Positions 1-64,000 of a stretch of DNA of 64,000 bases are shown here, piece by piece; the stretch's first letter is position 1, and the number at the start of each line of letters is the position of its first letter. The stretch spans positions 370,689-434,688 of IMG/VR virus record IMGVR_UViG_3300038463_000730; one strand, 5' to 3'. Under the pieces are notes generated by a model. The model was not told the origin of the DNA, did not search any database, and worked only from the letters and a program-made list of their open reading frames with translations. The position numbers and the translations under genes were made by a program.

Positions 1-203
1 CGCTCGATTCATCGCCTCTCCAATCGTCGGACCGGAGCCTTGAAGTATCTCGCCGTTATCGTAAACGTACCAACCCCAAGGTTCTTTCCTCGAATCAACA
101 AGAGTATTGTCCAATACTAGGTGAACTCGAACATATCCGTCCGTTCCTTTACGATGCCATGGGTAAAGTTGGTCGTCTGTAGAGACTTCCCAAGGCAAAA
201 GAA

Positions 204-542
204 TCATAAGAACGCTCGATGCTTGACTTTTGTCAGCAGAAAACCAAATTCTCGAAGCTTTTTATCAGCGGCAAACTTCGCTTTACGTACAGAATCGATA
301 TTCTCCGAATAACCGGAGTCCTCCGACCCTGGTAAGTGGTAAACAAGGTACTGCCAGATCTCATTGTTAGGATAAATCATCGCAACAATTGATCCGTTGA
401 CGTTTTTTCTATAATAAGATGGTACGGTATGGTATTGGGAATAGGTCGTTACCCAAGGTAGAACCATACGATACCTAGCGATCGTGTCTGCCACGGCTTT
501 TCCCTGTTTTTGCTCTGGATTGACGTATCCGTTTCGCCTCAT
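204..542 (-). CDS. Hypothetical protein, small paralog family A (true start probably downstream of 542)
   Basis: ORF; C-terminal ADKKLREFGFLL motif shared with 1267..1524 and 4847..5158. Confidence 0.6.
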   Translation of the reverse strand: MRRNGYVNPEQKQGKAVADTIARYRMVLPWVTTYSQYHTVPSYYRKNVNGSIVAMIYPNNEIWQYLVYHLPGSEDSGYSENIDSVRKAKFAADKKLREFGFLLTKVKHRAFL

Positions 543-915
543 CCGAGCCAGGAACGTGCGGACGCTTGTTTAGTTCGTACAATATGTCCTTTAATAGGAT
601 CGTAACCGATCTAAATGTCGCCGCATTCTTTTGATTTGAGCCCGTAATTGGAAGAGCCGGATCGAAACGAAGATTCGGTGTATGACCTGATTGATACCGG
701 TATACCGCGTAGAGTGGTGGGGTAGTGTGCTCATCATAAACCACGCCATTCTCGTCCTCGATCAACCCATCCCCGAGGTTATGCGTACTACGCAAGTTGT
801 TTTTGTAACATGAGTCACGCAATGTTAGAAGTTGGCGCGTCGGAATCTTCTCGACCTCCGATGGCGTAGCTTCTTCGTAATCAGGTTTACGAGGCATAGA
901 TTTTCTAGGCATCAT
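475..915 (-). CDS. Hypothetical protein
   Basis: 146-aa ORF, start overlaps the upstream stop. Confidence 0.6.
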   Translation of the reverse strand: MMPRKSMPRKPDYEEATPSEVEKIPTRQLLTLRDSCYKNNLRSTHNLGDGLIEDENGVVYDEHTTPPLYAVYRYQSGHTPNLRFDPALPITGSNQKNAATFRSVTILLKDILYELNKRPHVPGSDEAKRIRQSRAKTGKSRGRHDR

Positions 916-1334
916 TGCTGTTGGCTTTCATAGTCGAAGATGAGTTGCTGAAGATAGTTTGCGCGAAGATTAATCCAACGCAATAACCCGAGCATCACTA
1001 GCATCGGTCCCAACATACAAAGATCCTCCGGCCTCTTGAGAAAGAGGCCTTCGCAAAATATTGCGCTGATTACGGCCAGGATGATCGCTCCGATCACAGT
1101 TATGATCCGCCACGCAACAAGCGCTTCCTCGGCTTTTTTGAACTCCGACTCCGAAATCCTGCGTTTACGTGGCTGTTTCAACGTGAATTCGTTTTCGCTG
1201 ATGTCCATCACTAACTCAGGATCTTCGGACCGACCGCTCGACTTCCGAGCGCATTGAAAGATTTGATCACTGAAAAATCGAAAACCGTTCGCCAAGCAAA
1301 CGGTAGCCCAATTCTTTAGCTTTTCGATCGACAA
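912..1334 (-). CDS. Hypothetical membrane protein (2 TM)
   Basis: Two hydrophobic segments (IITVIGAIILAVISAIF; MLGPMLVMLGLL). Confidence 0.6.
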   Translation of the reverse strand: MSIEKLKNWATVCLANGFRFFSDQIFQCARKSSGRSEDPELVMDISENEFTLKQPRKRRISESEFKKAEEALVAWRIITVIGAIILAVISAIFCEGLFLKRPEDLCMLGPMLVMLGLLRWINLRANYLQQLIFDYESQQQ

Positions 1335-1524
1335 TCTCCACGCCTTCGTCTTTCGTCTGGCAATGCCCCTGCAATATATGCCCGTCTTCTCTAATCAGCA
1401 TCCAAAACCAGCTGTCTTCAAACGGATCTTTTATCACCTTGTGGATAAATCTACGATTCGTCCCAACTTCCTGACGCCAAAAGATTCTTTCGGAAAGAGT
1501 TTGCCAGGGACCGTGTATCCGCAT
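1267..1524 (-). CDS. Hypothetical protein, paralog family A
   Basis: VDRKAKELGYRLL motif. Confidence 0.6.
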   Translation of the reverse strand: MRIHGPWQTLSERIFWRQEVGTNRRFIHKVIKDPFEDSWFWMLIREDGHILQGHCQTKDEGVEIVDRKAKELGYRLLGERFSIFQ

Positions 1525-1583
1525 CTTAAGCAGATATCGAAATATCCATACAGGCTTCCACTACGACTTCGTACGGCTTAAAG

Positions 1584-1615
1584 AGGAAAGGCGACCTAGC
1601 CTGGTCGCCTCTCCC
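1584..1615 (-). terminator. Probable intrinsic terminator closing the ncRNA array
   Basis: GGGAGAGGCGACC-AGGCTA-GGTCGCCTTTCCT hairpin followed by CTTT. Confidence 0.55.
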
Positions 1616-1694
1616 GTTCGTTTTACAAAAACAAAGTTTGTAATGGCCGTTTTTACGAAGTACTCATACGTTTAAAACAAGAAGTCACATTGAA

Positions 1695-1839
1695 GGTCGC
1701 TATTATCCTGCCATTAGACGACTTCCCCGCTAAAGACACAAACCACCAGTCTTTAGTGTTGCTATTTTACAAGTCGTGCCTCAACGAGCTTGTATCCTTA
1801 GCGGGGAAGGTTAGAATTGAACTAACATATAGCTGAACC
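1695..1839 (-). ncRNA. Circularly permuted tRNA-like RNA, element 2 (YrlA-like topology)
   Basis: Order on minus strand: GCTAT, T arm GTTAG-TTCAATT-CTAAC, CTTCCCC ... GGGGAAG, D arm GTC-TAATGGCAG-GAT, ATAGC; acceptor helix extends to 18 bp (1722-1739 with 1792-1809). Confidence 0.75.
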
Positions 1840-1909
1840 TAGCTTCTTATTTTTCGACTAAGCACCTCATTGGCGATTTAACTTGGAATGATAGTCTAAA
1901 GTATCATGT

Positions 1910-2035
1910 GGTCTAAGCTTTTGCCTCTGCCATTCGGCTACCTCCTCAGATGGCCGGTCTAAACCGGTCGTTTTTATGCAACCGAAGTTGCGGCGAGGAG
2001 GGCAGGACTTGAACCTGCAAATTTAAGCTGTCCGA
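1910..2035 (-). ncRNA. Circularly permuted tRNA-like RNA, element 1 (YrlA-like topology)
   Basis: AGCTT, T arm GCAGG-TTCAAGT-CCTGC, CCTCCTC (1995-2001) ... GAGGAGG (1941-1947), D arm GCC-GAATGGCAGA-GGC, AAGCT; linker holds a cUUCGg hairpin. Confidence 0.75.
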
Positions 2036-2122
2036 AGTACTGAAGATTGATTCTAAGTTTGTGTCATTCCTAACATCCGATTCGGCCGAAGCCGTTCCGG
2101 AATCCTTTGGTTCCCGCGAACG

Positions 2123-2869
2123 TTACTTCGCGAACAAGAAACCGAAAACCTTATTACCGACGTGCTGCTGGCTCACATCTGTGTTGTTGGCAGCCTCGCG
2201 AGCAAACTTCACCGCGTTCTGCAACTTCTCGACCCGACGAAGCAACTCGGTTGCTCTGGCCTGCGGCAACGCGCCAGACGCCTTCACCGTGCTCCACGTT
2301 CCGACCAGGACGTCCTCGGAGAAGACATCAACTTGTGCCGGGTGTTTGTCCGTTGCGGGAGCCTTGACGTGGTTCCGCATGACCTTCTTTGTCTTCACCG
2401 TCTCGCTGGCCGGTGTGACGAAGTTATTCGTCGCGTTGCTAAACTCCCAATGCTCAGACGGATCCAGAACGGGAAGCTTCTTCACGAAGGTGTGAATATC
2501 AACCAGTTCCTTCTCCAAGAAGAGAAGATACGTGACCGGAACCTGGGCGAGCAATGTCACCCCATCCACCACGACATCTCCAACAGCCTTCGTGTTACCC
2601 CAGTCCTTTGTCGCCGTGACATCGAATTTCTTCGAAAGAATCTCGGTCGTCTTGTCGAGCATTTCCTCGACCGTCACCTGAACGCGAGTCTCCTCTGAGG
2701 GAAGCTTGTCGCCTTCCTCATCCTTCGGAGAGTACTTCCGCGCAATGCCCTGGAGCAGTGCGGGCTTCTGCAAAGCGTGATGCGCCTCGGTCAACTCAGA
2801 GTGTGACCGTGACTTCGTGCCCTTCTCGATTGCGATGATCTGATTTAGTTTAACTGTGCTCATGTTCAT
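2123..2869 (-). CDS. Conserved uncharacterised protein (KLNQIIAIEKG family; recalled as DUF7873, unverified)
   Basis: 248 aa, GC-biased codons; motifs KLNQIIAIEKG, YLLFLEKEL, HPAQV, RVEKLQNAVKFAREAAN resemble a family I recall from Actinobacteria/Myxococcota. Confidence 0.7.
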   Translation of the reverse strand: MNMSTVKLNQIIAIEKGTKSRSHSELTEAHHALQKPALLQGIARKYSPKDEEGDKLPSEETRVQVTVEEMLDKTTEILSKKFDVTATKDWGNTKAVGDVVVDGVTLLAQVPVTYLLFLEKELVDIHTFVKKLPVLDPSEHWEFSNATNNFVTPASETVKTKKVMRNHVKAPATDKHPAQVDVFSEDVLVGTWSTVKASGALPQARATELLRRVEKLQNAVKFAREAANNTDVSQQHVGNKVFGFLFAK

Positions 2870-2911
2870 TTCTCCGTATCTTAATTTCTCGTAAACGTCT
2901 TTCCCATTTAG

Positions 2912-2986
2912 AGCCCACAGCTGGATTCAAACCAACGACTCCGCAGCACGAAGGCCGCGTACTCTGATCAACTGAGTTATGTGGGC
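2912..2986 (-). tRNA. tRNA-like, Arg(UCG)-like with 8-nt anticodon loop
   Basis: Full cloverleaf; stem CGCGG/CTGCG encloses CCTTCGTG; T loop TTTGAAT; no CCA. Confidence 0.65.
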
Positions 2987-3004
2987 AAAACTGTTACCGT
3001 AACT

Positions 3005-3080
3005 TGGAGCCCAGGGTTGGATTTGAACCAACGACCTTCCGATTAAAACCGGCTGCTCTAACAGACTGAGCTACCCGGGC
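3005..3080 (-). tRNA. tRNA-like, Lys(UUU)-like with 6/8-nt anticodon loop
   Basis: Cloverleaf with encoded CCA; CCGG-TTTTAA-TCGG. Confidence 0.65.
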
Positions 3081-3108
3081 CAATAATGAAACTATGAATT
3101 GAAGGTCA

Positions 3109-3158
3109 ACGATCGACCTCCGCGTGAAGTCTGCACCTGGGTGCATCGTACCGATCGT
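3109..3158 (-). ncRNA. Small structured spacer RNA
   Basis: 8-bp stem 3109-3116/3151-3158 enclosing hairpin TGCAC-CCAG-GTGCA. Confidence 0.3.
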
Positions 3159-3179
3159 AAGTAGGAAACCGTTAACCAG

Positions 3180-3257
3180 TGGGGAGTGCTGCTTTCGAGA
3201 CAGCGACCACTCCGGGTCGAAACCTTTCGTTGCTCTACCATTCTGAGCTAACTCCCC
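3180..3257 (-). ncRNA. tRNA-like RNA without a recognisable anticodon arm
   Basis: GGGGAGT/ACTCCCC acceptor, perfect D arm, T arm GCTGT-CTCGAAA-GCAGC; anticodon region contains GGT-TTCG-ACC. Confidence 0.65.
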
Positions 3258-3287
3258 GTAAACTACAACTCGACAAACGTAACTTGT

Positions 3288-3719
3288 TCATATCTGAACA
3301 ATGAATCGACCGGCCTCCTCAATTCCTTCGATCACCGATCGAGCCGTTGCTCGGTCTAGATCTTTTTGCTCTTCAGAAAGTTCCGTATACGGAACAAACA
3401 AATCCTCACCCTTCGAACTATAATACTCTTTGAACCCTTGCGATTTCTTCTTTGTCATCCAGCCTTCGTGGACTTTATCCGCAATCACTTCCAATACCGT
3501 TACATCTTCGAACTTCGAAAAATACACATCCATTCGGTACATCAACTCTTCGCCAATATCACCGTCTCCACCAGCCTGGAGATCCAGCTGTCCGTCACAT
3601 TGATCTTCATCAATCTTTCGAATTGCATTGAAAAGAGTAACAGACTGTTTGTTATGCGGAATTCCTTGCTCCCAACGTTCTTCAACGGTTAGTTTGGACG
3701 TGTCTTTTTTCTTCTTCAT
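3288..3719 (-). CDS. RyR-domain protein
   Basis: IADKVHEGW...FVPYTELSEEQKDLDR matches the RyR repeat; start moved to the ATG just after the tRNA-like element. Confidence 0.7.
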   Translation of the reverse strand: MKKKKDTSKLTVEERWEQGIPHNKQSVTLFNAIRKIDEDQCDGQLDLQAGGDGDIGEELMYRMDVYFSKFEDVTVLEVIADKVHEGWMTKKKSQGFKEYYSSKGEDLFVPYTELSEEQKDLDRATARSVIEGIEEAGRFIVQI

Positions 3720-3722
3720 GAG

Positions 3723-3797
3723 CGGGACGAGCCGGATTTGAACCAACGTTCGGGCAGATTTCGCCACCCGTATCCTAAGCCACTAGATGATCGTCCC
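3723..3797 (-). tRNA. tRNA-like RNA with extended anticodon arm (no clear anticodon)
   Basis: GGGACGA/TCGTCCC acceptor, Glu/Asp-type D arm, CGGGT-GGCGAAATCT-GCCCG (10-nt loop), 3-nt variable loop. Confidence 0.6.
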
Positions 3798-3807
3798 AAA
3801 GAAAAAC

Positions 3808-3905
3808 GATTCAGAAACCTCACTAACATTTCGAACTATTAGTGCTGCACGTAAGCTTTCAATAATATAAATCAGAAATCTGTTTTATGCTTACTTTCGT
3901 GAATC
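3808..3905 (-). ncRNA. Structured RNA with T-loop-like hairpin
   Basis: Outer stem GATTCA/TGAATC, stem GTAAGC/GCTTAC, hairpin CACTAATA-GTTCGAAA-TGTTAGTG. Confidence 0.4.
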
Positions 3906-3912
3906 ATCTTCT

Positions 3913-3990
3913 TGGCTCGCGCTGATGGATTTGAACCACCGACCTTCCACCCGCTAAGGTGAACGCTCTAACAGACTGAGCTAAGCGCGA
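3913..3990 (-). tRNA. tRNA-like, Val-type body with 8-nt anticodon loop CUUAGCGG
   Basis: Cloverleaf with CCA; TTCAC/GTGGA stem; short variable loop. Confidence 0.65.
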
Positions 3991-3997
3991 ATGATAA

Positions 3998-4477
3998 TTA
4001 CTCGAACAATACTTTGTACACCTCCCGTAGTTTACCTAGCCAGGAGCGCCGAACGGGGCTCGAACCCGTGACCAAGGCATTTAGAGGGCCCTGCTCTGCC
4101 GCTGAGCTATCGACGCGCTTTAGGTCTACGTAGTTACGTAGAGCCAAAGGAAAGCTACTAGTAAGAGAGATCGACGACGCTGACCCAGGCTCAAATGCAA
4201 TCGCTGTTAGGCTATGATTAAGATCTTCTTCGGTAAAAGCTAAGTACCGAGCGCCTATTTCGTCTGCCTTCGCCTTGAGGCTAAGAAGGGCTGCTTCATT
4301 CTCAACACTTAATAGAACTACTGTGTTCGAGTTGACATGCCACTCTTTCGTAAGTTCGGGCCATGCCTGGCTAAAATCAATTGCTGCGTGCAACATCTGA
4401 GATGCCTGTTGGCCAGCACGCAAATCGTTTCGTGTAACGACATAGAATTTAGCAGGTGCGTTCGTCATCTACGACAT
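3998..4477 (-). CDS. Pth2-family peptidyl-tRNA hydrolase-like protein with in-frame TAG at codon 3 (alternative start at 4468)
   Basis: YVVTRNDL..GQQASQ..HAA, NTVVLLSV, E.DLNHSLTAIA, FPLAL motifs; SD GGAGAG 8 nt before ATG-TCG-TAG-ATG. Confidence 0.75.
4045..4116 (-). tRNA. Amber-suppressor tRNA (anticodon CUA) embedded in the pth2 ORF
   Basis: 72-nt cloverleaf; loop CT-CTA-AA (anticodon 4082-4084); one C31:U39 mismatch; no CCA. Confidence 0.8.
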
Positions 4478-4480
4478 GAT

Positions 4481-4645
4481 TTATTCTCTCCGTGTGTAAT
4501 TCTGAGTACGTGTCCCGGAACTACCGCTCGACATCTGGAATAGATTGATCGATTTTTCGAGAAGCTTAAACACAACGACCCCACGAGGAAAATCCAGGTG
4601 AGGCCACAGATGAAGCTGGTCGTTACAAATCTATCCAAACATCAT
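4481..4645 (-). other. Leader ORF(s): MMFG-amber followed in frame by an open 49-codon stretch that includes uORF MSSGSSGTRTQNYTRRE (4534..4481)
   Basis: Manual translation; the region also folds (4574-4580/4618-4624; 4541-4547/4626-4633). Confidence 0.35.
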
Positions 4646-4652
4646 ACCGTAT

Positions 4653-4850
4653 CTATATCACCGGTTTCCAAGAATGAATATCTTTTAATGCAAAAGATCT
4701 TTCAGCCTTTTTATCCAGGTCCATTGCCAATAGTAACCACTGAGCTGGCTTATGGTATTCATTCTCTTCGAATGAAATGCTGATCGGCTCAATCGTTCGA
4801 AAAGAACGTTCGCCTTTCCAGTTAGTGTAGTCGATCAATACGTGTTTCAT
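4653..4850 (-). CDS. Stand-alone WYL-domain protein
   Basis: IDYTNWKGERSFRTIEP...WLLLAMD...ERSFALKDI. Confidence 0.8.
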   Translation of the reverse strand: MKHVLIDYTNWKGERSFRTIEPISISFEENEYHKPAQWLLLAMDLDKKAERSFALKDIHSWKPVI

Positions 4851-5158
4851 AGCATGACCATATGTTTTTCTTTCAACAACATTGCGCCGTTTTCTACAAG
4901 AACTTTGTCCATGAACGCCATTGCTTCTTCTTTCGTATCGAACGTATCATCGAACGAGAACGTGACGTTCCACCGTCTCGGAGCATGCGGGTACGTCATG
5001 CTAATGTCTGATTGCCAAACCATCGCTGAAATGAATCCGTACTCTTTGTCGTTGAGAACACGACGAAGATATTCTGGCGAGTCCCACTCTTCCGTGCCAG
5101 CAACAGGCTCCCACGGAAGAAATATCAACCCTGTTAAATCTTCATACCGTTCAAACAT
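4847..5158 (-). CDS. Hypothetical protein, paralog family A
   Basis: MDKVLVENGAMLL C-terminus. Confidence 0.6.
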   Translation of the reverse strand: MFERYEDLTGLIFLPWEPVAGTEEWDSPEYLRRVLNDKEYGFISAMVWQSDISMTYPHAPRRWNVTFSFDDTFDTKEEAMAFMDKVLVENGAMLLKEKHMVML

Positions 5159-5388
5159 TATTCACAAACTACACCGGCGCCCTGATAATTGCACCAGCAA
5201 TTTGCTCCGACCGGTCCAGCAACGTTCATCACGCATCGGTGATTTCCTAATGCATCGCAACAATAGACGCTGTACACGACCTGTGCAGTCTTCTCTCGCA
5301 CGATAACATCGGGCGGCAATTGACGGGCCGAAGGAATACAGGCGATAAACATCGCGACCGAAAGCAAACAAACAATCTTCTTAATCAT
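5158..5388 (-). CDS. Small Cys-rich lipoprotein
   Basis: Signal peptide with lipobox FIAC; multiple Cys downstream. Confidence 0.6.
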   Translation of the reverse strand: MIKKIVCLLSVAMFIACIPSARQLPPDVIVREKTAQVVYSVYCCDALGNHRCVMNVAGPVGANCWCNYQGAGVVCE

Positions 5389-5396
5389 AGCGTTCC

Positions 5397-6167
5397 TTAT
5401 ATCACGTATCTAGGTTGTGTAAAGACACCTTCATCACTAATTAGTGATGACTGGTGAGAGTTGAACACGGCTCTCAAATCGTACGCAACTCCATTTAGTT
5501 CACAACCAGACAACACCAATCGAATCCCGTGTGAATAGTCAGCGTACGTATTACTATGGCTGACCGGATTCAAACCCTGAATCGGATTGCCATTCGGTTT
5601 AATCCAACCAAATATAGCGACGTTCTTAGGGTACTTGAGCAATTGGGGTGTAATGACAACATCCTTCTTGATACCGCTAACCAACACGCCCAAATGATAG
5701 CCAGGTAACCCGGCAAGCTGTGCCTGCACGACATCGTTATGTTTGCTGAAGTAAGAGGTTGTTGTCATTGCTGCGGTAGGCGGTAGGTTGGTTGGTGTCA
5801 TCTCACATGGCGCAGCCTTCCACGTATCAATGACCATTTTCCTCGTCGGTAACATACACTCGTACTGGTCCGCTATCTTCTGCGCCGTGAGAGGATTCAT
5901 CGGAACCCGAACGAAATCGTCGTCACTCCCGATGCAAAGGTAATCCGGAGCCACGTAATAAACGATCGTGTCACCAACTTCACCGGAGTCTGTTACCGTG
6001 ATCGGAACGAAATTCCGCATGAAGTTCGGCATATTCCCCTGAACGAACTGCTGAAGAATCGCGTCCTCTCGGACAGGCCCGAGATCCATATTGATCACTG
6101 ACTGAACAAACTGTTTCCCTGTCAATGCACTGCTTTGTCTATCCGGAATCATTTGTGCCTCCCACAA
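5397..6167 (-). CDS. Conserved hypothetical protein, possibly a cell-wall-acting enzyme
   Basis: LPTRKMV, KKDVV, AIFGW, HSNTYADYSHGIRLV motifs; function not established. Confidence 0.55.
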   Translation of the reverse strand: MWEAQMIPDRQSSALTGKQFVQSVINMDLGPVREDAILQQFVQGNMPNFMRNFVPITVTDSGEVGDTIVYYVAPDYLCIGSDDDFVRVPMNPLTAQKIADQYECMLPTRKMVIDTWKAAPCEMTPTNLPPTAAMTTTSYFSKHNDVVQAQLAGLPGYHLGVLVSGIKKDVVITPQLLKYPKNVAIFGWIKPNGNPIQGLNPVSHSNTYADYSHGIRLVLSGCELNGVAYDLRAVFNSHQSSLISDEGVFTQPRYVI

Positions 6168-6255
6168 GTAAAATATAACGTCTCAATAATAATCCACACA
6201 AATTCGTTGATTGTATACCGGACACCTTGAAAACTAAGACGAAACAATTTTCGGT

Positions 6256-7119
6256 TCATTTCAAATTCAGAAGCTTCTGGAACTCCGGAACCATCTTAAG
6301 AAGTCTCTTCTTCAGAACGTCATCTGTCTTGAGCAAGAAGTTCCGAGCAATTTTGTAACGAAGGTCTACATCAGTACAAGTGAAGATCGACTTCATGATT
6401 GCTGCGCGCTCACTGACTTTCGAGGAGTACCGACTGTTGTTATAGTTGCCGTAGCCAATCGGGTTGCCCCATATATCAAGCTTCGGCTTACTCCGATGCG
6501 CCCAGAACTCGTTGAACTTTCTCTCATAAATCTCCCCGGCTTTCGGAGTGAACTTATTCAGATAGTCAAGCATTCTGAATGTCACATTGTAATTGGAGTC
6601 ATCCTTGATATCAAGCTCCTTAATATCCAGCAAAAACAACTCGGCTACTTCTTTACTAATCGGAACTTCTCTTGGTATCAGTTTCTTAACGAGGTACCTC
6701 GTGTGTGACTTGTCAGGCTGTATCGAGCTGTTCGGCGCAAACGCGACAACCATATAGTTCTTGAAGTCCGGGCCGTTACCACCGGCAAAGAACTTCATCA
6801 TGTCTTCGACGTAGCCAGTACTGTGCGTGTTGGGTAATTGATTCGTGTTATTCAACGCTAAGTTGTAGAACTCCAACAGAGCATCGTACTGCACGCTCTT
6901 TACGTAAGCGGTCTGCACGATACATTTAGCTAGATCCAGCTCTGATAGATCGGCACGGTGAGTGCGCAATCGATCACGCAACTTATCCGTGACTTCTTCC
7001 AGATTTGACAGAATATAATTCTTCGCTGCGGTTTGCAGGATATGATTCGCGATGCCGGTGCTGTTCGGCACGGCCGAGGTATATCCCGTTGCTGCGAATA
7101 GTTCGTCAATGAACTTCAT
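6256..7119 (-). CDS. Hypothetical protein
   Basis: 287-aa ORF. Confidence 0.7.
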
Positions 7120-7664
7120 TTGCGTGTCTCCTTTAGAATGTTCATAAACAACAAGCCTTGCTCGATTGCATCATCGAGGGCGTGATGAGTATGCTTGGCA
7201 TCAGGAAACCAACGCTTCGGCATGTTTCGCTTGGCAGTCTCCTTGAACTCTGTCTTCAATACAGCCATTGCATAGCTCTTAATATCGAGCGCCGAAAAAG
7301 AGAAAGGGCTTTCCCCGACGAAGGTCATGAGATAATGATAAACAAACATAAAATCAAAAGTCGCCGGGTACCCGACAAAAACAGGTCGTCCAGGTAAGCT
7401 CTTAAGCCACTCAACATATTGGTGCATCGCTTTCGTTGGCGACTGCGGATCAACCCGCGTTAAATCGAACGCACTCTGGTTCTTCGCCCAGAACTCCATC
7501 GTATCTTTTGCCCCGGTTGCTCCGGGCAATGTCTCCAGGTTACGATAGAACGTTCCAATTTGTTTCCCGTAGGAATTGAACGCTGCCGAACCAAACGAAA
7601 GCATCGAGTGCGGCCCCGGAATCGGGCCATCCGTTTCAACATCTGTGCTACAATATATTTCCAT
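7116..7664 (-). CDS. DEDDh 3'-5' exonuclease
   Basis: DVETDG, FDF, HHALDDA motifs. Confidence 0.85.
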
Positions 7665-7817
7665 TTAGTCCTCATTCATTATGATAAGTTTATCATAAGC
7701 CAAATCTCGTTTGTCCCAAGCGCCACAATCACATTGGTACCCACGCAATTTGAACTTGCACTTTGGCGTATGCTGGTACTTATCAATCAAGTATTCTTCT
7801 AATACTTCTCGTTTCAT
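7665..7817 (-). CDS. Small hypothetical protein (not in ORF track)
   Basis: 50 aa MKREVLEEY...CDCGAW; fills the gap with overlapping start/stop. Confidence 0.5.
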   Translation of the reverse strand: MKREVLEEYLIDKYQHTPKCKFKLRGYQCDCGAWDKRDLAYDKLIIMNED

Positions 7818-8125
7818 TTCATGATCTCAAATCTATCACACATATATTTCTTCATCTTCGTCAACGGTATCTCGTCATCAACTCCACTGAGTATTACTCC
7901 ATCCGTCATGAACACGTCACCACGGGTTCTCCTGGTCCAGATGTAGAAAATCCTGGTGCAAACTTGACAGGGCAACAAAACTTCAAAACCTAAATCATCA
8001 TCTAAGTTTACAGGTCGATGTCCTATCCGTCGCATCAATTGCGCTAGCCTTTCAATCGATTCCATTTTGGCCTTCCGCAAAGCATTGCGTGAGCAGTTCA
8101 CTTCAGCACCTCCATTCGAGGGCAC
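7814..8125 (-). CDS. Hypothetical CxxC protein, paralog family B
   Basis: MRRIGHRP..CQVC..KKYMCDRFEIMK. Confidence 0.6.
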   Translation of the reverse strand: MPSNGGAEVNCSRNALRKAKMESIERLAQLMRRIGHRPVNLDDDLGFEVLLPCQVCTRIFYIWTRRTRGDVFMTDGVILSGVDDEIPLTKMKKYMCDRFEIMK

Positions 8126-8349
8126 AAATACTTTCGAACCATGTCTAAAGATATCGGTTCGCCTGCTCTACAAATTACAGCACCTTTGTACGTGAGGAAT
8201 ATTCCACTCACCAAGTAGTAGAGTGCGTTGCACGACTGACAGCGAAGCAAAGAAGTTTCAGGATAACCAACACAAAGAGGACCGGGCTTGTGCCCGGTCC
8301 TCTTCATGAATTTCACTAGATCGCTAGTGAAACAAATATCAGACGTCAC
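8098..8349 (-). CDS. Hypothetical CxxC protein, paralog family B
   Basis: MKRTGHKP..CQSC..RKYLCPRMEVLK; GTG start next to the upstream stop. Confidence 0.6.
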   Translation of the reverse strand: MTSDICFTSDLVKFMKRTGHKPGPLCVGYPETSLLRCQSCNALYYLVSGIFLTYKGAVICRAGEPISLDMVRKYLCPRMEVLK

Positions 8350-8923
8350 GTTCCGCGTTCTTGTAGACCGAGTCCGCAATCTTCTGATACAAGCCCTGTA
8401 GCTCATGGAAGATGGCAGCGAAGATCTTTCGAACCGGATCATTGATAACGGTCCAAACTGCGGACCAGGGCCAGTACATCATCCACAATGTGATCCGGCT
8501 CTTGTTCTGACGAACCTTCGGCTTGGCGTAATGCTGCGCCGAATAATTCAACTTCCACTTATCCTTCATGGTCTGATCCATTTGATCAGCAGCGGTTTTT
8601 CCGTTCACCACCATGAACTCGGCACGAGCTTCAGAGTATTGCCGGTACATATCCTTCACATGGAACCACCACTTCCCAAGTGACCAACCGGCACCCAATA
8701 GGAAGTAACCGATGCCAGAATAAAGAGCCTCCATCGGATTTTCTCGAACAACATGCCAGAGATTGAAATCTCCAAGCAATGCCAGTGCGGCAAATGTTCC
8801 GACGAGTGTTACTGTTGCCCAGAATGTCTTTTCTGCTTCGATGAAGTAGAAATTGAGCAGAAAAACGAACCCGATCAGAATCCAGAACGCAACTCCACCA
8901 AATGCTAATAGTCCGAACAGCAT
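8339..8923 (-). CDS. Multi-pass membrane protein
   Basis: Several hydrophobic segments. Confidence 0.7.
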   Translation of the reverse strand: MLFGLLAFGGVAFWILIGFVFLLNFYFIEAEKTFWATVTLVGTFAALALLGDFNLWHVVRENPMEALYSGIGYFLLGAGWSLGKWWFHVKDMYRQYSEARAEFMVVNGKTAADQMDQTMKDKWKLNYSAQHYAKPKVRQNKSRITLWMMYWPWSAVWTVINDPVRKIFAAIFHELQGLYQKIADSVYKNAERDV

Positions 8924-8942
8924 TCAAACCTCCTAAATCGTT

Positions 8943-9377
8943 TTACTTAAACGATCGTGTCCGTTTGAACAGTTCGTACACTGGAACACCATCTCGTCTA
9001 ATCATCACGTTCGGACACCAAGGGAAGTCGATCGGTTGACTTTTCTTTAGTGGATTTATCCATACCGCCAGATTAATCAACTCGGGATTTTCCGGCGCCC
9101 GCCGAGACTCTTGATGATACGAGTAGCAAACGCACACTTCGTAACCGTGTTCCAATCTATCCAGAGCTTCACAAATGAACTGAGTCGCCAGATCCGGAGT
9201 TAATTTTTCCACCAATCCAACTGAAATGTTTTCGTTTTCTTTCTTGGCTATTATAGTATCCCAGCGTTTCTTCTGCGAATTATAAACCGACACCGTATCA
9301 CCAGGTAACATGGCTTGATATGGATGCTCTTCAAAAGCCAACTTTCTTCCAAACATCTTGAATTTCACAACACTCAT
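8943..9377 (-). CDS. Hypothetical protein
   Basis: 144-aa ORF. Confidence 0.6.
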   Translation of the reverse strand: MSVVKFKMFGRKLAFEEHPYQAMLPGDTVSVYNSQKKRWDTIIAKKENENISVGLVEKLTPDLATQFICEALDRLEHGYEVCVCYSYHQESRRAPENPELINLAVWINPLKKSQPIDFPWCPNVMIRRDGVPVYELFKRTRSFK

Positions 9378-9784
9378 CGTAAGATTAATATACCCGAAAG
9401 AACCAAAACAATTCCAATAAGCCGAGCCATTGTAAATTGCTCGCCAAGGAATAGAATGGCAATCACGAAGGTAACGATTGGGTTACAGGCGGTAAGCCCA
9501 ATGATCGAGCTGACGTCTCGGGACTGGAGGAGCGTGACGAACGCGATCGACGCGCTCGCCGAGACCAGTGCCGCGAGGATGCTCCAGGAGAGCGCCGAGA
9601 CCGAGCTAGGCCAACGCACGAGCTGTGGCCCGGCGAAGCAGTAGAGGGCCGTTACGGCGAATGCCACGGCATAGAAGACGAGCAGTGTGAGCGGCGCCCC
9701 GAGCCGCCCGACCGCAAGCTTCTGAAACGCCCCACCAAGTCCCCAACCAAAAATTGCGATGAGCAGGAGTAAGTTAGCGTTCAC
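9374..9784 (-). CDS. EamA/DMT-family small membrane protein
   Basis: WGLGGAFQKLA, NPIVTFVIAILFLGEQFT...IGIVLVLSGI. Confidence 0.8.
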   Translation of the reverse strand: MNANLLLLIAIFGWGLGGAFQKLAVGRLGAPLTLLVFYAVAFAVTALYCFAGPQLVRWPSSVSALSWSILAALVSASASIAFVTLLQSRDVSSIIGLTACNPIVTFVIAILFLGEQFTMARLIGIVLVLSGILILR

Positions 9785-9798
9785 CCCTACATATATTT

Positions 9799-10179
9799 TT
9801 ATGTAGGAGTCTCTTCCGTCTTCACCGTGATTACAGCAATTTTGCTCTTATCAATCTCGTCTAGATTGATGTTGCCAATATTCCAACAACCTGAGCCAGA
9901 CACTTCCCAAACTACAATTGAATAATACTTCAGCCCATGCTTCTTACATGATGCGCTAATGACATCTGTTATGTCACTGCACTCGTATTTCTTCTTTTTC
10001 GAAGTTGGCTCGATGGTTGCTTTAATGGCAAGCAACCCTGCTGGATTACCCTTTTGCATAAGCGTCAGATCTCCTGATCCAGTCGCGGAGGAGACCGCAT
10101 ATTTTTCTTCTATCAGATCAGTCAGAAGTCTCTCGACGTTCCGAGACATCATCGTGACCCAAATATAGAACGTGTACAT
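9799..10179 (-). CDS. Hypothetical protein
   Basis: ORF. Confidence 0.55.
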   Translation of the reverse strand: MYTFYIWVTMMSRNVERLLTDLIEEKYAVSSATGSGDLTLMQKGNPAGLLAIKATIEPTSKKKKYECSDITDVISASCKKHGLKYYSIVVWEVSGSGCWNIGNINLDEIDKSKIAVITVKTEETPT

Positions 10180-10193
10180 TCACCTCGAATGCA

Positions 10194-10568
10194 TCACCCG
10201 GCCTTGGCTCGACATTCCGGATTACTCAATTCCGTCAGGAGCATGACAATTTCATCCACGACAGGAGCAGTCTCTCCCGTAACGAACGTGACTGAGTCAT
10301 CACTGAAAATGAAATATGCCATGCTGTTGTCGTTCTGATCTGTTCGACCAAAGTCATCCCACGATTTCAATGTAGAAAGATTCTCGTAGACAAAAATCTC
10401 CGATGGTTTGCCAACGGGATATTTCGAACGGTCATCGAGGCGATGCGTACCTTCGCCGGAGAGATGGTAGACGCCATCCTTCCAGATCCGAGCCATACCT
10501 TCCAAAATCTTGCCATGAGCCCCGTTGTGCTCCCAAAGCAACGTCGTATCTTTTCCACCGATTTCCAT
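10194..10568 (-). CDS. Hypothetical protein
   Basis: Start reassigned to ATG 10568 with SD GAGG. Confidence 0.55.
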   Translation of the reverse strand: MEIGGKDTTLLWEHNGAHGKILEGMARIWKDGVYHLSGEGTHRLDDRSKYPVGKPSEIFVYENLSTLKSWDDFGRTDQNDNSMAYFIFSDDSVTFVTGETAPVVDEIVMLLTELSNPECRAKAG

Positions 10569-10575
10569 TAGTTCC

Positions 10576-10839
10576 TCACCGGTACGGCCCGACTTTTTTG
10601 AGTTCCAACTCCAACCGAGTAGCCTCTCTACGAGCAAGCTCAGTTTGCTTCTTCCAATACGCTGCGTCGTGGATTTTCTTTTGCTCACGCTCTCTCCACC
10701 ATTCCGCGAATGATTCGAATAGTGTTTTGCCCGGTACCTCTCGGTAGCCTTCCGGCATTGCAAAGTAGTGCGCCACTAAACTAGCGACCACTATTACCAA
10801 CACAAACACAAATAGAAGCACGGCCTGCACCATCCACAT
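10576..10839 (-). CDS. Single-TM membrane protein
   Basis: N-terminal hydrophobic helix. Confidence 0.6.
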   Translation of the reverse strand: MWMVQAVLLFVFVLVIVVASLVAHYFAMPEGYREVPGKTLFESFAEWWREREQKKIHDAAYWKKQTELARREATRLELELKKVGPYR

Positions 10840-10925
10840 TTATTTATAAAACCTGTTTTTCACACGGCTAAGTAAATCGATCGTGACAACCTTCACAATC
10901 ATGTAGCCAAAGATAATCGTGCTGA

Positions 10926-11222
10926 TCATTTCATTGCCCTCATTTTCTGACACATGAACCGGTCGTAATCTTTCTGGTGCTTCAGCGCGTTTACAAAGTC
11001 TTCGAGACCACTATGGTTGAATGACCAGCTCGTATTCCCATGATGATACACCATCGTTCCAGGCGTATAGCTTATTGAATTGGTGTTGACCTTTATCTCC
11101 AAAGATAGGTGCTTAGAACACCAAATACAAATCCCATTGTAATTGTCTAACCCGAACCGAACGTCTTTTATGCGATGGCAATGGACTAATGATAATCGAA
11201 TAAGTAGCTCCCTAGAGAGCAT
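10926..11222 (-). CDS. Hypothetical protein (family B-like C-terminus)
   Basis: CxxC; YDRFMCQKMRAMK. Confidence 0.55.
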   Translation of the reverse strand: MLSRELLIRLSLVHCHRIKDVRFGLDNYNGICIWCSKHLSLEIKVNTNSISYTPGTMVYHHGNTSWSFNHSGLEDFVNALKHQKDYDRFMCQKMRAMK

Positions 11223-11994
11223 CTTTCAACCTTTGGTACAGTTCATCTGCAATGGTTTCGGATAGCCCACTCATCTGTCCATCGTTGATATCGACGACGA
11301 TTAGTTTCTCTTCTGCGGTCTCGGCAACATCTACCGCACAGAACCTAACGTGACCTTTAGTGCGAGCCGCAACTTCACGAACCCACCCTTGGTCTACTTG
11401 TTTCGGGGCCTCGGGAAGGTCATCGACATGGCTCGACCAGTAGTATGCCGATGTTAGCACTTGACCATCGAGAACGAAATGCCTCCATTCGTTTGTGATC
11501 GGCAAATCTTGGATACCGATGAGATACGTCTTGAGCGGAACATAACGTCGGATATAGATCGGCTGAGCACCGATCATATAATCTTGGGTTAGGTTGTCAT
11601 AGACCTTGATCGCGGCATTCCTATCCGCCGCGTACATCGAAGTCTTCCACTGATGCTTCTTCGAGTTGGTTTTGCCCTTCAGAACGAAAGCTCCGTCCTT
11701 CGGAACGTCTTCCAATCGGTACCAAGTCTGCGGTGTGACATCGGCCAGCTCTTCGGCCCAGTTTCTCAAATCCGCCACCCAATTATGCTGAGCGAACGTA
11801 TTGATCATACTGGCACCAACATAATTGATATCGTACTCTTGCTCTTTGTAGAAAGGCAGAGCGCAATATCGAGCCAGTACCAAATCCCCGGATTGAATCG
11901 TCATCCTTGATGACGTCGTGTAAAAGAACTGGTTAGCCGCAGCCAATTCTTTCGAATCCATATCCCCTTCGCGATACAAAATGACAGGACGCAT
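11212..11994 (-). CDS. ATP-grasp domain protein
   Basis: FVLKG, YIRRYVPL, EWRHFV, AVDVA, DINDGQMSG. Confidence 0.75.
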   Translation of the reverse strand: MRPVILYREGDMDSKELAAANQFFYTTSSRMTIQSGDLVLARYCALPFYKEQEYDINYVGASMINTFAQHNWVADLRNWAEELADVTPQTWYRLEDVPKDGAFVLKGKTNSKKHQWKTSMYAADRNAAIKVYDNLTQDYMIGAQPIYIRRYVPLKTYLIGIQDLPITNEWRHFVLDGQVLTSAYYWSSHVDDLPEAPKQVDQGWVREVAARTKGHVRFCAVDVAETAEEKLIVVDINDGQMSGLSETIADELYQRLKDAL

Positions 11995-12036
11995 TCCAAT
12001 TGAATGCTTCCACAACTGCCCGTATCGACAAAACGG

Positions 12037-12107
12037 AAAGGCCCCGAGCGACCTGAACCCCTCGACGCATCTAGCGGCGGAAGCTCGAAGGTGGGCTCAG
12101 GGCCTTT
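12037..12107 (-). other. Long imperfect hairpin (terminator or small RNA)
   Basis: AAAGGCCCTGAGC...GCTCGGGGCCTTT with inner CCTTCGA/TCGAGGG. Confidence 0.45.
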
Positions 12108-12131
12108 ACAGAGACCGTTGTAGCCGAGGAC

Positions 12132-12341
12132 TTATCCGTTGGCTAGGCTTTCCTTGTGTCTTTTCTGCGACGCCTGACCGCCCTTCCTTCCAGCAATTCT
12201 GGCCTCTTCGGGCGAGAATTGGTGAGCGGTCCCGACTTTGTGCGCCATCTTTCCGCCGCGTGCCGCCAATTCCGACACGAGTTTCGGGTCCATCGCCGCA
12301 AAGCCACGGGGTTTCTTCTTGGGTTGTTCTTGCTCTTTCAA
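12132..12341 (-). CDS. KGG-motif general stress protein
   Basis: RGFAAMD..AARGG..AHQFSPEEARIAGRKGG. Confidence 0.85.
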   Translation of the reverse strand: MKEQEQPKKKPRGFAAMDPKLVSELAARGGKMAHKVGTAHQFSPEEARIAGRKGGQASQKRHKESLANG

Positions 12342-12343
12342 GG

Positions 12344-12685
12344 CTAGCCTTCTTTTCTTGGAATGTGGAAACGGTTGTTGCGGATATGATCTAGGAATTC
12401 AGGCGGCGGTTTAACGGCGTGAGCTTCGACGTAGTGCGCGTAACCCTCGGGCCATTGCCATTCTCCATCCGTAAAGTCTGCCGAACCGAGTCCCGCCTGG
12501 CTTTTGCAGCCTAGTATACACCGAGCCGCAATGCTGTGGGTAGCCAAAATGATCCCGTCACGAAGGTAATGGCCTACCTTGATCCTCTCAACAATATCCC
12601 ATCGGTGGTCTACCGATTGATCAGCGTAGGGCAATGTAACATCCAAATACCCACCGTAATCCGCCCAGTATCCAGCACTCTTCAT
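12344..12685 (-). CDS. Conserved hypothetical protein
   Basis: TDGEWQWPEGYAHYVEAHAVKPP motif. Confidence 0.65.
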   Translation of the reverse strand: MKSAGYWADYGGYLDVTLPYADQSVDHRWDIVERIKVGHYLRDGIILATHSIAARCILGCKSQAGLGSADFTDGEWQWPEGYAHYVEAHAVKPPPEFLDHIRNNRFHIPRKEG

Positions 12686-13206
12686 TCCGGTCTTGGCGTC
12701 TTCTCAAGTAACGCGAGTTGTTTACGTATTGATTCCAGCCATCCCTCCTGGTCATATACCCGATCTTTAGTAACACAACCTTGAATAGCGCGCGAAAAAA
12801 GATAGAGCTGGTATGCGTAACGCCCGGTATACAAAGCGTTCCTCTCATACTTTTTAAACTCCTCGCGCTCCAACTTTTCCCATGCGTCACGATTCGGTGA
12901 ACGGGCAAGCGCCGGATTCTCACGCTCACTCGATTCATAACGATACCTGGTAAACTCTTTTTCTCGTCGCTCATTGTCCTTATGAAGAGCGAGTAGCTCT
13001 TTGATGTCGCCCTCAATCGTCAACACAAACCATTCGGAAAGCGTTGTGGAGAGCTTCTCATCCTTCATAACGAGACAACGGAAATACTTCCTAACAACTC
13101 TACCTGGAGCCGTTGCCAACTCCGCCATTGCTGGCGGAGCTGGCAATGCAACGAACCGCTTCCAATGCTCAGCGAAGACCTCGGGCGGAACTGGAGTCCA
13201 GGACAA
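12682..13206 (-). CDS. Hypothetical protein
   Basis: 174-aa ORF. Confidence 0.6.
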   Translation of the reverse strand: MSWTPVPPEVFAEHWKRFVALPAPPAMAELATAPGRVVRKYFRCLVMKDEKLSTTLSEWFVLTIEGDIKELLALHKDNERREKEFTRYRYESSERENPALARSPNRDAWEKLEREEFKKYERNALYTGRYAYQLYLFSRAIQGCVTKDRVYDQEGWLESIRKQLALLEKTPRPE

Positions 13207-13276
13207 TCTAATTCTCCGATGGTAATGAAGAGCAAATGGAATGGTAGCCGCTCAATTACGTTGGAAAATTCAGGTT

Positions 13277-14026
13277 TCAACGCAATGTGATCTTGAGATA
13301 CTCCTCTAGTGGAGTCATGTCGAAAGCTGCAATGAGCCAGAAGTTCGTTCCATCATGCCCGATGACGAGCGGGTCAGGATTGAACTTCTGCTTCGGTGCA
13401 GTGACGACCTTCTCTTTCAGATCGTACTTCGTAGCCTCTGCCACGATGAAAATCTGTTTGAACTCCTTCTTGCATTCGACAATCTTCTGCCGCACGTCGT
13501 CGGGAATGAGCCCATTGAACTTTGTTTCGAGCGAAACATTTGCCTGGACAACTCGCCGGGCCTTCGGCGCCTTCCGCGCCAGAAGAGAAAGACGATCCAG
13601 CACATCCGAGTAGCACTCCTGAAGCGCTGTCGGAAGACTTGGCGATATATTCTTATGCCAGCGGATTGCGCCCCATCGCCGATTGCGCCTGCCAACAACT
13701 GAGATCTTGAAGACTGGAGATTCGAGATTGAAAATAGCCAGGAGCGGTGCCCCCGACTTGTTTCTCCATTTCAAACAATCGAGTTTGAAAAGTGGATATT
13801 TACCCAGCTTGTCCAGCGACTTTGCTTGTTGTACCTTCTCCTTCAGTTCAGGTACAATAGCTCGTTCGATTGGAAGAAGCTTGTCCCACTTCTTCTGAAT
13901 AGAAGAATGCTCAGCAATGATTTTGTCACGCTGAGCAGCAATCAATGCGAGTTGCCTCGGCGTCGCCGGAATACAAAGATGCATGGCAGCTTTGACTGGA
14001 TTACGAATCATAGTAGCTGTTATCAT
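13277..14026 (-). CDS. Hypothetical protein
   Basis: 249-aa ORF; PDPLVIG..FWLIAAFD. Confidence 0.7.
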   Translation of the reverse strand: MITATMIRNPVKAAMHLCIPATPRQLALIAAQRDKIIAEHSSIQKKWDKLLPIERAIVPELKEKVQQAKSLDKLGKYPLFKLDCLKWRNKSGAPLLAIFNLESPVFKISVVGRRNRRWGAIRWHKNISPSLPTALQECYSDVLDRLSLLARKAPKARRVVQANVSLETKFNGLIPDDVRQKIVECKKEFKQIFIVAEATKYDLKEKVVTAPKQKFNPDPLVIGHDGTNFWLIAAFDMTPLEEYLKITLR

Positions 14027-14052
14027 GATTACCTCCGTTTTTAGAAAAATTC

Positions 14053-14961
14053 TTATGCAAGTGACTTAGGGTCTTTCCAAGAGTCTTGAGTCAAAAACCC
14101 GGCGAAAAATGGCGCGGACAAACCCGGCCTACTGATCCAGCAGAGGAACGGCTTCTCGATGCGAAGCATCGGCGGAGTAGAACGCGCCGCAAGACCACGC
14201 ATCATCCCGACCGCCACGGCAGACTCGGCTCGTGCTCCGATCTCGTTCATCTTGAACTTGGTTTGCTGAAGCGCCTGCGAAATCTTCCACCACTCATCCT
14301 TCTTCGGCCCGTCGATGACTTGCGTCTTCATGCCGAGGAGCCAACCGATATCGACCTCCTGATTGAGATCGACCATTGGAAACACGACGCCTTCGTACTC
14401 ACGACTCGGGATCAAGTTGGCCGCGATGTCCTGAACCTTCGCCGTGAGCTTCAGCCCTTCCAACTCCGTCTCGGCGATCGTCATGTAGACGTGGTCACCG
14501 GTTTTCGTTTCGAGCTGAGCAATCGGGTGAGGATGCTTCTTTGAACTGAGGATGCTGGAGTTGTCTCCCTTGACGCAGACGCCGGGATACTCCTGGCTCC
14601 GATCACCATTGAAGTAGACGTGACTCTTCGTTCCGGGCTCGACCCACTCGACCAGAACATCCATGATGGAGACGCAGCCGAACTCGCCCCGGTCCTTGTT
14701 GAAGTCCTGAAGCTTGATGGTGAAACCGCGCGACTTCATCCAATCGTTCAATTCGGCGGCTACCTCGGAGACCCTTGTTTGAATTTCCGATAGACTCGTT
14801 GCCTCCTTGATGATCTTGTCCGTATAGGTATCGGCCAAGAAAAGCTTCTGCTGATCGTTGTCCGAGATCCAGCCGTTGGTCTTCCCGAGATACTCCACGG
14901 CGTTGTAGACAGCCGTGACGATCGGGAGGGTGCAGGACGTTTTGCTTGTTGTCTTTTCCAT
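14053..14961 (-). CDS. Divergent serpin-like protein
   Basis: LNDWM, s3A-like strand ending in W, FPMVDL..LLGM, hinge MNEIGARAESAVAV, RIEKPFLCWI..FFAG. Confidence 0.65.
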   Translation of the reverse strand: MEKTTSKTSCTLPIVTAVYNAVEYLGKTNGWISDNDQQKLFLADTYTDKIIKEATSLSEIQTRVSEVAAELNDWMKSRGFTIKLQDFNKDRGEFGCVSIMDVLVEWVEPGTKSHVYFNGDRSQEYPGVCVKGDNSSILSSKKHPHPIAQLETKTGDHVYMTIAETELEGLKLTAKVQDIAANLIPSREYEGVVFPMVDLNQEVDIGWLLGMKTQVIDGPKKDEWWKISQALQQTKFKMNEIGARAESAVAVGMMRGLAARSTPPMLRIEKPFLCWISRPGLSAPFFAGFLTQDSWKDPKSLA

Positions 14962-14996
14962 GTTCGTCTCCTACTTTCCAGTCTTGAGAGGCAGTT

Positions 14997-15263
14997 TCAT
15001 TTTCGTCTTACCTTCACTACCTTGTCTAGGTCATTGTCGATCACCTGAGCGAATGCCTTGTAGACTTTGATACGGGATCGGAACCGAAGAACATCCGGAT
15101 CATTACGATCCTTGACGAACTTGGAACCAGTCCAGTATCGATACCCAGATACCTCGCCTCTCCCGGAATCGTTGTATAACCAACACTTGATGACATAGTC
15201 ATACAAAGGTTGACTACTGAAGATACCCGTCCGAGGTTTACCCAGGTTCGACGTCACGTTCAT
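14997..15263 (-). CDS. Hypothetical protein
   Basis: ORF. Confidence 0.5.
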   Translation of the reverse strand: MNVTSNLGKPRTGIFSSQPLYDYVIKCWLYNDSGRGEVSGYRYWTGSKFVKDRNDPDVLRFRSRIKVYKAFAQVIDNDLDKVVKVRRK

Positions 15264-15477
15264 TCGTAAACTCCACTTCGATCTTCAGATGCAACTTCAC
15301 CGTCCTGCCGATCGGCAAGGAGAAATTGTAACCGTCATGGCGAATGAATTTCGGAACAACATCACTAGGTGAACCTAGTTCGTGGTTCACTATCTCATAA
15401 GCCCGCTGAGTTCGATCGATGAAGTCGTATATGATACCTTGTTCTTCAACTCTCTTCTTACGGGGCTTATTACTCAT
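15238..15477 (-). CDS. Hypothetical protein
   Basis: ATG 2 nt after the tRNA-Leu discriminator. Confidence 0.55.
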   Translation of the reverse strand: MSNKPRKKRVEEQGIIYDFIDRTQRAYEIVNHELGSPSDVVPKFIRHDGYNFSLPIGRTVKLHLKIEVEFTNERDVEPG

Positions 15478-15479
15478 CG

Positions 15480-15561
15480 TACGCGGTGAGGGACTTGAAC
15501 CCCCATGCCTTGCGGCGCTGGAACCTAAATCCAGTGCGTCTGCCAATTCCGCCAACCGCGC
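15480..15561 (-). tRNA. tRNA-Leu(UAG)
   Basis: Canonical type II cloverleaf, CTGGA-TT-TAG-GT-TCCAG. Confidence 0.95.
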
Positions 15562-15569
15562 GTATTACG

Positions 15570-15734
15570 TTACCGTCTCAGAGCCCGAGCCACACCGAAT
15601 CCAAGAAGAGTCGCTCCTAATATCATCATCAACCCCAACCAATTCCGCATGACTACATCGGTAATGATTGTCGCAGCAACAACAACCATACCTACCTTGA
15701 TGACAAGTGGCGCTTTCTTTATGTAGTTCTTCAT
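15570..15734 (-). CDS. Small 2-TM membrane protein
   Basis: MKNYIKK..VGMVVVAATII..LGLMMILGATLLGFG. Confidence 0.55.
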   Translation of the reverse strand: MKNYIKKAPLVIKVGMVVVAATIITDVVMRNWLGLMMILGATLLGFGVARALRR

Positions 15735-16006
15735 CGGAAAGCCAACAGTACACCGATTGTCATGGACAGCAAGAGAATCAGTACCGTTACCCCAGGATAA
15801 CGTGCGAAAAACTCCTGCCACCAAAGAGCATAGAAACGGCGTTGCAAAAGACTCGTCAAGGTGATTCGATCTTCATACCGAGGCTCTTCGACCTGTCGAA
15901 CAATCCTGGATCGTTTCGCCCTGATATCCTGTTCAATTCTGAGTGCCCACTCTCGTCGAATGGTTTCGACTGACCGTAGGTTCGTCTTCACACCTGTTGA
16001 AGTCAT
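15731..16006 (-). CDS. Hypothetical membrane protein
   Basis: C-terminal TM. Confidence 0.55.
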   Translation of the reverse strand: MTSTGVKTNLRSVETIRREWALRIEQDIRAKRSRIVRQVEEPRYEDRITLTSLLQRRFYALWWQEFFARYPGVTVLILLLSMTIGVLLAFR

Positions 16007-16024
16007 TACAACACCGATCCAATG

Positions 16025-16714
16025 CTATTTCTTTTCCGCCTTACACGTATCACACCAGCAACCGCACCCAACGAGGCACGGTCCGGTATGAAGACACGCA
16101 TCCGTTACATTGTTCCCGCCACGTTTTTGATTGACGTAGCCTCTGAACGTCAGAGATATCCGCTCGCCACATTGAAAGCTGGCCTTCGGAATACGATGCT
16201 CGAAACGATCCTGCATACCAGGCGCCATAAAGCAAGCGCTCCCATTACCGAGCTTCAGTCTCGTTTCGGACTGGTCTTCATAGACCGTCGCATCGAATTG
16301 CTTCTTCGGCCTGAAACAAATCTCGCGCTCAACGCCCAAGCTCACCGTAACGATCGGGCGAGCGTCGTCCATCTCGGGTGAGTCGTCCGCATGCCACCCA
16401 AGGTGGTCAGATTGGTTCAGGTAGCGATTGAGGAAGCACACCTCGAACTTCGGAACGATGTTCGGGTACAACGTCGGAGCAAGCTTCTCCAACTCCAAAC
16501 GAATCGCCAGGATGGCCGGGATCATCGGGCGCGGAAGATACTCCCGGACACCACGACCTCGACCATAGACATACGGATTGGGAAAGTCGTTGCAATAGTA
16601 TTCGCAACGCGGGGCATCGCTACGACGCTCCCATTCCAACCCATTCTGCAAAGCCTCCAAGGTCCGATCCGGATCTTGAACGAAGTTGGGTATGTATTGC
16701 GTCGGTGCTTTCAT
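16025..16714 (-). CDS. AlkB-like 2OG-Fe(II) dioxygenase
   Basis: NRY..GWHADD, IVTVSLG, EHRIPK, RISLTFR. Confidence 0.9.
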   Translation of the reverse strand: MKAPTQYIPNFVQDPDRTLEALQNGLEWERRSDAPRCEYYCNDFPNPYVYGRGRGVREYLPRPMIPAILAIRLELEKLAPTLYPNIVPKFEVCFLNRYLNQSDHLGWHADDSPEMDDARPIVTVSLGVEREICFRPKKQFDATVYEDQSETRLKLGNGSACFMAPGMQDRFEHRIPKASFQCGERISLTFRGYVNQKRGGNNVTDACLHTGPCLVGCGCWCDTCKAEKK

Positions 16715-16726
16715 TGGAACTACTTG

Positions 16727-16799
16727 TGGGCCCGGCCGGACTTGAACCGGCGACCTACGGATTAAAAGTCCGCAGCTCTACCAACTGAGCTACGGGCCC
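16727..16799 (-). tRNA. tRNA-Lys(UUU)
   Basis: Canonical cloverleaf GCGGA-CT-TTT-AA-TCCGT. Confidence 0.95.
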
Positions 16800-16863
16800 G
16801 GATTGAAACGTCGCGTCAAGCACTCTCCTTTTAGCACGGCTAGAACGAAACTCAAGAGTTCTT

Positions 16864-17262
16864 TCACCCCGTATCGGCAATCATCCGGGCATTCCGGAGG
16901 TTCGTGAAAATCAGCCCGATCGAATGGTCAGCCTGATCCTGTTGGCCCTCGACGTACCGCTCCAACGCTTTGCAGAGGAAGTAGAGCGTTCGAAAGTAAT
17001 TCACACCGTACGTTGGCATGTTGGAATCGCCATCCTTCAGAATGTATTCCGTTACCATTCTGGTTGCATATTCCAATTCTTTGTGCAGGAAAACCCAAAT
17101 GATCCGGTAATTCCCATCGACAGATAGCCTGGTGGCTTTCAATGCCTTGCGGAAACCTGAGCCTATCATGGTTGGATTCCGAACTCCCGATGGTTCGGGT
17201 AGCCCTCGGAAATGTTCATAGTAGGTCTGTAACGTTAATAGGAATTCCATATGACCGTCCAT
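16864..17262 (-). CDS. Hypothetical protein
   Basis: ORF; start uncertain. Confidence 0.5.
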   Translation of the reverse strand: MDGHMEFLLTLQTYYEHFRGLPEPSGVRNPTMIGSGFRKALKATRLSVDGNYRIIWVFLHKELEYATRMVTEYILKDGDSNMPTYGVNYFRTLYFLCKALERYVEGQQDQADHSIGLIFTNLRNARMIADTG

Positions 17263-17452
17263 GGATTTTCATCGCCTCCTCGAAGCCAAGGCAGAACTGT
17301 CTGCGTTCCTGCAATGTACTGAACTGAAAGTATTCGTGGTCATACAGGACCGACATCTTCTCACCGAGCCCAGGCAGAAGGAGCCACCGAATGAATTCTT
17401 TTGGGTCGTCGGTTTCGAAAACAAACACAGGATGGGGCAAGAGACACTTCAA
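17216..17452 (-). CDS. Hypothetical protein (paralog of 59617..59931)
   Basis: FSTLQERRQFCLGF. Confidence 0.55.
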   Translation of the reverse strand: MKCLLPHPVFVFETDDPKEFIRWLLLPGLGEKMSVLYDHEYFQFSTLQERRQFCLGFEEAMKIHGRSYGIPINVTDLL

Positions 17453-17472
17453 GTAAACAGTAAAAACCCTGC

Positions 17473-17790
17473 CTACTCCATAAGAGCGAGCCTTTGTTTC
17501 CGTTCGGAGTGTAAGAACCGAAGTAATTTGTCTGCCTCTTGGGAAACTCTACGGGCTACTTCGATGAGTTTAATATCCCCGGATAAGCGCGCAGAGTGTT
17601 CAAAGCCATCCATAAAGTCGGTGATGCGTGCAACTGTATCGACTGCATCCTTCAGAGTAATGATCAGCTTGATTCGAAGATATAGCCCATTGAAGCAGTC
17701 ATTTAAGCAGCGATCAGCAAAGTCCGCAAGGGCTATCTTCCAACCTGTGTCTTTCTCATCGACCGCTGGTTTATTGTCTTCATTTGTCAT
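17473..17790 (-). CDS. Hypothetical protein
   Basis: ORF. Confidence 0.6.
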   Translation of the reverse strand: MTNEDNKPAVDEKDTGWKIALADFADRCLNDCFNGLYLRIKLIITLKDAVDTVARITDFMDGFEHSARLSGDIKLIEVARRVSQEADKLLRFLHSERKQRLALME

Positions 17791-18127
17791 TCTTTTCCTT
17801 TAGCTTTTCTTCAGCAAGCTTTAGTTTTTCATCCAAATCGTGGAGCTTGAGACTGGCTGCATTCAACAGCCATTGGAGCTGATCTGCGTATTCTTCCTTT
17901 AAATCGAAATCAATCATGTCCCAATCTCTAAAGAGATCCGGTATCTCACGAGCTGTCTTGGTCAGCCCGTTAATGAATTGATCACGTGTTAGATTGCCAA
18001 CGTAATATTCTGGCTTCTCCTCGGCCAAAAGATTTGACAATGGAATTGGCACGCTAGACGGGATTGAATCCAGCACTTCTTGCACCGATTCCTCGTCAAC
18101 CTGTTGAGGTTTACGCTTTGCTTTCAT
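17780..18127 (-). CDS. Hypothetical protein
   Basis: ORF. Confidence 0.6.
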   Translation of the reverse strand: MKAKRKPQQVDEESVQEVLDSIPSSVPIPLSNLLAEEKPEYYVGNLTRDQFINGLTKTAREIPDLFRDWDMIDFDLKEEYADQLQWLLNAASLKLHDLDEKLKLAEEKLKEKNDK

Positions 18128-18548
18128 CTTTTTCCTTTAGAACGGTGAGAAACTCGTGGTCATCCCACGCTCGTTCGATCGTATGGAGAAGCCGCTCGAC
18201 ACGAGGGCGATCAGTAATCGCGATGACTTGGTCACCAATATTAATGTAAACACCGTCTTGATCAGCTTGGATACTAATGTCAGAGGGTTCCTCCTCTGCA
18301 TACTCGATGTAGGGCCGATTCATAATCTCCGAATCGGTTCGGAGCCATCCTTCCGACTTGGCCGGGCGAACTGTCGGAGCTATCGTCTCGGGTCCATTCG
18401 TCTCACTTTCACTCTCCGGGCTCTTGGTTAGGACTTGAGCCGTGACTGACTTAATGAATACAGAAGGACGACCGGCTGTCGTCTCATCACTAACAGGTTC
18501 TTGTCCGGGAACGGGAGTATCGAAAGAATCGAAAGGATCAGGAGCCAT
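18111..18548 (-). CDS. Acidic hypothetical protein
   Basis: Start reassigned to ATG 18548. Confidence 0.55.
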   Translation of the reverse strand: MAPDPFDSFDTPVPGQEPVSDETTAGRPSVFIKSVTAQVLTKSPESESETNGPETIAPTVRPAKSEGWLRTDSEIMNRPYIEYAEEEPSDISIQADQDGVYINIGDQVIAITDRPRVERLLHTIERAWDDHEFLTVLKEKDESKA

Positions 18549-18873
18549 TAGTGGCCGTAACTGGCCAAGGATTCGGATCTCGGGCCTGCCCTTCGTTGTC
18601 CCAAGCCTCGAACTCCTGGAGCAACTGACGAAGCTTCGGAACATCTTCGCGCTTCATGATCGCGTTGTCCCAATGACCGTAGCTCGATTTGTAACCTAGA
18701 ACATACTTGATCGCAGTCCAGCACCGTTTGAAGAATCTATCGTAGGTATTAAGATAAACCTCGACCGAAACCTCGTTATCCCGCCAATCTTTGGCCTTCA
18801 TGAAGACGTAACGGTAGGTATGCTCCGGGCTATGGCAGCTGCACTCAATGTACTCAGTCTGAAGATCCTTCAT
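18538..18873 (-). CDS. Hypothetical protein
   Basis: MKDLQTEYIECSC..; start reassigned. Confidence 0.6.
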   Translation of the reverse strand: MKDLQTEYIECSCHSPEHTYRYVFMKAKDWRDNEVSVEVYLNTYDRFFKRCWTAIKYVLGYKSSYGHWDNAIMKREDVPKLRQLLQEFEAWDNEGQARDPNPWPVTATNGS

Positions 18874-18987
18874 GTTGTTTCCCGCCAGTAAGGTAATTCG
18901 CAAGCAAGATGAGACAGTACACGGCCGCCCCATCAATACATATCCAATATATCTGCTTGGATATGAACTCGGACCAAAAAGTCTCGA

Positions 18988-19266
18988 TCATCTCATCACT
19001 TCAGCCTTCCGGAGTCTCTCAATGAGACCAGTCTCCTCGACTCGACAAAGGCGTTCATGGATGATCTCCATCAACATCATCAGGTTATGCCCGAGACTAT
19101 TGCCTGAGTTGTCAAGATTCATCGAGCGAATCTGCTGAGCAATTGCATCGAACTGATTTTGTAATGCGCCAATCTGTTCGCATTGGCGAGTCCTGTATCC
19201 GGTGTAAACTGGTGAAAAGTAATATCCATTCTGGTAGTTCATAAAGCAAAACGACAAGCCCACCAA
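18988..19266 (-). CDS. Hypothetical protein
   Basis: ORF. Confidence 0.45.
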   Translation of the reverse strand: MVGLSFCFMNYQNGYYFSPVYTGYRTRQCEQIGALQNQFDAIAQQIRSMNLDNSGNSLGHNLMMLMEIIHERLCRVEETGLIERLRKAEVMR

Positions 19267-19304
19267 GGACTTGTCGTCAAACGCGAACTGAATTGTTATC
19301 CGGG

Positions 19305-19580
19305 CTAAACCGGATCTAACGACTTGCGAAACAAGTGACAGGCTTTAATGAATTCATCGTGCGGAGGGACGGTTGGCGTTGGCTCAACCTTGTCTGGCAA
19401 CAAGTCCCATAGCTCCGGGCGATACCAACAAAGCTGATGACCGGTTGCATCACGATCTGCTCGAATCGCTTCTCGAAGCCGGAGAACTGTTTCAATTAGG
19501 TCAGTCCTCGACATCTCCAAGACGTCCCGATCATTCGGGTCAGTAGCGAATTCTTCTTGGGTCAGCGGCGTCTCAGCCAT
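19305..19580 (-). CDS. Hypothetical protein
   Basis: HQLCWYRPELW motif; start reassigned. Confidence 0.6.
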   Translation of the reverse strand: MAETPLTQEEFATDPNDRDVLEMSRTDLIETVLRLREAIRADRDATGHQLCWYRPELWDLLPDKVEPTPTVPPHDEFIKACHLFRKSLDPV

Positions 19581-19789
19581 CGTTGGATCCTGTTGAGAGC
19601 TTTGGAGACAAAGTACGGAGTCAGAGAGCGGATAGTATGAAACCATCTACGCTTCGGTAAATAATAGAACGCCGGGTGAAGATGCCCAAACCCACCAGCG
19701 GCAGCCCACGCTTGGTTAACTGCGGCTTTCTCTGCTGGAGACGGAGGATACTTATCCCAGTCTCGATGCTGAGGTACGCTAGTAGCCAC
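19562..19789 (-). CDS. Hypothetical protein
   Basis: ORF. Confidence 0.45.
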   Translation of the reverse strand: MATSVPQHRDWDKYPPSPAEKAAVNQAWAAAGGFGHLHPAFYYLPKRRWFHTIRSLTPYFVSKALNRIQRWLRRR

Positions 19790-20111
19790 GACGTATGGCA
19801 GGCTTCTGCAACCGGCAACCGTTGTTCAGGCTCATACTCCTGGCACATTCGATTGCGACCGGGTTCGGGTTGCCCTTGAGGGCAATGGTACATGATACAT
19901 ACCCGTCACCATCGCTATCCAGGTCAACGCAATCGACGCCCTGGACATCGTAGTTCATCTTCTTGGCCCACTTGGCGGCTTCGCTCTCGGCCGTGTCGTG
20001 AGAGTTGAAAGCGAACTTGTAGATGCCGCCACCGATGATCAGTAGGACGACTCCTCCGATCGCCATGACGATCATCAACTCGATCAAAGTGAATGCGCGA
20101 CTATTCTTCAT
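19779..20111 (-). CDS. Type IV prepilin-like protein
   Basis: KNSRA/FTLIELMIVMAIGGVVLLII class III signal; four Cys; DLDSDGDG loop. Confidence 0.85.
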   Translation of the reverse strand: MKNSRAFTLIELMIVMAIGGVVLLIIGGGIYKFAFNSHDTAESEAAKWAKKMNYDVQGVDCVDLDSDGDGYVSCTIALKGNPNPVAIECARSMSLNNGCRLQKPAIRRGY

Positions 20112-20124
20112 AGCTAACTCCAGG

Positions 20125-20207
20125 TGGGAACGGAGGGACTTGAACCCTCACGCCAGTTACGGCAATTGATTTTGAGTCAATCGTGTCTGCCATTCCACCA
20201 CGTTCCC
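20125..20207 (-). tRNA. tRNA-Leu(CAA)
   Basis: Canonical type II cloverleaf ATTGA-CT-CAA-AA-TCAAT. Confidence 0.95.
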
Positions 20208-20237
20208 ATGCCGCTTGCGCGGCTCGTGCCCCGATCG

Positions 20238-21401
20238 TTACTCGACGCTCGTGATTACACCAGCGGCGACAGTTCGTCCACCCTCACGAACGGCGAACCG
20301 CACTCCAGGCTCCATCCCGACCGGCTTCTGTAGAAGCAACGTGACATCCGCGTTATCTCCTGGAGAGATCACGCTCTCGAAACCTTCGATGCTTCCCGTG
20401 ACATCGGTTGGCCCGAAAAAGAATTGAGGACGGTAACCCGCGCTGATTGCCGTGTGACGTCCGCCTTCCTTCGTCGGGATCATATACAGCTTCGCTTTAG
20501 CCTTGGTGTGAGGCTTGACGCTACCAGGCAGAATGATGATCTGTCCCTTCTCTACCTCATTGCGATCGACCCCGCGAAGTTTCAATCCGACATTTTCTCC
20601 GGCGCGCGCTTCCAATTGTGACTTGTGGAACATTTCGATTCCGGTCACGACAACCTCGCGCGGCTTCGAATCGACATCGACGAAGCCAATAATCTCGACC
20701 GTTGCGTTGACGGGCAACACACCGCGCTCGACCTTCCCGGTAACAACCGTTCCAATCCCTTTGATCGTGTGAACGCCTTCAATCGGCATCATGAACGGAG
20801 CATCATAGTTACGCACCGGATCGGTAATGTGAGTCTGCATTGCACCGAGTAACTCTTGGATGCAACCGCCATCCTCAGCCGGATTACGATAGGCCTTCAG
20901 TGCCGAACCTTTCACGACCGGCGAATCGGTATAGCCGTGCATCTTGAGGCAGTCGTTCACTTCCTCGATGACAAGTTCGAGCAACTCGGGGTCCGCCACG
21001 TCAACCTTGTTAACGAACACCACGATTTTCGAAACACCAACCTGTTTTGCCAACAGGATATGTTCCTTGGTCTGGTATTGTGTACCTTGAGAACCATCGA
21101 CCAACAGGATTGCGCCATCCATCTGCGCGGCTCCGGTGATCATGTTCTTGATGTAATCCGCGTGTCCGGGGCAATCGATATGCGCATAGTGACGCTTATC
21201 GGTCTCGTACTCGACGTGAGCGATCTGGATCGTAACGGTCTTCGAGTCATCTCGAACCGTTCCGCCCTTCGCGATATCCGCGTACTCTTTGCCCTTAGCA
21301 AGCTTCAACTGCTCCTGAACGGCCAGGATTGCCGCCGTGAGAGTTGTCTTACCATGATCAACGTGCCCAATCGTTCCAACATTCACATGTGTCTTTGACA
21401 T
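20238..21401 (-). CDS. tuf: Elongation factor Tu (divergent)
   Basis: GHVDHGKTT, DCPGHADYIKNMITGAAQMDG, NKVD, GSAL, GYRPQF. Confidence 0.97.
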   Translation of the reverse strand: MSKTHVNVGTIGHVDHGKTTLTAAILAVQEQLKLAKGKEYADIAKGGTVRDDSKTVTIQIAHVEYETDKRHYAHIDCPGHADYIKNMITGAAQMDGAILLVDGSQGTQYQTKEHILLAKQVGVSKIVVFVNKVDVADPELLELVIEEVNDCLKMHGYTDSPVVKGSALKAYRNPAEDGGCIQELLGAMQTHITDPVRNYDAPFMMPIEGVHTIKGIGTVVTGKVERGVLPVNATVEIIGFVDVDSKPREVVVTGIEMFHKSQLEARAGENVGLKLRGVDRNEVEKGQIIILPGSVKPHTKAKAKLYMIPTKEGGRHTAISAGYRPQFFFGPTDVTGSIEGFESVISPGDNADVTLLLQKPVGMEPGVRFAVREGGRTVAAGVITSVE

Positions 21402-21721
21402 GTTACCTTACTCGGGTTGCCAGCCCTTCACCACACTACGTTAGCCCCGCCAGACGAGTTCTGGCTCCAGAGGCGTGAACTTTTGTGTCATATTATTGAT
21501 AGACACTATCGACAAGTTCAATACTACGAAGTCTTTCCCCAGCGTTCGAGGTATTCCTTCAACTTGGCCACGGCGACTTGCCATGAACAAGCGACGCAAG
21601 CCAGGATGTAATCCAGCTTGCCAGTTCCGGTATCGCACCGGTCAACATCATCTTTGCAGCGAGGGCATCTCATATTCTGTCCTGGGCTTGGAGTTAGTAG
21701 CACCGTCGAATGTGGTACGGT

Positions 21722-21806
21722 TCACGCGGACAGGACTCGAACCTGCGATCCAGGACCCTGGAGGCGTAGTTTCATACGCTGTGTATAGCCACTCCACCAA
21801 CACGCT
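21722..21806 (-). tRNA. Type II (Ser-like) tRNA-like RNA, 6-nt loop UGAAAC, weak acceptor stem
   Basis: Good D and T arms, GCGTA/TACGC stem, variable arm TCCAG-GGTC-CTGGA; acceptor 5/7 paired. Confidence 0.55.
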
Positions 21807-21869
21807 GCCGAATGACGACGACGGTGCTAGGGGTCGGAATTGATCCACGACCCCCAGCTCGACATCGCA

Positions 21870-22082
21870 TTACCTTTGATTGAATCCACGACCCAATGGG
21901 GCAACCGTAATGGTTTTCTCACCGTCTTTGGTTCGCATCATCAAATCGAAGTGATCGGATAGCCCGATGATTTGATCGGAGTTGTAATCCCCAATCAATC
22001 CCTTCGGGGTATCCTGGTAGGGCAGGCCTTTAGCCTGGAAGTCCTTCCAGGCCTCGGGCCAAACGATCAGCGCGTACCTCAT
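21870..22082 (-). CDS. Hypothetical protein
   Basis: ATGA overlap with the nadE stop. Confidence 0.5.
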   Translation of the reverse strand: MRYALIVWPEAWKDFQAKGLPYQDTPKGLIGDYNSDQIIGLSDHFDLMMRTKDGEKTITVAPLGRGFNQR

Positions 22083-22978
22083 ACGTCTACGTAACCAAGA
22101 CCCAGCAACAAACCGGTATGAACCTGGCAGACCGGCATATTCGGGTTGTGCTTGTGGCGCGAGACCTTCTCCATCCGGTGCAACGTCTTCAGTACGTGTC
22201 GTTCCCGCTCGGAGTATGAGCCCCATTGTTCATGTTTCTCCGGATGGTTGTCGTGGAAGATCATGTTGGTCTTCACGTCTTCCTTGTCCGCCCACTCGAT
22301 CTCGTCGTACGTCAGCCCTAGTTCCTTCTCGTCCTCCTGGCCAGCATCGGCACCCCAGAGGTCCGCGCTCGGTTTGGCTCGGTAGATTGCGGTCGCGGCC
22401 GGACCCATCGATTTCTTGCCGCCATCGGTTGTGAGATGGTGGAACAACGAGTTGACTTCGCTCTTCCATAGATCGGCAATCGGTGCGATATCGACGCAAC
22501 CGTCACCAAACTTCTGGTAGTAGCGCGTAATATGATCCTCGCTTCGGTTGCCCGTGCCGAGGATGATCCCATTCAATGCATGAGCCATGAGTGACAGCGG
22601 CGGAGCCCGGAGACATGAGCGTAGTGCTCCGGCAACAGCTCGATCGTTCGTGTCCTTGGTTGCTAGGTTGTGTCGCCCGACTTGATCGTTGAACTGGCGC
22701 ATGACCGAAGCATGAGCATCGACTAGGTCGATCTTGATCATCTTAATCCCTTGCTCTTCGGCAAAGGCATTGGCCCGGTCGAACGCCGAGGGCGAACTAT
22801 GACAGGGAAGGTTGGCCCAGAGCGACGGGATGCCGGTCTGCTTGGCCAGGAGAGCTACTAGCGCCGAGTCGATTCCGCCCGACAAGCCTCCAACCCAAGC
22901 GGCAGCACCAGCCTTGGCTTGGTAGTCCGACATCCATGTCACGATATGACCGGCAACCATTTGATGATTCTTGATCAT
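22079..22978 (-). CDS. nadE: NH3-dependent NAD+ synthetase
   Basis: GLSGGIDS PP-loop, GTGNRSE, KFGDG..DIAPIADLWKSEV, PSADL, DEKELG. Confidence 0.93.
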   Translation of the reverse strand: MIKNHQMVAGHIVTWMSDYQAKAGAAAWVGGLSGGIDSALVALLAKQTGIPSLWANLPCHSSPSAFDRANAFAEEQGIKMIKIDLVDAHASVMRQFNDQVGRHNLATKDTNDRAVAGALRSCLRAPPLSLMAHALNGIILGTGNRSEDHITRYYQKFGDGCVDIAPIADLWKSEVNSLFHHLTTDGGKKSMGPAATAIYRAKPSADLWGADAGQEDEKELGLTYDEIEWADKEDVKTNMIFHDNHPEKHEQWGSYSERERHVLKTLHRMEKVSRHKHNPNMPVCQVHTGLLLGLGYVDV

Positions 22979-23052
22979 TGAATTGGCCTTTCACCAAGTG
23001 TAGATGCATGAATTGAAAATTCCAAACATTGACTGAAGAAGTGTACGACGGT

Positions 23053-23280
23053 TCATCCCTCTCCCTCCTTCTTGCCGCCCATTCCAAGTCGCTCAGCCTC
23101 GGCCGGATCCATTCGGAACGAGCCAGACGAAGCGTTTTTCTTCACCATCTTGTTGACCCGGCATACTTTGGCCAGGCCAGATTCGAACATTGCATTCTCG
23201 ATGCGCTTCTTGATTAGATCCTCCGGCTCATCGATCTCGGTCAATAGTTCGATCGTTGCAATCCAGATTTTGACAGACAT
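23053..23280 (-). CDS. Hypothetical protein
   Basis: ORF with SD. Confidence 0.55.
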   Translation of the reverse strand: MSVKIWIATIELLTEIDEPEDLIKKRIENAMFESGLAKVCRVNKMVKKNASSGSFRMDPAEAERLGMGGKKEGEG

Positions 23281-23290
23281 GGTAGCTCCT

Positions 23291-24286
23291 TCAGGCGCCT
23301 AACTTCTTTTGTGGACCGGTCTGTTCCATCTCTTCGAACTCCGACTCGCGGTCCATTACTCGCATGAATTGCTCAGGGTCCATGTTCGTAGCAATCTCGT
23401 CTCGAACTCGGACACGAGCCTTCTCCAATATGCTCGCAGACAACACTATCGAGCTATCCTCGCTAGCAACGCTCTTCACGATGCTTACCAGGTCACCCTT
23501 TGTATTGGCCGCGTCGATCTCGACAGCACCAACCTTTTTGGCTTCGAACGCTCTTATCTTGCAGTATTTGGCGCAGTCTCGGTAATTCTTCAGCTTACGA
23601 GAGTGCTCGGCTTCGTAATCTGAATTCGTATTGCTGGAAACGATCAGAGCAATGATGAACGTTACCAACACCGCAAGCCATCCCAGTCCTTCGAAAGACC
23701 AGCCTTTGGCTACGTGTAGAAAAGCCAGGATTGGAATGGAGGTAAGCCAAAGGCCGTACCAGATGATCTGTCTCACCTGATGCTCGATCTCGTAGCTCTC
23801 CTCTTCCTTATCTACGATGTCACTCGCGGCTCGGAACGAAGTCAATGCGGCGACTTCCAGCTCACGAACCATGTTTCGCGCTTGTTCCCGTTGCTTCGCG
23901 GTCGGGGCAGCTCCAGCGATCTCCTTCTCGATCTCTTTCCGGATCTCCGCACGCTTCTCTAGAGTGAATGCTTTTTCAGCTTCCTCCCTTGTCTTTCCAG
24001 TAATGAGTTCGCGGATCTCTTGCATGAGTCCAGGTCTGATCTCTTCATCGACCTTCTTCTTCATGTCTTCCGCTTCGAGGACGACGTCCTTTCGAACATC
24101 TTCACGATACCGATTAAGTATCATGTTGACGAAGTTGCAGTAGTCCTCTTTGGACAAACGAAACCTATCAGCCTCGGCAACCTCCGACACCTTCATGTCG
24201 TTGACGTTGAGGTACCCGAATGGATTCGTTCGACCGCGCGGATAATTGGCCATGTTCCGTTTCTTCCTCGCCTTTGCCCTCGGCAC
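23291..24286 (-). CDS. Coiled-coil membrane protein (2 TM)
   Basis: Charged helical N-terminus, two TM segments. Confidence 0.7.
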   Translation of the reverse strand: MPRAKARKKRNMANYPRGRTNPFGYLNVNDMKVSEVAEADRFRLSKEDYCNFVNMILNRYREDVRKDVVLEAEDMKKKVDEEIRPGLMQEIRELITGKTREEAEKAFTLEKRAEIRKEIEKEIAGAAPTAKQREQARNMVRELEVAALTSFRAASDIVDKEEESYEIEHQVRQIIWYGLWLTSIPILAFLHVAKGWSFEGLGWLAVLVTFIIALIVSSNTNSDYEAEHSRKLKNYRDCAKYCKIRAFEAKKVGAVEIDAANTKGDLVSIVKSVASEDSSIVLSASILEKARVRVRDEIATNMDPEQFMRVMDRESEFEEMEQTGPQKKLGA

Positions 24287-24443
24287 GGTTCTCAGAAATA
24301 CACTGAGGAAACCGAAAACGCCAGAGCCTTTAGCTCGGAATCGAGAACGGACCCGCTATTTATTTTCGTTCGCTTGAAAGCAGCATGGTTGAATCGTTAG
24401 ATCGAATCAGAGATCCTTACGGCTTCGTCCCAAAGTGGGTCCA

Positions 24444-25595
24444 TTACAGAACCTTGCAATGAGAAAGGATTGTTTCCTGATTCCCATTGGAATTCTTATG
24501 CTCTTTGATTCGAGCCATCATATGATAGCCTTTACCGAGTTCAAGCCTTGACGTTGTCTTCCAGATTCCAATGTTCCCGTTATCATCCCGGAGCCGATGA
24601 ACGAAGGTCATTCCCCAAGCACTTTCGCTGTCGAAGATTTTTTCGACGGTCAAGAAAAAGTCAGCACGTTCCCCAACGACTCCGAAAAACTTTGAGTTCG
24701 TTGCCGGTCCGGTAGGCTCGGACATCATCTCTTTGCGGAAAGAGTAGATGATTGACGCAGCGTAACCTAGCGTACGCCATTCGACGCAACCGCTAAGCGC
24801 GATCGTTCGGATGTTGTGGATGAACTCACTCGCATCATCCGGGAGCCCCTCGGCCCACGTGATGGCTCGTTCCGCCTCCTCCTTGGCCTCAGGAGATGGT
24901 TCCTTCCTCAACTCGGCCCGGGGCTCGTTCATCGCTCCAAAGGCTACGTCAGCCGTTGCCTGGCCACCCTCTTCGCGGGCCCGTTTCCTCGGTACCCAGC
25001 CATACTCTCGAATCATCTCGACAACGAAGGCCAGGTAGTATTCGAGAGGCCATATCGAAGGAGAACCACTGAGAGATGGTAACGATTCGTAAGCCAGGGC
25101 AATGTCAGTAATGTCGGTAATCAACTCGGCTTGCAGAATTACTTTCTCCGGTGTGGCTCCGAAGAACTCTTGCATACAGTTTCGGCCTACTTGAACGAAA
25201 CCATTCCTCGTCGAACCATTGTTACTGGTTGTATCCCGAAGAACAAACGTATCGATACGTTGTCTCTTGACCTGGCAATGATCGCAGTCCGGATCAACGT
25301 TCCGATAAAAGTTCGGCAGATCGATTCCAGAGTAGTTCTTGATAACCGTTCCCTCGGGCAAATGAACCAGCTTCGCAACTAGTAACCATTTCCCTTCGGT
25401 TATGTCGGGCCAGGAAACATGGAACTTCTGAAACCGTTCGACTGTTTTCCCACCATTGGAACGTTCTGCATAAGTGATTCCAGGTTTGACGGTCGGGAAA
25501 GCTAAGCCTTTCGACTCAGCTTTTTTCCGTAGCCGTTCTAATTTTTTTCGCAATGCGTCAAGGTTACGCTCGGGAATCAAAAACTCTTTATTCAT
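24444..25595 (-). CDS. Conserved phage protein with CxxC and probable C-terminal OB-fold
   Basis: CDHC..QVGRNC; C-terminal beta-rich domain. Confidence 0.65.
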   Translation of the reverse strand: MNKEFLIPERNLDALRKKLERLRKKAESKGLAFPTVKPGITYAERSNGGKTVERFQKFHVSWPDITEGKWLLVAKLVHLPEGTVIKNYSGIDLPNFYRNVDPDCDHCQVKRQRIDTFVLRDTTSNNGSTRNGFVQVGRNCMQEFFGATPEKVILQAELITDITDIALAYESLPSLSGSPSIWPLEYYLAFVVEMIREYGWVPRKRAREEGGQATADVAFGAMNEPRAELRKEPSPEAKEEAERAITWAEGLPDDASEFIHNIRTIALSGCVEWRTLGYAASIIYSFRKEMMSEPTGPATNSKFFGVVGERADFFLTVEKIFDSESAWGMTFVHRLRDDNGNIGIWKTTSRLELGKGYHMMARIKEHKNSNGNQETILSHCKVL

Positions 25596-25724
25596 GCTCC
25601 GGATCCTAGAAGAGAGCCTAAGCTCTCCAATCTAAAGGTCTCGGACCACTGTAACGCACCCCACGACTTTAGGCAAGTGGAGTCAATGAAAATGATTCAC
25701 CGCGTCAGTTTCAATGCGCAACTT

Positions 25725-26072
25725 TCATAACCGAGCTGCATTCGTCGGAGTATCGAAGGTGAGGTCACGTAGGTGCATCACCCACCTGCGCCCCTTTGGA
25801 GAAAGCTCAACGATACCGATCTCCGTCACGCCATGTTTGATCAGAAACTCTTTAGCTCGCGGCAACTCGGCCAATGCAGCATCGAGGGTATGATAGGTAA
25901 TGAACTCCTCGACGTAGTCATAGCGAGGACCATACGCCCAGACTCCGTCATAGGCAATGACGTACTGAACTTCGTTCGATGTCTTTGGAAAAATGGCATC
26001 AGAACAAAAATCATCCTCCCACTTCCGATCTGTCTCCCAAGCACGTCTCAAGTCAAGCATTTCATTTATCAT
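25725..26072 (-). CDS. Hypothetical protein
   Basis: ORF. Confidence 0.55.
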   Translation of the reverse strand: MINEMLDLRRAWETDRKWEDDFCSDAIFPKTSNEVQYVIAYDGVWAYGPRYDYVEEFITYHTLDAALAELPRAKEFLIKHGVTEIGIVELSPKGRRWVMHLRDLTFDTPTNAARL

Positions 26073-26085
26073 TGTTCGGTCCTAG

Positions 26086-26511
26086 TTAATGAAGATTGTT
26101 TCTAGTCTCGTTCCATTCATTTAATTCCTGAAGCGTCATTGCTTGAGGTTTAGCCAAACTAGCAACCACTTCTGGTTGTAGTTTTCGGAATAGAAAGGCG
26201 TAGTAGTAAGCAATGGCCAGGATCCCCAGAATGAAGAAGCCTTTGGCGTAAATCCTAAATCCATCGTCGAAGAAGAACTCTCCCGTCATCCATGTCGCGT
26301 TAGCGGCAATCCACATACAAATTGTAAAGTTATGGTATCGCTCGTGGATATCCGCCCAGTGCCGCCGAAGAATGTCAAATGCCACAATCAACGTCGGAAC
26401 GATCATCGTCATCCCGAGAATGTGAAAGCCGCAACACCAACAGAAATCCTTTAGGATCCATAATCCAATGTGAGCGTTTTCATAAGCCCGTTGATTAGGA
26501 AAGAGTTTCAT
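26086..26511 (-). CDS. Multi-pass membrane protein
   Basis: ENAHIGLWILKDFCW; about 4 TM. Confidence 0.7.
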   Translation of the reverse strand: MKLFPNQRAYENAHIGLWILKDFCWCCGFHILGMTMIVPTLIVAFDILRRHWADIHERYHNFTICMWIAANATWMTGEFFFDDGFRIYAKGFFILGILAIAYYYAFLFRKLQPEVVASLAKPQAMTLQELNEWNETRNNLH

Positions 26512-26951
26512 TTTAGCAGATTGAACCTTTTCTTTGCTTTACGTCGGAGCTGCGTCGCTCCACAACTACAACTATCAATTTCTCCATTAGGAACGCTATG
26601 ACAAGCCCAATCATAGATGTCACATTGGGTATCGTGTGGATACTTCTTGATCAACATCTTGCTGATCTTCATTTCAACCGGGGTTTGTTTCCGCTTAGTG
26701 CTCGGCGTCAACATCCAAGTTTTCATATCGTCTTCGAGATTATACCCAAAATGTTCACGTTCAAAATGATGAGCAGCAGGAGTTCCCCATGTCTCGCGAA
26801 GCTCTCTGGCATAATCCATTGCCAATTTCTTTGTTCTTAAATAGGCAACCGGAGGCCCGTAGTGTACCGATAGATACCCACGGCCTCCGGCTACCACATA
26901 CCAGTCACCATCAATCCAGCATCGCAATACTGTCCAGACAGGGTGACTCAC
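26508..26951 (-). CDS. Hypothetical protein
   Basis: ORF, H..C..CSCGA motif. Confidence 0.5.
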   Translation of the reverse strand: MSHPVWTVLRCWIDGDWYVVAGGRGYLSVHYGPPVAYLRTKKLAMDYARELRETWGTPAAHHFEREHFGYNLEDDMKTWMLTPSTKRKQTPVEMKISKMLIKKYPHDTQCDIYDWACHSVPNGEIDSCSCGATQLRRKAKKRFNLLK

Positions 26952-26957
26952 TGAGCA

Positions 26958-28178
26958 CTACTTCGTCGGGCTAGGATTGACGTTCAGTTGGCGAGCTGAT
27001 TGAATTGCGTACATTTCCAACATCTGCTTCATTGGATCTGCACCAACACCGTTGCTGCCACCACCAACAACAACATCAGGCGTTTGACGCTGCTTGCTCA
27101 ACGCATCAGCCATGGCTTGCTGTGCTTTCAACCAGTAATCCAATTTGAGTGCAAGCTGCCCGTCTGCACTCATAACGAGCTTCTTTGCCTCGGCCTGACC
27201 TTGCGCTGTCGTAATGTCGTTCTCCTTGTCGAGCTTTGCTGTTTCAAGTTCGAGCTTGGCGACTTCGACCTTCTGTTGGGCCTCCGTAACCGCCTTCGCC
27301 TTGATTACGTCCTGCTCGCCCTTTGACTTGGCAATCTCGGCTTCGTACTGTTTGGCAACCGTGATTGCGTTCTGCTCGGCCTTCTTTGCGTCAACCATGG
27401 CTTGCTGAACGGCATTGACCGCGGCTTGCTGGTTCTTGATCTGCTCCTCGACAGCCGGATCGTAATCAACTCCGTTGATCGTAATGTTGTATGCCGTGAC
27501 ACCGAAACGATCGATCGGGCTCTCCTCTTCACGAAGAATACCGTTCGGTCCCTCGCCAAGTTTCGGCTCCGTGATATCGACTGTCTTCTCCTGGCCCGAG
27601 ACCGGATCGACTGTCTTGATCGGCTTTCGATCGGTTTTGTAAACGCCCTTCATGATCTGATCCTGAATGAAGTTGATCAGATCGGCACGCTTCTCGGCAT
27701 ACGATTCACGCGAGGACATGAGCGGGCCGGTCATGAAGACCGACTTGTTCACAACCTGGCGAATCAACTCGTGATCGATCGCTTGCATTGACCCGTATGT
27801 TGAGTGCAGAGCAAGCATCTTCGCCGGGTCCAACGGAAGGTTGTACCGGAGTGAGCCCGAAACATTCCCGTGCCCTCCGTCATTGAAACGGACCTTGATG
27901 CTGTCGTCCGTATCTTTGCCCTCATCTTTATGGGCGCTGAACCAGTATTGCGCTGATTTCTTGTAGCGTGTGACGTGACCGTTCCAGAGCATGTGAACGC
28001 CCGGATCACCCCAAACCTGAAGCTGTCCATCCATTGCATTCTGCTTGACTACGATCTCATCTGCTCCAACCGTTGTGAACGAGCTGAAGACGAAGAAACA
28101 GCAGAAGATGATTCCTACGACGACCACAACAATCTTGACTCCAAGCTTAACCAAATCCGCATCCGATTTGTCTGACAT
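26958..28178 (-). CDS. SPFH/Band-7 family membrane protein
   Basis: N-terminal TM, SPFH-like core, AE/AK-rich coiled coil. Confidence 0.8.
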   Translation of the reverse strand: MSDKSDADLVKLGVKIVVVVVGIIFCCFFVFSSFTTVGADEIVVKQNAMDGQLQVWGDPGVHMLWNGHVTRYKKSAQYWFSAHKDEGKDTDDSIKVRFNDGGHGNVSGSLRYNLPLDPAKMLALHSTYGSMQAIDHELIRQVVNKSVFMTGPLMSSRESYAEKRADLINFIQDQIMKGVYKTDRKPIKTVDPVSGQEKTVDITEPKLGEGPNGILREEESPIDRFGVTAYNITINGVDYDPAVEEQIKNQQAAVNAVQQAMVDAKKAEQNAITVAKQYEAEIAKSKGEQDVIKAKAVTEAQQKVEVAKLELETAKLDKENDITTAQGQAEAKKLVMSADGQLALKLDYWLKAQQAMADALSKQRQTPDVVVGGGSNGVGADPMKQMLEMYAIQSARQLNVNPSPTK

Positions 28179-28181
28179 GAC

Positions 28182-28487
28182 CTATTTCACTCTCTTGTTC
28201 GAGTTCGCTGGGAACTCTGTATCTAATTCGTTGAGTGCTTCGTCGTATAGTTTGTTATAGTTCTTTTCAGCCTCCTTATTCAGGCGGTCAGCTTCAAGCT
28301 CCGCTTCGGATAGTCGGACTCGTTTCCTCGCTTCTGCGATCACTTCAGCAGCAGGATCTTTTGGCTTCAACTTATTCCACAGTACAGTGAAGAATTTGAC
28401 GCCAAGTATTACGACTAATCCTCCTCCGCCAAAAAGCAGGATTGCAGCTAAGAGTTCTTCAAAAGCGGGCATTGTTTTTTGACTCAC
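28182..28487 (-). CDS. Single-TM protein
   Basis: N-terminal TM plus coiled coil. Confidence 0.6.
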   Translation of the reverse strand: MSQKTMPAFEELLAAILLFGGGGLVVILGVKFFTVLWNKLKPKDPAAEVIAEARKRVRLSEAELEADRLNKEAEKNYNKLYDEALNELDTEFPANSNKRVK

Positions 28488-29659
28488 GGTTTAGCGAGAT
28501 TGTATCCTTCACCAACTAGCTTGACTTGCATCCGGCTATCCAAGCGAGGTTCATAACGTTCTTTGACCGTGTTGAGAACCCAGCCTTCGCGAAGGTGCTT
28601 ACCGCCAATCGTGGTCATACCTTCTGCCAACGGATACATCTCCTCCTTACCGAGCCACGGTCCCCGATAAAGCTCGGGCACCGGATCCAACCCGGCAGCC
28701 CGTATCATAGCGACCTTGTCGTCGTAATCCAAGTAACGTTTCGTGGATTCGTTGAAGACGTCAAAGACGAACAACTTCGTTTGCAAAGCTCCGTTCAAGA
28801 CAGTTGCTTCGTAACGAAATCCTTTGACTTGTCCTACAACTTCTCCGAAGAAGACCATCATCGGAAATTGCTGGAGTTTGTTTTCCAGATCGTAACGAAT
28901 CGCTATGTCCCACCACATATCGTCTTCGTCACGCTTCTTGTAGTAATTCCTGCTCTTAACCCAGAGCTGGGTACCGTCATGGCAAAAAGCTGCGTTCGAA
29001 CCATGAAGCTTTTCCGTGAGGACAACCTCTTCTTTCTCCTGAAGACAGAGAAGGTATTTCCTCACGCCATCGATGTCGTAGTGCGGGATAGTCCAGCCTT
29101 TTGGCGGCGAAGCTTGATTCGCACCTTTGGTCTTCTTCGCACCAGGAAGATTATCCTCTTCCTCTTCTTCGTGTTTCTTTAGCCAGAGCGCGTCAACGAT
29201 CTGATCACCAACGCTCCATGGAACATTAATGGTCTCGGCAGAGAGGCTTGCCAATCCTTCTGGCGGCAAGACACTTTGTTTCAGAATTGACTTCGCCGGA
29301 AGCAAAGTCAGCGGCATCAACATTCCTTGGGAATAAGTCCCACGAATGCGCTTCGCCTTGATGACCCGGTATTTTTCCGGGACCGATCCAACGGTATACT
29401 TAGGACCCAAACGGCGAGTCTTTAGCTCACCATTCTCCTCGTATTTCTCGTGGATGGCGGGACAAAGAAAGTAGAACGGATCCGTATCCGGAACGATCGA
29501 ATCGATCGGAATATAGCAAACCAGATCCCCAACTCGGTACTCGTCCCGCTTAACGATGACGGGGTAGTCCGTGAGAACGGTAGCAATATCCAGAACATCC
29601 GCATCAGGATGCTTACGGATCGACTCGATCACAACGACCTGAGGTTGCCAGTCAGACAT
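28484..29659 (-). CDS. RNA ligase, Rnl2/DRB0094 family
   Basis: N-terminal HPDAD..GDLVCYIPIDS module; motif I EKLHG; FGE, FVFD, REGWV, K motifs. Confidence 0.9.
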   Translation of the reverse strand: MSDWQPQVVVIESIRKHPDADVLDIATVLTDYPVIVKRDEYRVGDLVCYIPIDSIVPDTDPFYFLCPAIHEKYEENGELKTRRLGPKYTVGSVPEKYRVIKAKRIRGTYSQGMLMPLTLLPAKSILKQSVLPPEGLASLSAETINVPWSVGDQIVDALWLKKHEEEEEDNLPGAKKTKGANQASPPKGWTIPHYDIDGVRKYLLCLQEKEEVVLTEKLHGSNAAFCHDGTQLWVKSRNYYKKRDEDDMWWDIAIRYDLENKLQQFPMMVFFGEVVGQVKGFRYEATVLNGALQTKLFVFDVFNESTKRYLDYDDKVAMIRAAGLDPVPELYRGPWLGKEEMYPLAEGMTTIGGKHLREGWVLNTVKERYEPRLDSRMQVKLVGEGYNLAKP

Positions 29660-30051
29660 GCCCCGGAGGGCATGGTCACTTTACTGAACTCGACATCTGG
29701 AAGGGTTCAGAGGATTTCCGTCACCTTGATATCGATTTGGATTTGATATTTACCCTGCTGGTACTTCGATGAAAGATGATGTTCTCTGTTGAAAACTTTC
29801 TCATCGTTCCCTAGCACACTTACTTCCATTTCCGGCTCAATCCATTTGTGAAGACCGCGGCCCCAAGTCTTCAGCAATCGAACTAGATCTGAAATCGGAT
29901 CATTTTCCGCGGATGACCGGCTTAACTCGTTTTTTGATCGTTGAGACGTAGACTTCGATGTCACGAGAACCCCTCTTTCGAATCTTGTACTGCTGGCCCG
30001 GAAACTTCACCGCATTCGTATCAAACTGATTTTGCATTCTTTGTTCTGAAT

Positions 30052-30399
30052 TTAGAGGAACGTCACGAGGCGATTGAATTCGGTAGAGATTTGTAGCGAT
30101 AGCACATCGAGTTCATCAGACGTCATTGACTTCGACTTCAAGTCCAGTGTGAAGACGCAGCTTTGGGATTGACGTCGGTTTTGGCTTATGTTGATGCAGA
30201 ACGGCCAAACGTACGTGTCACCGAAATCATTGCAGTGATTCTTGCGCGATTCCAAGATGAGTTGGTTCGCTATCTCTTTCGGCGAGCCACCGTAGAGCCC
30301 ATTCGCAATTACGTACCCTGCTTCACATTTTTCAATGTAGTACGTTGACGGGCCGTAAAGCCCAGGAGTTACGTAGTACGCGCCAGGAATATTCGCCAT
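30052..30399 (-). CDS. Hypothetical protein
   Basis: ORF with internal GLYG repeat. Confidence 0.55.
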   Translation of the reverse strand: MANIPGAYYVTPGLYGPSTYYIEKCEAGYVIANGLYGGSPKEIANQLILESRKNHCNDFGDTYVWPFCINISQNRRQSQSCVFTLDLKSKSMTSDELDVLSLQISTEFNRLVTFL

Positions 30400-30502
30400 A
30401 CCGCTTCATATATCGAAGCCCCAGCGTTCGTTTTATCAGCGTTAGCGCGGCTCGGCGGCAGCCCGAGACCATGCCACATTCCGAGCTTCTTGCCAAATAG
30501 TT

Positions 30503-31234
30503 TCAGGTCTGAACGATGACGTCGAACATTTTTGTTCGATCATTAGCGTACAAAAGTGTAGCGGCCATCGTTCGATGGTATCCATCAATCACGAAGTATT
30601 TGCCTTTGTATTCGTAATAAATACCAATCGGAATGTCGTAGTTAGCCATTGCTTTGGCGTACGAACCAACGACATCTGTATCGATTCGTTTCGAATAATC
30701 CTGGTTTGGATAGATCAGATCGCCAGGGCTGACTCTTTTTATTACGAAATCATTTGCTTGCTTTACGCGATCAATCAGGAAACCGTATTCGTTCATGAGA
30801 ACGAATTCTATCTGGGCTTTAGACGAAAGATCCCAAATCTTGTTGATTTGTTCACCGAGTAGCGAACTACTACCGCAATCAACCGAATCCAACTCTTCGC
30901 CATAGTATCCCATCGAAACGTTCGGATGCCATCGATCCTCGTCCCAAAGTTTTGCATTGGTTACGAGCCGGTCAATGCAGTAGCCAAGGATCGGATCCTT
31001 CACTCCAGTGCGAATCGATGCAGAAATAGATGGTACGTCAATGCTACTGATTCTAAAGTTAACGATATGACAATTACGATGATAATCGTCAGTATTGCAA
31101 CCTGAACAGTCCTTGTCGTAATCGTAGTTTAGCCCACTCCAATAACGAGTGGAGAGGGCGGCGATAACTTCCCTGCGAAGATCTTTGACTGGCTTCGGCG
31201 GTCTTGCCGTTGGCTTTCGTTTCATCCCGGCCAA
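30503..31234 (-). CDS. Protein with C-terminal ParB/Srx-like domain
   Basis: PIGI..YFVIDGYHR. Confidence 0.65.
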   Translation of the reverse strand: MAGMKRKPTARPPKPVKDLRREVIAALSTRYWSGLNYDYDKDCSGCNTDDYHRNCHIVNFRISSIDVPSISASIRTGVKDPILGYCIDRLVTNAKLWDEDRWHPNVSMGYYGEELDSVDCGSSSLLGEQINKIWDLSSKAQIEFVLMNEYGFLIDRVKQANDFVIKRVSPGDLIYPNQDYSKRIDTDVVGSYAKAMANYDIPIGIYYEYKGKYFVIDGYHRTMAATLLYANDRTKMFDVIVQT

Positions 31235-31266
31235 CAGGGATCGTTACCGATCCTATCGTCACGGCC

Positions 31267-32094
31267 TCAGCTACGCATTTTGTTCAGAACATCAATGAAT
31301 GACTGATCGCCACCCTTCTCTCGAATGTGGCCGATTATCCTGACAATATGTTCGCCAGTCGTTGTCCGGAACGAATCGCGCTTTTGTTTCTGAAACAGTT
31401 CCAACGCTCGCTTATCTTGGAACGACATCAATGCCAGGATTCCGTTGTAGGACGGAACGTAGGTCTTTTCCCTGTCGCTCTCGATAAGCCCGAGAGTAAT
31501 CTCGTAGACTCGATCACGGATCTTTTGAGCTCGGTCCTGGTCATCCCAATACGGGACAGACCAATTGAATGAGCATTGGAGAACGACTTGCTTGACCGTC
31601 AGGTCATCTGTATCGGCCAACGTCAGAAGAAGGTCAGGATTGAAGTCTCCAAGCCAGGCATAAGCTCGGACCACGGCCCAAGCTTCCGGTGCTTTGTCTT
31701 CGACCGTTAGGCGAGCGTAATGAAACAGGATCTCGTTAACCCGTTTGCTTAAAACTGGATCCACCGGTTTCATCAATTCGCACTGAAGAATCAGCTGATA
31801 TGTTTCGTTGCCATACGAAACACCGAGGGATTTCTCCAGTTCTTCAAGCAATAGCTTTTGTCGTTCCGATTCACGCCCGACGTAAGCGAGCCAGCTGATT
31901 TCCCGAAGCTTTGGACTCAGGTGTTTGTAATGCCCGAGCGAAGGGCACATACCGCAAACCGCTGGGTCAGCCTGATCGATCGCTTTGCTGAACTCTTCGA
32001 GAGTGCAGTTCTCTTCTGGAAAATTATTGTGCTCATCAGGCATTAGGCCACCTTGCACATGCCTTTTCCAGGCTTGATTTCGAGCCCGGGGCAT
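31267..32094 (-). CDS. Hypothetical helical protein
   Basis: 275-aa ORF. Confidence 0.65.
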   Translation of the reverse strand: MPRARNQAWKRHVQGGLMPDEHNNFPEENCTLEEFSKAIDQADPAVCGMCPSLGHYKHLSPKLREISWLAYVGRESERQKLLLEELEKSLGVSYGNETYQLILQCELMKPVDPVLSKRVNEILFHYARLTVEDKAPEAWAVVRAYAWLGDFNPDLLLTLADTDDLTVKQVVLQCSFNWSVPYWDDQDRAQKIRDRVYEITLGLIESDREKTYVPSYNGILALMSFQDKRALELFQKQKRDSFRTTTGEHIVRIIGHIREKGGDQSFIDVLNKMRS

Positions 32095-32294
32095 TGGTCA
32101 AGGAAGACCTTGACGATTGGGTAAACTTGACCGTAATCCATCGTCACTCCAGCCTTTTTGATGGCGTTCGTGATCAGGTCGCGAACCGTTGACTTGTCGC
32201 CAACCTTCATGGCCTCGACTTCATCGGCGGCTGCCTGGACGAGTTTCGTGATGACTTCCAATGACTTCTGAAGGTGTTCGGCTCTGGTGCTCAT
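32043..32294 (-). CDS. Small probable DNA-binding protein (related to 61831..62304)
   Basis: QVYPIVKVFL..PGLEIKPGKG. Confidence 0.6.
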   Translation of the reverse strand: MSTRAEHLQKSLEVITKLVQAAADEVEAMKVGDKSTVRDLITNAIKKAGVTMDYGQVYPIVKVFLDQCPGLEIKPGKGMCKVA

Positions 32295-32301
32295 AGCTCA
32301 C

Positions 32302-32330
32302 ATCCTAAGTCAAGTGGTCCAATGTGTCAA
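32302..32330 (-). promoter_or_regulatory. Sigma70-type promoter, probably giving a leaderless mRNA
   Basis: TTGACA-17-TAGGAT, 7 nt before the ATG at 32294. Confidence 0.7.
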
Positions 32331-32401
32331 GCCTTTTCGCCCACCTCGCAAACCCCAAAACATTTACGAGAATGAGCGAAAAGATCTGGACTGACACCGG
32401 C

Positions 32402-32602
32402 TTACTCTAAGACGCGATACTTAGTATTCCGTATCAGTAGTAAGTAAATAGTAATGATCTCTTTCGAATCTAAATCATACTTGATATGTTTCAAGCGCCA
32501 ACCTTTCTTGGCATACTTGTTTAGTTCTTCGTTAATATACCTACTGATCCGGTCCTGTCCATATGACGCGGATATGCTACAGTGATGATACTCGTAGGCC
32601 AT
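32402..32602 (-). CDS. DUF4177-like small protein
   Basis: YEY..ELNKYAKKGWRL. Confidence 0.6.
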   Translation of the reverse strand: MAYEYHHCSISASYGQDRISRYINEELNKYAKKGWRLKHIKYDLDSKEIITIYLLLIRNTKYRVLE

Positions 32603-33309
32603 TACCGCTTGTGACTAAAGGTCACATTCAAATTCGCCACGACCTCGGCTTCACCCGCCTCGATCTTAATCGGCGACCCTCCACCCAAGGTTTTTGCCAT
32701 CGGCGCCGCTTGAGCCATTGCGTATCCACGAGACTCGGCATGATCACGACGACGACCCTGCGACTCATCGTAACGAACGCTCCAAGCCGAAACCTCGTAG
32801 TTCTGATGAACCTTCCCCAGAACATCACACTCATTCGCGAAACGAACCGAGGCACGAGCAAAAGCATTCTTCAACGCTTCCTTATGCAAACCGTCGAGGT
32901 TGCGGACCTTGAACTCCGGCTCTTCAACCGCAAGCCCATCGATCGGCAACGATGACAACCGGTCATGCGCCACGCTGACCAAATCAACGTTCGTCACGGT
33001 GAAGTTAAGAGTGTAGGTCGCGGTATATCCACGAGTCTCCTGCTTCTCTTTCTTATCGTTCCAAACGCGATTCGGAGCCGTACGTGTTCCGCCCTTGCGA
33101 GTCTCGGCCTCAATCTTCACACCATCCTTCTCAGTCAGGACACGAATCATTTCATCGAGAGCATGAACGGCCTTGCCAAGCTTCTCCTTGGCTTCCGGAC
33201 CTGTCTTGCCTTCCGACTGCACCACGACAGTAAACTGGGCAAGATCGTAATCCGCCAACGCAACACCAGCAACGTTCACATTTGTAACGATCGAATTGTG
33301 ATCACTCAT
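32602..33309 (-). CDS. SIMPL-domain protein
   Basis: VNVAG..DYDLA, GYTATYTL, PEFKV, EALKNAFARA, IEAGE..VVANLNVTF. Confidence 0.8.
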   Translation of the reverse strand: MSDHNSIVTNVNVAGVALADYDLAQFTVVVQSEGKTGPEAKEKLGKAVHALDEMIRVLTEKDGVKIEAETRKGGTRTAPNRVWNDKKEKQETRGYTATYTLNFTVTNVDLVSVAHDRLSSLPIDGLAVEEPEFKVRNLDGLHKEALKNAFARASVRFANECDVLGKVHQNYEVSAWSVRYDESQGRRRDHAESRGYAMAQAAPMAKTLGGGSPIKIEAGEAEVVANLNVTFSHKR

Positions 33310-33332
33310 TGATAATCTCCTGATGTATCTAA

Positions 33333-33821
33333 CTAAAGAAAAGCTCTGAATTTTTCATGAGTAACCAAGTCTTTTGGTTTGATACCAAAAGCCCTGATTA
33401 TGTCTAGTAGCACGTCTTTGATATTGTTGTTCGCATCTCGACTCGACTCCTCGTTGAACTCCGTTCCCATTCCTCCGTTCTGTTCTTCCCCGGATAAACA
33501 TGAGACAGCAAAAGCTAACCGTTGGTGAAGGCGAGCAATACGGTTGGATGAATAATGCCCACCACCACAAAACAGTTTGTCCTTAGCGAACTCATTCACC
33601 TTGCAATATCGACTCTTCCGAATCGAATAATACAGTTCTCTATCTGCGCCAGCTGCTTCAATCAGCGGCGCCGTTAATACTGCTTGTGTTGATCCATAAC
33701 CTAATAGATCGGTCGAACCCAAATCTTCTTCGACGTAATTGGAATACAAACACTTAAGAAGGAAAATAATTTGGTCCACTCGAAAATGACGTTGCAAGTC
33801 TTCTTTGATTGTCTTCATCAT
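33333..33821 (-). CDS. Hypothetical protein
   Basis: ORF. Confidence 0.6.
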   Translation of the reverse strand: MMKTIKEDLQRHFRVDQIIFLLKCLYSNYVEEDLGSTDLLGYGSTQAVLTAPLIEAAGADRELYYSIRKSRYCKVNEFAKDKLFCGGGHYSSNRIARLHQRLAFAVSCLSGEEQNGGMGTEFNEESSRDANNNIKDVLLDIIRAFGIKPKDLVTHEKFRAFL

Positions 33822-34390
33822 TTTAGATAGCCTTCCAACAGCATTGCCACGACGAAGCCATGCCCCATCGACCTATGAGGATTGTTGATCACGTCCTCGT
33901 ATGATAGGTTCAATTCCTTATGATTGTACCCATCGAAGTCCCACAGATAGACATCATGTTTCTCTGCGACAGATTGTAATTTAGCAAAAGCCGCAGACTT
34001 CTTCACCGCACCAGCATAGAGCGGCATGTAGATCTTCTTGCGGGCTTCGATGTAAGATAGCCGTTCGCCAGCCCAATAAGCGCAGAGCGGAACGGCCTCT
34101 CGATCCATCGGACGACGAACGGCTCGCGGATTATTCCAACCATCACGGGCCCATTTGAAATACCGTTCGCCGATACTCCCGTCGCTTTCGGCGTAGTACT
34201 CGTAGAACTTGGAGTATTGCCAAGCGTTCTCGACGTTCTTCGCAACGTAACCATCGTACAACTCAACCGGGCCCAAAACAAAAGGGCTCAATCCTCGACT
34301 CCAATTGGAGGAGCGCGAAGTCGTGTTGATGATCAGTGCGTCGTTCGGTACGCTATAGTTCGGACCAATTACGTACACATTAGTCGTCAT
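33818..34390 (-). CDS. Conserved protein (DUF6939-like)
   Basis: NTTSRS..LSPF..VENAWQYSK; start reassigned. Confidence 0.55.
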   Translation of the reverse strand: MTTNVYVIGPNYSVPNDALIINTTSRSSNWSRGLSPFVLGPVELYDGYVAKNVENAWQYSKFYEYYAESDGSIGERYFKWARDGWNNPRAVRRPMDREAVPLCAYWAGERLSYIEARKKIYMPLYAGAVKKSAAFAKLQSVAEKHDVYLWDFDGYNHKELNLSYEDVINNPHRSMGHGFVVAMLLEGYLK

Positions 34391-35192
34391 AGTCTTCTCC
34401 CCAATCGCTTTCCTCGAAGGCATCTTCGAGAGCTTTGGAGAGGGCGCCAGTATCGATCGTGTCGCTAACATCCACCGTGCGACGAAGCTGTCTCGTCTTG
34501 GTTTTCATCGAGTCGATATGAATGTCTTTGCCGAGACTCTCTCCAATGAAGAAAGCCATGATGTCGATCGGCTTCTCGTCATTCGACTTCGTTGGGATCT
34601 TCTTGTCGATCGCTGGCGGCTTGATTGGCGCCTTCTCAACCGGTGCCAATACATCAGACTTCACTTCGGGTTGAACCGGCGCATGACGCACGGTTCCCGT
34701 AATAGCAAAGTCTTCGTACTCAATGTTATCACGAACGCCTTTGATAAGGCCTTCGCAAAAAGAATCTCGATAGACCTTCCCTCTGTTCGGGGCGCATTTC
34801 GTTTTGATAACATTATCTATCTCGCCATAGACATACTTAAACAATTCCTTCGAAATCACTACGTCCTCTGGATCTCCATAGACATAGTATTTGAAGACCT
34901 GCTCGCCTGTCGTGGCAATGTTATCTTCTTGAATTGCGTAGCAATCGTATTTCTTGGTGACAATCAACGCGAGGAGCTTTTTCCAGTCCTCTAGCGTCGA
35001 TGACTCGTGCAATAAGTTATCATCTGTGTAGATCGGTTTGTCACTACCCTCGATCTCCGACAACTGGCTATCAGTTACATTGAACTTTGCAATAAGCCTC
35101 TGAGCCATCGCTGCGGCAGCAGCGGCCTCGTTCTCATTCGGGGACTTTGCTAGATTCAGTAAGAACTTGATTTTCTGGAGATGGGGTTCCAT
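34380..35192 (-). CDS. DUF2786-domain protein
   Basis: KIKFLLNLAKSPNENEAAAAAAMAQRLIAK. Confidence 0.8.
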   Translation of the reverse strand: MEPHLQKIKFLLNLAKSPNENEAAAAAAMAQRLIAKFNVTDSQLSEIEGSDKPIYTDDNLLHESSTLEDWKKLLALIVTKKYDCYAIQEDNIATTGEQVFKYYVYGDPEDVVISKELFKYVYGEIDNVIKTKCAPNRGKVYRDSFCEGLIKGVRDNIEYEDFAITGTVRHAPVQPEVKSDVLAPVEKAPIKPPAIDKKIPTKSNDEKPIDIMAFFIGESLGKDIHIDSMKTKTRQLRRTVDVSDTIDTGALSKALEDAFEESDWGEDYDD

Positions 35193-35211
35193 ATCCCATC
35201 TATATCAAGAT

Positions 35212-35496
35212 CTAGTCGTTGTCTTCGCCCTCTTCACCATCTATCTTGTAATCATGCCATCGGTCTTTCTTATAATTCCAATGCCGATGATCCGAAATAT
35301 TCACGTTGATCCAAAATAGTTTGAATATCGAGAACGTAAAATCCGGACCGGCATGATCGCGCTTCCTTGTCCAAGCCAAGGACAACTCGAAGAACTCGTT
35401 GGCAAAGTTGTCACCTTTTTCAAACTGCCATTCCAACGTCTTGTGCTCCGAGACTTGGATCGCTCCTTGTCTCAAGTTAGCGTGATAGAATTTCAT
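35212..35496 (-). CDS. Hypothetical protein
   Basis: ORF. Confidence 0.6.
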   Translation of the reverse strand: MKFYHANLRQGAIQVSEHKTLEWQFEKGDNFANEFFELSLAWTRKRDHAGPDFTFSIFKLFWINVNISDHRHWNYKKDRWHDYKIDGEEGEDND

Positions 35497-35678
35497 TTGC
35501 CCTCACGGCGCCTACTTACTTCTTCGATCTGCCCTTCGATATCCATTTCGGTCAGCAGTTCGAATAGTTCGTCAGTATGCATCTCCACTGTTTTCTTCGG
35601 CGGTGGTTGAGAACTTGCTCGACGAAGACGATTGACTTCGGCAACCGGCATTTCTTTCGTAATGCGACGCTTATTCAA
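35493..35678 (-). CDS. Hypothetical protein
   Basis: ORF with overlapping start/stop. Confidence 0.5.
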   Translation of the reverse strand: MNKRRITKEMPVAEVNRLRRASSQPPPKKTVEMHTDELFELLTEMDIEGQIEEVSRRREGK

Positions 35679-36082
35679 CTTGACTTCCTTTTCGCATATT
35701 CAATAGCATCGGTCCAACCTTCCGGACTCGCCGGAAATCGAGCGGCCGGGCTCGGAGCTTCCTTTACAAACTTCTGTTTCGGATCCCGAAAGTGTGGATC
35801 AATCCGACGCCAGCGGATGACATCAGCCTCGGTCACGTTGAGAAAGACCATCACCTTGTTCCCTTCGTAAGAACATTTGGTACAGTTTGGATACTGTACC
35901 TTCATCACAAGGTGCTGGTTAATCCGTACGAAATCAACTATCTCGTACTTGTCCGCATCCGGTGTTCGCGCTTCCACTTCTTTCCTTGTTCGCTCCGAAG
36001 CCTCGTATTCGTACTGCCGCTGCGCCACATTACTAGGATGTGATGAGCAATTCGGATCACCTGGAGCATGTCTGCAAGTCAT
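35675..36082 (-). CDS. Hypothetical protein
   Basis: IDPHF..SPAARFP motif. Confidence 0.65.
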   Translation of the reverse strand: MTCRHAPGDPNCSSHPSNVAQRQYEYEASERTRKEVEARTPDADKYEIVDFVRINQHLVMKVQYPNCTKCSYEGNKVMVFLNVTEADVIRWRRIDPHFRDPKQKFVKEAPSPAARFPASPEGWTDAIEYAKRKSS

Positions 36083-36243
36083 TCGTCAGTCTCGTTGGGC
36101 TTCTCTGTCTCGACCCGCTTCCGCCTCGAAGCGGTGAAGCGCTTTAGCTCCTCCAATCCCCACTGGACCAGGCCCGTTGCCAATGTTGTAAGCATCGCGA
36201 TGGCTAAAACTTTGCGCGTTTCTCGATCGAAATTGGTTTGCAT
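36079..36243 (-). CDS. Small membrane protein (not in ORF track)
   Basis: MQTNFDRETRKVLAIAMLTTLATGLVQWG..; ATGA overlap. Confidence 0.55.
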   Translation of the reverse strand: MQTNFDRETRKVLAIAMLTTLATGLVQWGLEELKRFTASRRKRVETEKPNETDE

Positions 36244-36251
36244 CACTTATC

Positions 36252-36485
36252 TTATTTTCGGATCTGATCCGAAGCTGCAAGGAAGAGTTTACCAAGTTTT
36301 TCCAAATGATCGGCATTTAGATGATTGAGTGTCATTATGTTTTCCGAGTAACCATAGAACGAATTACTCACTTCCAAACCGTCTGGAACAAACTGATCTC
36401 CATTCCAGGACATGGTGTATTTGAATCGATACCCTCCGTTATCGATATGAATCGACTCATCGAGTACAACTTTTTTATCCATCAC
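36252..36485 (-). CDS. Hypothetical protein
   Basis: ORF. Confidence 0.55.
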   Translation of the reverse strand: MMDKKVVLDESIHIDNGGYRFKYTMSWNGDQFVPDGLEVSNSFYGYSENIMTLNHLNADHLEKLGKLFLAASDQIRK

Positions 36486-36699
36486 ATTCTCCTTTTAGAC
36501 AACCACCAGGGATCGTAACCGTAGTCCACGGTCGGTCATGACCTTTCACGATGAGCGGCTCGTCAAGTGTGATGATATAGATGAATACGATGTGCTCGGA
36601 TGAAATCCCGGTAATTCGCCCGGTTCGCTCAATTCCAGGACCGATCTCGAACCGAACGTGTTCTTCGATTTGAAAGTCGCGATGTAATCCGGGTTTCAT
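36475..36699 (-). CDS. Small SH3/KOW-like hypothetical protein
   Basis: ORF. Confidence 0.5.
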   Translation of the reverse strand: MKPGLHRDFQIEEHVRFEIGPGIERTGRITGISSEHIVFIYIITLDEPLIVKGHDRPWTTVTIPGGCLKGECDG

Positions 36700-37979
36700 T
36701 TCGGCAACTCGACCGGCCCACCGGTTTTGCCCATGATGTCAAAGTTGTTCAGGATGAACGCGATCACTTCACGTGAATCGACATTCCGATTGAATACGAC
36801 GTTCGGCCCATGCTCCTTCAGATAGACTGCGGAAAGGTTCCCAAACTTCTTGAGACCACGAGACGTGTTCTCGCCACACTGATGGGATCCGCATTCAAAT
36901 TCCCGCTGGCTAACCTGCGGCACTTCCGAGCCAGGCTTGATCGGGATATGAGCGTGAACGATGCAGTCATACTCCGGGTGCTCGCTGAATACGATGCGCT
37001 GGCTCTGCCCACCGACTGATGGCTTCGAGCCATAGGCCAGGACCGAATCAGGTCCATCCGTCTCGATCTTGACGAGCCCAATCTTCTCCAGGTCGTTGAA
37101 GTTGGTTTTGCGCCGGGACGTCAGGAAGGTTCGTTCGTCGATTTTGCATGCGAAGTGCCCGACCGTTACGCCTCGGAACGGTTTGTATGCACCACAGTTG
37201 ATCAGGCTATTCACTACGGCACGCAACGACTCTGGAACATCCTTCGATGACCACGGGACCGGCTCGCCTGCGACGACCGTGCTTCTGGTAAACGTCAAGT
37301 GACTTCGTAGATAAGCCATCTCGACAAGATTACGGAGCACTTCGTCACGTGATCCGTTGACCGTTTTCGATACGTGATACCTGGCTTCTTCCGGCGTCAC
37401 GATCATATTGACACGAGTCTTCGTATCATTTGCTAGGACTAGGTTGGAGCTAGATCTCTTAAGCAACCCCAGTGCTGCCACGTACTGTTCGTCTTCCGAA
37501 GCTCCACATGTGGTCTTGAAAGACACCAGAAAAATGTCTTTGCGGTCTCGCCGGATCTTCGAAACGAGTTTCGGAGCCGCCTCCAACTCAATCCGAATCG
37601 CAGGATCAATGTTCCGTGACTCCAACCTCGGTTCATATTTCCCACTCTCTGAGCCACCGTAACCATCGTTTATGTACCCGTTGAAGTCACATATCGCTGG
37701 ACTGAAGAAGATAATCTTTACGTTCGGATTGGCAGTGATCGTAGAGAGCAACATGTCAACATCTTCATTTGTTTCGATGTCGCTATGTTGCGGATCGGCC
37801 ATCCTGGTCAGGTGCAAGTTGACCTTGAGCTTGTCCGAATGTTCTTCGCACAAGCCCTTCAGACGCCTCGCGGTGAACCCGTAGGCCGGAGCTGCCAGTG
37901 CCAAGTGAGAACGAATGTGAGAGATCGTTCCACCACCAATAATCTCGACCGATTTCTTGAATGTCATGCGGACCTCCAA
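36696..37979 (-). CDS. CoaB (PPC synthetase)-like domain fused to a class II aldolase/adducin-like domain
   Basis: GGGT, PAICDF, APKLV, LVSFKTT, LVLAND; then FLTSRR, KPSVG, IVHAH. Confidence 0.7.
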   Translation of the reverse strand: MEVRMTFKKSVEIIGGGTISHIRSHLALAAPAYGFTARRLKGLCEEHSDKLKVNLHLTRMADPQHSDIETNEDVDMLLSTITANPNVKIIFFSPAICDFNGYINDGYGGSESGKYEPRLESRNIDPAIRIELEAAPKLVSKIRRDRKDIFLVSFKTTCGASEDEQYVAALGLLKRSSSNLVLANDTKTRVNMIVTPEEARYHVSKTVNGSRDEVLRNLVEMAYLRSHLTFTRSTVVAGEPVPWSSKDVPESLRAVVNSLINCGAYKPFRGVTVGHFACKIDERTFLTSRRKTNFNDLEKIGLVKIETDGPDSVLAYGSKPSVGGQSQRIVFSEHPEYDCIVHAHIPIKPGSEVPQVSQREFECGSHQCGENTSRGLKKFGNLSAVYLKEHGPNVVFNRNVDSREVIAFILNNFDIMGKTGGPVELPK

Positions 37980-38184
37980 GCCTCAGTCTACCACGGAAGT
38001 CGTCAGCTTGATCATGAAATGACCGATCCATTGCCGCGACGTAGCCAATCGATCCGCCAAGAATGCCTGTCGATCAATCGAACAAGTATCGAACTGATGC
38101 TGTAATTCCCGATGCAATCCGATCAGGCTAACAACCGATTCGATATCGGTGATCCACTCCGTTAGGCGTTTCAATTTAGCTAGC

Positions 38185-38598
38185 TCAATCATGTTCCTCA
38201 AGATAATCAGCCGCAGACCTTAGTAATGCCGGGTTGTCCAACATGTATCCAAGCGCGAAGTTACAAGTGACACACAACAATCCGCGAACTTTGCCGGTTG
38301 AATGATTGTGGTCAACACTTAATCTTTTGCCACTTTTATTAACCCTGCGACAGATGGCACAAACTCCATTCTGTTTTGTTACCAAAGTCTCGAATTCATC
38401 GAGGCTCATATCGTACATTCTTTTCAGTTTGCGCCGTAAATATCCTACTTTAGCTTTCGTAGGATTAGATTCTTTTCTCCATGTGTCCTGTAACTGTTTG
38501 AATTTCTCGGGGTGGTTTTGTCGCCACCGTTTCTGAGTTTCGAGGCGCCGTAGTCTTCGAGATTCAAGTTCTTCTGGAGTGGTTAGTTTTTTACTCAC
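38185..38598 (-). CDS. Endonuclease VII-family (HNH-like) nuclease
   Basis: CAIC..LSVDHNH.TGKVRGLLC..CN..LG. Confidence 0.9.
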   Translation of the reverse strand: MSKKLTTPEELESRRLRRLETQKRWRQNHPEKFKQLQDTWRKESNPTKAKVGYLRRKLKRMYDMSLDEFETLVTKQNGVCAICRRVNKSGKRLSVDHNHSTGKVRGLLCVTCNFALGYMLDNPALLRSAADYLEEHD

Positions 38599-38616
38599 AC
38601 TCCAGATATATCGGTG

Positions 38617-38955
38617 TCATTCGTAACGACCGTTTTTGCACTTGGTAATATCTACCCCGATCGCCGTTCCAGCCTTAGCGAAAGCTCCGTGCTCCACCTG
38701 AATTCTGTTGTACCAGCCGGACAGATGAATCAAACCTGCTTCATCGTTCCAGAAGATACCGTCACTTGCAGTCTCATTGGTTATCCCAACTCCTTTCAGT
38801 TGCCAGCAATTGAAAGGTTTACCATCCATTCCAATCTGAGTAACGACCCAATCGGCACCGAGCTGGGTCGCAGAATACGAATTGCAATCTCTTTCCCACC
38901 CGGCACAACCAACCAACAAGGTAAGACAAAGTGAAGCAGTGACAACTTTTTTCAT
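38617..38955 (-). CDS. Lipoprotein
   Basis: Lipobox LVGC. Confidence 0.65.
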   Translation of the reverse strand: MKKVVTASLCLTLLVGCAGWERDCNSYSATQLGADWVVTQIGMDGKPFNCWQLKGVGITNETASDGIFWNDEAGLIHLSGWYNRIQVEHGAFAKAGTAIGVDITKCKNGRYE

Positions 38956-39040
38956 TGTAGTTTCCTTAAGGCCTTTCCAACTATCAATCCAATTAAGACG
39001 AAGACAACGAAGGTAATGTAGAACTTGACGTACTCAGGAT

Positions 39041-39397
39041 TCATCCCTTCTTTCGCGGAACAATTGCCTTGGCCCGACGCTCCCAAACTACTTTGTATTC
39101 ATCCTGGTAACCCATCGTTGTCTTGACGTTCGCAATCTCTTCCGGCGTCAGGGCTTCGTCGAGGTTCCATGTCTGAGCAATATCACCCTTCGGATTGATT
39201 GCTTCGATTACCGCGTTACCAATTGCCCATCCGAAGTTCGACCAACCTCGACCCCAAACCTCGGGATACGCCTTGGCAATGTTGAAAGCGTTCTGTAGCA
39301 ATGCCGGGCGACCAACCAACTCGACTGCCTTATCGAAGTACTTCAGCCCACAACGACGCTCGGTAACAACCTGATCCTTCGTATACTTTGAAGCCAT
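39041..39397 (-). CDS. Hypothetical protein
   Basis: ORF. Confidence 0.6.
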   Translation of the reverse strand: MASKYTKDQVVTERRCGLKYFDKAVELVGRPALLQNAFNIAKAYPEVWGRGWSNFGWAIGNAVIEAINPKGDIAQTWNLDEALTPEEIANVKTTMGYQDEYKVVWERRAKAIVPRKKG

Positions 39398-39398
39398 G

Positions 39399-39626
39399 TT
39401 AGTCTCCGGTATGTTCGTAGCTTAGTAAGCTGTCTAAGTAATTATCGTCTTCAGCATCTTCTTCGCTATCGACGACTATGAAGTTGTGTAACGTTCGTTC
39501 CATGAGATAAGCTTCGAGTATCCTCTCCAACTCCTCGTTGGATTTTCGTTTCTCTCGAAGCTTATCTATTTTGTCTAGCGCGGCTTTTCTCGATACGGTA
39601 AGTGTTGAGTAGACGCCCATGTTCAA
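39399..39626 (-). CDS. Hypothetical protein
   Basis: ORF. Confidence 0.55.
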   Translation of the reverse strand: MNMGVYSTLTVSRKAALDKIDKLREKRKSNEELERILEAYLMERTLHNFIVVDSEEDAEDDNYLDSLLSYEHTGD

Positions 39627-40765
39627 TCTAGTGAGTCGTCACTACCTCCGCCACCGCAGTCACCACCGCCACCCGTGAAGGGATCATCATCGTCATCGTT
39701 CGAGCTGCTACCGCTACCCCAGCCCTTGTCCGTGTCATCACTATCATCGTCGTCATCATTCGACAGTATTAACGCAACCGCGCCGATCGCTCCGATTACT
39801 CCAGCCGCAACCTCCACATCCTCCACCACGTTACTTCGCCGTTCCTCGCGCTCTTCGTAGATCGGTGAGGTAGAGGGCTGCGGCGGAACGTAAGGCGGCG
39901 GTGCAACGTAGGCTCTGGGTCGCGAGTACGGAACCGGAACCGGAACCGGAACCGGTGTCGGAAGCGGAACGGTAGTACGTTCGTCAGAGAAACTAGGTTG
40001 CGGTGAATAGATCGGCGAAGCGTAGGCCGGGACAGGAGGAGTATATGAATAACTGTAGTTATCCTCATTCTTACGACGGAACATCCAGGCTGCCAACGCA
40101 ATGGCGCAACCAATCAATGCGAGCAAACCAAGAACAAATCCTGCTCCAACCGAGTCACTCTGAGGAGTGCTGGTTGCCGCCGCTGCTTCAGTAACGGGAG
40201 TGGTATTGTCGGTAGCCGTGTCGGTCGCTGGTGCAGTTACCGGAACATTGCTCACGCTCGTTGCAGTCAAGCCCTGGTCCACGCGCAATAGATTGGCCGC
40301 AGCACTCGTTCCATCGTCGATTGCTTTGCGGAGGTTCCCTGCCTTGAAAGGCGGGCGGATTTGGTTCTTGATGATGTCGTTGCATTGAACATCGGTTAGT
40401 GCTCCGCCTACTCCCTTCCCAGTATCGATTCGAGCTTTCCGATCATCCGTGACAATGAGGAACAATACCCCGTTGTCCTTCCCGCTCTTTCCTAGATGCC
40501 AGGAAGAGAATGTGGAATACCCTATGTCCTTGATGTCTTCCCCATTGAGTTTCGAAATGACCAGTACTGCGATCTCGTTCGTCGTCTGTCGGTTTTCGAC
40601 TTCGAGTTGGTGATCCAAATACTTCACGTCAGCCGTAGACAATCGGCCCGACTGATCAACGACATGATGACCGTTGAGCGGTGGAGGAGTGAATGCAAAG
40701 GCGACGTGCGGCATAACCAAAATGGTTAGGGCCAAAACCAAACTTGAAAGGAAAGTCTTATTCAT
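39623..40765 (-). CDS. TPM-domain membrane protein
   Basis: Signal peptide, VVDQSGRLS, EIAVLVI, WHLG..DNGVLFLI..DRKARIDTGKG, GGG tail. Confidence 0.85.
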   Translation of the reverse strand: MNKTFLSSLVLALTILVMPHVAFAFTPPPLNGHHVVDQSGRLSTADVKYLDHQLEVENRQTTNEIAVLVISKLNGEDIKDIGYSTFSSWHLGKSGKDNGVLFLIVTDDRKARIDTGKGVGGALTDVQCNDIIKNQIRPPFKAGNLRKAIDDGTSAAANLLRVDQGLTATSVSNVPVTAPATDTATDNTTPVTEAAAATSTPQSDSVGAGFVLGLLALIGCAIALAAWMFRRKNEDNYSYSYTPPVPAYASPIYSPQPSFSDERTTVPLPTPVPVPVPVPYSRPRAYVAPPPYVPPQPSTSPIYEEREERRSNVVEDVEVAAGVIGAIGAVALILSNDDDDDSDDTDKGWGSGSSSNDDDDDPFTGGGGDCGGGGSDDSLD

Positions 40766-40805
40766 GACACTCAACTTAGGTTGGGAGTAGACGTGGCCAG
40801 CGCAG

Positions 40806-40997
40806 TTACTTGTGATCGATGCGACTCTCGATGTACTTCGTAACTTCATCGAAGGACTTGTCCGCAGCTTCGAACTTCTTCGTCAGCTCCGGGTCGTTGA
40901 TCATCTTGATATGTTCCGCAGCATGCTTCAACGGAGCCTTCTGTTGCTGAAGATACGTGACCACCTGAACGAGACGAGACTTTGTATCTAGCGCCAT
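40806..40997 (-). CDS. Hypothetical protein
   Basis: ORF with SD. Confidence 0.55.
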   Translation of the reverse strand: MALDTKSRLVQVVTYLQQQKAPLKHAAEHIKMINDPELTKKFEAADKSFDEVTKYIESRIDHK

Positions 40998-41015
40998 AGT
41001 GACCTTCCTTCTTTG

Positions 41016-41612
41016 TTACGGGTGCGGTTGCTGTTGTGCCGGTTGAGCTGGAGCCTGCGGAGCAGGCTGATAGTATTGCGGCTGCGGAGCCGGAGCATAC
41101 TGCGGAGGGTATGGCTGCTGTACCGGTTGCGGCGCGAGCTGCTGGGGATACTGGTAGGGCTGCGGTGCGTACTGCACCTGCTGAGCGGGAGGAGCCTGGG
41201 CCGGAGCCTGAACATAGATGACGGTGGGCTGAGCCGGTGCCGCGGGAGCTTGGGCCGGTGCTGGAGCTACCGCAACCGGAGCGGGCTTCATTAGGTTGGC
41301 CACGTTCGGCGCATCCTTCGCGCTCGCATCAGCCTCGAAGTAAAGGCGAGCCTGAAATGGATGACCCGTTACGGCGTTCGTAACTTGCCCGTGAATCTTT
41401 CCCAGCTCGGTATTGTACTGGGCAACGACCTTGTTGTACTCCTGGCGAGAACGCAGGATACGATTCTCCGTTCCCTCGATTTGTATTGAGAGATCGTGAA
41501 ACTGCTGCGTCGCTTTCAACTCGGGATAATGTTCGCTAGCAACCATCAACCGAGACAACGATCCATGCAGTTGGCTTTGTGCCGCATTGAATGCAGCAAC
41601 CTTCGCCGGATC
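41016..41612 (-). pseudogene. lemA: 5'-truncated lemA
   Basis: DPAKVAAFNAAQSQLHGSLSRLMVASEHYPELKA..IEGTENRI..R..YN; N-terminal TM half absent. Confidence 0.75.
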
Positions 41613-41827
41613 CGGATTGAGTTCGCGATGCGCGGCTGCCAGTCCACGAGTCCCTTCTGTTGAAGGGCTTTCATGTGACCGTGGCCAACAGTGTCGTTGT
41701 TTCCGCCGAGGTGATCCGAAATCTGTTTGAATGTCGGACTCTCGCCCTTGTTCTTGGCGATGTAGGCCTTGACGAAGCGAAAAGTTTTTTCCTGGATCTT
41801 CGTCAACGAAACTTCTACCTGCTGCAT
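41546..41827 (-). CDS. LexA-type N-terminal DNA-binding domain (no peptidase domain)
   Basis: LTKIQEKTFRFV..SPTFKQISDHLG..HMKALQQKGLV..NSIRI; strong SD. Confidence 0.75.
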   Translation of the reverse strand: MQQVEVSLTKIQEKTFRFVKAYIAKNKGESPTFKQISDHLGGNNDTVGHGHMKALQQKGLVDWQPRIANSIRIRRRLLHSMRHKANCMDRCLG

Positions 41828-41855
41828 GGTCGTCTCCCTCTCGGTTGATCGGAGG

Positions 41856-43184
41856 CTAAACGAGGCGCTTTTCTGCCACGTTGGCCTTCGGAAGAGGCGA
41901 TCCTACACCCTTTTCCACAGGAGGCAACCGTTCCTGTTGCACGTTTGAAAGGCGACGCTTTGCAAGCTTGATGAACTTTCGTGGCAACCCGACAGCTACC
42001 ATTATCGTTTCCAATTGACGCCGTTTGTAGGGCAAAGAATTGCGGCGCTTTACCTCCAATGCCAGAAGTTTTTCGGCCTTGACCTTCATTCTCTCAAGCT
42101 TCCGCAACGTCTTCAAAAGATTGAGCCTTGCCTTCAGCATAGCAAATGCCTCTCGCTTTTTGGTCCAAGCCATGCTCTTCCGACGACGTTCGATCTGACG
42201 AGGACTCGCCGGTCTTTCGCCATTGATCACAACACGAGCGTTGTTCTTCGAACGCTCTGCAATGACTCGTTCAACCTCGGAGGTTATGAAAAGGAATTCG
42301 AAATCGTCCAGCGGAGATAGGATCGATTTGAGTCCTGCTTCCGTTACCCAGCGCTTTGTGATCTGCCATCCAATACCAATCCTATGCGCGATGGCAGTGA
42401 GTGTGTCTCGACCTACCATTAGTGCGAGATTGGCAGCAACGACCCGATCAATCGTGGCAGTACTGACCCACCAAAGACAATTGTTCGACGGTCGCTCTTC
42501 TCCGGCAGCTTCGAGCCATTTGCGAAGTCGAACTTTGTTTATCCCGCGCTTTGTTGCAGCCGGACCAACAACCTCGGCATTCTTCACCCAATGCGCGGCG
42601 GCTTCATCAACTTCCTCAATCCAAACGTAATGCCGGTCACACGCTTTGCGCTCGGGAGTCTTCTTCTTGTTCCTCTTCCATGCCTTCCTTCGAACCCTGT
42701 TCTTCCAGGATTTTGGGTATGTTTTGCATGGAAAGATTTCCACTTCGCTGAAGGCTAGTATCTTCTTCAGCATATTGAGACTGGTGAAACCAGTCCGCCT
42801 ACAAGCAGACATTAGAGACTCGGCGCCTTCGGGAGGCCCGACATACAACTCCATGGTCATCGCCCGCTTGATGACCGAAGCTTGCGAGCGGTTCAAACCC
42901 TTGGCAATTGCAGCGACGGTACTGAACTCCCACTCACCGAGTAGGTACTGTAGCTCGTGAGGTTCCCACCGCTTGTGGCCCTTGGCAGCTTGGAGCCCGA
43001 GCTTACCGCCCATCGCCATGATGGCGGACTTGGAACGATTCGGCAGTAACTTCATTATCGCGCGAACACTTTTGCCTTCGTAGTTCGCCTTAATGATTTC
43101 GAGTTCCTCGGGCTTCCAAACCCGGCCCCAAGGTCCACCCTTCTGCGGCGTTGCTTGCTCGTGAGAGATTGCTGCAACCATCAT
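41856..43184 (-). CDS. Basic protein with Myb/SANT-like and HTH-like repeats
   Basis: WKPEELE..LPNRS, WEPHELQ..LNRS repeats. Confidence 0.65.
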   Translation of the reverse strand: MMVAAISHEQATPQKGGPWGRVWKPEELEIIKANYEGKSVRAIMKLLPNRSKSAIMAMGGKLGLQAAKGHKRWEPHELQYLLGEWEFSTVAAIAKGLNRSQASVIKRAMTMELYVGPPEGAESLMSACRRTGFTSLNMLKKILAFSEVEIFPCKTYPKSWKNRVRRKAWKRNKKKTPERKACDRHYVWIEEVDEAAAHWVKNAEVVGPAATKRGINKVRLRKWLEAAGEERPSNNCLWWVSTATIDRVVAANLALMVGRDTLTAIAHRIGIGWQITKRWVTEAGLKSILSPLDDFEFLFITSEVERVIAERSKNNARVVINGERPASPRQIERRRKSMAWTKKREAFAMLKARLNLLKTLRKLERMKVKAEKLLALEVKRRNSLPYKRRQLETIMVAVGLPRKFIKLAKRRLSNVQQERLPPVEKGVGSPLPKANVAEKRLV

Positions 43185-44461
43185 CGCCTCTGCTGCAAAG
43201 CTAGCTTACGTTTCGCCGCTTGCTTCGCCGCACGTCTTGCTTTCTTTCGCTCTCGAAGTTTCACTTTTGCCAACGCTAGTTCGGCCCTAGCTTTACGTTT
43301 GGCATCTCGCTCCACTATCCGTTGCTGCTGCGCCCTCAGCTTGAGAACGACGAGGAATGAACGTTGAGCGGCTTTCGTTTCTCGAATCCTCCAACGAAGA
43401 ATGGAGATGAATCTCCGATACTCCATTTTGGAATGATTGACTCGAACGCCATTCACTCGGGCGAGAACACTCTTCGATAGGTTTTCCCCGACAACCCGAT
43501 CCACGTCAGCCGGATCAAGTCTCCACTGGCGAGTCTTCGGGTTCCAATCGAACCCCGCTTTTCTCAACCATAGCCGGAGTGACTCGTACCAGAGCCCATG
43601 CCGATCCGCAGCTTGGAGCAGTGTTTCGAAGCGACTGTCTTCCTCACGCTTCTTTCGCCAATCCGCAACGAGCTTGTCGAGCGTCTTGCTATTTAGCCTG
43701 AGGGCAAACTTTTTGTCTTTCGAGACAACCTTTAGTCCGGCCGCGATGAGTATATCAGTGAGCCGGTGCTGAGAGATTTCGAGACGTTCGGCAGCCTTGG
43801 GAATTGTCTCGGTCTCGGTAACCCACTTCCTTACGGCCTCTTCCGCCTCCATGATGTCAACGTAGCGGTGCGGAGCCTTGAACCGCCTGCGCGTCGTTCG
43901 CTTGGTACGCTTCCGTTTTCCCTGAGGGATTGTTGGAAGGCGCGTTACCTTGACATTGAAGTGCTCCAATATTCCGTAGAACGTGGAGGGCTCGTAACCC
44001 ATCTTGTTTGCAACGGCAGTAACGAAGTCGCATCCTTCAGGCGGACCTTTGTGGAGGCCGAGATTTTCCGCCTTGTTGATGATAGCCCTTATCTTTCGAT
44101 TCAATTCACGAGCAATGATATGGGGTTTGGTAAACTCCCATTCGCTTTCGATGTATTGAATCTCATCATCCGTCCAACGACGACGATGATTCCCGTTGAC
44201 CTTGATCCCGAGCTTCTCCGCTTTCTGAACCAGCGAGGAATGGGTACGGCCAGGTAAGAGCTTGAGAGCTTTCTTCGGTCCTAACTCCGGGTATTGAGTC
44301 TTGACAATTTCGATTTCCGCAGCGGACCAGAACTTTCGTTGCGCCGTGTTCTGAACACGTTTCGGGTTCGAAACCTCAACGAGTTTCGCCGGTCCTTCGA
44401 ATTGTACTGCCGTTGCGGTCATCGGACCAATCGACGTACTACGCCGAGATCCGGCTGTCAA
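43181..44461 (-). CDS. Basic protein with Myb/SANT-like and HTH-like repeats (tandem paralog)
   Basis: WSAAEIE..LPGRT, WTDDEIQ..LNRK repeats. Confidence 0.65.
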   Translation of the reverse strand: MTAGSRRSTSIGPMTATAVQFEGPAKLVEVSNPKRVQNTAQRKFWSAAEIEIVKTQYPELGPKKALKLLPGRTHSSLVQKAEKLGIKVNGNHRRRWTDDEIQYIESEWEFTKPHIIARELNRKIRAIINKAENLGLHKGPPEGCDFVTAVANKMGYEPSTFYGILEHFNVKVTRLPTIPQGKRKRTKRTTRRRFKAPHRYVDIMEAEEAVRKWVTETETIPKAAERLEISQHRLTDILIAAGLKVVSKDKKFALRLNSKTLDKLVADWRKKREEDSRFETLLQAADRHGLWYESLRLWLRKAGFDWNPKTRQWRLDPADVDRVVGENLSKSVLARVNGVRVNHSKMEYRRFISILRWRIRETKAAQRSFLVVLKLRAQQQRIVERDAKRKARAELALAKVKLRERKKARRAAKQAAKRKLALQQRR

Positions 44462-44500
44462 CGCTCGGCATTCACTCTGTTGTTTCTGTCATCGAACAAT

Positions 44501-45217
44501 TCAGTGCGTGTGATCTCCGCCCGTCACATAGGCTGAGCAAACATCGCACCACCGCCCTGTAGGCAATGGCCCAACGTGAACGCCAATTTCATCGCTCGGC
44601 TTCCCCTGAATCGCCAGCATTAGCCGATCAACACCGATAGCCCAGCCGATTCCTTCCTTGTAACGCCCGCCTCCAGCAATTTGCTTCTGCGCTCCAAGAT
44701 ACGATACTTCGGCCTCGAACCCGTCCTCCACGTAATAGGAGAGTCCTCGCTTGACCGTATCATTGAATTGATACGGGATGCCGAAAAGATTCAGCGTCTC
44801 CTTCAATGCTTTTACCGCATCTTCTTTCGTGACCCGATTCCCGAGGAGTTCGACTCCAGCCTGGGTAAACTCGCGGTGACGACCAGCCTGCGGCTTCTCG
44901 TAGCGATAGCACCGTTGGATGTAAAAGATCTTCATTGGGTGACGAACGCGATTGTGCCATTCGTCATTCCACATCTTCTGAACAACCGCCGTACATTCCG
45001 GAATCAAACAGATGTCACGATCGCCTTTGTCTTTGAAGGCGTACATTTGATTGATGATTTCAGGCCCGGCCTTATCGATGAAGGTCTGTTGATCCCACAT
45101 TGATGGCAGAAGGATCTCGTTGAACCCTTGTGCAACGAGGGCTGCACGAATCCCTTGACAGGTAGAAAAGTAAAGATCTGCTTCTTCACCAATCAGCAAT
45201 CGCGTGCCTTTCACCAT
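44501..45217 (-). CDS. Truncated histidyl-tRNA synthetase-like catalytic core
   Basis: LIPECT, motif 2 YRYEKPQAGRHREFTQAGVE, RGLSYY, GGGRY, motif 3 GWAIGVDRL. Confidence 0.85.
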   Translation of the reverse strand: MVKGTRLLIGEEADLYFSTCQGIRAALVAQGFNEILLPSMWDQQTFIDKAGPEIINQMYAFKDKGDRDICLIPECTAVVQKMWNDEWHNRVRHPMKIFYIQRCYRYEKPQAGRHREFTQAGVELLGNRVTKEDAVKALKETLNLFGIPYQFNDTVKRGLSYYVEDGFEAEVSYLGAQKQIAGGGRYKEGIGWAIGVDRLMLAIQGKPSDEIGVHVGPLPTGRWCDVCSAYVTGGDHTH

Positions 45218-45225
45218 AACCGCTC

Positions 45226-45435
45226 CTATCGACGACCAAAGAACGTGGACCTAATGTCTACGGCATACAGGCGTGCCACCTCAACGATACGGTACCACAC
45301 TCGGCGGCGAAAGGCCATCGTTGTCCAACCGTTCCAGCAATGGGAGCAGGCGCACCAGTCGTAGCACGGTCCATCGCTAAACTTTCGACTAGTGAACTTG
45401 AACCGTCTCAATTTAGACAGGTACCGCTTGAGCAT
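45226..45435 (-). CDS. Small Cys-containing hypothetical protein
   Basis: ORF. Confidence 0.45.
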   Translation of the reverse strand: MLKRYLSKLRRFKFTSRKFSDGPCYDWCACSHCWNGWTTMAFRRRVWYRIVEVARLYAVDIRSTFFGRR

Positions 45436-45790
45436 TGTCTTTTCCCCAGATCCACCCTAGAGAGAAAACAATCCGAGTTCCCTCGGTAACTTCCGTGACA
45501 CGGTGCGGGTTGATGTCAGGTCGGAAGATATGTAGACGTCCCCAATCCACGATCGTTTCGCCACAAAGGAAATCCCCACCTTTGCCGCGCCACAATTCAA
45601 AATTCAAACGGTAATGATTACCGAATGGATTTGGGTCACTATGCCATCCAATTGACGATCCCTTCGGGTAGTGAAGAATGTATGAATCGAACCGAATCGG
45701 AATCGGATATATCCATCTCATCAAAGGGAAGATCCGATATCCCGTGCCTTGACGCCCTGGTGTCCAACGGAAAAGTTTGGGTAGCTTCAT
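45413..45790 (-). CDS. Minimal 2OG-Fe(II) oxygenase
   Basis: YPKG..IGWHSD, HRVT, TRIVFS. Confidence 0.8.
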   Translation of the reverse strand: MKLPKLFRWTPGRQGTGYRIFPLMRWIYPIPIRFDSYILHYPKGSSIGWHSDPNPFGNHYRLNFELWRGKGGDFLCGETIVDWGRLHIFRPDINPHRVTEVTEGTRIVFSLGWIWGKDNAQAVPV

Positions 45791-45851
45791 GAAATCCTTT
45801 GTAGGATCTGGTCTCGATCGGAGCCAGTCTAAAACAGTGGAGAAGCTACCT

Positions 45852-45912
45852 TGACGATATCGTCAGTCTGAGAGGGGGATATTAGGGGGAGGGATTAGTG
45901 ATCTTAAGATCA
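45852..45912. promoter_or_regulatory. Pair of TGA-N8-TCA palindromes flanking a G-rich tract
   Basis: TGACGATATCGTCA (45852-45865) and TGATCTTAAGATCA (45899-45912). Confidence 0.4.
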
Positions 45913-45930
45913 GAGATCTACTGTGTTAAC

Positions 45931-46164
45931 TTAAGGGTCAGAGAGAAACTTCTGAAGCGCAGGACTTTTTACCTTGAGAGGATCTCCGGGTACTCTCTTT
46001 GTCAGAAACGAAACGGCCTCCAACATAAGATCCTGGTTATCAGTTTTTCGCTTCTCTCCACCACCAGCTGGAACGCTGGGAGAATAAGAAACAGCGCAAT
46101 CCAGACAGCGAAGGTGTTCATTCAGAAACCTCGGTTTCATGCAACCGTGACAAGCCATTATCAT
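45931..46164 (-). CDS. Small CxxC..CxxC protein
   Basis: CHGC..CLDC. Confidence 0.5.
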   Translation of the reverse strand: MIMACHGCMKPRFLNEHLRCLDCAVSYSPSVPAGGGEKRKTDNQDLMLEAVSFLTKRVPGDPLKVKSPALQKFLSDP

Positions 46165-46469
46165 TTAGAGTCTTCCTTTAATAGGTCCTGAACCCAAGCC
46201 AGCATCAGTTCGTTGAGTTCTTTTTGAATGTCTGGTGATTCGAATGTTTCGTTGTATTCAACGAATTTCACGTCGCATCTACCGGTGATGATATCGAGTG
46301 ATTCGACATTCCAGCCTTTCACACTCATGTCAAAGAGGACGCTGAACTCTCTACCTTTGAACCTGGCGGATAAGAACGAAAGGCAATTGTCTAGCACTTC
46401 TCCTGGTAATTTTCTACGACGGGACATGTTCGGTCCCCTCGCTTGGTTGAGGCTCGGGTAGATACTCAA
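46161..46469 (-). CDS. Hypothetical protein
   Basis: ORF. Confidence 0.55.
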   Translation of the reverse strand: MSIYPSLNQARGPNMSRRRKLPGEVLDNCLSFLSARFKGREFSVLFDMSVKGWNVESLDIITGRCDVKFVEYNETFESPDIQKELNELMLAWVQDLLKEDSK

Positions 46470-46854
46470 AGTCTACCCCGACGACCGGGTCCATTTTGAA
46501 ACAAAGGATTTCGTCTTTGACCAAAGCTACGGCGTTGTTAAACAATCTCATGACCGTATGGTTTGACCCAGCCTTTACGATATTCTGTTTGCCTTTGGTT
46601 GATTTACCCAAAGGAAAATCCTTCAGCAATTGAATGGGGTAATGATGGTACTGCTCCATCTTTGTCCCATCAGGAAGTAGCGGTGCCGGAGTTGCGGGCC
46701 GGAGGTGATTGAAATAGGGAAGCGGTGTTTTCTCCGCCATTCGATTTAGGTTAGGACGCTTAATCCCTTTCGTATGGCTGCCGCTGAATTCCCCAAATGC
46801 CGCTCGTGGTTTGCCCTCAGACGTCCTTTTAACGTTGTTCACGGTTCCCTCCAC
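46414..46854 (-). CDS. Hypothetical protein
   Basis: ORF. Confidence 0.55.
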   Translation of the reverse strand: MEGTVNNVKRTSEGKPRAAFGEFSGSHTKGIKRPNLNRMAEKTPLPYFNHLRPATPAPLLPDGTKMEQYHHYPIQLLKDFPLGKSTKGKQNIVKAGSNHTVMRLFNNAVALVKDEILCFKMDPVVGVDFEYLPEPQPSEGTEHVPS

Positions 46855-47057
46855 CCTGTAAGGTTCGGCTTACCGTACCGTTGTCGTAGAAGCTTTTCAA
46901 GTGATTCTTGACAAGCCGGAGAACAATAGAGCCATCTGCGCAGAACTGGTTTACCACAAGCTGTGCATTCAAAATCCTCGTTCGAATCCAAGTCCCGCAC
47001 AAAGAATGGGCGAAGAAGCTTAAAAACAATCAAGCGAAATAGAAACCGAGGCATCAA
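46839..47057 (-). CDS. Small zinc-ribbon protein
   Basis: CTACG..YCSPAC. Confidence 0.55.
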   Translation of the reverse strand: MMPRFLFRLIVFKLLRPFFVRDLDSNEDFECTACGKPVLRRWLYCSPACQESLEKLLRQRYGKPNLTGWREP

Positions 47058-47485
47058 ACCAGATGATTCGGAAGGATTGTGAATATCGCAATATTTCTCA
47101 TCTCATTAATTACATCTTGATTATCGTAGTGGTACGATAACGCAATTCCTTTATCCTCAGGTAAGTGTTCTGAAAACTTTAGATCGGCTCCCCAAAGTCT
47201 GGGGCCGTAGACTCGATGTCCTAATTGGTATGTTTCGATATCCTTGGCAAGAACGGTCAAGATTGACAGTTCGTGTTTTGCCGGGAACAAAACATAACAT
47301 GTGACCAGGTCCCATCGATCGACTTGTACCTTCGCCTCTAATATAAGGGTGCGGAGCGATGGCGCGTTGTAACTCTCAGGGAGGTAGTTATTAACTCCGG
47401 TAGGAGCCATTCTGATCCAGTAATCAATTAGTTCGGAAGGCGGTAACCAATACGGAAGTTCTTTTAATGGTGGTATGTCAAGCAT
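47054..47485 (-). CDS. Hypothetical protein
   Basis: ORF. Confidence 0.6.
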   Translation of the reverse strand: MLDIPPLKELPYWLPPSELIDYWIRMAPTGVNNYLPESYNAPSLRTLILEAKVQVDRWDLVTCYVLFPAKHELSILTVLAKDIETYQLGHRVYGPRLWGADLKFSEHLPEDKGIALSYHYDNQDVINEMRNIAIFTILPNHLV

Positions 47486-47537
47486 ACCACGCTATATAAC
47501 GGCTATCTGCCGTGCCGCGCCTACCCTGACAAACTAG

Positions 47538-47879
47538 CTACGTTCCTCGTTTCTTACGAGACATTGGTGCCTTCGTCTCGGCTTCGTTCTCTGGGAACGA
47601 ACTTCGACTCGGCGGTTTCGACTTCCTACTCGGTACCGCGACGGGAGAGACGAGTGAGGTACGATCATCCCGGTTCGGGGCGTCCTCCAACACGGCTTTC
47701 ATAATGTCGATACACAAGCTGAGAAGCCGATCTGCTTCGTGAGAATGGAAGAAACCTAGCTCGCAATAGTCTATGAGATAATTGTAGGCATTAGACTCAT
47801 ACCCAATCATCTTAACATTTTGGACCTTATCAAGGAGCTGATTGACCTCGGGGACTTTGTCTCTGTCTCTCCCGTCCAT
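47538..47879 (-). CDS. Hypothetical protein
   Basis: ORF. Confidence 0.55.
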   Translation of the reverse strand: MDGRDRDKVPEVNQLLDKVQNVKMIGYESNAYNYLIDYCELGFFHSHEADRLLSLCIDIMKAVLEDAPNRDDRTSLVSPVAVPSRKSKPPSRSSFPENEAETKAPMSRKKRGT

Positions 47880-48142
47880 GTTCTCTGCTCCATTGCAATG
47901 TAGTATGTAGTTTTTACAATAGGTTCTGGCTTACACTCTCTGCAACGTCGCTTCAGTTTTCCTTTTAGCGGACCGCCAATTATGGGGCGGGTAATAATTT
48001 CATGAAGGCACGTCAGGCGTTCATACGACACACCATCCTTCTCAAACGTAAGAAGGACATCACGCTCCGGACCAAACTTTACTTCTTGTTCGGCCCGGCG
48101 TCGGATGCGCGACGGTTTTTGGTGGCGACCTTTACCCATCAA
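47807..48142 (-). CDS. Hypothetical protein
   Basis: ORF, C..H..CREC. Confidence 0.5.
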   Translation of the reverse strand: MMGKGRHQKPSRIRRRAEQEVKFGPERDVLLTFEKDGVSYERLTCLHEIITRPIIGGPLKGKLKRRCRECKPEPIVKTTYYIAMEQRTWTGETETKSPRSISSLIRSKMLR

Positions 48143-48325
48143 CTAGTGACGTTTTGGTTTATTCGTCCAGACCTTACGAATGAACACGGTTCGGATTCCC
48201 ATCAGATCGGATGGAAGATGATTCGGAATATGTTCCTCAGCTTGGGCCTGAGTATCCCAGGCATCAGCGAGCCGCTCTTCGCCTTGGCCATCAATCACGA
48301 TGATCTGATGCTGAATGACAACCAT
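48143..48325 (-). CDS. Hypothetical protein
   Basis: ORF. Confidence 0.45.
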   Translation of the reverse strand: MVVIQHQIIVIDGQGEERLADAWDTQAQAEEHIPNHLPSDLMGIRTVFIRKVWTNKPKRH

Positions 48326-48328
48326 GAT

Positions 48329-48709
48329 TCAGGTCCCTTCATCTACCGGGTCTTTGGGAGCCGGAATACCGCAACCTCGTTTGTTCAAATCTTCGAGAAC
48401 GAAGCGCATTGTTTCCTCGGTACGCTGCATCTTCTGCTCGGCCTCGTGAGCCTCTTTGATCGCCAGGTCCCAGTGTTCTTTGCACTTCAGCCTGAAGTGT
48501 TTGAACAGGTTCTCCGTGGCCTCATCGATGTTTTTCCCCTCTGCGGTGAGGAAAATGAACGGACCTCGGGCATCGGCATCACGACTACAATGCACCTGGT
48601 AGACGCCGGATTTGGCGTGGTAACTACTGGTGAATGTATATTTGCCAGGCCATACCTTCTCCGCCAATGCCGGAAGAACCTGGAGAAGTGTTTCGTATTT
48701 TGTGGGCAT
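48329..48709 (-). CDS. Hypothetical protein
   Basis: ORF with SD. Confidence 0.6.
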   Translation of the reverse strand: MPTKYETLLQVLPALAEKVWPGKYTFTSSYHAKSGVYQVHCSRDADARGPFIFLTAEGKNIDEATENLFKHFRLKCKEHWDLAIKEAHEAEQKMQRTEETMRFVLEDLNKRGCGIPAPKDPVDEGT

Positions 48710-48722
48710 GACAACTCCTGCA

Positions 48723-48962
48723 CTAACCTGGTTTGAGATCTGTTTCCTTTTGCGTTCGCAATGCGTTCTCGTGACCGTAGGGAATTCCTTTTTTGCTAGG
48801 ATGTTCCCACGCGATGTCTTTTACGGATTGCGGTGATTCGATCACCACTCCGACATTCTTCTGCCGCCAGCCTGAAGCGAGAAGGTATTCGACCTCGGCC
48901 AGGAACAGCTTGCTAAAGGCAGCGCTCACGGTTTTGTACCTTCCCACGAAATGACTCGGCAT
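48723..48962 (-). CDS. Hypothetical protein
   Basis: ORF. Confidence 0.5.
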   Translation of the reverse strand: MPSHFVGRYKTVSAAFSKLFLAEVEYLLASGWRQKNVGVVIESPQSVKDIAWEHPSKKGIPYGHENALRTQKETDLKPG

Positions 48963-49150
48963 ACGCCTTTCACTTCGGACTTGACTCCGGTGATAAATTG
49001 GTCACCGGATGGATAGTTGAATTGCAACTTGACCATATTACCAATCAATACCCAAACGGTGTCATCGGTATACTCAATGACTTTAGCTTGGAATACTTTT
49101 GATTCAGTCTTGCCCTTCAACTCAACCGAAACTATCTGCCCTTTTTCCAT
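48926..49150 (-). CDS. Small SH3-like hypothetical protein
   Basis: SD GGAGG; MEKGQIVSV. Confidence 0.55.
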   Translation of the reverse strand: MEKGQIVSVELKGKTESKVFQAKVIEYTDDTVWVLIGNMVKLQFNYPSGDQFITGVKSEVKGVCRVISWEGTKP

Positions 49151-49164
49151 GAACCTCCCCTGGT

Positions 49165-49230
49165 AAAAAAAAGGCGCCCCGCTTCGAACCGCAACCTTGG
49201 GGGGAAGGTCTTGCGATTCTAACGGGGCGC
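49165..49230 (-). terminator. Intrinsic terminator-like structure after the tRNA
   Basis: GCGCCCCG...CGGGGCGC followed by T8; branched interior. Confidence 0.65.
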
Positions 49231-49232
49231 TG

Positions 49233-49313
49233 AGCTAGAAGTGGGATTCGAACCCACGAAGGTTTCCCGCCGCTTTACAAAAACGGTCCCGTTGACCACT
49301 TGGGTATTCTAGC
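49233..49313 (-). tRNA. tRNA with Thr(UGU) anticodon on a Tyr-type (type II) body
   Basis: CCGTT-TT-TGT-AA-AGCGG; 3-bp D stem; variable arm GG-GAAA-CC. Confidence 0.75.
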
Positions 49314-49358
49314 GCATTCGAATTGTCGATAGTTTGATTGCTGTTTCCAGCCCTATTT

Positions 49359-49949
49359 ATGAATAGGGCCGAAGCTGGAAGACTTGGTGCAATTGCCTCT
49401 CGACAAACACATAATAAAAAGAAACAGGATCGAATTACCTCCTATCTTGAGAACCCATCGCATTGTAAACAATGCGATGGAATCTTGCCGTATTCACGGC
49501 GGAGTGAAAGTTTCTGTGGTCATTCGTGTGCTGCCACGTATAGCAACACACGACGCGAAAGCCGAGCGAAATTAGTTGTTTGTCCAGGTTGCGGAACTAA
49601 TACCTCCAATCCAAAATTCTGTTCGAATCAATGTCAGCGCGATTTAGAATCAGAACAACGTAGGCAACGCATTCTTGCTGGAGAATCTCTTTCACCCAAA
49701 GTAATGAAAGCTTATCTCATCGAGCAAGCTCACGGTGCCTGCCAGATATGTTCGATTGATTCTTGGCTTGGTAAACCGATCCTTTTGATTCTCGATCATA
49801 TCGACGGTGATTCGAGCAACGGTTCACTCCAAAACCTTCGCGTCATCTGTAGCAATTGCGACGCTCAACTACCGACCTACAAGTCCCGGAACCGTGGTCA
49901 TGGCAGACATGCTCGCAAGATACGCTACGCAGCCGGACAGAGTTACTGA
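49359..49949 (+). mobile_element. Free-standing HNH endonuclease (opposite strand)
   Basis: Zn-ribbon repeats plus LDHIDGDSSN..NLRVICSNCD. Confidence 0.9.
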
Positions 49950-50010
49950 GCTAACTCCTCGATGTCAACTCTTCGGTATCTCTTCCTCTTATGCCTCGTT
50001 GCGAATTTCG

Positions 50011-50184
50011 TGGGTAGCATGGGACTTGAACCCACCCCTTACCAAGAGAATGTCGCTGCCAGCGAACGCGAAGAAGTATCCCGCTTGCGGATTAGTATCT
50101 GGGGAGGTGACCTATGGCAGCAAACGATGGTTGCGACAGCAACACCCTCTCTTAATGGCAAAGCCTTCCAGCTAACGGCTACCC
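50011..50184 (-). ncRNA. 174-nt RNA with tRNA-like ends and tmRNA-like topology
   Basis: GGGTAGC/GCTACCC-A acceptor, T arm GTGGG-TTCAAGT-CCCAT, long helix AAGAGA/TCTCTT enclosing about 90 nt. Confidence 0.7.
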
Positions 50185-50236
50185 GGACGTCCAGAACAGG
50201 GGAACGCTTTCAGCGGGTCCTTTCTGAACTGGTGTG

Positions 50237-50265
50237 ACTCTACCGACCTACAACCAACCGGTCAA
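50237..50265 (-). promoter_or_regulatory. Sigma70-type promoter for the ncRNA
   Basis: TTGACC-17-TAGAGT. Confidence 0.65.
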
Positions 50266-50364
50266 GAACTCTTCGCGAGTTCTTCTGATTTTTCTTTCTG
50301 GCCGAGGGCTAAACCAACTCTTCGTTTCTCCTCATTTTTTCCACAGCCGTTCAAACCGAAACAT

Positions 50365-50982
50365 TCAGAGAGTCGTTTTAGGCTGACGCGAATAAGCCTT
50401 CTGAATCAAAGCCCGCATTTCGGCGCGATGATTTGGCTCCGAGCTTTTGTCGTCGAAGCGGAAAACGTTGGAGTGTTCCGACTTCCCGCCTTTGGCGTAG
50501 TCAGCATTCCACGGTTGAGCCACGGCGATCACGAGTCCCCTCGGGCGAACTCGAAGCCAAGCCTCGAAGTAGTGAGGGAAATCATCCACCAATACTTTGC
50601 CGTACACTAGAGACTTGTCTCCACCGATTGTCAACGGAACATTCGGCAAATGCATATCGACCCACTGTTTCTTTTCCGTGAAAGCCGTGGGAGTTCCCTT
50701 CGGGCCTTTGGTGAGAACATGTAGACCGAACCCGGCTTTCGTTAATTCATCGGCAACTTCGAACCCGGCAGGGATTCGTCCCATGTCACGCCAAAAGCCA
50801 GGGTAAGCTTGGATTAGCTTCCGCCTGGCTTCAATGTGAGGAGGTTCACCTCCCGATTCGTAGCGCCCTGTAAACACCGGTTCTTCCGGCGCACGAAGGC
50901 GATTCATGTGGTAATGCAGAGAACTATCGTAATCTGCAAGCGTACTGTCTAGGTCGATTAGAGCAACTTGATCGGTTTCCAT
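50365..50982 (-). CDS. 5'(3')-deoxyribonucleotidase (HAD, NT5C-like)
   Basis: DLDSTLAD, VLTKGP, EKKQWV, VLVDD. Confidence 0.85.
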   Translation of the reverse strand: METDQVALIDLDSTLADYDSSLHYHMNRLRAPEEPVFTGRYESGGEPPHIEARRKLIQAYPGFWRDMGRIPAGFEVADELTKAGFGLHVLTKGPKGTPTAFTEKKQWVDMHLPNVPLTIGGDKSLVYGKVLVDDFPHYFEAWLRVRPRGLVIAVAQPWNADYAKGGKSEHSNVFRFDDKSSEPNHRAEMRALIQKAYSRQPKTTL

Positions 50983-51015
50983 AAAATGGAAACCTGGCGA
51001 CCTAGACCGTTATCG

Positions 51016-51939
51016 TCATTCTACTTTTGTGATCATTCGGTACTGGGTACCATCCAGTACGAATTCGTCTTTGCGAGCCCGAAGAGCTTTCCTCAAGGTA
51101 CTCTTCGCATCGACGCCGTTCCAATCCGTTTTCACCAATTCCAACGCAATCTCTTCGAAAGACAATGTGCGGTTCAATGCCAAGAATATCTTCCTGACGT
51201 ATGAGATAACCGGAACGGAACGGTTGTTTGTTCCAACCCTAACGCTTTTTGCTTGAGCAATTTGGGATTGAATTTCTTTCACTTCCTTTTGCTTTGCAGC
51301 CAGCTTTTCGTTCAACACTGACAATACCGCAGCTTGACGCTGCTGTAGATCATTGGCCAGGTCGAATGGTTTGGAATTTGAGTTGGACATTTCTACCGTC
51401 TTTACTTGTGAAATCATATCGCCTCTCTCAATAGTATAAGCGCAACCAATCTGTTTGAATACTCCTGGCATCAGGAGCCGTAATGTTTTACTGATGAAAT
51501 CGTCGCGAAGCGTAATCCCACGCTTCTTAAACTCCGTCATCAATTTACTACGGTCCATTGGATAGAATGTCTTCTCCAAGACTTCGTAGCAAATGTGAAG
51601 CACGGCTCTTTGGCGCGTGGGGTGTAGCGAAAGAACAGAGAACGTTTTGATTCCCCAAAGCGCCTGGTTATCGTACAAACTCCCAAAGAAGATCGTTACG
51701 AATCCTCGAAGGGTATTCAATACGATTTGGAATTTGTCCCCGGTTGGTGGGATCCAACCGCATGCTTCGAGATCCCTAACGATGTCGGAGGCGTTCGTCG
51801 GAACACCTCTACGAATGAGAATCTCTACGATCATGTCTTTCAATTCGCAGTCATTCAGGACTCGCGAATCGAATTGTTTGCAGACGACGCACTCTTCGTG
51901 CGGGTGTTTGTAGAGAGCCCGTAACGTGAGCTTATCCAT
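51016..51939 (-). CDS. Protein with repeated winged-helix-like segments
   Basis: Three similar helical units plus a coiled coil. Confidence 0.55.
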   Translation of the reverse strand: MDKLTLRALYKHPHEECVVCKQFDSRVLNDCELKDMIVEILIRRGVPTNASDIVRDLEACGWIPPTGDKFQIVLNTLRGFVTIFFGSLYDNQALWGIKTFSVLSLHPTRQRAVLHICYEVLEKTFYPMDRSKLMTEFKKRGITLRDDFISKTLRLLMPGVFKQIGCAYTIERGDMISQVKTVEMSNSNSKPFDLANDLQQRQAAVLSVLNEKLAAKQKEVKEIQSQIAQAKSVRVGTNNRSVPVISYVRKIFLALNRTLSFEEIALELVKTDWNGVDAKSTLRKALRARKDEFVLDGTQYRMITKVE

Positions 51940-52196
51940 GGTTCGTCTTCAAATTAGAAGTACGTGGACGCTCGTCTCGTCATCTACAGCACTTCCAGCA
52001 CATGACACACGGAGCAACCGAATGTCGGGCCTAGCGCACCGTTCAGGTGAAACGTCATGCGTTTACGCCATGTCGCTTTGAAAGGCCCGAGTTGTAGCTG
52101 GTACCGGCAATAGCATTTCGGATGGAACACGAGGCTCCACGTGATCTCTGCCAGACGCACCGGAATTCGTAGGGGATTGAACATCCAACGAATCTA

Positions 52197-52802
52197 TCAG
52201 GGCTTTTTCTGGCGCGCAAGAAAGGAGCGAACCACGGAAGCGTATGGGAGATCCTTCAAGTCGGTCTCGTCACCATAGCTACCATGCCGGTGTTCATCAC
52301 ACCATACGCGCATAACCGCGTTGTCATATGTTCGTGTCCCTACGGACCCACAATCTGCCGCACACTTTGGAAGATTGTCAACGAGCGTCTTCAGCTCGGT
52401 ACTGTCTAGCTGAATATTCGCGAGGTAGCGTGCCTTGGCTGCTTGCTGTTCCGGCGATCCGTACGTGCAACACCGACGACAACCGGAGCTAGAGAATGAC
52501 TCTATGCACGTACATCGCGGGTGACACGGAGTCGTGTGGAGACACGGACATGGAGAACGTTCGGTTTGTTTGTCTACGCCGTGAATGAACGCATACGCAG
52601 CTCGAACGATCGGTGCTCCAGGTAGATCGGTCCACTTGATACCAGCCGTTGCATGCTCCTCACATGCGTAACGTTTGGCATCAGTAGGCTTCTCGGTAGA
52701 GAATGTCGTGCCTTCATACTTCACTGCTGGCCGGATACACCCGGAGCAATGCGGCACGACCAAGTCAAGGAGCCCGGCAATGATGTACTTGATATGTTTC
52801 AC
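52197..52802 (-). CDS. Cys-rich hypothetical protein with internal repeat
   Basis: CEEHA..DLPGAPIVR and CDEHR..DLPYASVVR. Confidence 0.6.
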   Translation of the reverse strand: MKHIKYIIAGLLDLVVPHCSGCIRPAVKYEGTTFSTEKPTDAKRYACEEHATAGIKWTDLPGAPIVRAAYAFIHGVDKQTERSPCPCLHTTPCHPRCTCIESFSSSGCRRCCTYGSPEQQAAKARYLANIQLDSTELKTLVDNLPKCAADCGSVGTRTYDNAVMRVWCDEHRHGSYGDETDLKDLPYASVVRSFLARQKKP

Positions 52803-53167
52803 GCAATCTCCGGCTTCAGCTCCGAACCACCGATCACGTGCATGTGCATGTGCTTGATCGCTTGGTGAGCATCGGAACCATTGTTCATCACGATTCGGAA
52901 GCCGGTTTTGTCAATGCCGGTTGCTTCGATGTGTTGCTTCATCAGCAGGAACATCATTGGAAGAACGATGTAGTAATGATGCTCAGTTGTTCCGACGAGA
53001 CTATCCTCGTGCGCCCACGGGATGATCAGGAGATGGTGTGGAGCGATCGGATCCTTCGGTTTGATCGCGAAGGCATGATGGTTCTGGTACGGCATCTCCA
53101 CCGGGATTTCCTTCTTCGCAAACTTGCAGAAGAGGCAATCTGGTTTAGAGTTTGTGAGGTTTGACAT
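52799..53167 (-). CDS. HIT-family (HinT-like) hydrolase
   Basis: CLFCK, PIAPHHLLIIP, HMHMHVIGG. Confidence 0.9.
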   Translation of the reverse strand: MSNLTNSKPDCLFCKFAKKEIPVEMPYQNHHAFAIKPKDPIAPHHLLIIPWAHEDSLVGTTEHHYYIVLPMMFLLMKQHIEATGIDKTGFRIVMNNGSDAHQAIKHMHMHVIGGSELKPEIA

Positions 53168-54263
53168 TCGTTAGTTCCTTGTCCGTGCAGCGCCAGAACG
53201 GGTTGACGTAGATCCATCTACGCAGCGCGCTTCCCGGTCCCCACGGTTGATTCCGGTAGAACCCACGCACGAGATGCCGAACCATCGGGCTCGCGCCGTT
53301 ACCGGCAATGTACTCTTTTGCCGCCCGATAGCAATGGACATTCACCGCACTTCCGAACGTGTAGAGATTGCTGAAGACAGGTTTCGGATGACGCTTTCGC
53401 ATCTCCGGTTTCTTCCAGCTGACAACGTGGAGAGGCTTCGTGTGCGCGAAGTTCTCCGGCGATTGCAGCTCGACGATTGCGCAGAGAGCAATGCGCGTGG
53501 CGGCATTGATTGCGACCGTCATCGAATCTTGTTCGGCTTGTGAAATATGACCAGCAAAAGCGGCACCAGCTTCGTCGAGCGAATTACTGTTTCGGATAAT
53601 CTCCTTCATTGTCCCGTAAACAAATCCCTGACGATAGTTCACTGTTTCGAGGAAGATCTGAAACCTAGTTCCAACTTCTTCTTCCCATTGCATCACCATG
53701 GCGCGCTCGATCGTGTCGATGCCATTGGGAGCTTTGTCGTTCTTGATCGTGATCAAGTTTCGCGGAAACTCGACCGTGAACGCATCCCACGGAGCCTTGA
53801 GCGTTTCGGCCTTGTCGGGCGAGATAGAACTAATGATGAATTGCGCGGCCTGGTCCTGGTTCAACTTCACGCGCGGGCACGCAAGCCTGCCCCAAGCGAG
53901 CGTAAATATCTCCAGTTCGATCAACCCTTCTTTGCGTTCACTCTTCAGTTCCTCAAGAGCCAGCTCGTGCTCCGGATCAGCCGTACCATTCGCAACCTTC
54001 TCTTCGAAGTTGGCGACAACATCGCGGAACATTGAATGGACATCGTTTCGAATATCAATGATGCTTTTCCCTTCAACGATCCAACGATCGGAGTAATCCC
54101 GGATGGCTTCGAGCGCGGTGAAGATCATCACCTCGTTCGTTTTGTATCGCTCGGCCATTTTCTGTTTGAAATCCATTGTCGTCTCCCCACGTATGCTTAC
54201 ATGCCAGTATCGTTTATCTGTTGAGGAGGTAGAGTCGGTCCTCTTCTGCTCTGGCATGATCAT
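53145..54263 (-). CDS. Hypothetical protein (paralog of 60335..61384)
   Basis: VRGFYRNQPWGP..WIYVNPFWR. Confidence 0.7.
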   Translation of the reverse strand: MIMPEQKRTDSTSSTDKRYWHVSIRGETTMDFKQKMAERYKTNEVMIFTALEAIRDYSDRWIVEGKSIIDIRNDVHSMFRDVVANFEEKVANGTADPEHELALEELKSERKEGLIELEIFTLAWGRLACPRVKLNQDQAAQFIISSISPDKAETLKAPWDAFTVEFPRNLITIKNDKAPNGIDTIERAMVMQWEEEVGTRFQIFLETVNYRQGFVYGTMKEIIRNSNSLDEAGAAFAGHISQAEQDSMTVAINAATRIALCAIVELQSPENFAHTKPLHVVSWKKPEMRKRHPKPVFSNLYTFGSAVNVHCYRAAKEYIAGNGASPMVRHLVRGFYRNQPWGPGSALRRWIYVNPFWRCTDKELTNVKPHKL

Positions 54264-54600
54264 CTTCCTCGTCGTCTGACACTAGGTCCCACCACTGGCC
54301 CTTCATGAACTGACCGATGAAGTCCTGTACTGGTTGAGGTAGTGCTGTAGCTTTCGGATTGAAGTATCTCGGATCTACGCGCACGATTGCGTCTATTGTC
54401 CAATGACCTTCGAAACCATGGTGCCCATGGCCAAATGGTGTCTGGAGTCCTCGCGGGAAATCAGGAATGGCATCATAGATACCATTCACGATCGGATTAT
54501 ATCGTGTAGATCGAACACCTTTGACACCTTGTTTACGAAGGCTCTCGGCGACCTCAGCTGATGTCTTCCCAAGGGAAGCTAGGTAAGTATCGATCTCCAT
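54214..54600 (-). CDS. Hypothetical protein
   Basis: Start reassigned to ATG 54600. Confidence 0.55.
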   Translation of the reverse strand: MEIDTYLASLGKTSAEVAESLRKQGVKGVRSTRYNPIVNGIYDAIPDFPRGLQTPFGHGHHGFEGHWTIDAIVRVDPRYFNPKATALPQPVQDFIGQFMKGQWWDLVSDDEEDDHARAEEDRLYLLNR

Positions 54601-54854
54601 GGCGCATCCTTGATGACTTCTTCGTGTGTCGTGCCTTCTCGTTTGCACGCCTGATCGTAGAAAGCCTGCAACGCCGCGACGATGAATCCGCTGGCCAACG
54701 AACCGTGAATGCACCAGTCCAGCACTTCGAGAATCTGTTTGGCTGTTGGTTCATCATCCCACTTCTCGATCAACGGTTTCATCTTCGCGTCAATCGAGGA
54801 GTCGGACATGTTGAGTAAACATGTAGCTAGCTCACCCATTGTATTGGTGCTCAT
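54579..54854 (-). CDS. Hypothetical protein
   Basis: ORF. Confidence 0.55.
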   Translation of the reverse strand: MSTNTMGELATCLLNMSDSSIDAKMKPLIEKWDDEPTAKQILEVLDWCIHGSLASGFIVAALQAFYDQACKREGTTHEEVIKDAPWRSILT

Positions 54855-54857
54855 TTG

Positions 54858-56366
54858 TTATTGGACCAAGTAGAGAGAGTGACGTGCCCGAGAAGCCGCG
54901 ACGTAATATACGTTCGCTTCCTCCGGATTCTTGTTTTTGTGGAAGGTCTTCGAGAGCATGAACACACGGTCCCGCTCATCTCCCTTCGCTCGGTGTGCCG
55001 TGCTGAGCATGACACGATCCTTGAAGCTGCCTGCCTGAAACATCGTGCGAATACGTTCACGCACTTGATCCAATTGGGTCAGACCTTCACAGAGAGCATC
55101 GACACAAGCCTCCTTGTCATCGACCCACTCGGTCTTCTTATCCAGTGCGACCAGTTGCTCGCGACGTTCGCGGCACCACTCACGATTCCAATCTCGGAAG
55201 CCCTCAACCGACAAGGCTCCTGATTTTGAAATGGCGTATGTATACTGCCACGAAACATCTCGGCCAAGAATATTGGCCGGGCGCCCAACAGAGTTGAGCT
55301 TCGTGCAGATGCGCATGAGAGGGGCGTTTGTTCGCGCCAGGATGTAGTCTCCAGCGCGTGTCTCCTTCAACATGTCGTCCGTTGCCATGTTGGCTACGAG
55401 CCCGTCAGGAGCACCAGGAGCAGCCTCGATGTCAGGCACGATTTCCTGAAGCAATTTAACTATGTTCCGTGCGCACCGGTACGTGACCGAAAGCGGCAGA
55501 ACATGCGCATTGGTTTGTTCGATGATACGCTGAATCGATTTGGCATCGGCGCCATTCCAACCGTACAGAGCTTGCCTATCATCGCCTACCGCGATCATGC
55601 GCCCACCTTCACGGAGCGACTTCATGATCACCGCGAACTGCGCCGGAGCAAGATCTTGTCCCTCGTCCAGCATGACGCAATCGTGTTGCGGAACGTCGAG
55701 TCCCAGCACGACCGGAAGATAAATCATGTCAGCGAAGTCGATCGACTTAGTTTGTTCCCGATTACGCTTGAGAACTTCCAAGGTAATCTGAACGAACTGT
55801 TTGCGATCCGAGCCCTTGCCAGCATCGATGTCGTACGTGTCGATCACATTCTCGATGCCTTCTTCGGTATCGAGCAGCGTAACCTTACACTTTTGTACGC
55901 ATTCAGTCAGCTGTTCGATCATCCCGGTATTCTCCGGACCAATGATTCCCTTGATGATGTTGGGAACCTTAACTCCAGGACGAATCTTCTCCTTTGGATC
56001 GATACGAACCTTCAGCGGCTTGAGAGCTTGGAAACCGATGCTGTAGCTCGTCTGAGCCTGGACCTTATCCAAGTCCGATAGACGAGCTGCGATCGTATCC
56101 TTGATGTCGGTATTGAACGCGCACACCAGGATCCCGACATTCGGAGTAACTTCGTTCACCTTGCGAACGAGCATCTCGATCGTCGTGGTCTTCCCTGTTC
56201 CGGCCCGAGCCAACACAACAACATTCTCGCGTGAGTTCTGAATGAAGTTGAGAATGTTTGCTTGTGCGGGGCTGGGTGCGGGTAGCGGCTTTTGTTCTCG
56301 CTCGACAGCTACCGGCTTCTTGTAACCCCGATAACTACCTTTCTTTGCTGATGATCTGTACGCCAT
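54858..56366 (-). CDS. UvrD/Rep-like superfamily 1 helicase
   Basis: ARAGTGKTT, DEGQD, VGDDRQ, TYRC, STAHRAKG.E, YVAASRA. Confidence 0.92.
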   Translation of the reverse strand: MAYRSSAKKGSYRGYKKPVAVEREQKPLPAPSPAQANILNFIQNSRENVVVLARAGTGKTTTIEMLVRKVNEVTPNVGILVCAFNTDIKDTIAARLSDLDKVQAQTSYSIGFQALKPLKVRIDPKEKIRPGVKVPNIIKGIIGPENTGMIEQLTECVQKCKVTLLDTEEGIENVIDTYDIDAGKGSDRKQFVQITLEVLKRNREQTKSIDFADMIYLPVVLGLDVPQHDCVMLDEGQDLAPAQFAVIMKSLREGGRMIAVGDDRQALYGWNGADAKSIQRIIEQTNAHVLPLSVTYRCARNIVKLLQEIVPDIEAAPGAPDGLVANMATDDMLKETRAGDYILARTNAPLMRICTKLNSVGRPANILGRDVSWQYTYAISKSGALSVEGFRDWNREWCRERREQLVALDKKTEWVDDKEACVDALCEGLTQLDQVRERIRTMFQAGSFKDRVMLSTAHRAKGDERDRVFMLSKTFHKNKNPEEANVYYVAASRARHSLYLVQ

Positions 56367-56376
56367 GGTATTCCTC

Positions 56377-56404
56377 ATCATAGCACTTAACGTGAAGTAG
56401 TCAA
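56377..56404 (-). promoter_or_regulatory. Sigma70-type promoter of the helicase gene
   Basis: TTGACT-16-TATGAT with extended -10 TG. Confidence 0.6.
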
Positions 56405-56419
56405 GTTATATGATTGTGT

Positions 56420-56950
56420 ATGGATTTAGAGTGTAGGATATGCGGAAAGATTGGTCCATTATTAGAATTTGAGAAGACCAATAAAACTAAGATCGGTCGT
56501 CTGAAACGATGCAAAGTATGTTGCAACGCAGCCCAGAGAAAATACCTGAAAGATAATCCTGGTCCACGCGCAAAGGCACTAGCGCTTACTGAGCAATGGC
56601 AACGTGACAACCCGGAGAAACAATTATTGATCCAAATTAGGCATCGTGCAAAACGAAATAAGATTCCGTTTTCACTTACAATAGAAGATATTGTCATCCC
56701 AACATACTGTCCGCTGCTTGGGATTGAATTACAGCGTGGAGTTGGGACAGGCGGACATTGTGATAGTTCACCGTCTCTTGACCGTATCGATCCGAAACTT
56801 GGATACGAACGTGGAAACGTATGGGTAATTAGTAATCGAGCAAACCGAATTAAAAATGATGCAACAGTGAAAGAACTCCGCATGATTGCTGATGGGTTAG
56901 AACGGCGCCAGTCGCCTAGCGACGACTACCATTTTTGTGCTCCACGGTAA
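56420..56950 (+). mobile_element. Free-standing HNH endonuclease (opposite strand)
   Basis: CRIC..CKVC; CPLLG..SPSLDRIDP..GYERGNVWVIS.RAN..KN. Confidence 0.88.
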
Positions 56951-57191
56951 TAAGTTCTTCAAGCACGTCGAAAAGAATCTCCGGATGAATCTCCGTGATT
57001 ACATCGGGCTCCCAAATGAATTCGGAATGCCCTTTTGCGGCGATACCCTCTGTGTATACGTAACTCTGCATTCTAGGCGCCAGTTTAGCACCACTGTGCG
57101 CAAAGATCAAGTCTAGACGCCTATCCCCGTGTTTCGGTTTGGATTCCGCAGTCTTCGGGAAATAGAATTTCTTTTTCGAATCAGCGTTCAT
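56916..57191 (-). CDS. Hypothetical protein
   Basis: ORF. Confidence 0.55.
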   Translation of the reverse strand: MNADSKKKFYFPKTAESKPKHGDRRLDLIFAHSGAKLAPRMQSYVYTEGIAAKGHSEFIWEPDVITEIHPEILFDVLEELITVEHKNGSRR

Positions 57192-57439
57192 TGGCTCGTA
57201 TTTGTGTGGATGCTCAGAACGTTGTACGCAAGACCAACGTGCAAAACCTGCACGAATTTCTTGTGCCTGTCCAAATTCCCGAGGATTGGATCCAGTCGAG
57301 GGCTATGGTACGCATTCGTCAGCGCACGCCAAATCTTTTCATCTGCGATCAACTTCTTCGCAAATGATTCGAGTCTGCCCTGATCTTGATCTGTTTCCCC
57401 TAGGCTTTTGTAGGCCGCGATGAAATCCACTTCTAGCAT
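57188..57439 (-). CDS. Hypothetical protein
   Basis: ORF. Confidence 0.55.
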   Translation of the reverse strand: MLEVDFIAAYKSLGETDQDQGRLESFAKKLIADEKIWRALTNAYHSPRLDPILGNLDRHKKFVQVLHVGLAYNVLSIHTNTSQ

Positions 57440-57442
57440 AAC

Positions 57443-57958
57443 TCACCCCGTTGTGTCTTCACTCGTAGCGGTTGGGCTGGCCCGTCCGGCTGCCTCTTCC
57501 CAGTACTGATAGGTCGTCTCCCCGATTTCCTCCGGAAAACAACTGAATAGAAAAGCGATCTGAAACCAAAGGAACTCCATTTCCAAATCCAATCCAACCG
57601 TGCGCATAAACGTAAGGATTCGCGTGATGCGCAAATAGTTGTGATTTCCTTGTTCGACCCACGTTGGCTTCTCTGGATTTCCGATGACCGATAGCCTGAG
57701 AAATATCATGGCTCGTTTGAATGCTGCCTTGATATTTCCGAGAGCCGTTTGATCGAGCTTGATTGCTTCGATCGTTTCTTCGTCGAGAAGCGGAGCACCG
57801 GCATTGAATTGACTTGGCTGCGACGAAGGGAAGAGCCATTGAATAAAATTGTGAGTTCGTTCCCAGCGTTCGTCGTCCCACTGGATCATCTGGCCAAGTA
57901 AACGCCCGTTTGTATCGGTGCCGTTTCCGTGGAGGAATTCCAAAAGCTTCGTGTTCAC
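57443..57958 (-). CDS. Opioid growth factor receptor (OGFr)-like conserved domain protein
   Basis: ERTHNFIQWLFP, HNYLRITRIL, YW. Confidence 0.8.
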   Translation of the reverse strand: MNTKLLEFLHGNGTDTNGRLLGQMIQWDDERWERTHNFIQWLFPSSQPSQFNAGAPLLDEETIEAIKLDQTALGNIKAAFKRAMIFLRLSVIGNPEKPTWVEQGNHNYLRITRILTFMRTVGLDLEMEFLWFQIAFLFSCFPEEIGETTYQYWEEAAGRASPTATSEDTTG

Positions 57959-58470
57959 GGTGCCTCCGCAATGTTTCCGATTGTGATGGAGTAATCTTTT
58001 TTTCCATCATCCAACAATACTCGATATGAATCAGGGTATCTAGGACAAGGCCCAACGATTACGCCTGGTTCGTTCTTAGCGTAACACAAGACGCGCGTTC
58101 CAGGAACCAATTGAAGAAGTAGTGTACGCTTGCGGTAGTCATCCCACGCTGCACGCACCTGTGTGTGCGTGAGCTTATCTTCCAGCTCGAAGCAACATCC
58201 CTTCTCGTTGTTTGCCAACATGCGCCAACGTAGAGACGTACCGAGCGAAGTCTCACGACTCTCCCATACCCAGAAACGAAACTCTCCATTGAAATAGGTA
58301 TAGTCTTGCTGACCTAGTCTAGCCTTGTGCCATTGAACCGGCTTCTCCTTGTGAGCTGCGCTCATCATAGCACGCAGCTCTTCGTGAAGAGCCTTCTGCT
58401 CGGCAGCAGTACAGTCGTAGAAGTATTGCTCGACCCCAACGCTATCCCAATCGGTGATTCGTTTTTTCAT
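57955..58470 (-). CDS. Hypothetical protein
   Basis: ORF. Confidence 0.6.
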   Translation of the reverse strand: MKKRITDWDSVGVEQYFYDCTAAEQKALHEELRAMMSAAHKEKPVQWHKARLGQQDYTYFNGEFRFWVWESRETSLGTSLRWRMLANNEKGCCFELEDKLTHTQVRAAWDDYRKRTLLLQLVPGTRVLCYAKNEPGVIVGPCPRYPDSYRVLLDDGKKDYSITIGNIAEAP

Positions 58471-58476
58471 GGTGGC

Positions 58477-58929
58477 TCACAGATAGTAGTAGTGAACGCC
58501 CCACTTCACATCCACGTTGTCGTAGACCTTGGCGAGCTTGATTATCTCAGTCTGGTAGCGTCGAGCGAACCAACCCATCTCTTCCGCGATATTGACACCG
58601 GTAAGATCCTGAGGCTCGTCCAAGTCAACACCGAACTCGCGTGGGCCTTGTTCATTCGGGATGAGAAAGAATGTATCGTTTGGACTGTTCGTGACCGGAG
58701 ACAGTTCGTCATCCGTGAGGACTTCGTGGTAATTGATACACGCCGGTTGCTTCTCGGCGAACGGTTTGATCTTGCTTCCGCATGTGGCGCAGAACTTGAT
58801 CGTCGTATCATCGATAGGCTTTCGATGCTTCTTACATTTCGCGTTCGAGCACCGGTTCACCTTGACGTCTTCCGTCTGTTTGCGTTGCGTACAGGTAAGG
58901 TACGGACCGACGTATACGTTCTCGCTCAT
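58477..58929 (-). CDS. Zinc-ribbon hypothetical protein
   Basis: CSNAKC..FCATCG. Confidence 0.65.
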   Translation of the reverse strand: MSENVYVGPYLTCTQRKQTEDVKVNRCSNAKCKKHRKPIDDTTIKFCATCGSKIKPFAEKQPACINYHEVLTDDELSPVTNSPNDTFFLIPNEQGPREFGVDLDEPQDLTGVNIAEEMGWFARRYQTEIIKLAKVYDNVDVKWGVHYYYL

Positions 58930-58932
58930 GAC

Positions 58933-59241
58933 CTACTCCTTGTAACCGCGCCCTAGATCGCCTTCACAACACCAAGTCGGATCCTCGTCTACGAGAAGAT
59001 GAAACACGGTATACCGTGCCGGTATTGTTGGATGCATTCTGGGGCCTGGTTGATGACACCATATCTCCAACAGTACTTTGCCTTTTGGTCGTATCTTGCT
59101 GACCTCAACATAGAAAAGTTCTTCCTTTTTACTATGCTTTTTGATCTGTTTCAAGAGCGGCGCAGGCAAATGAATCAGACGTAGCCACACACCCTTGCGA
59201 AGGTGACGACGCTTCGGCGTACCGTAGTCGAACCACGACAT
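58933..59241 (-). CDS. Hypothetical protein
   Basis: ORF. Confidence 0.55.
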   Translation of the reverse strand: MSWFDYGTPKRRHLRKGVWLRLIHLPAPLLKQIKKHSKKEELFYVEVSKIRPKGKVLLEIWCHQPGPRMHPTIPARYTVFHLLVDEDPTWCCEGDLGRGYKE

Positions 59242-59243
59242 AG

Positions 59244-59735
59244 TTAGACCCTTCGTTGTTCGTCGAACTTGGCTAGATCACTTGGCATCATCTCAAGATC
59301 CCCAACGAGGATCTTCCAGATATCGTCGCCAAAATCTTTCTTCGCCTGAGCGATAGCGGCATCGGGGAATGAGCCACCACCAATCAATGCTCGCCACTCA
59401 TCGTAAGAGAGACTATCGAGCTTGATCGCGTTGCCCGATCGTTCGACTTTGCTTTGGTTAGTTCCAAAGCCATATGAAGCAACTTGTCCATTCATATCTT
59501 TGATATACTCTTGGACAAGCGCGAATGCTGCTTCGAGCATTTGGTTCGACATCGAGCCGGAGAAATCGACGAAGAAGACTACGATGCGATCCGCCAGAGT
59601 ATGCCTAGCAATTCGCTCAACGCGGTCCACGAGTTGTTCGAGTGATGTGGCTGGGTTCTTCATCTGATCGCTGCAAAGGCTCTGAATCTTCCTCAGCGCC
59701 CACCGGAAATCTCCCGCTTGCTTTACGAAAACCAA
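59244..59735 (-). CDS. VWA-like domain protein
   Basis: MIDAS-like VDFSGSM, GGGS, ILVGD. Confidence 0.7.
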   Translation of the reverse strand: MVFVKQAGDFRWALRKIQSLCSDQMKNPATSLEQLVDRVERIARHTLADRIVVFFVDFSGSMSNQMLEAAFALVQEYIKDMNGQVASYGFGTNQSKVERSGNAIKLDSLSYDEWRALIGGGSFPDAAIAQAKKDFGDDIWKILVGDLEMMPSDLAKFDEQRRV

Positions 59736-59931
59736 TGGCCCAAGATATTCTTTCGTTCACCGTATTGAATCGAAATGTGTTCCCGTTGAACACCAGGATC
59801 ATTCGGCGACCAAGCATCGTGTTGATCAACCAAACGCACATGCGTTCGTAGTTATCCTTCGATGCTGCTACGGTGTATACTTGGATACTTGAATGCTCCA
59901 GCACTTCGAAGCTGGATACAATTTCAAACAC
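59617..59931 (-). CDS. Hypothetical protein (paralog of 17216..17452)
   Basis: FNTVNERISWAIGF. Confidence 0.5.
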   Translation of the reverse strand: MFEIVSSFEVLEHSSIQVYTVAASKDNYERMCVWLINTMLGRRMILVFNGNTFRFNTVNERISWAIGFRKASGRFPVGAEEDSEPLQRSDEEPSHITRTTRGPR

Positions 59932-60328
59932 GTTTGGGCCTGAGCGCTGCCCGGCGAGCTTGTTCCTTAAAGAATCCCATCTTGTGTTCGCGCCATCTAT
60001 CCATCGCGACGCGGTGGGCTGCTGCGGCGAATACCTCCGGCTCCGGGTTGTTTATACTATCTACGGTGGGAGAATTTTTGAATAGCGTGAAAAGATGATC
60101 GAGACAGAACTCGCACAATGAAAACGTGTAGCTGGTGCAATCATCCAACGCACCACAACCATTTCCAGGCGTGGAATCGTATCCTCCCATTACTCGTATC
60201 GTATGTTTGAGTAACCCGCCTTCACCAATCTCATTGTGCAACGGTACAGACGGATCCGGTCCTTCGCCAAGAACACATGGTTCCCCGCACCAGTTGCACA
60301 ACGTAGGATTGGCGATAGCCTCAGTCAT
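59924..60328 (-). CDS. Hypothetical Zn-binding protein
   Basis: CNWCG..CEFC. Confidence 0.6.
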   Translation of the reverse strand: MTEAIANPTLCNWCGEPCVLGEGPDPSVPLHNEIGEGGLLKHTIRVMGGYDSTPGNGCGALDDCTSYTFSLCEFCLDHLFTLFKNSPTVDSINNPEPEVFAAAAHRVAMDRWREHKMGFFKEQARRAALRPKRV

Positions 60329-60334
60329 CGATAT

Positions 60335-61384
60335 TTATTCCTCCGGAAGCTTATGGGCACGGAGAAGAATGGGCGAATCTTCCGGACCCTTCCAGTATGG
60401 AGAGATCCATAGCGTTTTGGTCTTCGAATATTTCGGGCCATGATGAACACGTTTGAAATGTCCGGCGACCAAACTCTGAACTGAAAGCTGGCCTGAACGA
60501 CTACCCTCACGCACGAATTTACGCACGTGGTCGCGAAAATCCAACTCGATCGATTTACCAAGTTGGAACGAACGAACGTGTGGAGTCGTGTCGCGTTTCT
60601 TTTCGCGACGGGAACTCTCGTAACGTTTGTGTCCGGGACCGAACTTCTCCACCTGGTCCGGATCATTCATCGCCAAACACATGTTGATGATGAGCCTTCC
60701 AATGAGCGAAGCTACTCGCCCATCTTGCTCTGTCAGCTCCATTGAATGGTTCAGAAGCGGATTGCCTTCGAGATCAGGTGGAAGCAGTTCTTCCGTCGTT
60801 ACTCCAAACCGCCAGATAGAAAGCGACGTATCGGTCATTCCGAAATACGCCCAATACTTTCCATCCGAAGTCTGAGGACGCGACTTATCCCGATTCGTGA
60901 TCTCGGTCACGAGCAGACGTGTGATCGGAATTTGTTCATTGGTTTCTGGCGCGGAGATATCGAGGAGCCCACTCGGAACTTCAACTACGAATGCAGGCCA
61001 CGGGCGATGAATGTGCGGGAAGATATCCGCAGAAACATTCGTAGCCAACAGCGCAGCCGCGAACTTGTGACCCATCGTGATCTGAGGGTATCCGCAGTCA
61101 GCCCACCTTGAAAAGGCAACAAGACAGATCTGTCCATCGGGAGTCTCCCGAAAGACATTGTGGTAAACAGCCCACCTAAGAATCTCTTCTTCTTCAGGTG
61201 TGCTCATGCCGCCACGACGCTCATTGTTTCGAATAGCAATGGCGCGAAGAGCAGAGAAAGAACGTTGAGCAGAATCAAGTAGCTCGTGTGTTTGTTCTGG
61301 AATTGCCTGTTGTCCACCTAATGTTATGGCTTGCCACAACTGTTCAGCGAACCGAATCATGTCATCCTTGCTCAACGTTCCCAT
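60335..61384 (-). CDS. Hypothetical protein (paralog of 53145..54263)
   Basis: VAGHFKRVHHGP..WISPYWKG. Confidence 0.7.
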   Translation of the reverse strand: MGTLSKDDMIRFAEQLWQAITLGGQQAIPEQTHELLDSAQRSFSALRAIAIRNNERRGGMSTPEEEEILRWAVYHNVFRETPDGQICLVAFSRWADCGYPQITMGHKFAAALLATNVSADIFPHIHRPWPAFVVEVPSGLLDISAPETNEQIPITRLLVTEITNRDKSRPQTSDGKYWAYFGMTDTSLSIWRFGVTTEELLPPDLEGNPLLNHSMELTEQDGRVASLIGRLIINMCLAMNDPDQVEKFGPGHKRYESSRREKKRDTTPHVRSFQLGKSIELDFRDHVRKFVREGSRSGQLSVQSLVAGHFKRVHHGPKYSKTKTLWISPYWKGPEDSPILLRAHKLPEE

Positions 61385-61400
61385 AGATCACCTCTCGGAA

Positions 61401-61661
61401 TCATTCCGCGTTCGCTGTCGTCTCCTTGGCTTTCTTCCCGCGGATTTGCCCGCCGATGCGCCCGATCGCGGCCATGTGATCGCGGTTCTGGCTGACCGCC
61501 GCTCCGCCCTTCTGCCCGGCCGAGCGCGCTTCGGCTGTGGAGAAAGTGTGAGCCGTGCCCTTCTCGTGCGCCGCACGCCCGCCCTTGCTCGCAATCTCGC
61601 GCTGCTTTGACGGGTCCATTGAAGCGAACCCTCGGTGACTCTTCGGCTTTTCGCTGTCCAT
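61401..61661 (-). CDS. KGG-motif general stress protein (second copy)
   Basis: RGFASMDP..IASKGG..AHTFSTAEARSAGQKGG. Confidence 0.88.
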   Translation of the reverse strand: MDSEKPKSHRGFASMDPSKQREIASKGGRAAHEKGTAHTFSTAEARSAGQKGGAAVSQNRDHMAAIGRIGGQIRGKKAKETTANAE

Positions 61662-61700
61662 TTTGCCTCTTCTTTTCGTTGAACGAAACTGCGCTGAGGG

Positions 61701-61728
61701 ACTTTATCGTTTCCACAAGTAAAGTCAA
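61701..61728 (-). promoter_or_regulatory. Sigma70-type promoter
   Basis: TTGACT-16-TAAAGT. Confidence 0.5.
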
Positions 61729-61765
61729 AACTTTTCGACGGAGATTCGGTAATGCTTTAAACGAG

Positions 61766-61795
61766 AAAAGCCCGGTGGATATTAATCCACCGGGC
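61766..61795 (-). terminator. Intrinsic terminator
   Basis: GCCCGGTGGAT-TAAT-ATCCACCGGGC followed by TTTT. Confidence 0.85.
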
Positions 61796-61830
61796 CAATC
61801 TCACCGCCTACTTCCTAGCCGAAGGCCGGA

Positions 61831-62304
61831 TCAGGAAGCCGCGGGTGCCTCCGGAGCGGTCGTGGTCGTGGGGATGCGGGTGCGCAGCTCCTCGGCCTTC
61901 TTGTTCGCCGCCGCCGCCTGGGCCTCGAACCGAGCGAGCTTCTTCACGAGCCGCGCCGCCTGCTCCGGATCGATCGCCTTCGCCGGAGGAGCGCCGCGGT
62001 ACACGCCACCCTGGCGACCCGTGGCGATCGTCACGCCGGGGCGCGACTTCAGGTAGAGCGAGACGAAGGGATAGACCTTGTCCTGCTTGAGACCCGTCAT
62101 TCCCGCCACGGCGCTCGTGAGAGAGTCCATCGAGACCTTCTCTCCGTCCTTCAGCCCACCGAGCACGGTCTCGCACGTCGTCGAAGCCGCCGTGACCACC
62201 GCGAGAACCGCCGCGCTGGCGATGTCCTGCGGGAGCGGCGAGTTCTGCTCCGTCGTCGAGTTGCTGTTCTTCGTGGCCTTGGTGCTGTTCTTCTTGGTGC
62301 TCAT
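61831..62304 (-). CDS. GC-rich, probably highly expressed basic protein (nucleoid-associated-like)
   Basis: K/A-rich ends, KVYPFV..PGVTIATGRQGG; strong GC3 bias; own terminator. Confidence 0.65.
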   Translation of the reverse strand: MSTKKNSTKATKNSNSTTEQNSPLPQDIASAAVLAVVTAASTTCETVLGGLKDGEKVSMDSLTSAVAGMTGLKQDKVYPFVSLYLKSRPGVTIATGRQGGVYRGAPPAKAIDPEQAARLVKKLARFEAQAAAANKKAEELRTRIPTTTTAPEAPAAS

Positions 62305-62665
62305 GTTCGTATCTCCCCAATTGTCCTTACAAGTTCGAATCTTCAACCATTGAAGCTCCGGACCTGAATTCTAATTGTTCTTTCGTTACTTTGAACTACG
62401 TTTCCGTGACTGGTTGAGTCTCTGTTGGTTGATCCTTGGAAGACTGAGACTCTTTGGTCTTCCGTGGTTTTTTCTGAGCACGCTTGCGCGTACCCGGAAG
62501 TTCTCCGAGATCCTGAGCGCCAGCTCGAAACTCGCTTGCTTGCAAGCCGAGGTCTTGAAGTTCCATCCTCAAGAGGTGGCGAAGTAGGATCTGCATCTCG
62601 TTGCCCTCAGTGGTGAGTAGTATGCGAGCTATGTTTGGCTTGTCAAGCCAGACCAACCACTTTTG

Positions 62666-62809
62666 TTAGCGTTGGTAGATAAGCTTGCGTTTTCGCTTCT
62701 TTGGAGCGCCGCCATGTTGCCTGAGCAGATGGCGACGCAACATCTTCATGTCCGTGTAGACCTTGCCAAAACTAGGACAATTGCGTGTCTCGGGATTACT
62801 CGTCTCCAT
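62666..62809 (-). CDS. Small degenerate C2H2 zinc-finger-like protein
   Basis: CPSFGKVY..LRRHLLRQH plus basic tail. Confidence 0.45.
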   Translation of the reverse strand: METSNPETRNCPSFGKVYTDMKMLRRHLLRQHGGAPKKRKRKLIYQR

Positions 62810-63590
62810 CGCTTCTATGTAGAGACTCGTACTCTCGCCGGGCCTGAACCTGGACGACATCCATCTGAGGATAGAATAGAGCCGAGAGTCTTCCGCCGAA
62901 GCAACATCCCGTATCGATGCCGTAGCATTTGACGCCGGACTTGTTCGTGTCCACACGTACATCCGTAAGAGAATGCACGCAGTGACCGTAGACAATGTTC
63001 TCCGGACCCGGCCATAGCTCAGACCAGTAAGTCGAGTTAGGAGGTTGTTTCTTGTTCGGAAGCAATGCTAACGGCTTACCAGTCGTGTTGTCTACCCAGC
63101 GGCACCGAATAACCTGCTTCGGATCCTGGTGACCTAGCTTCTTGTTCGGTTCCAGTCCTCCGTGAATGGCGTACCAGTTCTGATCGAAGTCGATCATGAT
63201 CGGAAGACGATCCAACCAATCCACTTCTGCATCAGTAAGACTCATCCATTCTTTGAGACGAGAACTACCTTTCTGTTCAGCACGTTCGGCGTTTGCACGC
63301 ATTGGGTTGGTTTTGCCGGTAGCCAGGAACGCTCGCTCGTGTCTACGGAAACGCACGGCTTTGTCGTCGTGATTTCCTTTGATCGGCATCAGCTCCATCG
63401 CCATGATTTGTTCGACGACTTTCTTTGGCTCCGGCCCTCGATCGATCAAATCTCCAACCGGAATCAAAGCCATCGTGTTGACATCATACTTGATCTTTTC
63501 AAGTAGCTCGTTGAATTCCTCGATACATCCGTGGATGTCTCCAACCAAAACGATTTGCCGATTCGGTTTCCATTGTGTACGATCGATCAT
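62796..63590 (-). CDS. Metallophosphoesterase, ApaH/PrpE-like
   Basis: GDIHG, GDLIDRG, GNHD, HGG, YGH, GIDTGCCFGGRLSA. Confidence 0.9.
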   Translation of the reverse strand: MIDRTQWKPNRQIVLVGDIHGCIEEFNELLEKIKYDVNTMALIPVGDLIDRGPEPKKVVEQIMAMELMPIKGNHDDKAVRFRRHERAFLATGKTNPMRANAERAEQKGSSRLKEWMSLTDAEVDWLDRLPIMIDFDQNWYAIHGGLEPNKKLGHQDPKQVIRCRWVDNTTGKPLALLPNKKQPPNSTYWSELWPGPENIVYGHCVHSLTDVRVDTNKSGVKCYGIDTGCCFGGRLSALFYPQMDVVQVQARREYESLHRSDGDE

Positions 63591-64000
63591 ATCTGAACTC
63601 CACGCTTTGCCATCAAAGCGAATTTCACAGGTATTGGTCTGGCTTCAAATCCCCAGGCGCTCAAGCGGCTAGCAAATTCCTCAGCTTCGATCATTCGCAA
63701 TTCGCCAGGTAATATTGAGGATTCGATTTGTGTTCCTACGATGAAGTCTTTCGCTTGTTTCAATCCACAATTGGTGAACCGTCGAACTTCTTTGATTGCG
63801 TTGATCAGATTACCGCTTCCGGTTGGTAACGGTGAACGCGCAAGATAAACTGTGTACGGACCCACCAACATGTCACGAACAGATTCTTCAATCACTTTTC
63901 GAAGCTGTTCTTTTTCGATGTGAAGTTCTCCTTCTACATCGATGCTGCCAGTAATGATTAGTTTCCCTGCGATTAGTTCAATCGGAATGTTCGTTTTCAT
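63587..64000 (-). CDS. Protein with ribosomal bL12 (L7/L12) C-terminal-like domain
   Basis: INAIKEVRRFTNCGLKQAKDFI; start lies at the window edge. Confidence 0.65.
   Translation of the reverse strand: MKTNIPIELIAGKLIITGSIDVEGELHIEKEQLRKVIEESVRDMLVGPYTVYLARSPLPTGSGNLINAIKEVRRFTNCGLKQAKDFIVGTQIESSILPGELRMIEAEEFASRLSAWGFEARPIPVKFALMAKRGVQI

What the first reader, a model, noticed from the sequence alone, without database searches (positions are those of the whole stretch)
2912..3990. Cluster of intact tRNA bodies with systematically non-7-nt anticodon loops
Seen: four neighbouring cloverleaves have good acceptor, D and T arms (two with CCA), but their loops are 8 nt (CCUUCGUG at 2912; CUUAGCGG at 3913), 6/8 nt (G-UUUUAA-U at 3005) and 10 nt (3723). 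A fifth, at 21722, has a 6-nt loop. Canonical Lys and Leu tRNAs exist elsewhere in the window, so the deviation is concentrated in the anticodon arm. Established: expanded loops can promote +1 frameshift or quadruplet decoding, and phage tRNA anticodons vary under pressure from host anticodon nucleases. Inference: these act as frameshift suppressors, nuclease decoys or non-decoding tRNA mimics rather than random pseudogenes.
Basis: partly seen in the sequence, partly recalled or inferred. Interest (0 to 1): 0.72.

Follow-up and report, generated by a model that had tools for sequence, protein, structure and literature searches.

The report
Conserved non-decoding tRNA look-alikes in megaphage
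A 435-kb peat phage keeps a tight cluster of tRNA-shaped RNAs whose bodies are held intact by selection, but whose anticodon arms are closed, resized or fast-changing, so they are probably tRNA mimics rather than broken genes or frameshift decoders.

Summary
ARAGORN and Rfam find tRNA bodies with an 8-nt loop (2911-2986), a 6-nt loop (3005-3080), an 8-nt loop (3913-3990) and a 10-nt loop (3723-3797). The element at 21722 is weak (18 bits). I found two more tRNA-shaped RNAs, at 3180-3257 and 3104-3177, and a conserved CUA suppressor tRNA at 4043-4116.

Independent assemblies from other peat samples give the same sequence, so the loops are not assembly errors.

One syntenic relative (L043, 84% aa identity in a neighbouring gene) is only about 57% identical at four-fold sites. 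Yet the acceptor, D and T stems of three odd-loop bodies (2nd, 3rd and 4th above) show 0 disruptions and 6 compensatory pairs. The 10-nt loop is unchanged. Other anticodon arms change sequence or length, and they can zip into 5-7 bp stems with 4-6 nt loops. The "anticodons" are not conserved.

Two of the bodies share an unusual single-G D-loop. In viral contigs, 20 of 32 complete bodies with that D-arm lack a 7-nt loop.

Best reading: selected, non-decoding tRNA mimics. Frameshift suppression is not supported. Decoy or processing roles are inferred, not shown.

Side finding: every DUF7873 gene examined is followed by an RNA absent from Rfam 15 that carries two permuted tRNA-like domains.

The parts
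2911..2986 (-). t1: tRNA body with an 8-nt loop CCUUCGUG, which can also be drawn as a 6-bp stem with a 6-nt loop. D-loop AGUUGAUCA (G18, A19) and T-loop UUUGAAU (U56). No CCA. No ortholog in the relative L043 and no homolog found.
   Evidence: ARAGORN 'tRNA-?(Glu|Arg)'. Rfam 43.7 bits. All 21 stem pairs are standard. MFE fold. Absent from L043. The D-arm pattern search gave only chance coding hits.
3005..3080 (-). t2: Lys-like tRNA body with U73 and an encoded CCA. It has a 6-nt loop UUUUAA and a single-G D-loop AGUCUGUUA. The anticodon stem has a G.A mismatch at the top.
   Evidence: ARAGORN 'tRNA-?(Lys|Stop)'. Rfam 54.8 bits. The L043 ortholog has a 17-nt arm with loop CACUUAG. The acceptor has 2 compensatory pairs. 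The closest canonical tRNA in the genome is Lys(UUU), at 75% identity.
3104..3177 (-). tl6: a 74-nt RNA shaped like a cloverleaf (four-way junction) but without tRNA loop signatures. Conserved in L043.
   Evidence: RNAalifold of window against L043: 24 pairs, 2 compensatory, 6 one-sided changes that keep the pair, 0 broken.
3180..3257 (-). tl5: tRNA-like RNA with acceptor GGGGAGU/ACUCCCC, a normal D-arm and a T-arm with loop CUCGAAA. The central (anticodon plus variable) region is a short hairpin, and it is completely different in the relative.
   Evidence: My own scanner: acceptor 7 of 7 pairs, T stem 5 of 5, D stem 4 of 4. MFE fold gives a cloverleaf. In L043 the acceptor, D stem and T arm are identical, but the central region is 26 nt here against 29 nt there and unrelated in sequence. 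Rfam tRNA does not find it.
3288..3719 (-). ORF for a RyR-domain protein (143 aa). It is flanked by tl4, which ends 3 nt before the ATG, and by tl5, which starts about 30 nt after the stop codon.
   Evidence: Pfam RyR, E = 2.6e-7. Sequence. Same arrangement in L043.
3723..3797 (-). tl4: tRNA-like RNA with canonical D-loop and T-loop. The anticodon arm is a 7-bp stem with loop CGAAAU, or a 5-bp stem with 10-nt loop GGCGAAAUCU. The variable loop is 3 nt. Three nucleotides (CUC) separate the discriminator base from the ATG of the RyR ORF.
   Evidence: Rfam tRNA 34.3 bits. Folds. It differs from the L043 ortholog only by two double compensatory pair changes, and the loop is identical.
3799..3912 (-). 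Conserved, structured spacer RNA between t3 and tl4.
   Evidence: RNAalifold: 28 pairs, 3 compensatory, 0 broken. Alignment.
3913..3990 (-). t3: tRNA body with U1-A72, G73 and an encoded CCA. It has an 8-nt loop CUUAGCGG, which can also be drawn as a 7-bp stem with tetraloop UAGC. It has the same single-G D-loop as t2.
   Evidence: ARAGORN 'tRNA-?(Leu|Ala)'. Rfam 52.9 bits. The L043 ortholog also has an 18-nt arm (CCUAACGG). There are compensatory pairs in the acceptor, T and anticodon stems, and one U.U mismatch in the L043 anticodon stem.
4043..4116 (-). Canonical tRNA with anticodon CUA (amber suppressor type), U73, and an acceptor beginning G1-C72, C2-G71, G3-C70.
   Evidence: ARAGORN and Rfam, 57.3 bits. 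The CUA anticodon is conserved in L043.
3998..4468 (-). ORF for a PTH2-type peptidyl-tRNA hydrolase. The open frame runs through the CUA tRNA gene, with no stop codon before it.
   Evidence: Pfam PTH2, E = 4.9e-9, residues 7-101. ORF table. L043 is the same.
2123..2869 (-). DUF7873 gene, just downstream of t1.
   Evidence: Pfam PF25283, 354 bits.
1565..2093 (-). RNA associated with DUF7873. It carries two circularly permuted tRNA-like domains, each in the order T-arm, acceptor 3' strand, cap hairpin, acceptor 5' strand, D-arm. Module A is at 1923-2018 and module B at 1705-1826.
   Evidence: 133 pairs, 24 compensatory against L043. (scanner: 71 hits against 1 in shuffled sequence). (23 loci: 46 pairs, 42 with compensatory changes). 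(profile hits downstream of DUF7873 in every locus that carries its end and downstream DNA; upstream in one).
21722..21806 (-).
   Evidence: Rfam tRNA 18 bits, below the gathering score of 29. The acceptor has 5 of 7 pairs. Not followed further.

Best explanation
The four elements, together with two more found here, are functional non-decoding RNAs that copy the tRNA L-shape. Selection keeps the acceptor stem, D-arm, T-arm and, for two of them, an encoded CCA. The anticodon arm no longer presents an anticodon. It is either closed into a 5-7 bp stem capped by a 4-6 nt loop (t1, t2, t3, tl4), or it is a short, rapidly changing hairpin (tl5).

Shown:
- The structures exist.
- They are not assembly errors.
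- The bodies are under purifying, structure-preserving selection.
- The anticodon-arm sequences are not conserved as anticodons, although the tl4 loop is conserved as a sequence.
- t2 and t3 share an unusual single-G D-arm. In viral contigs, bodies with that D-arm commonly have aberrant anticodon arms.

Inferred mechanism:
- The RNAs are transcribed with the neighbouring ORFs and cut out by RNase P and RNase Z. This would also release the RyR and DUF7873 messages.
- They are matured by the phage's own CCA-adding-type enzyme.
- They then act in trans as ligands, decoys or adaptors for proteins that dock on the tRNA body. Because they have no usable anticodon loop, they would neither decode nor be cut there.

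They are part of a conserved RNA island. In transcription order it holds PTH2, the CUA suppressor tRNA, the mimics, DUF7873, and an RNA with two permuted tRNA-like domains.
For: Reality of the structures:
-.
- Independent assemblies are identical.

Selection, measured against L043:
- Four-fold site identity is 0.50-0.61.
- In tl4, 72 of 74 positions are identical, both differences are compensatory pairs, and the 10-nt loop is unchanged. My arithmetic puts that at 0.57^10, about 0.004, under neutrality.
- Across t2, t3 and tl4 there are 8 double compensatory changes, 4 one-sided changes that keep the pair, and 2 disruptions. Both disruptions are in anticodon stems. None is in the 48 acceptor, D and T pairs.
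- The tl5 frame is identical while its central region is replaced.
- The odd tRNAs are at most 75% identical to any canonical tRNA of the genome, so they are not recent copies.

Non-decoding:
- MFE folds zip the arms.
- In t3 the 33-37 positions change from U.G to C-G.
- The anticodons differ between orthologs.

Wider pattern among tRNA bodies with the same D-arm:
- The D-arm 17-mer hits 54 viral contigs (51 distinct sequences). Of 32 complete bodies, 20 have arms that do not fit a 7-nt loop (3-21 nt, including extensions capped by GNRA tetraloops).
- Those 20 have stems as good as the 7-nt members (acceptor 6.75 of 7 pairs), and 14 of 20 encode CCA.
- In cellular genomes the same D-arm goes with canonical loops or archaeal-type introns. 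Only 3 of 48 are short deviants.

Context:
- The phage encodes a CCA-adding-type nucleotidyltransferase and RNA-ligase-family genes.
- There is no terminator-like site on the coding strand between about 4470 and 1310.
- tl4 and tl5 bracket the RyR ORF in both genomes.
Against: - Only one informative relative (L043) was found, so each ortholog comparison rests on two sequences.
- t1 has no ortholog, so selection on it is untested.
- In the relative, t2 has a 7-nt loop and Lys-type UU-A positions. It could therefore be a decoder there, and a 1-nt deletion variant here.
- Expression, processing and charging are not shown. No RNA run was listed as holding the island.
- The trans-acting partner is unknown.
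- Anticodon nucleases mostly recognise the anticodon stem-loop (my general knowledge). This weakens the decoy version.
- Processing signals alone could explain conservation of the acceptor, T and D parts. They would not explain the conserved tl4 loop, nor why so many adjacent copies are kept.
Confidence: 0.55

Rival explanations
1. They are unusual but working decoders. Either the 8-nt loops act as +1 frameshift or quadruplet suppressors, or the tRNAs (above all the Lys-like t2) have anticodon loops reshaped so that host anticodon nucleases cannot cut them while they still translate.
For: - In the window, the t3 loop can be read as C32-U33-[UAGC]-G37-G38, the layout of known 8-nt-loop suppressors (layout from my general knowledge).
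- t2 keeps U35-U36-A37 in both genomes. Related phage copies carry UUUUUAA or UGUUUAA loops with U73-CCA.
- t2 and t3 encode CCA.
- A conserved CUA suppressor and a PTH2 gene lie next door.
- Phage tRNAs with changed anticodon loops that escape tRNA-targeting defences are described in PMC10264068 and PMC11464382.
Against: - Anticodons are not conserved between orthologs: UAGC against UAAC, and UUU against CUU.
- U33 becomes C in the L043 copy of t3. t1 lacks both U33 and a purine at 37.
- tl4 and tl5 have no anticodon-like loop at all.
- A 6-nt loop is not known to decode (my general knowledge).
- The loops are predicted to close into stems.
- The discriminator U73 does not fit Lys identity (my general knowledge).
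- No excess of in-frame stops or interrupted long ORFs was seen.
Confidence: 0.15
2. They are former tRNA genes that have lost decoding and survive only as cis-acting RNase P and RNase Z cleavage signals (tRNA punctuation). These signals would cut the polycistronic transcript into the RyR, DUF7873 and PTH2 messages. Alternatively they are simply young pseudogenes.
For: - tl4 ends 3 nt before the RyR ATG, and tl5 starts just after its stop codon, in both genomes.
- The PTH2 frame runs into the CUA tRNA.
- There are no terminator-like sites inside the island on the coding strand.
- Conservation is strongest in the parts RNase P and RNase Z read, namely the acceptor, T-arm and elbow (enzyme recognition from my general knowledge).
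- t2 differs from its ortholog by a 1-nt length change and has a G.A mismatch.
Against: - The tl4 10-nt loop and its stem are conserved, with a compensatory pair. A cleavage signal does not need this.
- Seven tRNA-shaped units for three ORFs, several of them directly adjacent (t2/t1, and CUA/t3), is more than punctuation requires.
- Viral bodies with the same D-arm keep perfect anticodon stems and an encoded CCA across many unrelated phages.
- Pure decay is excluded for t2, t3, tl4 and tl5 by the compensatory changes measured against 43% neutral divergence.
Confidence: 0.2
3. The odd loop lengths are sequencing or assembly indel errors in otherwise normal tRNA genes.
For: The t2 loop is a run of U one base shorter than in related phages (UUUUAA against UUUUUAA).
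Against: - Logan contigs from three samples in three studies match with 0 differences and 0 gaps wherever they cover the elements.
- The relative L043 keeps the same 18-nt arm in t3 and an identical 10-nt loop in tl4.
- Four independent errors within 1.1 kb, next to about 20 clean tRNAs, is implausible.
Confidence: 0.02

Closest known systems
YrlA-type bacterial Y RNAs: tRNA-mimicking modules bound by Ro60/Rsr (Chen et al. 2014, PMC4201824)
   Same: - Non-decoding RNAs that keep the D-arm, the T-arm and an acceptor-like stem.
- In M. smegmatis, YrlA is cut by RNase P and receives CCA.
- The RNA downstream of DUF7873 in this window has exactly the YrlA domain order: T-arm, acceptor hairpin, D-arm.
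   Different: - t1-t3, tl4 and tl5 have the normal tRNA strand order, not the permuted one.
- There is no TROVE/Rsr gene in the phage.
- The Rfam YrlA model gives only weak sub-threshold hits.
- The DUF7873 RNA has two such modules and sits next to a different protein family.
Frameshift-suppressor tRNAs with 8-nt anticodon loops (sufD, sufA6, sufB2, sufJ; from my general knowledge)
   Same: An intact tRNA body with one extra nucleotide in the anticodon loop. The window copy of t3 has U33 and a purine at 37 flanking four bases.
   Different: Those suppressors are single mutations of identifiable isoacceptors and keep a defined anticodon. Here the loop sequence is not conserved between orthologs, loops of 6 and 10 nt occur side by side, and the loops can pair shut.
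Phage tRNAs with anticodon-loop substitutions that escape host tRNA nucleases (van den Berg et al. 2023, PMC10264068; T5 tRNA-Lys against PARIS, PMC11464382)
   Same: Phage-encoded, clustered, and deviating in the anticodon arm. t2 is Lys-like, and tRNA-Lys is a common nuclease target.
   Different: Going by their titles and abstracts and my general knowledge, the described cases are working tRNAs that still decode. I did not check loop sizes in those papers; a term search of PMC10264068 for loop-size words found nothing. The RNAs here mostly have loops of 6, 8 or 10 nt, or closed arms.
tRNA punctuation and tRNA-like processing signals (mitochondrial transcripts, MALAT1 mascRNA; from my general knowledge)
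   Same: tRNA-shaped elements directly flank ORFs. tl4 abuts the RyR start codon and tl5 follows its stop codon.
   Different: The loop and anticodon stem of tl4 are conserved, there are multiple adjacent copies, and CCA is encoded. This suggests more than a cleavage signal.
tmRNA
   Same: A tRNA-like domain used for something other than decoding. In some lineages the gene order is permuted.
   Different: There is no G3.U70 pair and no tag reading frame. ARAGORN run with its tmRNA option reported no tmRNA, and there is no Rfam tmRNA hit.

Membership tests
Canonical elongator tRNA (Rfam RF00005) | Cloverleaf with a 7-bp acceptor stem, a D-arm and a T-arm, scoring above the Rfam gathering score | tested here: met
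   t1 43.7, t2 54.8 and t3 52.9 bits. tl4 34.3 bits. tl5 is not detected, and the element at 21722 reaches only 18 bits.
Canonical elongator tRNA (Rfam RF00005) | A 7-nt anticodon loop on a 5-bp stem, with U33 and a purine at 37 | tested here: not met
   Loops are 8, 6, 8 and 10 nt. t1 has C33 and U37. The L043 copy of t2 has a 7-nt loop but A33.
Canonical elongator tRNA (Rfam RF00005) | G18G19 in the D-loop pairing with psi55 and C56 in the T-loop (the elbow) | tested here: not met
   The t2 and t3 D-loop has a single G (AGUCUGUUA here, AGUGUUA in L043). t1 has G18-A19 with U56. tl5 has T-loop CUCGAAA. tl4 is canonical.
+1 frameshift / quadruplet suppressor tRNA | An 8-nt loop with a 4-base anticodon flanked by U33 and a purine at 37 | tested here: inconclusive
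   Met by t3 in the window (C-U-UAGC-G-G). Not met by t1, and not met by the L043 copy of t3, which has C at position 33.
+1 frameshift / quadruplet suppressor tRNA | The anticodon is conserved among orthologs, because it must match a codon context | tested here: not met
   UAGC against UAAC in t3. UUU/UUA against CUU in t2. The arm length of t2 also differs.
+1 frameshift / quadruplet suppressor tRNA | Aminoacylation and ribosomal frameshifting | not testable with these tools
   Needs charging assays and reporter assays.
Nuclease-evading decoding phage tRNA (PMC10264068) | A decoding-competent anticodon loop carrying substitutions relative to the host tRNA | tested here: not met
   In the window none of t1, t2, t3 or tl4 has a 7-nt loop. 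The host is unknown, so no comparison with a host tRNA was possible. That the described cases keep a 7-nt loop is my general knowledge; I did not check it in the paper.
YrlA-type Y RNA (Rfam RF02553) | Permuted domain order: T-arm, acceptor-like hairpin, D-arm | tested here: not met
   t1-t3, tl4 and tl5 have the standard order. The separate RNA at 1565-2093 does have the permuted order, twice.
YrlA-type Y RNA (Rfam RF02553) | Encoded next to a Ro60/Rsr (TROVE) gene | tested here: not met
   No TROVE match in the 434,688-bp record. The control genomes that should match did so.
YrlA-type Y RNA (Rfam RF02553) | Score above the Rfam gathering score | tested here: not met
   Best hits are 18.6 and 16.8 bits against a gathering score of 69. 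There is no hit in 1450-2200.
tmRNA | A tRNA-like domain with G3.U70, plus a tag reading frame | tested here: not met
   ARAGORN run with its tmRNA option reported no tmRNA. No Rfam tmRNA family was hit. The acceptor stems have G3-C70.

The most novel reading that the evidence does not exclude
The cluster is the satellite part of an undescribed tRNA-mimicry system. The DUF7873 protein and the RNA that always follows its gene form a ribonucleoprotein found in both bacteria and phages. That RNA has two circularly permuted tRNA-like domains, and in many loci an N-CCA follows each acceptor 3' strand. In megaphages this unit sits inside tRNA arrays together with free-standing, closed-anticodon tRNA mimics, a suppressor tRNA and PTH2. 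Together they would monitor, titrate or protect the tRNA pool during infection, following the logic of Ro60 and Y RNA but with unrelated parts.
Probability: 0.25. Interest if true: 0.85.

Novelty: new variant of a known kind. Interest (0 to 1): 0.68.

Why it matters
Phage tRNA arrays are normally read as codon-supply or nuclease-escape devices, and genes that tRNA finders label 'undetermined' are discarded as pseudogenes.

Here such genes are under structure-preserving selection. Two of them share an unusual D-arm with many viral tRNA bodies whose anticodon arm is routinely replaced by something that cannot decode. If that holds more widely, large phages carry a class of tRNA-shaped RNAs with a non-translational role. 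This affects tRNA annotation, and it offers candidates for decoys or adaptors of tRNA-binding host or phage proteins.

The adjacent DUF7873 gene with its twin permuted tRNA-like RNA is found in every locus examined and is absent from Rfam 15. It is a testable new pairing of a protein with an RNA.

Tried and rejected
- **Stop-codon recoding.** Coding density and in-frame single-stop junctions show no excess for TAG, TGA or TAA beyond their use as stops. The CUA tRNA is therefore not explained by an alternative code.
- **Closer relatives through the RyR protein.** The metagenome scan gave one distant locus without tRNAs. The protein search gave only L043 and a 1-kb fragment without tRNA-likes.
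- **Exact-pattern scans of viral contigs** for the tl4 D-arm and for the large RNA: 0 hits. The t1 D-arm gave only chance hits in coding sequence.
- **BLAST against GenBank phages.** Only generic tRNA similarity. The Tunturi_5 hit is a canonical tRNA-Thr.
- **Ro60/Rsr partner.** No TROVE domain and no RtcB in the genome.
- **DUF7873 function.** The AlphaFold model has pLDDT 81. Foldseek against the PDB gave no match with E <= 0.001. Bacterial contexts are uninformative.
- **A 7-nt register for t3.** ARAGORN draws one in L043, with a mismatch. The same register gives a 6-nt loop in the window, so no common 7-nt reading exists.
- **Standard-order reading of the Rfam hit at 1802-1947** (27 bits). 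Rejected, because its acceptor pairing is lost in L043 while the permuted pairings covary.
- **Formal shuffle control** (count of structure pairs) on the 23-sequence alignment. Not run, because it would have needed a long typed structure string.
Full report
**Where this is.** The window is the last 64 kb (370689-434688) of a 434,688-bp IMG/VR virus record. IMG/VR classes the record as a provirus, and CheckV estimates it as 100% complete. Near-identical sequence occurs in several peat metagenomes. All tRNA genes lie on the minus strand. Over the whole genome ARAGORN finds 24 tRNAs:
- 20 canonical tRNAs, 16 of them in one array 339-360 kb into the genome;
- one tRNA with anticodon CUA;
- three 'tRNA-???', all inside the finding's coordinates.

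**Names used** (all minus strand): t1 = 2911-2986, t2 = 3005-3080, t3 = 3913-3990, tl4 = 3723-3797, tl5 = 3180-3257, tl6 = 3104-3177.

**Checking the observation.**
- t1 has an 8-nt loop CCUUCGUG on a 5-bp stem.
- t2 has a 6-nt loop UUUUAA, with a G.U closing pair and a G.A mismatch at the top of the stem.
- t3 has an 8-nt loop CUUAGCGG.
- All three pass the Rfam tRNA threshold, at 43.7, 54.8 and 52.9 bits.
- tl4 scores 34.3 bits. Its acceptor, D and T stems are perfect. Its anticodon arm is a 5-bp stem with a 10-nt loop, or a 7-bp stem with a 6-nt loop.
- t2 and t3 encode CCA, whereas only 3 of the 20 canonical tRNAs do.
- The fifth element, at 21722, is weak: 18 bits, with 5 of 7 acceptor pairs.

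A simple body scanner of my own asks for a 7-bp acceptor, a 5-bp T stem, a T-loop consensus and a D-arm. It recovers most of the canonical tRNAs and adds tl5. In the shuffled comparison loci it gave 1 hit.

Every aberrant body lies between 2911 and 4116, next to the CUA tRNA (4043-4116). The main array is entirely canonical. The rate of '???' calls is 3 of 24 here, 2 of 135 in 37 related loci, and 1 of 13 in the cultured Acidobacteria phage Tunturi_5.

**Not an assembly artefact.** Logan contigs from three samples in three studies match window 1400-4500 with no substitutions and no gaps wherever they cover it. Runs X1 and X2 cover all four elements. The X4 pieces cover t3 and part of t2. These are contigs rather than raw reads, so rare variants within a population are not excluded.

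**The decisive comparison.** The gene just downstream of t1 encodes a DUF7873 protein (354 bits). A protein search found one close homolog at 84% identity, on a 7.2-kb Logan contig, L043. L043 is syntenic: exonuclease, PTH2, RyR-domain ORF, DUF7873. It carries orthologs of the CUA tRNA, t3, tl4, tl5 and t2, but not t1.

Four-fold degenerate sites in the three flanking genes are only 50-61% identical. Neutral sequence should therefore have changed at about 4 positions in 10. Against that background:
- **tl4** differs at four bases, which form two double compensatory pairs: A-U to G-C in the acceptor, and G-C to A-U in the anticodon stem. Its 10-nt loop is unchanged.
- **t3** has compensatory pairs in the acceptor, T and anticodon stems, and it keeps an 18-nt arm in both genomes. 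Its loop reads CUUAGCGG against CCUAACGG.
- **t2** has two compensatory acceptor pairs and one in the anticodon stem. Its arm is 16 nt here and 17 nt in L043 (loop CACUUAG, with A at position 33).
- **tl5** has an identical acceptor, D stem and T arm, but a completely different central region (26 nt against 29 nt).

Summed over t2, t3 and tl4 there are 8 double compensatory changes, 4 one-sided changes that keep the pair, and 2 disruptions. Both disruptions are in anticodon stems. None is among the 48 acceptor, D and T pairs. This is structure-preserving purifying selection, so decay is excluded for these four. t1 cannot be judged: it has no ortholog and no homolog, although all 21 of its stem pairs are intact.

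**Why they probably do not decode.**
- The putative anticodons differ between orthologs: UAGC against UAAC, and UUU/UUA against CUU.
- U33 is not kept. It is C in the L043 copy of t3 and A in the L043 copy of t2. t1 has C33 and U37.
- Minimum-energy folds close the loops. t1 becomes a 6-bp stem with a 6-nt loop, t2 a 5-bp stem with a 4-nt loop, t3 a 7-bp stem with a tetraloop, and tl4 a 7-bp stem with a 6-nt loop.
- In t3 the 33-37 positions change from U.G to C-G, as expected if they pair.
- tl5 has no anticodon-like loop.
- No single 7-nt register fits t3 in both genomes.
- None of the odd tRNAs is more than 75% identical to a canonical tRNA of the genome.
- There is no sign of stop-codon reassignment or of an excess of interrupted long frames.

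**A wider pattern among viral tRNA bodies.** t2 and t3 share an unusual D-arm with a single G in the loop. The D-loop and T-loop variants differ between the two genomes but are the same in both paralogs of one genome: AGUCUGUUA with UUCAAAU here, and AGUGUUA with UUCAAUU in L043. That points to gene conversion or to a shared recognition partner.

- The window's 17-mer occurs in 4 viral contigs. Two of them carry full cloverleaves with a 24-nt arm capped by GAAA, or a 9-11-nt loop.
- The L043 17-mer occurs in 54 viral contigs, giving 51 distinct sequences.
- ARAGORN of these canonical, several with odd anticodons such as AAA, AUA, AAU and UUA. It '???' and does not.
- By my parse, 32 have complete bodies. 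Of those, 12 have 7-nt loops and 20 have loops of 3-21 nt.
- One recurrent form has an anticodon arm extended by a GNRA-capped hairpin. It sits next to a Lys-like member with loop UUUUUAA and U73-CCA.
- The deviant members have stems as good as the canonical ones: acceptor 6.75 of 7 pairs, T stem 4.9 of 5, anticodon stem 4.9 of 5. They have 17 different acceptor sequences, and 14 of 20 encode CCA.

As a control I searched for the same 17-mer in 185,579 cellular genomes. There it mostly marks ordinary tRNAs: Met, Thr, Lys, Gly and Ile. Of 48 complete bodies, 29 have 7-nt loops and 16 have loops of 12 nt or more. Most of the 16 are archaeal-type introns after a normal loop start, in DPANN archaea. 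Only 3 are short deviants. The aberrant anticodon arm is therefore a viral feature, not a property of the D-arm. The parse is my own and mis-registers a few cases. For example, it reads one CUA suppressor as having a 9-nt loop.

**The surroundings.** The whole stretch from 4468 to about 1565 is an RNA-dense island, and it is conserved in L043. In transcription order it holds:
1. A PTH2-type peptidyl-tRNA hydrolase ORF. Its frame runs through the CUA tRNA in both genomes.
2. The CUA tRNA.
3. t3.
4. A conserved structured spacer: 28 pairs, 3 compensatory.
5. tl4, ending 3 nt before the ATG of the RyR-domain ORF.
6. The RyR-domain ORF.
7. tl5.
8. tl6, a 74-nt cloverleaf-shaped RNA without tRNA loop signatures: 24 pairs, 2 compensatory, 0 broken.
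9. t2, then t1.
10. DUF7873.
11. A large structured RNA.

No terminator-like site lies on the coding strand inside the island. Elsewhere the phage encodes a CCA-adding-type nucleotidyltransferase and two or three RNA-ligase-family proteins. It has no RtcB and no Ro60/TROVE gene.

**How it most likely works.** Shown: these are selected RNAs with a tRNA body and a non-anticodon arm. Inferred: they are transcribed with the ORFs, released by RNase P and RNase Z (which would also free the RyR and DUF7873 messages), matured at the CCA end, and then act in trans on proteins that recognise the tRNA body.

Processing signals alone do not explain three things: the conserved loop and compensated stem of tl4, the adjacent redundant copies, and the wider retention of perfect anticodon stems and CCA. 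A decoy role against tRNA-targeting defences is attractive, because the phage has repair-type enzymes and t2 is Lys-like. It is untested, and from general knowledge anticodon nucleases read the part that is altered here. I give about 0.55 to 'selected non-decoding tRNA mimics', 0.20 to cis processing signals or young pseudogenes, 0.15 to unusual decoders (mainly t2), and 0.02 to artefact.

**Side finding.** Downstream of DUF7873 (window 1565-2093) lies an RNA with two circularly permuted tRNA-like domains. Each runs T-arm, acceptor 3' strand, cap hairpin, complementary acceptor 5' strand, D-arm, and each is closed by an anticodon-stem-like helix.

- Between the window and L043 the two acceptor helices covary, while the alternative standard-order pairing is lost. 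RNAalifold gives 133 pairs, 24 of them compensatory.
- A scanner for this layout finds two such modules just downstream of DUF7873 in most of the loci fetched through that gene, and one in others. That is 71 hits, against 1 in shuffled sequence.
- An alignment of 23 loci gives 46 consensus pairs, 42 with compensatory changes and 0 broken in acceptor A. In many loci an N-CCA follows the acceptor 3' strand.
- A profile built from that alignment finds matches directly downstream of DUF7873 in every DUF7873 locus that carries the gene's end and downstream DNA, including held-out viral loci and bacterial ones (L044-L047, among them a Ktedonobacter chromosome). Most are near full length at 60-199 bits. 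The weakest (L036) is partial at 40 bits. In one locus (L027) the RNA lies upstream of the gene. It finds one copy in this phage.
- Rfam 15 has no family for it, and no paper in the library mentions DUF7873.
- The domain order is that of YrlA Y RNAs (PMC4201824), but the neighbouring protein is unrelated to Ro60. Its predicted fold matches nothing solved.

**Novelty and verdict.** tRNA mimics are known: YrlA, tmRNA, viral 3' tRNA-like structures. So are phage tRNAs with altered anticodon loops. What I could not find described is this combination:
- a conserved cluster of standard-order tRNA bodies with closed or resized anticodon arms;
- the wider pattern of aberrant anticodon arms among viral tRNA bodies that share the single-G D-arm;
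- its placement beside a DUF7873 gene with a twin permuted tRNA-like RNA.

I rate it a new variant of a known kind. Two main limits remain. There is only one informative relative for the ortholog tests. There are no expression, processing or charging data.

Noticed in passing
window 1565-2093 (-); also L001-L036, L043-L047, mostly 50-450 nt downstream of the DUF7873 stop codon: Every DUF7873 (PF25283) gene examined whose downstream DNA is held is followed on the same strand by a conserved RNA of about 300-530 nt (in L027 it lies upstream). The RNA has two circularly permuted tRNA-like domains in YrlA-like order, and N-CCA often follows each acceptor 3' strand. Across 23 loci, 42 of 46 consensus pairs show compensatory changes. 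It is not in Rfam 15 and I found no literature on it.
   Followed up: partly
window 4043-4116 (-); L043 3752-3824: A canonical tRNA with anticodon CUA (amber suppressor type; Gly-like acceptor G1-C72, C2-G71, G3-C70 and U73). The anticodon is conserved in the relative. Even so, the genome shows no sign of TAG reassignment: TAG ends 27 of the 221 minus-strand open frames of at least 200 aa.
   Followed up: partly
window 3998-4468 (-); L043 3373-3870: The PTH2-type peptidyl-tRNA hydrolase frame has no stop codon before the CUA tRNA gene and reads through it in both genomes. RNase P cleavage at the tRNA would therefore leave a message without a stop codon.
   Followed up: no
window 3799-3912 (-) and 3104-3177 (-): Both 'spacers' between the tRNA-like genes are themselves conserved structured RNAs. 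The second is a 74-nt four-way junction shaped like a cloverleaf but without tRNA loop signatures.
   Followed up: partly
L057 5529-5631, L058, L066, L074, L075, L096, L103, L040 1379-1468: A recurrent viral tRNA-like form. Its anticodon loop is replaced by an extra hairpin capped with a GNRA tetraloop, and it encodes ACCA. In several contigs it sits 76 nt from a Lys-like member with loop UUUUUAA and U73-CCA.
   Followed up: partly
t2 and t3 in the window and in L043: The two paralogs share the same D-loop and T-loop variant within each genome: AGUCUGUUA with UUCAAAU here, and AGUGUUA with UUCAAUU in L043. The variant differs between the genomes. This is concerted change, pointing to gene conversion or a common partner that reads the elbow.
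   Followed up: no
L049 4575-4651 (Tunturiibacter phage Tunturi_5, PP885688.1): A cultured jumbo phage of Acidobacteria carries an Asn-like tRNA body with an 8-nt loop (GCUGUUAA) and an encoded CCA inside its tRNA array. It could serve as an experimental model.
   Followed up: no
L043 6162-6860 (-): The relative has a LAGLIDADG-type ORF (faint Pfam hit), on the opposite strand, just after the DUF7873-associated RNA. The window has no such ORF.
   Followed up: no
genome 351508-351597 (-), outside the window: A 90-nt Rfam tRNA match at 32.8 bits that ARAGORN does not call. It may be another non-canonical tRNA-like gene at the edge of the main array.
   Followed up: no
window 28544-29032 (-); genome 208063-208461 and 286856-287338: The phage encodes RNA-ligase-family proteins and a CCA-adding-type nucleotidyltransferase. 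This suggests it can repair and mature tRNAs.
   Followed up: no
whole record: The RyR protein of the window is also on record on a 502,994-bp contig. The 434,688-bp 'provirus' record may therefore be a trimmed part of a longer assembly.
   Followed up: no

What the first reader, a model, noticed from the sequence alone, without database searches (positions are those of the whole stretch)
14053..14961. Phage-encoded serpin-like protein
Seen: serpin landmarks occur in the correct order: N-x-W helix F segment, strand s3A ending in W, FP..DL..LLGM, hinge NEIGARAESAVAV, reactive loop GMMRGLAARS and C-terminal KPFL..FFAG. At 302 aa it is shorter than typical serpins, apparently lacking N-terminal helices. 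Established: viral serpins are well known in poxviruses. I am not aware of characterised phage serpins. Inference: an inhibitor of host proteases, possibly protease- or caspase-like-based defence.
Basis: partly seen in the sequence, partly recalled or inferred. Interest (0 to 1): 0.68.

Follow-up and report, generated by a model that had tools for sequence, protein, structure and literature searches.

The report
Miniature serpin in a huge phage
A 435-kb peat bacteriophage encodes a stripped-down 302-residue serpin whose protease-trapping hinge is intact and whose bait loop carries an arginine; it belongs to an undescribed mini-serpin family shared with Asgard archaea, tiny symbiotic bacteria and other huge phages, and may disarm a host protease.

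Summary
Sequence evidence alone is borderline: Pfam Serpin scores 23.3 bits against a cutoff of 27, on the C-terminal 65 residues only. A 65-member family profile finds only serpins in PDB (E 8e-9). The AlphaFold model (pLDDT 90.9) matches serpins only (Z 15.5; next unrelated fold Z 3.5). The record is a real huge phage (terminase, 24 tRNAs, 434.7 kb). The protein is a miniature serpin: helix A is absent, about 40-45 residues covering helices C and D and half of strand s2A are deleted, loops are trimmed, and there is a conserved C-terminal tail. The hinge is invariant and fits an inhibitory serpin. The loop after it is hypervariable, but 78% of members have Arg/Lys at the 15th-16th residue after the P17 Glu (here R255), followed by a small residue. 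Most members lack a signal peptide. The family also occurs in Thorarchaeota, Patescibacteria, DPANN, Dependentiae and other huge phages, and I found no paper describing it. Best reading: a cytoplasmic suicide inhibitor of an Arg/Lys-specific host protease, possibly a defence protease. The target is inferred, not shown.

The parts
14053..14961 (-). Mini-serpin ORF, 302 aa plus TAA stop
   Evidence: identical protein on a 502,994-bp JGI contig and in two other runs; an independent peat run carries the 2.1-kb stretch with 0 differences, and three SNPs in another run are all synonymous
14968..14972 (-). Shine-Dalgarno AGGAG, 6 nt upstream of the ATG
   Evidence: read directly from the sequence
14887..14943 (-). 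Residues 7-25: strand s6B and helix B; the protein starts here, so helix A is absent
   Evidence: DSSP of the model. VIA-align ranges of all full-length serpins begin at the end of their helix A opposite model residues 1-3. This assignment rests on structural ranges only; there is no sequence signal
14767..14880 (-). Residues 28-65: remnant of s2A (NGWIS), helix E, strand s1A; about 40-45 residues (hC, hD, first half of s2A) are missing between residue 26 and residue 29
   Evidence: hhalign local alignment to canonical serpins L072-L079; DSSP
14734..14760 (-). Residues 68-76: helix F with invariant N72 (LNDWM = INxWV motif)
14644..14679 (-). Residues 95-106: strand s3A ending in the invariant breach Trp W106
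14350..14631 (-). Residues 111-204: s4C, s3C, s1B-s3B, shortened hG/hH, s2C (FPMVDL), s6A
   Evidence: family profile vs PAI-1; hhalign; DSSP
14212..14286 (-). Residues 226-250: strand s5A and hinge (P17 E240, P15 G242, P14 A243, P12 A245, P10 S247, P9 A248, P8 V249, P7 A250)
   Evidence: Pfam and PDB alignments; hinge invariance in 117 sequences
14170..14211 (-). Residues 251-264: exposed hypervariable reactive-centre loop VGMMRGLAARSTPP; predicted P1 = R255 (codon 14197-14199), alternative R260
   Evidence: pLDDT below 50 for residues 246-255; loop statistics
14092..14169 (-). Residues 265-290: s1C, s4B (KPFL), s5B (PFFAG)
14056..14091 (-). Residues 291-302: family-specific C-terminal tail (W295 near-invariant, P298 invariant), with no counterpart in canonical serpins
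   Evidence: W-x-x-P motif in 110 of 120 members; the 291-300 block has pLDDT 95, and residues 301-302 have 84

Best explanation
The gene encodes a cytoplasmic, inhibitory miniature serpin. As in other serpins, an exposed reactive-centre loop offers a bait peptide bond, predicted here after R255 in G-M-M-R|G-L-A-A. A target protease cuts it and becomes covalently trapped as the loop inserts into beta-sheet A as a new strand. The target is most likely a host, not phage, protease that cuts after Arg/Lys. In a phage, the most plausible use is to neutralise a protease that would otherwise harm the infection. Candidates are the arginine-specific caspase-like effectors of abortive-infection systems, or a trypsin-fold serine protease. 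What is shown: serpin homology and fold, the truncated architecture, an inhibitory-type hinge, a basic bait conserved across the family, no signal peptide, a phage genome, and purifying selection. What is inferred: that the loop actually inserts in this truncated scaffold, which residue is P1, and the identity and role of the target.
For: Fold and homology. Hinge in 117 family members: P15 Gly 117/117, P14 Ala 117/117, P10 Ser 117/117, P9 Ala 111, P8 Val 102, P7 Ala 112. Even positions (P14 to P4) are small or hydrophobic and odd positions (P13, P11) are charged, which is the alternation expected of a strand that inserts into sheet A. Scaffold against bait: pairwise identity is 0.79 in s5A plus hinge and 0.15 in the loop. 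Bait: 91/117 members have R/K at the 15th or 16th residue after the P17 Glu (background R+K is 0.11 per residue), and the next residue is mostly Cys, Gly or Ser. Cytoplasmic: 74/120 members, including this one, start within 10 residues of the s6B motif with no leader. Target not phage-encoded: no Trypsin_2, Peptidase_S8 or Peptidase_C14 in the 434.7-kb record. Real gene: SD motif; identical in independent peat samples, and 3 of 3 SNPs are synonymous. [quoted passage not shown] The window's closest clade-mates sit in phage-like gene arrays, and the nearest ESM Atlas clusters are mostly Uroviricota where taxa are known.
Against: No biochemical or expression evidence exists (no RNA run holds the stretch). 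The scaffold lacks hA, hC, hD and half of s2A, and whether it remains metastable is unknown. By strict counting the basic residue is one or two positions short of the canonical P1. By C-terminal spacing R260-S261 aligns with the P1-P1' of protease nexin-1 and alpha-1-antitrypsin, so the P1 assignment is uncertain. No protease gene is a conserved neighbour in 60 related loci. Five cellular carriers have no Peptidase_C14, so a caspase-like target is not supported as the family's ancestral partner. No PADLOC hit. The host is unknown, so no candidate target could be examined.
Confidence: 0.5

Rival explanations
1. General proteolysis control rather than counter-defence. The serpin inhibits ordinary host trypsin-fold or subtilisin-type housekeeping proteases to protect phage proteins, the same role the family has in its cellular carriers. 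The phage copy is simply a borrowed housekeeping gene.
For: The family is mostly found in cellular genomes next to housekeeping genes (Obg, RpoA, ABC transporters). All five carriers tested have Trypsin_2 proteases and none has C14. Spence et al. 2021 propose intracellular housekeeping roles for prokaryotic serpins (PMC8233489).
Against: Trypsin_2 (HtrA-type) proteases are near-universal (12-13 of 14 control genomes in the two searches) and mostly periplasmic, so their presence says little. The bait loop is hypervariable (identity 0.15) and paralogues are tandemly duplicated, which fits conflict better than housekeeping. The carriers are enriched in symbionts, parasites, predators and viruses.
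Confidence: 0.25
2. A non-inhibitory serpin-fold protein (binding protein, chaperone or decoy) that has lost the stressed-to-relaxed mechanism along with a quarter of the scaffold.
For: hA, hC, hD and half of s2A are missing. The shutter His is replaced by Gln (Q232). Non-inhibitory serpins are well known (e.g. HSP47, PEDF, maspin and angiotensinogen among the fold hits). The predicted P1 is off register by 1-2 residues.
Against: Non-inhibitory serpins typically lose the hinge consensus (my own knowledge). Here P15 Gly, P14 Ala and P10 Ser are invariant in 117 sequences and the buried/exposed alternation is kept to P4. The breach Trp and helix F Asn are invariant. CrmA shows that a truncated serpin can still inhibit.
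Confidence: 0.13
3. It regulates a phage-encoded protease, for example by timing a prohead maturation protease.
For: Huge phages encode maturation proteases, and the serpin has no signal peptide, so it would share the compartment.
Against: No trypsin-, subtilisin- or caspase-type protease is in the phage record. To my knowledge serpins are not known to inhibit phage prohead-protease folds. The gene lies in an accessory region with tRNAs, EF-Tu, AlkB and NAD synthase, far from the terminase at about 204 kb. Cellular carriers have no phage morphogenesis genes nearby.
Confidence: 0.05
4. Not a phage gene: cellular contamination, a mis-assembly, or a small cellular genome mistaken for a virus.
For: IMG/VR flags the record as 'provirus', trimmed from a 503-kb contig. 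The P0091 homolog on a 530-kb contig is nearly identical to the copy in a Dependentiae MAG (L041; branch lengths 0.054 and 0.02, 100* support), so that contig is probably a Dependentiae genome. The region carries EF-Tu and tRNAs.
Against: Large terminase E 3.6e-56. Phage helicase, RNA ligase and D5-like hits in the window. 391 of 486 ORFs lie on one strand, with 24 tRNAs. CheckV estimates 100% completeness. The serpin lies 50 kb inside the record, flanked by phage-like genes on both sides. The same arrangement appears in independent samples.
Confidence: 0.02

Closest known systems
CrmA (cowpox virus SPI-2), the 'minimal serpin' that inhibits caspases
   Same: Virus-encoded, intracellular, truncated serpin scaffold; CrmA is called a minimal serpin in PMC7863939. 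It gives a structural match (1m93_B, Z 7.9 for the cleaved fragment). The bait loop is about one residue shorter than canonical (for CrmA this is my recollection, not checked here). The proposed use, blocking a host death or defence protease, is the same idea.
   Different: CrmA is 341 aa (my recollection); this protein is 302 aa and its family runs 278-312 aa for the single-domain members. Additional elements are missing here (all of hA, hC, hD and half of s2A). CrmA's P1 is Asp, and here it is predicted Arg. No detectable sequence relationship beyond the superfamily. The host is a bacterium. Function here is untested.
AtSerpin1 (Arabidopsis) inhibiting metacaspase 9
   Same: A serpin acting as a suicide inhibitor of an Arg/Lys-specific caspase-family cysteine protease. 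3le2 is a strong fold match (Z 14.2). That it has a basic P1 and is intracellular is my recollection.
   Different: AtSerpin1 is a full-length canonical serpin (chain length 393) and eukaryotic, with a demonstrated target.
Canonical prokaryotic serpins (thermopin, tengpin, miropin, chloropin; Acidobacteria serpins L072-L079)
   Same: Same superfamily and same hinge logic. Thermopin 1mtp, tengpin 2pee and miropin 5ncs are fold matches at Z 11.8-14.4. [quoted passage not shown]
   Different: Canonical ones match Pfam Serpin end to end at about 400 bits, whereas the mini family scores 20-33 bits on the last 65 residues only. Canonical ones keep hA, hC, hD and a full s2A, and many are secreted (all eight used here have hydrophobic N-termini). 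Cellular carriers of the mini family had no canonical serpin.
Serpins of eukaryotic giant viruses, poxviruses, baculoviruses and iridoviruses (BFVD)
   Same: Viral serpin-fold proteins; 27 BFVD matches at E<=1e-3.
   Different: All named matches are from viruses of eukaryotes, and all but one (Myxoma M152R, 273 aa) are 306-657 aa. None is from a phage.

Membership tests
Serpin superfamily (Pfam PF00079 / MEROPS I4) | Serpin fold: three beta-sheets around a helical core, with an exposed loop between s5A and s1C | tested here: met
   AF2 pLDDT 90.9, pTM 0.87. Foldseek: 326 PDB hits at E<=1e-3, and all of the ~50 listed entries are serpins. VIA-align ranks 1-29 are all serpins, Z up to 15.5, about 264/302 residues aligned, and the next fold is Z 3.5
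Serpin superfamily (Pfam PF00079 / MEROPS I4) | Sequence match to the Pfam Serpin model above the gathering score | tested here: not met
   23.3 bits against a cutoff of 27, residues 221-288 only. Ten relatives score 24-33 bits, again on profile positions about 300-367 only. Homology is nevertheless significant at profile level: PDB serpins E 8.4e-9, hhalign vs canonical serpins E 3.1e-6. The N-terminal 112 residues alone find no serpin
Serpin superfamily (Pfam PF00079 / MEROPS I4) | Full complement of helices A-I and a five-stranded sheet A with full-length s2A | tested here: not met
   hA is absent. About 40-45 residues spanning hC, hD and the first half of s2A are deleted, and hG/hH are merged and shortened. 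This is not strictly defining, because CrmA is also truncated
Inhibitory serpins | Hinge consensus: P17 Glu, P15 Gly, small uncharged P14, small residues P12-P9 | tested here: met
   E240, G242, A243, A245, S247, A248. Family-wide: P15 G 117/117, P14 A 117/117, P10 S 117/117
Inhibitory serpins | Loop length: P1 is the 17th residue counted from the P17 Glu as residue 1 (little tolerance) | tested here: inconclusive
   The conserved basic residue is the 15th or 16th after the P17 Glu (91/117; R255 is the 16th here), i.e. 1-2 residues short. A second Arg (R260) matches the C-terminal spacing of nexin-1 and alpha-1-antitrypsin
Inhibitory serpins | Conserved breach and shutter residues (breach Trp at the end of s3A, helix F Asn, s5A His) | tested here: inconclusive
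   W106 and N72 are invariant and aligned to their canonical counterparts. The s5A His position is Gln (Q232, near-invariant). The helix B Ser pair could not be mapped
Inhibitory serpins | Metastable native state, stressed-to-relaxed transition, and a covalent SDS-stable complex with the target protease | not testable with these tools
   Needs protein biochemistry. The model only shows a native-like form with a disordered loop
Phage anti-defence proteins | Demonstrated or genomically linked antagonism of a named defence system | tested here: not met
   No PADLOC hit for the serpin, and for its neighbours only one weak, presumably spurious Cas12b match at 16.6 bits. No conserved neighbour. No paper links serpins to phage counter-defence. 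This remains a hypothesis

The most novel reading that the evidence does not exclude
Huge phages use a miniature serpin as a covalent trap for the arginine-specific caspase-like or trypsin-like effector proteases of bacterial abortive-infection systems (type IV Thoeris, the type III CRISPR PCaspase cascade, gasdermin activators). That would be a bacterial-virus counterpart of poxvirus CrmA. The same ~300-residue scaffold, the smallest working serpin, would serve symbionts, parasites and Asgard archaea in protease conflicts.
Probability: 0.25. Interest if true: 0.85.

Novelty: new variant of a known kind. Interest (0 to 1): 0.7.

Why it matters
Serpins are one of the best-studied protein families, yet this ~300-residue branch falls just under Pfam's threshold. 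It would also have been removed by the length filter of the main superfamily phylogeny (sequences more than 25% shorter than the median were discarded; PMC8233489), and most copies are annotated as hypothetical. If it inhibits, it defines the minimal scaffold that can still perform the spring-loaded loop insertion (no helix A, C or D, and half of s2A). That is directly testable and useful for serpin engineering. For phage biology it would add covalent protease trapping to the known counter-defence strategies, at a time when Arg-specific caspase-like proteases are emerging as immune effectors in bacteria. The distribution (Asgard archaea, CPR, DPANN, Dependentiae, Bdellovibrionota, huge phages) also raises an evolutionary question about protease conflicts among cell-dependent lifestyles.

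Tried and rejected
1. A profile of the N-terminal 112 residues alone against PDB found no serpin even at E<10. That half is linked to serpins only by the fold and by hhalign.
2. I considered an alternative register in which residues 60-65 are s2A, 68-76 are hE and helix F is deleted. It was suggested by VIA ranges on cleaved-serpin fragments starting at model residue 57-58. I rejected it for three reasons: hhalign aligns LNDWM to INxWV and NGWIS to the end of s2A; N72 is invariant; and the N72-to-W106 spacing (34) matches my recollection of the canonical helix F Asn to breach Trp spacing (about 36-38).
3. The global hhalign placed residues 1-27 on hC/hD at low confidence. I overrode it with the structural ranges, which start at the end of hA.
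4. tblastn of the protein and of P0079 against 50,697 deposited phage genomes found no mini-serpin.
5. A search for a conserved neighbour in 60 loci found none family-wide; synteny exists only within Thorarchaeota sub-clades.
6. Target protease in the phage's own genome: none of Trypsin_2, S8 or C14.
7. Endogenous caspase-like partner in five cellular carriers: none. Trypsin_2 is present in all, but it is ubiquitous and so uninformative.
8. I considered the phage EF-Tu as a protease-resistant variant linked to the serpin. The Lys residues at the two Thoeris-caspase cleavage sites are shared by all 120 closest EF-Tu homologs, including ones on Mb-size contigs, and three complete serpin-bearing huge phages have no EF-Tu. 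It is therefore a lineage trait, not a phage adaptation and not a linked module.
9. PADLOC gave nothing for the serpin and only one weak, presumably spurious Cas12b hit for a neighbour; NCBIfam gave nothing for the serpin and three relatives.
10. The downstream 249-aa neighbour has no family, no usable Atlas hit and a poor Atlas model.
11. Host inference from EF-Tu gave a single named relative (Polyangiaceae), which is too weak to use.
12. I did not run complex prediction, because there was no specific candidate partner. I did not run the large representative search, because the word search had already found the family.
Full report
THE OBSERVATION. Window 14053-14961 on the minus strand is an intact ORF of 302 codons ending in TAA. 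An AGGAG Shine-Dalgarno lies 6 nt upstream of the ATG. The gene sits in a long co-directional array. The upstream 88-aa ORF ends 35 nt before it, and the next downstream ORF (249 aa) starts 26 nt after it. The exact protein is also found on a 502,994-bp JGI contig and on two short contigs from other runs. The surrounding DNA occurs in peat metagenomes from several studies. One independent run carries the whole 2.1-kb stretch without a single difference, and another shows three SNPs inside the ORF, all at third codon positions and all synonymous. It is a real, conserved gene.

IS IT A SERPIN? By single-sequence methods the answer is borderline. Pfam Serpin scores 23.3 bits against a gathering score of 27 (E 4.4e-5), and only residues 221-288 match, to profile positions 300-365 of 370. 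The best PDB sequence hit is glia-derived nexin at E 0.01, over the same stretch. PHROGs gave only two weak, unrelated hits (E 0.065 and 0.084) and NCBIfam nothing.

The word-based homolog search found 120 clusters of mostly 280-310-aa proteins at 30-50% identity. Many have a precomputed PF00079 hit, and three are named 'serpin family protein' by NCBI. A profile of 65 of them finds only serpins in PDB at E<=0.01 (36 distinct sequences; best is PAI-1 at E 8.4e-9, profile 128-277 against PAI-1 212-376).

AlphaFold2 with that alignment gives a confident model: pLDDT 90.9, pTM 0.87, with only residues 246-255 below 50. Foldseek returns 326 PDB hits at E<=1e-3, and all of the ~50 entries listed are serpins. 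An exhaustive VIA-align scan ranks 29 serpins first (Z up to 15.5, about 264 residues aligned, rmsd about 4 A), and the next unrelated chain drops to Z 3.5.

ANATOMY. I fetched eight canonical serpins from Acidobacteria genomes. Each matches Pfam positions 2-370 at about 400 bits. I then aligned the two families profile to profile (E 3.1e-6, 245 columns). The register is as follows:
- NGWIS (28-32) is the C-terminal end of s2A.
- Residues 36-56 are helix E.
- IQTRVS (60-65) is s1A.
- LNDWM (71-75) is the helix F INxWV motif, with N72 invariant.
- Residues 95-106 are s3A, ending in the invariant breach Trp W106.
- Residues 135-162 are s1B-s3B.
- Residues 169-180 are a merged hG/hH.
- FPMVDL is s2C, NQEVDI is s6A and WLLGM is hI.
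- Residues 226-244 are s5A plus the hinge.
- KPFL is s4B and PFFAG is s5B.

In every structural alignment to a full-length serpin, the model's first residues pair with the end of helix A. So strand 7-9 is s6B and helix 11-25 is hB. Together this gives the deletion map:
- Helix A is absent.
- About 40-45 residues between the end of hB (G26) and the tail of s2A are gone, covering hC, hD and the first half of s2A.
- Loops in the C-terminal half are trimmed by about 17 residues.
- A 12-residue C-terminal tail is added, with W295 near-invariant and P298 invariant. A W-x-x-P motif occurs in 110 of 120 members.

The N-terminal 112 residues have no sequence-detectable similarity to any solved serpin, so the hB assignment rests on structure alone. 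At 302 aa (single-domain family members run 278-312 aa) this is shorter than CrmA, which the literature calls 'a minimal serpin' (PMC7863939) and which I recall as 341 aa.

IS IT BUILT TO INHIBIT? In 117 family members the hinge is essentially fixed: P17 Glu 109, P15 Gly 117, P14 Ala 117, P10 Ser 117, P9 Ala 111, P8 Val 102, P7 Ala 112. Even positions from P14 to P4 are small or hydrophobic, and odd positions P13 and P11 are charged. That alternation is what a segment needs in order to insert as strand 4 of sheet A.

Immediately after the hinge, conservation collapses. Mean pairwise identity is 0.79 in s5A plus hinge and 0.15 in the next ten residues. Within that variable loop one feature recurs: 91 of 117 members have Arg or Lys at the 15th or 16th residue after the P17 Glu, against a background R+K frequency of 0.11. 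The residue before is usually hydrophobic and the residue after is small (Cys 23, Gly 21, Ser 17). In the phage protein this is G-M-M-R255|G-L-A-A.

The register is one to two residues shorter than the canonical 17, which may go with the shortened body. A second Arg (R260-S261) has the same spacing to the PF motif as the P1-P1' of nexin-1 and alpha-1-antitrypsin. I regard R255 as the more likely P1, but not as settled. Cysteine is four-fold enriched in the loop.

Seventy-four of 120 members, including this one, start within ten residues of s6B with no leader, so they are predicted to be cytoplasmic. A few have hydrophobic leaders.

WHOSE GENE IS IT? The window is the last 64 kb of a 434,688-bp IMG/VR record. 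The record has the following features:
- A large terminase (phrog_675, E 3.6e-56).
- 24 tRNAs, 48% GC, and 391 of 486 long ORFs on one strand.
- Phage-type helicase, RNA ligase and D5-like genes in the window.
- Around the serpin: an R2K ATP-grasp, AlkB, EF-Tu, NAD synthase and tRNAs.

It is a huge phage from peat.

The family, however, is not confined to phages. A scan of IMG/VR found seven viral contigs (26-447 kb), three of them complete at 304-447 kb. A scan of GTDB species representatives found 53 loci:
- About 19 in MAGs labelled Asgard (17 Thorarchaeota, one Hermodarchaeota, one Promethearchaeota), plus several 'uncultured archaeon' bins that fall in the same clade.
- About 13 in Patescibacteria.
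- The rest in DPANN, Dependentiae/Babeliales, Bdellovibrionota, Acidobacteria and several proteobacterial bins, including a 513-kb contig.

Cellular loci have housekeeping neighbours (Obg, RpoA, ABC transporters). No neighbour is conserved across the family.

On a tree, the Asgard copies form one clade (SH-aLRT 100) with tandem paralogues. Bacterial and viral copies are interleaved, with viral copies in at least four places. The window's protein sits in a supported clade of six (96). Its two members with longer context lie in phage-like arrays of short one-directional ORFs, one of them with EF-Ts, tRNA_bind and YggL genes.

The nearest ESM Atlas clusters (119 and 71 members, about 300 aa, only 17-21% with Pfam Serpin) are mostly Uroviricota where taxa are known. 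Five cellular carriers have no canonical serpin, and a Thorarchaeote has three mini-serpin paralogues.

WHAT IS KNOWN? The phrases 'phage serpin' and 'phage-encoded serpin' occur in none of the papers returned. Papers holding both 'serpin' and 'phage-encoded' concern phage display, engineering or surnames. A jumbo-phage comparative genomics review never mentions serpins. The comprehensive serpin phylogeny never mentions phages and removed sequences more than 25% shorter than the median (PMC8233489).

Among 50,697 deposited phage genomes there is no mini-serpin. A canonical serpin hits only two unannotated gut-metagenome 'Bacteriophage sp.' contigs. In BFVD, all named structural matches are from viruses of eukaryotes. 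Absence from these libraries is not proof that nothing has been published.

MECHANISM AND TARGET. The scaffold, hinge and bait argue for a classical suicide-substrate inhibitor aimed at a protease that cuts after Arg/Lys, acting in the cytoplasm. The phage itself has no trypsin-, subtilisin- or caspase-type protease, so the target should be a host protein.

Two classes fit. The first is trypsin-fold or subtilisin-type serine proteases, the usual serpin targets. The second is Arg/Lys-specific caspase-family cysteine proteases. For the second class there is precedent on both sides. AtSerpin1 is a suicide inhibitor of metacaspase 9, and CrmA inhibits caspases. [quoted passage not shown] The PCaspase of a type III-B CRISPR cascade is thought to behave similarly. 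The phage loop resembles such a site.

This is an inference. Five cellular carriers lack any Peptidase_C14, PADLOC finds nothing, and no genomic linkage to a protease exists. My estimates are about 0.97 for 'is a serpin homolog', about 0.7 for 'is inhibitory', about 0.55 for 'P1 is R255', about 0.5 for the combined statement that it traps an Arg/Lys-specific host protease, and about 0.25 for the specific counter-defence reading.

VERDICT. The protein is a member of an undescribed, truncated branch of the serpin superfamily that huge phages share with Asgard archaea and with several lineages that live on or in other cells. I rate it a new variant of a known kind, with interest 0.7. It offers a clean biochemical test of the minimal serpin scaffold and a concrete, testable candidate for a new class of phage counter-defence.

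Noticed in passing
window 20238-21401 (-): The phage encodes its own EF-Tu (387 aa; PDB best E 5e-129). The two residues that align with the EF-Tu sites cut by the type IV Thoeris caspase (R45, R59) are Lys (K38, K54), and switch I reads KTVTI instead of RGITI. All 120 closest homologs (72-80% identity, many on 250-550-kb contigs but also on Mb-size ones) share this, so it is a trait of a distinct EF-Tu lineage rather than a phage-specific change. Three other serpin-bearing huge phages have no EF-Tu.
   Followed up: partly
window 2911-4116 (-): A tRNA with anticodon CTA (amber-suppressor-like, called tRNA-Pyl by ARAGORN) lies at 4043-4116, and three tRNA-like genes with irregular anticodon loops lie at 2911-2986, 3005-3080 and 3913-3990. 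The whole phage has 24 tRNA genes. The serpin ORF itself reads normally in table 11 and ends in TAA.
   Followed up: no
family members P0070, P0073, P0076, P0078, P0080, P0082, P0087, P0088, P0092, P0094, P0095, P0101; P0043; ESM Atlas clusters: A subfamily of ~375-aa mini-serpins carries a conserved ~90-residue N-terminal domain (motif MHMGP...GDV..W). One member is fused to a WGR domain. The ESM Atlas lists sigma-70 (regions 2 and 4) proteins of 414-608 aa whose models align to the mini-serpin over about 255 residues.
   Followed up: no
reactive loops of the family (window 14170-14211 in this protein): Cysteine is four-fold enriched in the reactive loop (0.042 vs 0.010). 47 of 117 members have at least one loop Cys, and Cys is the commonest residue right after the conserved Arg/Lys. 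The window's own loop has none.
   Followed up: partly
L026, L054, L055, L014 and G001 contig C138: Tandem or nearby paralogous mini-serpin genes occur in Thorarchaeota/Promethearchaeota MAGs and in a Saccharibacteria MAG (two copies 1-2 kb apart; three in one Thorarchaeote). This suggests local expansion with diverging bait loops.
   Followed up: partly
loci as a set: Named carriers are enriched in lineages that live on or in other cells (Saccharibacteria and other CPR, DPANN, Dependentiae/Babeliales, Bdellovibrionota, huge phages), besides Asgard archaea and Acidobacteria. MAG sampling bias was not controlled.
   Followed up: no
phage records MT835510.1 (32665-33882) and MT835777.1 (11160-12197): Two unannotated 'Bacteriophage sp.' contigs from human faecal metagenomes encode full-length canonical serpins (34% and 29% identity to an Acidobacteria serpin over 88-99% of its length). 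Whether they are true phage genes was not examined.
   Followed up: no
G000 as a whole; window = G000:370689-434688: IMG/VR labels the 434,688-bp record 'provirus', although it derives from a 502,994-bp contig and CheckV calls it 100% complete. The ~68 kb trimmed as 'host' may simply be more huge-phage genome.
   Followed up: no
window 11212-12015 (-), 16025-16714 (-), 22079-22978 (-), 28484-29659 (-): The serpin sits in an accessory region rich in host-takeover-type genes: an R2K-clade ATP-grasp (PF14243), an AlkB-like 2OG-Fe(II) oxygenase, NAD synthase and RNA ligase, interspersed with tRNAs.
   Followed up: partly
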